A stretch of DNA of 20,000 nucleotides, taken from NCBI GenBank assembly GCA_026129095.1, contig JAHCIT010000003.1:356524-376523 (forward strand), given 5' to 3'. A program made the position numbers and the translations under genes. Numbering within the stretch: the stretch's first letter is position 1; each line of letters starts with the position of its first letter. The stretch is from Deltaproteobacteria bacterium (GTDB lineage Bacteria; JAGRBM01; JAHCIT01). Under the pieces are notes generated by a model. The model had not been told where the DNA came from. It ran no database searches and saw nothing but the letters and a program-made list of their open reading frames with translations. Of this stretch, positions 1 through 20,000 are shown piece by piece.

Positions 1-316
1 ACTGCTTGATGATCATGAACATCACGAACGCCGTGATCGTGAAATCGATCACCGTGTTCATGAACAGGCCGTAGTTGATGGTCGCCGCACCCGCCGCCTT
101 GGCGTCGGCCAGCGACTTGAAATCACCACCCGACAGGCTGATGAACAGGTCGCTGAAGTTGACCCGTCCGACCAGCGCGCCGACCGGTGGCATCAGCACG
201 TCATTGACGGCGGAGGTCACGATCTTTCCGAACACGCCGCCGATAATCACACCGACGGCCAGATCGATCACGTTCCCCCGGATTGCAAAATCACGGAACT
301 CTTTCGCTATCGACAC
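1..316 (-). CDS. mscL: Large-conductance mechanosensitive channel MscL (3' end runs off the window)
   Basis: Manual translation of the minus strand from GTG at 316 gives [46 protein letters not shown]...[26 protein letters not shown]. This contains the MscL signature F(A)[15 protein letters not shown]. An AAGGAG RBS lies at ~324-329 on the minus strand. Not in the ORF track because it is truncated. Confidence 0.97.
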
Positions 317-355
317 GGAATGTCTCCTTGCACTGCTTATGGTGCGTTTTGAACT

Positions 356-389
356 GGAAAAACCCCAGCTTGCTGGGCCGGGGTTTTCC
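356..389 (-). terminator. Probable intrinsic terminator of the OmpA-family gene
   Basis: Minus strand reads GGAAAACCCC-ggcccagcaagct-GGGGTTTTTCC, a GC-rich hairpin followed by a T-run, 16 nt after the stop at 406. Confidence 0.7.
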
Positions 390-405
390 GTACGGTATCA
401 ATCTA

Positions 406-1287
406 TCAGTTCTGGGCGGGTTCGAGAACCAGAAACTCGACCCGGCGGTTCTGTGCCTGCTTGTCCGGGGTATCGTCGGGGGTAACAACCGGCCTTTCCT
501 CCCCGTAACCAACCGGCGAAAGGCGGCCACCCGCCACACCCTTTTGCACGAGATACGCCTTGACCGAATCGGCACGGGCCGCGGAAAGCCGCTGGTTCGC
601 GGCAGCGTCGCCGACCGTATCCGTATGGCCAGCCACCTCGACCTTCGTGATCTGCGGGTTGTCCACCAGTACCCGGGCGACATCGTTCAGAAGGTCATAT
701 GACTTCGCCAGGATGTCGGCCTTACTGGTTGCGAAGTAGACCGGCTGAAGGATCACGATCCGGTTGCCTTCCACCCGTGCCAGGGCCTTGCTGCTTGGCA
801 ACAGCGTGAAATCCGTCACTGTCTTTTTACCAGCAGCGACTTTCACGTCCTTCACTTGCGGCTCATGATCCTTGGCGGCCGCACGGACATGGTAGTTTCC
901 CTCAGGCAGTTCCTCGCTGTAGGCAGCATCCCTGGCAGAAACATTCCTGACGGTTTTCCCGTTCTGCTCGAAGGCAAGGGAGGCCGAAAGCGGCGATCCA
1001 TCAGCAGACGTCACCTTGCCCTCAGCCGAACCCTGCGTCTTGGCGGCAGCAGCCACCGGTGCCTTGACGGCAGGCTCGGACCTTGCCGTATCCTGGGCAG
1101 GAGCCTTCTCCGCCTGCCTTCTTCCCCAGCCACTGCCGCATTCATCCCAATACCTGCAGCGGCGCATCCCGCGCTCATTCAGGGTGCCGCGGTAGTTTTC
1201 GTATTTCCCCGCTCCAAGATCAGCACATCCCGCGGCAAATACCGACAAGACCAAAGTGAACAGAAGTTTTTTCAAGTTTGTCTCCAT
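406..1287 (-). CDS. OmpA-family lipoprotein (signal peptide II, Ala/Pro linker, carboxypeptidase-regulatory/PEGA-like beta domain, OmpA C-terminal peptidoglycan-binding domain)
   Basis: Lipobox-like FAAG-C after a hydrophobic segment. The C-terminus has VYFATSKA...VEVAGHTD...NQRLSAARADSV...GYGEERP...NRRVEF, the classic OmpA_C motifs. Confidence 0.92.
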   Translation of the reverse strand: METNLKKLLFTLVLSVFAAGCADLGAGKYENYRGTLNERGMRRCRYWDECGSGWGRRQAEKAPAQDTARSEPAVKAPVAAAAKTQGSAEGKVTSADGSPLSASLAFEQNGKTVRNVSARDAAYSEELPEGNYHVRAAAKDHEPQVKDVKVAAGKKTVTDFTLLPSSKALARVEGNRIVILQPVYFATSKADILAKSYDLLNDVARVLVDNPQITKVEVAGHTDTVGDAAANQRLSAARADSVKAYLVQKGVAGGRLSPVGYGEERPVVTPDDTPDKQAQNRRVEFLVLEPAQN

Positions 1288-1390
1288 CGTTTAGTAGTTT
1301 TGTCAGCCAGTCCACATCCCCGGCCAAACGCCCGTAGCATCCCTCAGGGCAGACCAGCCCCGCCATGACCAATATCATTACACAACCGGT

Positions 1391-2059
1391 TTACTCAACC
1401 GTATGGCTCCCGTCCTTCAACTGCGCGTATACCATCCCCGCCAGTTCGCTAACCAGTTCCTCCCGGGAGACGTCCGCCGGGCGGTTCAGCGCGATCCGTA
1501 TGACCGCCACGGCAGCCATGCTTAGCAGGAGGAAAAACCGTGCCCGGCGTCTGGATTCCGGCTGCCTCGCGTCTATCTCCCGCCAGCCGAGCTGGCTGAC
1601 CGCCACCAGAATACGGGTTTCGATCTGCCGTGCGACGGCCGCCTGCTCGATCATGGGAACCCCGGTGAGGATTGCCCGTGCGTACACCCGGTTATGCTCG
1701 ATAGCCGCCACCGCCGTCTCGACAAGTCCGTGGACGGTTTCCTCCAGGGAAGTCCTGGACAGGAGCGGAGCGCCGTGAAGGACGAAATAGCCGGTAGTCT
1801 CGGAAATCGCATGGTCTGTCATCGCCTCGATGACCGATTCCTTGTTGGGGAAATAGTGATAGAGCGAGCCGATGCTGATACCCGCCCGTTCAGCGATCCG
1901 GTTCGTCGTGGTCCGTTCATAGCCTTCGGCGAGCAGCACTTCGGCAGCCGCCTGGATTACCGCCCGGACAGTCTCCCGCGAGCGGTTCTGCACCGGCGCC
2001 CGGCGGGCAGGCGTCACGGCCGGCCTCCCGGCCCTTTTCCGGGTGCGTTTCCGGTTCAT
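1391..2059 (-). CDS. TetR/AcrR family transcriptional regulator
   Basis: N-terminal HTH: P.Q.RSRETVRAVIQAAAEVLLAEGYERTTTNRIAERAGISIGSLYHYFPNKESV. Confidence 0.95.
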   Translation of the reverse strand: MNRKRTRKRAGRPAVTPARRAPVQNRSRETVRAVIQAAAEVLLAEGYERTTTNRIAERAGISIGSLYHYFPNKESVIEAMTDHAISETTGYFVLHGAPLLSRTSLEETVHGLVETAVAAIEHNRVYARAILTGVPMIEQAAVARQIETRILVAVSQLGWREIDARQPESRRRARFFLLLSMAAVAVIRIALNRPADVSREELVSELAGMVYAQLKDGSHTVE

Positions 2060-2080
2060 GCAGTCAGTCTATCCATATTC

Positions 2081-2124
2081 GAGCATTTGCTCAATTTTCA
2101 GGAGCCCATTTCCCTGAAATGGGC
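2081..2124. promoter_or_regulatory. Candidate operator palindromes in the divergent tetR/coq4 intergenic region
   Basis: GAGCA-tt-TGCTC (2081-2092) and a perfect 9-bp inverted repeat GCCCATTTC-cct-GAAATGGGC (2104-2124), both just upstream of the tetR start. The operator role is inferred. Confidence 0.5.
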
Positions 2125-2247
2125 AAAAGGAGCCCTTCAAGGCATGAAAACGAATGCGAGTAGTTCCGGGCGAACGGCCGTATATCCTTATAAATAGCGA
2201 AGCGGAGGCTGTGCAGGAGCATTACAACCCCGGTCGAAGGAGCGTTC

Positions 2248-3045
2248 ATGAGCGTTTACAGCAAGCCATCAAGAAAGGGCGGCCTGTTCAGTGATCTCGG
2301 CAAATACCGCGAGATGCTGTTCTCGCGCAGCAGCATGCTGCCAGACGGGATCATGGACCGGCTCCTGTCAGCGAAGAACCTGCTCGTCACCATCGACAAC
2401 CCGTGGAACTCCGACATCGAGCAGGGGATCAATGCGCTCATCAATACCACCCTGTCCAGAAATCCCGTGAGCGACGCTGAGGTGGCCTCAAAGGCGCACC
2501 CCGCCCTGTGGTCAATGTACAAGGAGCGGTACGATCCGCCGGTCGATCTTGCCCGTCTGGAGAAGCTCCCCGACGGCACCCTGGGACGAACCTACGCCCG
2601 GTTCATGTCGGACAACGGCATCCAGCAGCTGCAAAGCATGGTAAAAATCCGGCAGCCCCGGAACTTCAGCGAATGGGTCATCCGGCGGGCCTACAAGCTG
2701 CACGATGTAATGCACGCCATACTGGGCTGCGACGCCGAGATCATGGGGGAAGTCAGGATCAATGCATGGTCGGCCGGTCAGGCGATGGCGGATGCTACGC
2801 TTCAGGGAAAAGGCCGCCAGGGAGCCGGCTCTCATGGGTTCATGGGTGTTGGCGTGCTTCTCATGCACGTCGCCTACAAGCGCGGGCAGGATTTCCCCGA
2901 GGCTCTCTCGCTTGCCGTCGAGTGGCTGGAGCGCGGCAGGAAGGATCCGTTCCACATACCGCTCAAGGTCGAGGAGCTGTGGGAAATGCCCCTTGGCGAT
3001 GTGAGGGAGTTCTACCGGTCCGGGCGGTTTCTAGCAGCAGACTAA
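2248..3045 (+). CDS. Coq4-family (ubiquinone biosynthesis COQ4-like) metal-binding protein
   Basis: LxxLPDGTLGRTYARFM segment plus HDVMH-x11-E (HDVMHAILGCDAEIMGE), the Coq4 metal-ligand motif. C-terminal EELWEMPLGDVR. RBS AAGGAG precedes the ATG. Confidence 0.85.
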   Translation: MSVYSKPSRKGGLFSDLGKYREMLFSRSSMLPDGIMDRLLSAKNLLVTIDNPWNSDIEQGINALINTTLSRNPVSDAEVASKAHPALWSMYKERYDPPVDLARLEKLPDGTLGRTYARFMSDNGIQQLQSMVKIRQPRNFSEWVIRRAYKLHDVMHAILGCDAEIMGEVRINAWSAGQAMADATLQGKGRQGAGSHGFMGVGVLLMHVAYKRGQDFPEALSLAVEWLERGRKDPFHIPLKVEELWEMPLGDVREFYRSGRFLAAD

Positions 3046-3088
3046 ACCGGGCAAGCAAGCGGCCACAGACTCCTGCCAGCAATGGCTG

Positions 3089-4510
3089 CTACGCCGCGAG
3101 TTCCTCCTGGCCAGCCGCACTGCCAAGGGGGATATCCACCGTTACGGTTGTACCGCGCCCCTCCTCACTGTCGAGACCGATACTTCCTCCAGCCCGGTGC
3201 ACAAGTTCGTTTACCACGTACAGACCCAGGCCGACATTCCCGCTAGCCCCCTCACCCGTAATGAATGGCTTGAAGATCTCTGCCTGGAGTGCCTTTGGAA
3301 TGCCCCGGCCCGTATCTGAAATCTTCAGCCGGAGCGAATGGCCATGTAATGATGCCGCGAGCCTGGGTTCCTGTGCGCCGCCTGCTCCACGGGCATTATC
3401 CAGCAGGTTCCGGAGCATGGTGAGTGTCATCCGCTCATTGACGGGAGCCTGGTCCACGCCCGCCTCCGTATGAACAGCAATACCGGGATACTCGGACCGG
3501 ATCGTGTCGAGGATAGTGGACAACGGCCGCGACGAGTCTTCAGGAGCCAGCAGGTCGGCCAAAAGATACAAACGGCTGGCAATATTCGCCGCCCTCGCCT
3601 GCCCTGACAGGCAACTATCAATGCTTTGCAGGACTTCCCGCTTCTGGGAAGCCGTGGCACCCGACTGCTCGACATCCTCCTTCAGCATCTGGAACAAGGC
3701 CCCGCTGGATGAAAGCGGGTTCCGGAGCTCATGGGCGGCACCCGTTACCAGCGAACCCATCGCTGCCAGCGACTCGGCACGCACCAACTGGTCCTTCTGT
3801 TCCCGAAGGAGTGCGTATGCCGCTTTCAACTGCTCCTCCCGCTTTCGCCACTGTTCGACCAGATATATCGCAAAGACGAACATACTGAGCTGGAACACCG
3901 TTACCCAACTTCCCGTGAACAACAGCCAGGAAGAGTGAAGCCTTCCGTCAATCACCAGATCGTCCCGCATTAGCGGAGCGTACGGGAACCACCCAAACTG
4001 CGAACCCGCAATGGAAATCGCCTGGAATGAGACGCCCGTAACAACCGCATAAACAACCGGACGGATTCCAAACAGCAGCCCGCCCAGGAGCACTCCTGAT
4101 ATTCCAAACAAGACCGCATAGGGAGTGGTGAACAGCCCGAAACCGTGTGCCGCCAGCATGGTATGAACGGTGCATAGCTGAATGACTGTATGCATCATCA
4201 CTGTTTCGAGAGATTTCACCTTGCGCACCGCAAAACAGATCATCGCCAGAACTGCCCATCCGGCAATGAACCCCATCTCGATCTGGTCGGCGACATGTGC
4301 CGCAGCCGGTTCAAGATATGGTGCCCGCAAGGGATCAGCCAGCAACCATTTGAACATCAACCCGTGCGCACCCGAAAGACCGAGACAGATCACCGAAGCC
4401 AGCGCCGTCCGGTCCCCGAGGCTCCACTCCAGCAGGTTGCTGAACTTCTGGCTAACCCCATCAAGAAACGACTTCCCGCTGAAAGCGGCTTTCGAAACAC
4501 CACTCATCAC
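3089..4510 (-). CDS. Membrane-bound sensor histidine kinase (multi-TM sensor, HisKA, HATPase_c), H-box intact
   Basis: About 6 hydrophobic segments; H-box GAAHELRNPL; N-box LRNLLDNA; G1 DTGRGI; F-box IFKPF; G2 GLGL. Start is either GTG 4510 or the adjacent ATG 4507. Confidence 0.93.
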   Translation of the reverse strand: MMSGVSKAAFSGKSFLDGVSQKFSNLLEWSLGDRTALASVICLGLSGAHGLMFKWLLADPLRAPYLEPAAAHVADQIEMGFIAGWAVLAMICFAVRKVKSLETVMMHTVIQLCTVHTMLAAHGFGLFTTPYAVLFGISGVLLGGLLFGIRPVVYAVVTGVSFQAISIAGSQFGWFPYAPLMRDDLVIDGRLHSSWLLFTGSWVTVFQLSMFVFAIYLVEQWRKREEQLKAAYALLREQKDQLVRAESLAAMGSLVTGAAHELRNPLSSSGALFQMLKEDVEQSGATASQKREVLQSIDSCLSGQARAANIASRLYLLADLLAPEDSSRPLSTILDTIRSEYPGIAVHTEAGVDQAPVNERMTLTMLRNLLDNARGAGGAQEPRLAASLHGHSLRLKISDTGRGIPKALQAEIFKPFITGEGASGNVGLGLYVVNELVHRAGGSIGLDSEEGRGTTVTVDIPLGSAAGQEELAA

Positions 4511-4513
4511 CCG

Positions 4514-5923
4514 TCACATCCCATGCGGTGCTCCATCTACGGGAAGCAGTATTGAAACCGAAGTGCCGCGGCCTGCCTGGCTTTGCAGATCGATGGTCCC
4601 CCCGGCCCGATGGACCAGTTCATGAACGATGTACAGTCCAAGCCCCAATCCGTGTCCCTCACCAGCCTTCTGTCCGGTAAAAAACGGCTTGAACACCTCG
4701 CTTTGCATCGCCTCCGGGATTCCTCTCCCCGAATCACTGACCCTGATATCCAGGAAGCGATCCGCCAGCGACGCCACAACCCTCGGCGGCGTGTCCCCAC
4801 CTGCGGCAACTGCGTTCTTCAGAAGATTCCGGAGAACCGTTGCAACCAGCCGTTCATTGACTGGTACCGAAGCTGCCTGCGGCGATACCTGAAATACAGA
4901 TTGCGGGTAGTCGCTCCGGATAAGGTTCATGACCGCATCCAGTGGATGGCTTTCACCCCCCGGAGCAAGCGCTTCTGCGATCGAGTTCAGCCTGCCAGCA
5001 ATATCCGCTGCACGCTCATGCCCTTTCAGCGACATCTCGACAATCCGCAGCGCTTCCGATTTCTGGGATTCGGGAGCATCTGATGCGGCGATATCTGTCC
5101 GGAGCTTCTGGAAACTCGTCCGGGCGAAATCGAGCGGACGCTGCAACTCCCTGGCCGCTCCCGATACCAGTGAACCGACCGCCGCAAGCGATTCGGCCCT
5201 GACCAGCTGGGTTTTCTGCTCACGCAGCAGCACGTATGCAGCCTCAAGCCGTTCCTGCCGGCCTCTCCACTGGGACAGGATGTAGAGGCCGACCACCATC
5301 GTCGCAACCTGGCAAATCGTCACCCAGCTACCTGTCAGGACGAGCCAGGAAACCGGGAGGCGTTCATTAATGACCGGAGTTCCACGCAATAACGGAGCAT
5401 AGGGGAACCAGCCGTTCTGGCTGCCGATGGTCGACAGGACCTGGATCGCGACCCCCGTCAGCACGCCATAACTCACTGGCCTGACGCCCATGAGGAGCAC
5501 GCCCAGCAGCATTCCACACACACCGAAAAGAACCCCATAGGGCGCAGTGAACAGCCCGAAGGCATGTCCAACCAGCATGGTATGCACGGTGAAAAGCTGG
5601 GCCGTCAGGTATACCAGCGGCTGGCCAAGAATCCGGAGCCTGTCAGACCGCGCCGCCAGGCAAATGCCCAGGAATACGGCCCATATCACAACGAATGCGT
5701 TCTGGAGATTTCTCGCAAATAACGCCGCCTGAGGTTCCATGTACGGAGCCCGGGACGAATCCTCGACAAGCCAGTAAAAATATACCGCCCAGGAGAACGC
5801 AAGACCGAGACAGGTCCCGCAGGCAAGCGCCGCCTTGCCGGCAGGGCTCCACTCCAGCGGATTACCAATCCGCTGGATCAGGGAGTCAACTGCACCTGAT
5901 GAAGCTGACGGCTTTTCGGGCAT
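4514..5923 (-). CDS. Membrane-bound histidine-kinase-like protein, paralog of the downstream gene, lacking the phospho-acceptor His (putative pseudokinase)
   Basis: Same architecture and shared motifs (LEWS, RAPY, FGLFTxPY, GWFPYAPL, QLVRAESLAA). H-box reads GAARELQRPL. N (LRNLLKNA), G1 (DSGRGI), F (VFKPF) and G2 (GLGLGL) boxes are intact. Confidence 0.9.
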   Translation of the reverse strand: MPEKPSASSGAVDSLIQRIGNPLEWSPAGKAALACGTCLGLAFSWAVYFYWLVEDSSRAPYMEPQAALFARNLQNAFVVIWAVFLGICLAARSDRLRILGQPLVYLTAQLFTVHTMLVGHAFGLFTAPYGVLFGVCGMLLGVLLMGVRPVSYGVLTGVAIQVLSTIGSQNGWFPYAPLLRGTPVINERLPVSWLVLTGSWVTICQVATMVVGLYILSQWRGRQERLEAAYVLLREQKTQLVRAESLAAVGSLVSGAARELQRPLDFARTSFQKLRTDIAASDAPESQKSEALRIVEMSLKGHERAADIAGRLNSIAEALAPGGESHPLDAVMNLIRSDYPQSVFQVSPQAASVPVNERLVATVLRNLLKNAVAAGGDTPPRVVASLADRFLDIRVSDSGRGIPEAMQSEVFKPFFTGQKAGEGHGLGLGLYIVHELVHRAGGTIDLQSQAGRGTSVSILLPVDGAPHGM

Positions 5924-6032
5924 GCCAGACTGATAACCGGGAAAGCAGCCTCGCGCCAGCTAAACACGTAAAGGAACCGGTATGTCCACTGTGTTCCGGC
6001 AAGATTGTTTATAAAGAGGCGTGGACCCCAAG

Positions 6033-6073
6033 AAGAAAAACGCCAGAGCTTTCATAGCTCTGGCGTTTTTCTT
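6033..6073 (-). terminator. Intrinsic (potentially bidirectional) terminator
   Basis: Perfect 18-bp inverted repeat AAGAAAAACGCCAGAGCT-ttcat-AGCTCTGGCGTTTTTCTT with T-runs on both strands, 20 nt downstream of the 6094 stop. Confidence 0.88.
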
Positions 6074-6093
6074 GCCGTTACGAGCACTACTCG

Positions 6094-6594
6094 TCAGTTA
6101 CAGCCCGGGCTCTCGGTGCTTGCATCTCCGATATTGCAGTCCACAAGCGACATGACGTAGTCCTGCGACTCACCGCCGGGTATCCCGTCGTAGTAGACCG
6201 TAATGTCCCAGCTCTCCGTGCCTTCATTATAGGACATGTCGGTGATTTCGAGCGTGACATCGCCGCTCTCGCCATCAAGGACCACATCGATACTGTCCTC
6301 ACCCGTGAATTCGTAGGTTCCGTCGTAAGCGCCGCCCCGTTCCAAGTTGGTGCTGTCATAAAGTGAACCCGACACGATCACCTGGGCATCGCCATCACCA
6401 TACAACGCGATCTTCAGGGCAATCGAACTGGTCCCGGCACTCTCCCAGTAGGATGTCCCGGTCGCAGCGGTAGCACCGGACAAAAAGACAGCGAGGGGAT
6501 GGGGCTCATCCTCTACGGCCGCACGGTTGCTGCCGCAACCCATGATAGTCCCGACAGAAATGATCGCTACGAAAAGTGCAATGGAACGCTTCAT
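6094..6594 (-). CDS. Hypothetical acidic lipoprotein
   Basis: MKRSIALFVAIISVGTIMG-C signal peptide II. The mature part is Asp/Glu-rich with alternating beta-strand-like patterns. Followed by a strong terminator. Confidence 0.8.
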   Translation of the reverse strand: MKRSIALFVAIISVGTIMGCGSNRAAVEDEPHPLAVFLSGATAATGTSYWESAGTSSIALKIALYGDGDAQVIVSGSLYDSTNLERGGAYDGTYEFTGEDSIDVVLDGESGDVTLEITDMSYNEGTESWDITVYYDGIPGGESQDYVMSLVDCNIGDASTESPGCN

Positions 6595-6791
6595 TATATG
6601 GAATTCCCCTGTAGTTTGTGTTGTGCGGCTGGAACCTTGAGTTCAGACACATCCGCGAAGGGATCAGCCATAACCGAAGCCGTGAAAACCTGCAACCCGG
6701 CAGACCCTTTTAGTGGAAATCCCGCTGCGTGGGATATACAGCTCTCCCCACGGGCAGCCAGCGGCCATGCTGCCATGAGACCAGGAGCGAA

Positions 6792-8363
6792 ATGAAACAT
6801 CTGCTGCTCGGATTACTGGCGACAGCCCTTATCACTGGACTTCCCACCGGGTGCGGATCATCCGGCCATCCCGTGGACAACGCTACCGGCTTCGTGACCG
6901 GCATTATGGACGAACTGGCTACGCCGACACAGGCCGACTGGGGTTCGGATGGACGGCTCTACGTCGCGACCCTTGGCGGCACGATTTACGCCTACAGCTT
7001 CGATGACGATTACCGGATCACCGGCAAACAGGCCATTGCGACGCTGGCAGGGCTGGACGACCGGTATATCCTGGGGATTGCGGGAAACCCGTTCGATCCA
7101 CCCGGTACGACGACCATCTATGTGTCCCACAGCCGTCTTTTTACCGGCGCACCATGCCCGGTGATCACCCACGAGTATGCCGGCCGGGTTTCGATGCTCA
7201 CGGGACCGGACTTCGATACGCTCACGCCAGTCATCACCGGCCTGCCATCCTCACCCGGCGGACACGGAGTGAACAATCTCCTGTTCGACAACGACGGCGA
7301 CCTGCTGATCGCCCAGGGCGGGCAAACGAATGCTGGAGTTCCCCATTGTGCCCAGGGCGGACTGCCTGAATCCCCCCTGTCGGGTGCTGTCCTGAAGGCA
7401 CGGCTGTCCGATCCGGATTTCGACGGCGAAATTACCTACGTCGAGCGTGACGGTGGCACTCCCAACAACGACCAGGTTGATGGCGACATTGTCGAACTGG
7501 CCGAGCCCGCATACGTCGGGGTTTTCGCCGCCGGTCTTCGCAACCCGTTCGATCTCGTACTGACCACGGCGGGCCTGCTATACGCCACCGACAACGGTCC
7601 CAACGGCCCAAGCGGCGCCGAGGGGGATGTTTCCACGGGGCCCGGCACGTCCGCCCCTATCGGGGAGTCTGCCCCGGACGAACTGAACCTTCTGGAAGCC
7701 GGCCACTACTACGGCCACCCGAACCGTAATCGCGGCATCGATGACGATCGCCAGAATGTTTATTATGGACCGGATGCAGAAACGGGCGACTTCACACAGG
7801 CGATCGCCTGGTTCCCGTCCACCACCAACGGGCTCGACGAATACCGGGCACAGACCTTCGGCGGCGCCTTCCGGGGCAGTCTCATGCTGGTCCACTGGAC
7901 GAAAGGACTTTACCGGGCACGGCTTTCCGCAAATGGCCGGTCAGTCGTGACGCATGAGCTGGTCAACAGCGAGATGCCCGGCATTGGCCTCGTGGCCGGA
8001 CCGGGCGGTGTCCTGTTTTCAGCGGACTATCTGGGCGGCAAACTGCGGATGGCCGCTCCCCTGGCGGCGGATTCCGGCGGCCCCCAGGTCCACGATATCT
8101 TTCCCTGGCGGGCTCCTTCCACGGGAGGCTCGCGGTTTGTCATCAGCGGATCGGGATTTGGAACTGCCGCCAATACGGCAGTCACCATCGGTGGCGCAGC
8201 CGCTTCGATCACCAGGGTGAGCCCGACCCGTATCATCGGCACCATACCGGCGGAAACGGAGCCAACAGCGGATCTGGTGGACGTCGTGGTAATCGCCAAT
8301 GGCGTCTCACGTACGCTGCCGGCGGCTTTTCGGTACCTGATACCGCCGGTTCCAGGGCCATAG
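6792..8363 (+). CDS. Lipoprotein with a glucose/sorbosone dehydrogenase-like (PQQ-type) beta-propeller and a C-terminal IPT/TIG domain
   Basis: Start revised to ATG 6792 (AGGAG RBS at 6783-6787; MKHLLLGLLATALITGLPTG-C lipoprotein signal). Propeller motifs WGSDGRLYVA, HGVNNLLFDNDGDLLIAQG, GLRNPFDL, DNGPN, DELNLLEAGHYYGHP. The C-terminal P..G...GG..FVISGSGF...VTIGG...IIGTIPA segment is IPT/TIG-like. Confidence 0.8.
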   Translation: MKHLLLGLLATALITGLPTGCGSSGHPVDNATGFVTGIMDELATPTQADWGSDGRLYVATLGGTIYAYSFDDDYRITGKQAIATLAGLDDRYILGIAGNPFDPPGTTTIYVSHSRLFTGAPCPVITHEYAGRVSMLTGPDFDTLTPVITGLPSSPGGHGVNNLLFDNDGDLLIAQGGQTNAGVPHCAQGGLPESPLSGAVLKARLSDPDFDGEITYVERDGGTPNNDQVDGDIVELAEPAYVGVFAAGLRNPFDLVLTTAGLLYATDNGPNGPSGAEGDVSTGPGTSAPIGESAPDELNLLEAGHYYGHPNRNRGIDDDRQNVYYGPDAETGDFTQAIAWFPSTTNGLDEYRAQTFGGAFRGSLMLVHWTKGLYRARLSANGRSVVTHELVNSEMPGIGLVAGPGGVLFSADYLGGKLRMAAPLAADSGGPQVHDIFPWRAPSTGGSRFVISGSGFGTAANTAVTIGGAAASITRVSPTRIIGTIPAETEPTADLVDVVVIANGVSRTLPAAFRYLIPPVPGP

Positions 8364-8427
8364 GCAAGACGCAGATAAAAGGCACGCGAAAGCCAGGCGC
8401 CGGACTGCTTATCCGGGGACTCCGGGC

Positions 8428-9165
8428 TTAGGCGGTCAGTTCCGCTTCGATCATCCGGTGCGCGCTGGTCATCAGGCGGCCGGCGGCTTCAGCGTCATTC
8501 CCGTCCGGATGGACAGGCGGCAGCACCACAATCGTCACCCTGCCCGGTTCGTGACCGAGCCTGCGGCCAAGAACGCCGGGCCCGAGTGCCGGATGTTCCT
8601 CGACAACCGCTACCGGAACGACCGGAACATTGCAGGCGACAGCCAGTTCAAACGCCCCGCGCCTGAATTCACCCAGGATTTTCCCGGTGGGCCGCTTCCC
8701 TTCCGGATACATGAGAATTGAAGTTCCACGTTCCAGGAGCGGCCGGCACTGCCGGATCAGATCGGCCGTCGTGGCCCGGCGCGGCAGAAAGAGCTGTCCC
8801 GTTTTCGCCGAGAAATACCCGCCAAGAGGGAATTTTCGCAAGTCAGCCCGGATCACGGCCCGCCAGTCCAGCCGCACAAAATGCGTAAACAGGTACCAGT
8901 CCCACTCGCTGCCGTGATTGGAGACGTACACGGCGGGTGTGTCCGGATGTACATGCTCAAGCCCGCGTGCCGACGCATTGATCCCGCAGCCCCGGAGCAC
9001 TCCGCCGGACCACAGGCGGCTCAGATGCTCATAACCCCATTCCGGCGTCTTGCCGGCCGCGAAAAAAACGCTCGCCACAGCGCCGACACCGGCCGTGACG
9101 CCGGCGATGACCGACATTCTCTGAAGCGTACGGACGGTTTTTGCCGGTGAATGGGGCCTGCTCAT
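8428..9165 (-). CDS. 1-acyl-sn-glycerol-3-phosphate acyltransferase (PlsC/lysophospholipid acyltransferase family)
   Basis: Block I NHGSEWD (HxxxxD), block III YPEGKR, FRRGAF and VPVVPV. Start set at ATG 9165, which overlaps the upstream TGA (ATGA coupling). Confidence 0.88.
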   Translation of the reverse strand: MSRPHSPAKTVRTLQRMSVIAGVTAGVGAVASVFFAAGKTPEWGYEHLSRLWSGGVLRGCGINASARGLEHVHPDTPAVYVSNHGSEWDWYLFTHFVRLDWRAVIRADLRKFPLGGYFSAKTGQLFLPRRATTADLIRQCRPLLERGTSILMYPEGKRPTGKILGEFRRGAFELAVACNVPVVPVAVVEEHPALGPGVLGRRLGHEPGRVTIVVLPPVHPDGNDAEAAGRLMTSAHRMIEAELTA

Positions 9166-10313
9166 GGCAGCGTCTCCAGCCGGACCGTCCACGGGGACGG
9201 CTGTTCATCCAGCGACCGGGCGAGAGCCGCGGCGAACTCCGGCTTCCGGAGTGCCTCGTACCAGTCCGGACCACCCAGAACCGCCAGGTTCTGGACCAGC
9301 GATACCGTTCCGGCCCCGCCGGCCGCCTCGCTCCAGTTCTTGTCGATCTGCCTGATCCGGTAACCGGCAATGGCTCGTCCGCTGTCCGTATGGACATACA
9401 GCATCGGCCGCAGATGCACCGCCGGACCAGGAAGTTCGAGCCAATGCAGGATCGCACCGGCCGGATTTGCCAGCAGGATCCAGTCGTAAGGAAGTTCTTC
9501 CTCCACCCGGACGGCCGGGCGGAGCGATCTGCCACCGGGCAGAAGCATTTCCGTACCTTGCGGCAGATCGAAACCGTTACGCAGCGTGACATCGGCTCCG
9601 AGCTGCATGATCAGTTGCGGAATCGCCAGTTCCACTTTCTGCAAGATGGTGTTTCCGCACACGAGCATATTCTGCGGATGTGGATCGACATAACGCACCA
9701 ACGCCCTCACCGATGCATCCGAGCGGCGCAGCGCACACTGCGAACCGGTCTCGAGCGATTTCACTTGCCACCGGAAATCACCCTCGTCGCGGTACACCTT
9801 GACAAGACCGAACAACCGGGCGTCAAACTGCAGTTTCAATGCGTCGATTATATTCAGGCTCACGCCGGTCATCCGGAGATTGCTGAAGAACCCGGAGCCG
9901 CCGGGGAAATCCAGTCCGAAGACAGGACCGTGCATCGCCCCGGCTTCGAGCCGGTAAGCGCTCTGGACGCTTTCGCCTTCGACGAGAAAGCCTTCCCGGC
10001 GGTCGCCGCCGGAACCGGCCACGACACGCCATCTGGCACCCGGGGGGATTTCGCTCCCGGCCGGGCCCAGGCCGCCTGCGCGAAAATGCAGATCGTACGC
10101 TGCCGGCTTGCGGCCGGGGACCTCGAACGTGTCCACATCGATATCGGTCCACCCGTCAGGGCTCCGGGTGCGTATCTTCCATGGACCGGGAGCGGCCATT
10201 TCTGCCGACACATGATCGAATATCCGGGTGCGGGTAAAATCGGCGGGATTCATGGATGGGCCTTCTCCGTTGGCTACGGCGGCGAGCAGGATCACGGCGG
10301 CTAGAGGGCCCAC
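9162..10313 (-). CDS. Hypothetical protein, possibly exported
   Basis: Long ORF sandwiched between and overlapping the PAP2 and PlsC genes. The likely start is GTG 10313 (MGPLAAVILLAAVA..., signal-like), alternatively ATG 10253. The track's 10562 start overlaps the PAP2 gene. No family recognised. Confidence 0.65.
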   Translation of the reverse strand: MGPLAAVILLAAVANGEGPSMNPADFTRTRIFDHVSAEMAAPGPWKIRTRSPDGWTDIDVDTFEVPGRKPAAYDLHFRAGGLGPAGSEIPPGARWRVVAGSGGDRREGFLVEGESVQSAYRLEAGAMHGPVFGLDFPGGSGFFSNLRMTGVSLNIIDALKLQFDARLFGLVKVYRDEGDFRWQVKSLETGSQCALRRSDASVRALVRYVDPHPQNMLVCGNTILQKVELAIPQLIMQLGADVTLRNGFDLPQGTEMLLPGGRSLRPAVRVEEELPYDWILLANPAGAILHWLELPGPAVHLRPMLYVHTDSGRAIAGYRIRQIDKNWSEAAGGAGTVSLVQNLAVLGGPDWYEALRKPEFAAALARSLDEQPSPWTVRLETLP

Positions 10314-10927
10314 ACGACACCCCGGCGGCGGAACTCCGGCTCGACGACCCGGAAGTGAATGGTCAGGGCGAGTCCCGCACCGGCCAGCCCGTCGACCAGG
10401 AAATGCCGCTTGAGCAGCAGCGTGCTGGCGAACACTAGCGTCCAGATCAGCAACGCGGCGAGTGACACCCAGTGCGACACTTTCAGCAGCGAAAGGCAGG
10501 CCAGCGTCGCCATGGCGACATGCAGCGACGGGAAGGCGTTCCAGCCCCGGTCGTCCAGCCACGGAAGTCTCGGGAGCAGGAAACCGTCAATCGGACCCGT
10601 GGCGGGTGGCGGAATGCACCGCACGGGCACCAGATAAAACAGCGAGAAACAGATAGCCATCGCCAGAAGATAGGCGGCAGCCCCCCGGCGGACGAAGTGC
10701 ATCTCATGGAACGGAATTGCGGGACCGAGAATGATCACATATCCCAGCGTGTAGGGAATCGCCGCCCATCCCGCATAGGGAATAAACGATTCGACGCCAA
10801 TCGACAGATCGTAACCGTCCCGTTCGCCGAGTATCCGGGGAATGCCGAGATATCCAGTCACGAACACGACGCCAACAGATGCCGCCCAGAACAGGAACTC
10901 CGGACTGAACCGGGAACCGGCGGCCAT
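10301..10927 (-). CDS. PAP2-superfamily membrane phosphoesterase/phosphotransferase (Aur1/Ipt1-like, PAP2_3)
   Basis: Multi-TM protein with NAFPSLHVA (C2) and KRHFLVDGLAG (C3) motifs. Start chosen at ATG 10927 (AAAGGA 10 nt upstream). Alternative starts are 10954 and 11008. Confidence 0.85.
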   Translation of the reverse strand: MAAGSRFSPEFLFWAASVGVVFVTGYLGIPRILGERDGYDLSIGVESFIPYAGWAAIPYTLGYVIILGPAIPFHEMHFVRRGAAAYLLAMAICFSLFYLVPVRCIPPPATGPIDGFLLPRLPWLDDRGWNAFPSLHVAMATLACLSLLKVSHWVSLAALLIWTLVFASTLLLKRHFLVDGLAGAGLALTIHFRVVEPEFRRRGVVWAL

Positions 10928-10989
10928 CGCTGATATGTCCTTTCCAGCGGGCATGAGTCCAGCGTAACCGAAATCGGAGGAAAACAATC

Positions 10990-11241
10990 GTGGAAAGCGC
11001 CAGTCCAAAGGCCCTGGGCCGGATTTCCTGTGAACTGCGTCCTAACCTGTTTGTGAGGAACGGAGCCGTCGGATATTCCCTGGTGTTCCCGTTCGACATG
11101 ATTGCCGAAGGCAACAAAGACGGTGATTGGCGGGCAGCGGGTGACGACCTTGGAACCTTCTGCCTTGACCATGCCGCCGAACTCAACGAAACCGATGCGC
11201 TTATCAGGGAGTTTCTGGTGACCGCTGACAACGCAGCCTGA
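10990..11241 (+). CDS. Small hypothetical protein (83 aa)
   Basis: GTG start preceded by GGAGG (10976-10980) at 9-nt spacing. Protein-like composition. Divergent from the PAP2 gene. No homolog recognised. Confidence 0.45.
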   Translation: MESASPKALGRISCELRPNLFVRNGAVGYSLVFPFDMIAEGNKDGDWRAAGDDLGTFCLDHAAELNETDALIREFLVTADNAA

Positions 11242-11377
11242 TTCGTCATTTCCACCGGTTAGCTCAAACGCAACCTCGCAACCCTTTTCACAACAGTGTC
11301 CCTGAAAAGGATACCGTTGTGTCCGAGGGCTTTCTGCACCGTTAGAACTACCGGGTCCTGCCAGTGGAAGAGTCAAA

Positions 11378-11446
11378 AAGCCCCCACCAACCCCTAACTA
11401 TTCTTCTTTTTCCAAAGAGAAATGAATAGTTACATGGTGGGGGCTT
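11378..11446. repeat. Long imperfect inverted repeat (cruciform/hairpin)
   Basis: AAGCCCCCACCA (11378-11389) pairs with TGGTGGGGGCTT (11435-11446). TAACTATTC (11395-11403) pairs with GAATAGTTA (11424-11432). An inner pyrimidine/purine stem lies between them. Confidence 0.85.
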
Positions 11447-12039
11447 GGGTGAGTGCCGGGTGATCGCTCCGTGAGGGTCAGGTTGGAGCGCAAAGGGCGT
11501 TTTTCATGGACCACCTTGGACGCTTGAATCTGTTCGTCGGCAAAAGGCTCTGGATATCAACGGGTTGGCAGTGAAGCAAGGCGCGGCGAAAATCCCGGTT
11601 GGTGGGTAGTGTGGCCTGAAAATTACCCCTGCTTTGGAGCCGATAAACTGCGGCACGACGATGGTCTGGTTTGGATTTCGGCCAAGGTCCAGTACTCAGT
11701 AGCCTTTGGTTTCGTAACTGGACGTGGCAAAAGTCGTCGCTGGCAACGGGGAATGTCGGCTGCGGTTCGGCTCTGGCGGCGACATCAATCGGCACGGGTC
11801 AGTTTCCGGGAAAATCACGGGGCGTAATATCTCATGTGGGACTTCCCCAGCCCGAATAAAAGCGGATACCGGCCACCGAGTGACATATTCTGTCACGACC
11901 GTGGCTTACCATGGCCTTTTGGGTATTTTCGTAGCCAAAAAGTCGTTGCGGAAACCAGTTGATACTCGCCCAAGTTCACTAAAGAATTGGTGCCAAACCA
12001 GAGCGCAGCTATTTAATGCAAAGGGGGAGCGCAGGGTCC

Positions 12040-15000
12040 GTGAAACAGGCTGTTATTGAAAATCCTATCCTGAACTCCCCGTTCAAGGAGCCCGACCGGC
12101 ATTTCCGTTTTACCGACGAAGGTATCACGAACGAGATCGTCGACGGCCGCCGGAACAGTACCTATTTTGTTCCGATCCCCCAGCCCAAGAGGGGCAAGAA
12201 ACAGCTCTCGCTCGATACCCAGTGGACTGCCGACCGGATAGAGGAGAACAAGCTCGTCAACCGGATTCGCCCGCAGATCTACAAATGGCGCCAGGGCGGA
12301 TACATCGGCGTAACCCGGACCACGGCCCGGCTGCTCGAATACTGGAACGATCCCGAGCGCTCCAAGCGGCTCTTCTTCTGCCAGATCGAAGCGCTTGAAA
12401 CCGCCATCTACATCACCGAAGTCGCCAGCAAGTACGATCCCTGGATCGAGAACGAGCTTCGGCACGCAAGCGAAGAGGCTAACCCGCTCCTCTTCCGGAT
12501 CGCGTTCAAGATGGCGACTGGCAGCGGCAAAACGGTCGTCATGGCGATGCTCATTGCCTGGCAGGCGTTGAACAAGATCACCAATTCCCAGGATGCACGG
12601 TTCTCCGACGCCTTCCTGCTTGTCGCGCCGGGTATCACGATCCGGGATCGGCTTCGGGTGCTGCTGCCCAGTGAACCGGACAACTACTACCGTGAACGGG
12701 ATATCTGCCAGCCGGAAGACCGGGCTCAGCTCCAGAAAGCCAAAATCGTCATTACCAACTATCACACCTTTAAACGGCGCGAGATCGGCGATGTCTCGAA
12801 ACTGGGCAAGGCAATCCTCAAGTCAGAAGCGTTTACTGAGACGCCTGCCCAGATGGTTCGCCGCGTTTGCAGGGAGCTGGGGAACAAGAAGAATCTCATC
12901 GTCATCAATGACGAGGCACACCACTGTTACCGGGAGAATGTCGCGGTCGCCGAAGAGGCCCTGTCTGGCGAAGACCGCAGGGATGCCGAAGAACGGGCCG
13001 AAGCGGCCCGTATCTGGATCAGCGGCCTGGAGGCGGTGAAACAGAAGTTGGGCGTTCGGGCTGTCTACGACCTGTCGGCGACCCCGTTTTTCCTGCGCGG
13101 ATCCGGTTATCCGGAAGGCACGCTGTTCCCGTGGGTAGTGTCTGATTTTTCGCTCATCGACGCCATCGAGAGCGGGATTGTGAAGATCCCTCGTGTGCCG
13201 GTCGCCGACGATTCCATGGTCGGCGAACAGCCCACCTATCGCGACCTCTGGCTCCACATCCGGGAAAACCAGCTGCTCCCGAAGAAAGGCCGTGCCGAAA
13301 CCGAACGGAAAGGCGCGCCCGAGCTGCCCATGGGACTGGAGGGTGCGATCCGGAGCCTCTACGACCACTATAAGAAGTATTACGAGACGTGGGAGCAGGA
13401 TAAACAGGCGCAGCTTGCGGGGCGCACGCCGCCTGTATTTATCGTCGTCTGTGCGAATACGGCCATTTCAAAACTGGTCTACGACTACATCTCTGGCTGG
13501 GACACCGGAAAAACGACTCCCGCTGGCTCGCCGATCTGGGCAGACGGCGCACTACCGCTATTCAGTAATACGAAAGACGGCCAGCCGGGCGGTCATCAGA
13601 ACACGATTCTCGTGGACAGCAGCCAGCTCGAATCGGGCGAACCGCTGAAGGACGATTTCAAGAAGCTAGCGGCCCGTGAGATCGAGGATTTCAAGCACGA
13701 GTACGCGAGACGGCATCACCAGAACGCCGAAGATGTGACCGACGGCGACATCCTCCGCGAGGTGATGAACACGGTCGGCAAGCCTGGCAAACTGGGCGAG
13801 AAAGTCCGGTGCGTGGTGTCGGTATCCATGCTCACGGAAGGCTGGGACACCAACACCGTCACCCATATCCTGGGCGTGCGGGCGTTCAGCACACAGCTTC
13901 TGTGCGAGCAGGTGGTGGGCCGCGGACTCCGCCGGATGAGCTATGCGGAGAACACCGAAGGCAAGTTCGAGCCTGAATACGCCGAAGTCTACGGCGTCCC
14001 GTTCTCGTTCATCCCGACGGTGGCGAAACCGGCACTCTCCCTGATGCTGAAGCGCACGCGGGTTCACGCCATCGAGGACCGGCGTGAGCAATGCGAGATC
14101 ACGTTCCCCCGTCTTGAAGGCTACCGGTACGACCTGCCCGGAGAAAAACTCACGGCCCGATTCGACGAAAAGGCCCGAATGTCCGTCTCGACGCAGGATG
14201 TGCCGTCGTTCACGGAAGTACAGCCCATCGTCGGCGAGGGAAGCGTTCACACGCAGGAAGATCTGAAGTCCCGCCGCGAACAGGAGGTCGCCTTCCTGCT
14301 GGCCAAGCTGGTGCTTGAGAAATATTTCCGGCAGGACGGCGAGATCCAGAAGGACCGCCCGGCCGAGCACCGGTTCGACTCGTCCGTCCAGGCGTGGCTC
14401 TTCCCGCAGGTGCTCCGGATCGCGCGGCAGTGGATGGAGCAGTGTCTCCAGCTCAAGGACGACACCTTTCCGCAACTGCTCCTGCTGATCCAGCTTGCGC
14501 ACGAAGCCTCGGACAAGATCTACGGGGCAATCGTCCGGTCGGCTGACGGAGAAAAGCGGATCGTTCCGCGCCTGAAGCCTTTCGACACGGTGGGCAGCAC
14601 GGCAATCGTCGATTTCGATACGTCCAAAGAGGTCTGGACGACCGATCCCGCCAAGTGCCACGTCTCGCATGTGTCGGCCGACAGCGGCTGGGAGCAGAAG
14701 ATGGCCCAGTCACTGGAGACGATGGACGAGGTGGTCTCCTACGTGAAGAACCAGGGGCTCAACTTCACGATACCCTACCTGATAAACGGTCAGGAGAAGA
14801 ACTACGTTCCGGACTTCATCGTCCGTATCCGTGACGAGGCCGGCATAGAGCCGCTCAACCTGATTGTCGAGGTCACCGGCCAGAACAAGAAGGACAAGGA
14901 GCAGAAGGTCGCCACCGCCCGCGACCTCTGGATACCCGCGGTCAACAATCACGACGGGTTTGGGCGTTGGGGGTTCATTGAAATCAGGGATCCTTGGAAT

Positions 15001-15060
15001 GCGAAGACCGAAATCAGAGAATTCCTGCAACGGTACCAAGGCGCTGGAGTCGCCGCGTAA
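12040..15060 (+). CDS. Type III restriction-modification Res-like subunit (SF2 DEAH helicase/ATPase with C-terminal PD-(D/E)xK-like nuclease; resembles the BPTD_3080-type family)
   Basis: Walker A FKMATGSGKT, Walker B INDEAHH, motif III LSATP, SVSMLTEGWD, EQVVGRGLRR, and C-terminal YVPDFIV...VEVTG. Start revised to GTG 12040 (MKQAVIENPILNSPF; GGGGAG RBS upstream). The track start is 12016. Confidence 0.92.
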   Translation: MKQAVIENPILNSPFKEPDRHFRFTDEGITNEIVDGRRNSTYFVPIPQPKRGKKQLSLDTQWTADRIEENKLVNRIRPQIYKWRQGGYIGVTRTTARLLEYWNDPERSKRLFFCQIEALETAIYITEVASKYDPWIENELRHASEEANPLLFRIAFKMATGSGKTVVMAMLIAWQALNKITNSQDARFSDAFLLVAPGITIRDRLRVLLPSEPDNYYRERDICQPEDRAQLQKAKIVITNYHTFKRREIGDVSKLGKAILKSEAFTETPAQMVRRVCRELGNKKNLIVINDEAHHCYRENVAVAEEALSGEDRRDAEERAEAARIWISGLEAVKQKLGVRAVYDLSATPFFLRGSGYPEGTLFPWVVSDFSLIDAIESGIVKIPRVPVADDSMVGEQPTYRDLWLHIRENQLLPKKGRAETERKGAPELPMGLEGAIRSLYDHYKKYYETWEQDKQAQLAGRTPPVFIVVCANTAISKLVYDYISGWDTGKTTPAGSPIWADGALPLFSNTKDGQPGGHQNTILVDSSQLESGEPLKDDFKKLAAREIEDFKHEYARRHHQNAEDVTDGDILREVMNTVGKPGKLGEKVRCVVSVSMLTEGWDTNTVTHILGVRAFSTQLLCEQVVGRGLRRMSYAENTEGKFEPEYAEVYGVPFSFIPTVAKPALSLMLKRTRVHAIEDRREQCEITFPRLEGYRYDLPGEKLTARFDEKARMSVSTQDVPSFTEVQPIVGEGSVHTQEDLKSRREQEVAFLLAKLVLEKYFRQDGEIQKDRPAEHRFDSSVQAWLFPQVLRIARQWMEQCLQLKDDTFPQLLLLIQLAHEASDKIYGAIVRSADGEKRIVPRLKPFDTVGSTAIVDFDTSKEVWTTDPAKCHVSHVSADSGWEQKMAQSLETMDEVVSYVKNQGLNFTIPYLINGQEKNYVPDFIVRIRDEAGIEPLNLIVEVTGQNKKDKEQKVATARDLWIPAVNNHDGFGRWGFIEIRDPWNAKTEIREFLQRYQGAGVAA

Positions 15061-15069
15061 GAGATTACG

Positions 15070-16872
15070 ATGAGCACCAAAGAAACCACTATCCAAGTAT
15101 CGCCGAGGATATTTGACCATCTCGGCCTCGCAGCATACGAGAGTCTCAAAAAATGCTTGGCTGAATTGGCAGCCAATTCATATGACGCCGACGCCACCGA
15201 AGTGCGAATACACGTTCCAGTACAGTTGGAGGGAGGTTCGGTCATTAAGGTCACTGATAATGGCGAAGGAATGACCGCCGATCAGATCGAAAAGTCCTAT
15301 CTTTTTATCGGGCGGGATCGGCGCACGTTGGGGCAACGAACATCAGGCACCAAATCAGGTAGGCCTAGATTAGTTATTGGGAGTAAGGGGATCGGTAAGC
15401 TCGCGGGCTTTGGTGTGTCATCTCAACTCCGATTGATATCAGTTCGCACAGGCATGAAGTCCACAGTCACTCTCGATCGGCATCATTTCGACGATCTTAA
15501 AACCCTTGCAGATCAGAAAGTCGTAATCGAGACAGCGCCTACGGATGCAGCGGATGGCACATCTGTCGAACTTCATAATCCCAATTCTCAACTCTCCGTC
15601 CCCGATGAAGCTACTATTCGCCGACACCTATTTCGTGTTTTGCCGAATACCCCGGATTTTCGTGTCTACGTGAACGAAAAGGAATGTACAGCTGACGCTC
15701 TTGAAGGGACGCGAACACCATTTGACCAAGAAATTCCGAGCGTCGGGAGAGTACATGGTTTCTATGTAATCGCAGGGAACCGACTACCGAATTTTGGTAT
15801 GGCCGTCCGGGTGCGGGGTCGTTTGGTTAAGGAGCCAAATCTTTTCGGCATTGACACGACGAAACATTGGTTCTTTTCCACGAACCGGATTTACGGTGAA
15901 ATCAACGCTGATTTTCTTGATCCCGAGGATGGAGAAAATCGCGCACATGATGTCATCAATACTAGTCGAGATGGGTTCTTGGAGGATTCTCCGGTCGTCC
16001 AGAAGTTTGAGGAGTGGGTTCGGGAGTTTTTAATAAGAATATTCAGAGCGATCGAAGACGCCGAAGAAAAAAAGCGTGAATCAGTTGTTTTAAAAAATCC
16101 TGAATATGAAGCGAGACTGAACAAACTTCCGGCCCATGTTAAATCAACCGCAGAGCGTGTTGCTCGAACAGTATTTTCTAAACTCAAAAGCGTTGACCAA
16201 GACCAAGCCTCAGAGCTGATCGATTGGATATTGAAATATTACGAGTCGAACGTCTTGCGTGAGTTGATAAGTGCTATCGTGAAGGCCGACACGAAAGATG
16301 TCGCAATATTGTCGGAGATGATAAGAGAGTGGGGCTTACAGCAGGTCAATGGGGTTGTTGAGCATGTCAAGGATCAGATCAGCATCATAAAGCGGCTTGA
16401 AGATTTGATCTCCGACGACACGGCGGAAGAAATAGATTTGCATAAACTCGTTGAGAATAACCTTTGGCTAGTTCGGCAGGGTTTGGAGCTTTGGAGTTCT
16501 GACAAACCACTAAAAACTGTTTTGGATAAAAAAGTTGACGAAAATTATAAGGACTACGCAGATATTCGCCCGGATATCGTATGTCGTTCAAGAGATGAAG
16601 GGCGACAAGCCGTTGTTCTTGAATTCAAACGCCCCAAGGAAAAGATCAGACCAGAACATATTACCCAAGCCATGACGTACGAAGGGATTATTGCGGCCCA
16701 CAGACCTGGCATAATCTTTGAGACCTACGTGATTGGTCGGCAATACGATCCCGCTGTTCTTGCCGTGAAGGAAAAACAAGCGAAGGCTGGGAACCATCTA
16801 GTTTCCTATGAACACCTGCTTCAGGGAGCTCGGAACCGCTTTGAAACAATCTTAGAATTACTCGGCCAGTAG
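15070..16872 (+). CDS. GHKL (MORC/MutL/Hsp90-like) ATPase fused to a C-terminal PD-(D/E)xK nuclease
   Basis: GHKL motifs AELAANSYDADA, DNGEGM, GSKGIGKLAGF and GTSV, then a predicted helical/coiled-coil middle. C-terminal EIDLHKLVENNLWL...RPDIVC...VLEFKRP...QAMTY. Confidence 0.85.
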   Translation: MSTKETTIQVSPRIFDHLGLAAYESLKKCLAELAANSYDADATEVRIHVPVQLEGGSVIKVTDNGEGMTADQIEKSYLFIGRDRRTLGQRTSGTKSGRPRLVIGSKGIGKLAGFGVSSQLRLISVRTGMKSTVTLDRHHFDDLKTLADQKVVIETAPTDAADGTSVELHNPNSQLSVPDEATIRRHLFRVLPNTPDFRVYVNEKECTADALEGTRTPFDQEIPSVGRVHGFYVIAGNRLPNFGMAVRVRGRLVKEPNLFGIDTTKHWFFSTNRIYGEINADFLDPEDGENRAHDVINTSRDGFLEDSPVVQKFEEWVREFLIRIFRAIEDAEEKKRESVVLKNPEYEARLNKLPAHVKSTAERVARTVFSKLKSVDQDQASELIDWILKYYESNVLRELISAIVKADTKDVAILSEMIREWGLQQVNGVVEHVKDQISIIKRLEDLISDDTAEEIDLHKLVENNLWLVRQGLELWSSDKPLKTVLDKKVDENYKDYADIRPDIVCRSRDEGRQAVVLEFKRPKEKIRPEHITQAMTYEGIIAAHRPGIIFETYVIGRQYDPAVLAVKEKQAKAGNHLVSYEHLLQGARNRFETILELLGQ

Positions 16873-16908
16873 TTTCCTACGCGCTCAAATTTAAGGATCA
16901 CACAGTTA

Positions 16909-19725
16909 ATGCCTCCCAAGAAGACCCCAATATCCTCATCCTCTCCGTCTCTACCGATCGAGTCCGTACGTCACAAGGACAAGCGGGCGAACATCCCGAC
17001 GGAGGAGCTGAAGGATTTCATCAAGGACGACGAGAAGGCTCCGAAGTCCATGCTCTACCCGCGCGATCCGTCGCTGGATCCGCAGTTGGTCTGGAAGGGG
17101 AAGGACGAGCAGGACGCCAAGGACCTCGAAGTGCCGGTGGTGCCGGTTTACATACAGGAGAAGATCCATCCGCAGGCGCTGATCGAGGATTTCCGCAGTT
17201 CCGCCAGAACGGGCGGGCCGGCGCAGGCGTCTCTGTTCAGCGACTTCAACGGGATCGCCTTTGAAGACCTGATCGAGTTCTACCAGCACGAGCAGAACTG
17301 GACGAACCGCATGATCCTGGGCGATTCACTACTCGTGATGACATCGCTGGCCGAAAAGGAAGGGCTCAAGGGCAAGGTCCAGACGATCTTCATGGACCCG
17401 CCGTACGGCATCAAGTTCGGTTCAAACTGGCAAGTTTCAACGCGCAAGCGGGATCTAAATGATGGCAAAAGTGAGGATGTCACCCGCCAACCGGAACAGA
17501 TTCGCGCATTCCGGGATACCTGGGAACTCGGCATTCATTCGTACCTTTCTTATTTGCGCGACCGCTTTGTGGTCGGGCACGAGTTACTGAACGAATCGGG
17601 TACGATCTTTGTGCAAATCGGTGATGCCAATCTTCATATCGTTCGTTGTTTGTTGGATGAAGTATTCGGGAGCGAAAACCATGTCGCGACGGTTCCGTTT
17701 GTTAAGACGAGCGGGTCAACCAAAGACTACTTGCCCGGAACGATCGATTTCATTCTTTTTTACGCGAAGAACTCTGAGCGTCTTAAGTTCCGGAACCTCT
17801 ACCACGTCAAGGAAGTCGGTGGACTGGGTGGGTCGGCATATAACCGAATTGTTGCACAAGACGGTAGCCGTAGAACGTTCAAAAGTGACGAAAAATCTGG
17901 TCGCGTGGACCTGCCCGCACACGCCCGAGTCTACCGCCTCGACAATCTAACGAGCCAAAGTATGGGACGCGAAAAGGGGGAGGGGGCTGCGTCGTGGTTT
18001 CCAGTCCAACTTAACGGGGAAGAATATCGACCCAGCATAAAGGCCCGGTGGAAAACTAATGAAAGCGGGATGAGCAATCTCTTAAGGGCCGAACGTCTAG
18101 AAGCGACGGACACGAGTTTATATTACGTTCGGTATTTTGATGATTTTCGTGCTTTTCCTGTGAGTGATATTTGGCAAGATACCGTGGTGGCCGGTTTCGC
18201 GTCCGACAAACAGTACGTTGTGGAAACGTCCGCAAAGGTTATTGAACGGTGTTTATTGATGAGCACCGATCCGGGTGATCTCGTTGTTGATCCAACTTGC
18301 GGTAGTGGCACCACCGCCTATGTCGCTGAACAGTGGGGCCGCCGGTGGATCACGATGGATACGAGCCGGGTGGCGCTGGCGCTCGCTCGAACGCGCCTAA
18401 TGGCCGCCAAGTTCCCGTACTACTTTTTGGCCGACTCCAAAGACGGCATCCAGAAGGAAGCTGAAGCCACCGGCAAAGTTCCGCCCGACTACAAGACCGA
18501 GAACGATATCCGCAAGGGGTTTGTCTACAAGCGCGTTCCGCACGTTACGCTGAAGGCGATTGCGAACAATGAAGAGATCGACCCGATCTGGGACAAATGG
18601 GCCGTCAAGATCGACCCGGTGCGGAAAACCCTCGGGACTGTCATCAAGAAGAAATGGGAAGAGTGGGAAGTCCCGCGAGAGGCCGAAGGAGCATGGCCGT
18701 CCGAGGCGAAAAAGCTCCACGAGGAGTTCTGGCGGATGCGCCGGGAACGACAGCAGGAGATCGACGCCTCCATTGCCCGTCGCGCCGACGTGGAACTGCT
18801 CTACGACCAGCCCGAAGAGGACAAGAAGCGGGTTCGCGTGACTGGCCCGTTCACGGTCGAGAGCCTCTCGCCCCACCGCGTGCTGGCGACCGACGAGGAA
18901 CAGCCCCGCTCTGTCACCGACGGCCAGAAGTCCGACATGGGTGGCCAGTTCCATGTGATGATCCTGGAGAACCTGAAGAAGGCCGGCGTCCAGAACACCG
19001 TGAAAGAGGAACGGCTCAAGTTCGACCGGCTGGAGCCCCACGCGGGCGTCTGGATCCAGGGTGCCGGCGAATACACCGACAAGGACGGCAAATCCCGCCG
19101 CGTGGCGGTGGCGGTCGGGCCCCAGTACGGAACCGTAAATCGCGAACTGATCAAGGACGCGGCTCTTGAGGCCGTCAAGGGAATCGGGTTCGACCTGCTG
19201 GTCGTTTGCGGCTTTGCCTTCGAGGCGCAGACGGGCGAAGAGCCTCACAAACCCTACGGCAAGCTCCAGATTCTGCTCGCCCGTATGAACCCCGATCTGC
19301 TCATGGGCGAAGAGCTGCTTAAGAAGACGGGCACCGGCAACCTGTTCATGGTGTTCGGCGAACCGGACGTGAAGATCGTGACCGGCAAGGACGGCCGCGT
19401 CACGGTCGAGATCAAGGGTGTAGATGTCTACGACCCGACCACAGGCCAGATCCGCAACAGCTCGACCGACGACATCGCCTGCTGGTTTATCGACACCAAC
19501 TACAATGGCGAGAGCTTCTTCGTCCGGCACGCCTACTTCACGGGGGCACAGGAGCCCTACGACAAGCTCAAACGCGCCATGCGGGCGGAGATCGACGAAG
19601 CCGCCTGGTCGGCGCTCTATTCAACCAGGAGCCGGCCCTTCGATCCCCCCAAGACGAAGAAGATCGCTATCAAGGTGATCAACCACTACGGCGACGAAGT
19701 ACTGAAGGTGTATGAGGTGAAGTGA
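16909..19725 (+). CDS. Type III RM Mod-like site-specific DNA methyltransferase (amino-MTase, beta order; probably m6A)
   Basis: Catalytic motif IV FMDPPY (DPPY at 17395-17406) precedes SAM-binding motif I VVDPTCGSGTT (~18283-18315). Typical termini RDPSLDPQLVWKGKDEQD and KIAIKVINHYGDEVLKV. AAGGA RBS. Confidence 0.93.
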   Translation: MPPKKTPISSSSPSLPIESVRHKDKRANIPTEELKDFIKDDEKAPKSMLYPRDPSLDPQLVWKGKDEQDAKDLEVPVVPVYIQEKIHPQALIEDFRSSARTGGPAQASLFSDFNGIAFEDLIEFYQHEQNWTNRMILGDSLLVMTSLAEKEGLKGKVQTIFMDPPYGIKFGSNWQVSTRKRDLNDGKSEDVTRQPEQIRAFRDTWELGIHSYLSYLRDRFVVGHELLNESGTIFVQIGDANLHIVRCLLDEVFGSENHVATVPFVKTSGSTKDYLPGTIDFILFYAKNSERLKFRNLYHVKEVGGLGGSAYNRIVAQDGSRRTFKSDEKSGRVDLPAHARVYRLDNLTSQSMGREKGEGAASWFPVQLNGEEYRPSIKARWKTNESGMSNLLRAERLEATDTSLYYVRYFDDFRAFPVSDIWQDTVVAGFASDKQYVVETSAKVIERCLLMSTDPGDLVVDPTCGSGTTAYVAEQWGRRWITMDTSRVALALARTRLMAAKFPYYFLADSKDGIQKEAEATGKVPPDYKTENDIRKGFVYKRVPHVTLKAIANNEEIDPIWDKWAVKIDPVRKTLGTVIKKKWEEWEVPREAEGAWPSEAKKLHEEFWRMRRERQQEIDASIARRADVELLYDQPEEDKKRVRVTGPFTVESLSPHRVLATDEEQPRSVTDGQKSDMGGQFHVMILENLKKAGVQNTVKEERLKFDRLEPHAGVWIQGAGEYTDKDGKSRRVAVAVGPQYGTVNRELIKDAALEAVKGIGFDLLVVCGFAFEAQTGEEPHKPYGKLQILLARMNPDLLMGEELLKKTGTGNLFMVFGEPDVKIVTGKDGRVTVEIKGVDVYDPTTGQIRNSSTDDIACWFIDTNYNGESFFVRHAYFTGAQEPYDKLKRAMRAEIDEAAWSALYSTRSRPFDPPKTKKIAIKVINHYGDEVLKVYEVK

Positions 19726-20000
19726 TGGGCTCTAAAAAATTATGGGAAGAATTCGACCAGTTAGTGAAATCGCTTCAACACGAATCTGAACGTGTAGATG
19801 ATGCGGCAAAACGTCGAGCAGGGACAATAGATAGATCAAAAGATCTATTCGAAGATGGCCGGGGGAAAATTATCGGCTCAATTCAAGCTGCCGGTCATAA
19901 CACGATGAAGCTGGAAGAGATCACGAATATAGATGATCTTGAGAAAGAGATAATACGAACAGTTGGTAAGCTTAGTCCGGACGACGTTATGGAACCTGGC
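19725..20000 (+). CDS. Hypothetical protein, 5' part (runs off the window), translationally coupled to mod
   Basis: ATG overlaps the mod stop (TGATG). The frame is open for 92 codons to the window end: MGSKKLWEEFDQLVKSLQHESERVDDAAKRRAGTIDRSKDLFEDGRGKIIGSIQAAGHNTMKLEEITNIDDLEKEIIRTVGKLSPDDVMEPG. AT-rich. Not in the ORF track. Confidence 0.75.
   Translation, partial: MGSKKLWEEFDQLVKSLQHESERVDDAAKRRAGTIDRSKDLFEDGRGKIIGSIQAAGHNTMKLEEITNIDDLEKEIIRTVGKLSPDDVMEPG

Follow-up and report, generated by a model that had tools for sequence, protein, structure and literature searches.

A candidate mobile single-gene defence nuclease of the GHKL type in the res-mod junction of a Type III-like restriction-modification locus

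The window considered here, 20,000 nt of a deltaproteobacterial contig, contains a gene encoding a GHKL ATPase fused to a nuclease between the res and mod genes of a Type III-like restriction-modification (RM) locus. Does this gene belong to the RM system, as a guard or an additional subunit, or is it separately acquired cargo? The preliminary description of this DNA gave four same-strand open reading frames in the order res, GHKL/nuclease gene, mod and a fourth ORF, with 9 nt between res and the GHKL gene, 36 nt between the latter and mod, and a 1-nt overlap of mod with the fourth ORF, and was exact in each of these points; all four are on the plus strand. The gene spacing suggests that the GHKL gene is co-transcribed with res and mod. 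A scan of the window for promoters and terminators yielded nothing beyond the shuffle level. As for marks of mobile elements, no tRNA or tmRNA genes and no Rfam matches are present in the window, and the repeats listed include no pair flanking the GHKL gene.

The res and mod products are full members of the BPTD_3080 family of Type III-like RM systems (NF046055 for Res, PADLOC MTase_III, PDLC03632, for Mod), a family name that does not occur in the papers listed by a literature search. The res gene (12040..15060) encodes a restriction helicase-nuclease of 1006 aa that scores 1174 bits with NF046055 (cut-off 800) and contains the Pfam domains ResIII and RE_endonuc, the SF2 motifs ATGSGKT, DEAH, SAT and QxxGR, and a C-terminal PD...E-V-T nuclease motif. 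Its start is the GTG at 12040, with an alternative ATG at 12016; for the five best plasmid homologs the alignment begins at residue 1 as counted from the GTG. The mod gene (16909..19725) encodes a DNA methyltransferase of 938 aa (MTase_III, 1078 bits; Pfam N6_N4_Mtase; DPPY at 163 and DPxxGSG at 461). The best plasmid homologs are 62% identical for Res and 60% for Mod. In the middle of mod, the stretch that includes the target-recognition region (17479..18318) has a GC3 of 0.54, compared to 0.78 and 0.82 in the flanking parts, and the identity of Mod to its homologs is 20-45% at aa 291-435 as against 46-74% at aa 56-290. Probably this region has been swapped. The AT-rich fourth gene (19725..20000, 92 codons up to the window edge, GC3 0.37) has no significant match in Pfam, PADLOC, NCBIfam or the Atlas, in the homolog search, or among the fetched loci and plasmids, and is probably further cargo.

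The GHKL gene (15070..16872) encodes a protein of 600 aa that scores 71 bits with Pfam HATPase_c_3 (cut-off 25); the AlphaFold2 model of the full protein has a pLDDT of 78. With borders approximate and taken from the model, the GHKL ATPase (about aa 1-210) and the S5, or transducer, domain (about aa 211-330) occupy 15070..16059. They are followed by a helical middle or stalk region (about aa 331-448, 16060..16413, from DSSP on the model) and by a PD-(D/E)XK nuclease domain in the neighbourhood of Shedu and NucS (16414..16869, from motifs and the domain model, pLDDT 83 when modelled in isolation). The ATPase motifs are E32, N36, D63-x-G65-x-G67, G104-x-K106-G107-x-G109-K110 and G163, where E32, N36, D63, G65, G104, K106, G107, G109 and G163 are kept in 119 of 119 relatives. 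The S5 residues R247, R249, R251, H266, T298 and R300 are equally invariant, and so are the nuclease motifs E454, P501-D502, E518-x-K520 and Q533-xxx-Y537. By eye, without a profile, aa 243-253 partly resemble the MORC S5 motif GhXhhpXXRhl. The top structural match of the N-terminal half is the MORC3 ATPase module (aa 19-329, Z 18.6, rmsd 4.1, 280 aligned residues), and MutL NTD matches at aa 12-332 with Z 16.7. The structural match list of the nuclease domain is headed by PD-(D/E)XK folds, Shedu (Z 10.2; 8ti9, rmsd 3.8, 151 aligned), NucS (9.9), N.BspD6I (9.9) and FokI (9.4), all effectively tied; the best Foldseek E-values are 2e-3 for NucS and 5e-3 for Shedu. At the sequence level, the PDB search retrieved MutL and MORC N-termini only, a profile search with the C-terminal part gave nothing meaningful, and in PADLOC the gene matches REase_II models only, two of them, both along its ATPase portion.

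The base composition sets this gene apart from its surroundings. The GC counts reported earlier for single 60-nt windows, 24/60 and 23/60 in the GHKL gene and 39/60 in res, were reproduced exactly; these windows lie near the extremes, the means being 28.3/60 and 35.7/60. Over whole genes the GHKL gene is indeed more AT-rich than res (GC 0.471 vs 0.596), and the GC3 values are 0.47 and 0.775 (Fisher p=4e-35), with 0.65-0.79 in eight upstream host genes. Genes of the GHKL family are lower in GC than their own flanks in all 23 loci measured (the remaining four, which are distant or incomplete, are outside this count). Low GC is thus a trait of the family at any location, which speaks for mobility rather than for a tie to the neighbouring RM genes.

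The junction itself is variable. What lies between res and mod homologs was tabulated, as the preliminary description had proposed, for 22 plasmid pairs: 13 junctions are empty, and nine contain mutually unrelated cargo, namely PDC-S39/DUF4209, a PDC-S70 toxin-antitoxin pair, GmrSD, NOV_C, DUF3800 and four unknowns without a Pfam or PADLOC match. The E. coli genomes and phages searched contain no res matches and hence added no slots. None of the 22 pairs encloses a relative of the GHKL nuclease, and in this cargo the window differs from the other members of the BPTD_3080 family. Together with the GC3 values, the nine occupied junctions bear out the earlier suggestion of a separately acquired ATPase-nuclease in a variable slot.

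Relatives of the protein are numerous: of 8000 scored candidates, 903 reach E<=1e-3, the best 119 non-identical ones being 49-55% identical. In the tree the protein belongs to a distinct, widespread clade of about 595 aa, patchily spread over distant phyla and with frequent frameshifted copies. Genomic neighbourhoods were considered in 27 loci, a small sample, since the underlying GTDB scan searched a single genome for each species with two exact peptide patterns. All-versus-all clustering revealed no recurrent co-oriented partner across the 27 loci, and Res is beside a relative in none of them. Close relatives are mostly solo genes, and near-sister proteins have differing neighbours (L006 and L011, L001 and L009). 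A DNA methyltransferase is found within 7 kb in one of the 17 close-clade loci, where it belongs to an NgoMIV-type system on the opposite strand. Toxin-antitoxin, HNH, SIR2, TIR or RM genes are among the nearest three ORFs on each side in 10 of the 17, a raw count without background control, and defence-type neighbours are absent from seven; one flank is under 2.2 kb in seven of the 17, and tRNAs are near two only. In the wider family, RM genes are adjacent in six of the 27 loci (L001, L016, L020, L021, L026 and, weakly, L018).

These observations lead us to reject a conserved res-GHKL-mod system, as Res is found in 0 of 27 GHKL loci and the GHKL gene in 0 of 22 res-mod pairs. The same counts bear on the earlier proposal that the protein is a back-up or guard, a PrrC-like sentinel firing once phage anti-restriction proteins inhibit Res or Mod. 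PrrC, embedded in a Type IC locus, senses the inhibition of that locus (according to the available text of PMC12707154) and provides the precedent; the tight spacing of the embedded gene and the distant relatives at L021 and L016, which lie within or beside operons of Types I and II, fit such a role. However, a guard requires a conserved partner, which neither count provides, and the characterised analogue VcSduA is described as non-abortive and independent (PMC12137116). This makes a guard improbable. Another suggestion, an extra cleavage subunit or DNA-looping motor of the RM complex, follows the model of Iyer et al. for MORC and paraMORC proteins associated with Type III-like SF2 helicases (PMC2292703, in the part available). 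Two plasmid relatives (27% identity) divergently adjoin a DEAD/DEAH helicase gene, and the Res of the window has E944-V-T instead of E-x-K, so that the additional nuclease might offset the lack of the motif-III lysine. But E-x-S/T occurs in 10 of 24 aligned Res proteins, six of them with an empty slot, for which reason compensation for a dead Res nuclease is rejected. Fusions of the GHKL nuclease to Res or Mod are absent among 7994 longer candidates (1051-3000 aa), which counts weakly. With no co-occurrence of relatives and res-mod pairs and with close relatives mostly solo, the subunit proposal is not borne out, and we consider it very improbable.

A different possibility is an ATP-dependent restriction enzyme reading methylation, either BbrUII/HgiDII-like, cutting an unmethylated site while an unlinked host methylase protects, or Type IV-like, cutting modified DNA; the latter would not need a methylase and would complement the RM system. 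BbrUII/HgiDII (NF050001) is the closest named family, at 189 bits. A true member of it, the 'paraMORC3' of phage PhiR44_1 located beside Dcm, is 24% identical over 569 columns. Sister clades are linked to methyltransferases (MTase-GHKL-REase_II in L016, Dcm and Vsr in L020), and GmrSD, a Type IV enzyme, occupies the same res-mod slot in L038. On the other hand, the score is below the cut-off of 550, 16 of 17 close relatives have no methyltransferase alongside, and no modified-base reader domain is recognisable in Pfam or in the structural model. On balance this explanation is unlikely. Finally, the protein could have no role in defence at all, being a MutL/NucS-like nuclease of DNA repair or recombination or a selfish passenger. 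NucS/EndoMS ties for the best nuclease fold, several relatives lie among housekeeping genes (L002, L005, L008, L013), and Iyer et al. propose a repair role for solo paraMORC3 (PMC2292703, in the part available). The patchy phyletic spread, the GC below the flanks in 23 of 23 loci, the shifting neighbours and the frequent frameshifted copies are in keeping with a conflict gene, against which such a role has little to recommend it.

The most plausible explanation, with a probability of about 0.6, is that the GHKL gene encodes a self-sufficient, mobile, single-gene anti-phage or anti-plasmid nuclease of the paraMORC3 design, which landed in the res-mod slot and is co-expressed without needing res or mod. 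Of this, the GHKL, S5, stalk and PD-(D/E)XK anatomy, the invariant catalytic residues, the foreign codon composition, the solo relatives and the turnover of the slot are directly observed. The protein is best read as a stand-alone ATP-gated clamp nuclease hitch-hiking on RM transcription. Rather than a new composite system, the operon of four genes would be a transient assortment. By analogy with MutL, MORC, Hsp90 and VcSduA, it would be a homodimer whose N-terminal gate would close around duplex DNA upon ATP binding; the arginines invariant in S5 may contact DNA or form the ATPase finger. ATP hydrolysis would then license the C-terminal nuclease pair, invading DNA would be nicked or cut, and the cell would survive. 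Discrimination of self and non-self would most likely be structural, involving DNA ends or replication and recombination intermediates as in EcSduA, since members of the clade mostly have no methyltransferase alongside; this is the weakest step of the scheme.

A bolder, tentative extension may be considered, possible if rather doubtful. The clade of about 595 aa would be a lineage of GHKL restriction enzymes, kin to HgiDII and BbrUII, that lost the methylase and turned into an independent ATP-gated DNA clamp nuclease, distinguishing self and non-self in a new manner, through ends, topology or foreign base modification. Such a lineage would be a living link that connects MORC clamps and Shedu to Type II restriction. 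The junction of res and mod in BPTD_3080-type loci would be an unmined cargo hotspot yielding further single-gene defences. If the most plausible explanation above holds, a widespread methylase-free branch joins the small set of anti-phage nucleases with GHKL ATPases, and a compact single-gene enzyme of 600 aa offers an easy handle on the MORC-type coupling of ATP to DNA cutting and on the avoidance of self DNA. The junction result is perhaps more useful: since nine of 22 junctions contain unrelated cargo, four of them without a Pfam or PADLOC match, BPTD_3080-type junctions can be mined for defence candidates.

Among known systems, PrrC has different folds, an ABC ATPase joined to HEPN, and for the clade of the window protein no constant association with a single type of RM system is seen. 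The likeness is that a gene for an NTPase-nuclease lies within an RM operon (PMC12707154, available text). The terms GHKL, HATPase, MORC, Shedu and Hsp90 are all absent from the available part of a metagenomic screen for defence genes (PMC12366544). As to whether the architecture had already been characterised, a point raised by the preliminary description, the answer is divided: the paraMORC3 architecture has been described (PMC2292703) and the single-gene VcSduA characterised (PMC12137116), whereas the clade of about 595 aa and its res-mod placement were not found in print, as far as the available texts go, nor was experimental work on the clade found in the literature searched.

The BbrUII/HgiDII Type II endonucleases, a family linked to methylases, are homologous to the window protein over most of its length (HgiDII: PMC2441816, available part), and NF050001 is the top NCBIfam family for all 67 proteins scanned. 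However, the window protein is about 55 aa shorter and scores 188.9 bits, compared to 751 for the control L050 and a cut-off of 550; a cognate methylase is absent from 16 of 17 close-clade loci, and the neighbour in the window is a Type III Mod.

VcSduA (GHKL-Shedu, Shedu type I-D) is an unlinked single gene with proven phage defence, which requires the ATPase residue E27 and the nuclease residue K557, acts alone and is non-abortive (PMC12137116, available text). It shares with the window protein the domain order, the single gene and the ATPase and nuclease catalytic residues (PMC12137116; Gu et al. bioRxiv 10.1101/2023.08.10.552793). In the nuclease fold, Shedu structures tie with NucS, N.BspD6I and FokI, and the spacing of motifs I-II-III resembles that of B. 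cereus SduA (E454/D502/E518-K520 vs E204/D249/E264-K266), whereas the motif IV Q is 13 residues after the Lys, of the compact QxxxY type, vs 29 in BcSduA. On the other hand, the nuclease domain scores 15.9 bits with SduA_C (cut-off 27), covering only model positions 3-58 of 159; at least four of the 67 proteins scanned pass it, all in a sister clade. The N-terminal motifs of seven matches to the VcSduA model (PMC12137116 Table 7) are, by eye, visibly unlike those of the window protein, and six plasmid accessions with distant relatives are absent from the match table in its available form. As far as could be seen from profile score and motifs, without direct alignment, the window protein appears to be no VcSduA orthologue.

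In architecture the protein corresponds to paraMORC3, defined in 2008 as GHKL, S5 and a C-terminal restriction-endonuclease-fold nuclease with E-D-ExK, and described as sporadic and laterally mobile, occurring as solo genes as well as within RM operons (Iyer, Abhiman and Aravind, PMC2292703, available text). Placement between BPTD_3080-type res and mod is not in the available part of that description. The comparison is by architecture and by one protein annotated 'paraMORC3' in GenBank, the available text offering no HMM or cut-off; the window protein has all three features, and the annotated phage protein is homologous to it over the full length (24% identity, E 2e-23). In the tree the clade of about 595 aa lies apart from the Dcm-linked branch, and the C-terminal nuclease points to paraMORC3 rather than to MORC proper.

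Four plus-strand genes form the cluster: res (12040-15060), gene 2 (15070-16872), mod (16909-19725) and a gene running from 19725 to the window edge. A recount reproduced the preliminary description exactly: the ORFs and the order in which they lie, both gaps (9 nt and 36 nt), the 1-nt overlap and three GC counts. The feature itself is real and was described correctly. The spacing alone suggests co-transcription of the four genes. Res is a Type III-like enzyme of the BPTD_3080 family (NF046055, 1174 bits against a cut-off of 800), and Mod matches the PADLOC MTase_III profile (1078 bits). GC3 is 0.47 in gene 2 against 0.775 in res and 0.65-0.79 in eight upstream host genes, and thus gene 2 came from a different source. 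The centre of mod (17479-18318, GC3 0.54) has diverged from its homologs, which is consistent with a swapped target-recognition domain. Gene 4 (92 codons before the window edge, GC3 0.37) has no match in Pfam, PADLOC, NCBIfam, the Atlas, the homolog search, the fetched loci or the plasmids.

In the 600-aa product of gene 2, Pfam recognizes only HATPase_c_3/HATPase_c. In an AlphaFold2 model built from 57 sequences (pLDDT 78, pTM 0.45), residues 19-329 match the MORC3 ATPase module (Z 18.6, rmsd 4.1, 280 residues aligned) and residues 12-332 match MutL (Z 16.7). The N-terminal half of the model is GHKL plus S5, followed by a predicted helical stalk. The C-terminal 195 aa, modelled separately (pLDDT 83), match PD-(D/E)XK nucleases, with tied scores for Shedu (Z 10.2), NucS (9.9), N.BspD6I (9.9) and FokI (9.4). 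The ATPase residues E32, N36, D63, G65, G104, G107, G109 and G163, the S5 residues R247, R249, R251, H266, T298 and R300, and the nuclease residues E454, D502, E518, K520, Q533 and Y537 are invariant in 119/119 close relatives. Thus both the ATPase and the nuclease are probably intact.

Among 8000 candidates scored, 903 relatives were found at E<=1e-3. The best 119 non-identical ones have 49-55% identity and are mostly ~595 aa long; a full-library profile search gave 649 clusters at 1e-30. In a FastTree tree (96 sequences, 578 columns, a BbrUII-family member as root, frameshifted and partial loci excluded) the clade of the window protein has support 0.99 and is separate from both the longer BbrUII-like proteins and a sister group with lengths of ~585 aa. 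All 67 proteins scanned have NF050001 (BbrUII/HgiDII) as their best-scoring NCBIfam family, whose cut-off is passed only by the phage control (751). The SduA_C cut-off is passed by 4/67 proteins, all from the sister group. HATPase_c_3 clusters make up the ESM Atlas matches, and in some of them 23-71% of members have SduA_C. No fusion forms were seen among the longer proteins scanned, which is weak evidence. The control gene, from the P2-like phage PhiR44_1 (L050:4986-8034), is a true NF050001 member annotated as 'paraMORC3'; it lies between gpA and the portal gene, convergent with Dcm.

In a single scan of genomes from GTDB, relatives of gene 2 turned up at 27 loci, from many phyla and archaea. 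The gene is mobile, and its GC content is below that of the flanks in 23/23 loci measured. It is also independent of Res and Mod: Res is near none of the 27 relatives, and a Mod-like gene (20% identity, ~8 kb off) is near one. In all-vs-all clustering of these loci, Dcm and Vsr (three loci, opposite strand or divergent) were the only partners that recurred. In a Melioribacteraceae MAG (L016:8684-12452) the genes for an N6/N4 methyltransferase and a Type II restriction enzyme flank a 34% relative, within an otherwise housekeeping region; this second RM operon with such a gene embedded is of a different type. In L021:3750-21680 a 27% relative lies immediately 3' of hsdR-hsdM-hsdS; next come a UDG-like gene, then DruH and a large DEAD helicase (Druantia III-like). 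Six of the 27 relatives (L011, L012, L014, L017, L019, L022) seem frameshifted, split or truncated, and are either pseudogenes or assembly errors.

The preliminary description called for a tabulation of the genes between res and mod. A tblastn search with Res gave 39 plasmid records; 23 were fetched by rank and organism diversity, and mod was linked in 22. The slot contains cargo in nine pairs and is empty in 13, and no pair has a GHKL gene there. The closest homolog carries DUF4209/PDC-S39; the other cargoes are a PDC-S70 TA pair, GmrSD together with an unknown gene, NOV_C, DUF3800 and four unknowns. The L052 slot was scored empty, since its small annotated ORF resembles, by eye, a split mod N-terminus. 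The cargoes are related neither to each other nor to gene 2, and filled and empty slots are intermixed on the Res tree; thus the slot is real and promiscuous in this small, plasmid-only sample. Slot genes without Pfam or PADLOC matches (L033:12153-12674, L035:11996-12919, L036:4401-4820, L056:5080-6144, L038:11923-12738) are candidate new defence genes. The position directly 3' of mod is also variable, with CBASS in L033, dCTP deaminase in L032 and a 3'-5' exonuclease/UvrD in L037 and L052.

Upstream of res, a non-coding stretch of ~800 nt contains an imperfect 20-nt inverted repeat (11384-11443) that may fold into a long hairpin (MFE -36.8 kcal/mol, z -2.86, 0/200 shuffles), with a run of U after it on the minus strand. 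It has no match in Rfam or the tRNA scan and is possibly a terminator or an island boundary. An 83-aa ORF (10990-11241, plus strand) overlaps by 19 nt the start of the PAP2 gene on the opposite strand; the start of a 466-aa minus-strand ORF without Pfam match (9162-10562) overlaps the PAP2 gene too. Pfam identifies two tandem membrane histidine-kinase-like genes (3089-5923, minus strand), the second without a HisKA match, and no response regulator was recognized among the 14 window ORFs scanned. At 2248-3045 a Coq4-like gene adjoins a divergent TetR regulator.

With a probability of about 0.6, gene 2 encodes a stand-alone homodimeric clamp nuclease. By analogy with MutL/MORC and VcSduA, ATP would close the GHKL gate of the dimer round DNA, and hydrolysis would license the C-terminal nuclease sites. 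The target would be invading DNA, told by its structure and not by a cognate methyl mark, and the RM transcript would be a mere landing site. The affinity of the wider family for RM loci counts against a stand-alone role: 6/27 loci are at RM genes, and distant relatives lie in or beside RM operons of Type II (L016), Type I (L021) and Dcm/Vsr (L020, L026), with a weak case in L018. A restriction enzyme reading methylation state is a tentative alternative; HgiDII is described as a GHKL restriction enzyme (PMC2441816), and BbrUII is treated in PMC5829577. PADLOC was applied at the 17 loci with >=48% identity (142 ORFs of at least 150 aa within 7 kb, of 249 called; one excluded for size); a DNA methyltransferase, belonging to an NgoMIV-type system, was found within 7 kb at one. 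Seven of these loci have a short flank on one side; the six with 10 kb on each side have no DNA methyltransferase either. TA, HNH, SIR2, TIR or RM genes are among the three nearest ORFs per side at 10/17 loci, a count without a background rate, and at none of the other seven.

The preliminary description read the cluster as a composite operon with gene 2 as a possible RM guard or extra cleavage subunit. PrrC is described as a guard embedded in an RM locus (PMC12707154), but co-occurrence supports neither the composite operon nor the guard (Res at 0/27 relatives' loci, GHKL in 0/22 res-mod pairs), and a guard role is unlikely. A subunit of the RM complex is more improbable still. Motif III of the Res nuclease is E-V-T-G, without lysine (aa 944-947, window 14869-14880), yet this is no argument for a subunit, as E-x-S/T is common to 10/24 aligned BPTD_3080-family Res proteins, six of them with an empty slot; the role may have passed to a lysine a few residues further on. 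A repair nuclease or a passenger is equally improbable.

The literature search, largely outside subscription journals, found no published work on the window clade or the BPTD_3080 res-mod slot; a term search of PMC12366544 gave no match, and the available part of PMC12191111 added nothing further. Supplementary Table S3 of Gu et al. (10.1101/2023.08.10.552793), who count GHKL among the Shedu 1D sensor domains, may already include this clade. According to a recent preprint (Tiamat, 10.64898/2026.09.30.754977), anti-phage activity among GHL proteins is still rare. EcSduA is reported to sense DNA ends (PMC12904381). The methylase-free clade of gene 2 and the res-mod cargo slot are both worth following. 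Gene 2 is below the family cut-offs of both Shedu (SduA_C on the isolated nuclease domain, 15.9 bits against 27) and BbrUII/HgiDII (NF050001, 189 against 550). ParaMORC3 is described as GHKL, S5 and an RE-fold nuclease, in RM operons or stand-alone (Iyer et al. 2008, PMC2292703), and all three testable features are present in gene 2. VcSduA, whose architecture is equated with paraMORC3/Shedu I-D, is reported to have the same domain order and to protect alone and non-abortively, with E27 and K557 required (Adams et al. 2025, PMC12137116). By this analogy, gene 2 is predicted to act like a GHKL-Shedu/paraMORC3 single-gene nuclease.
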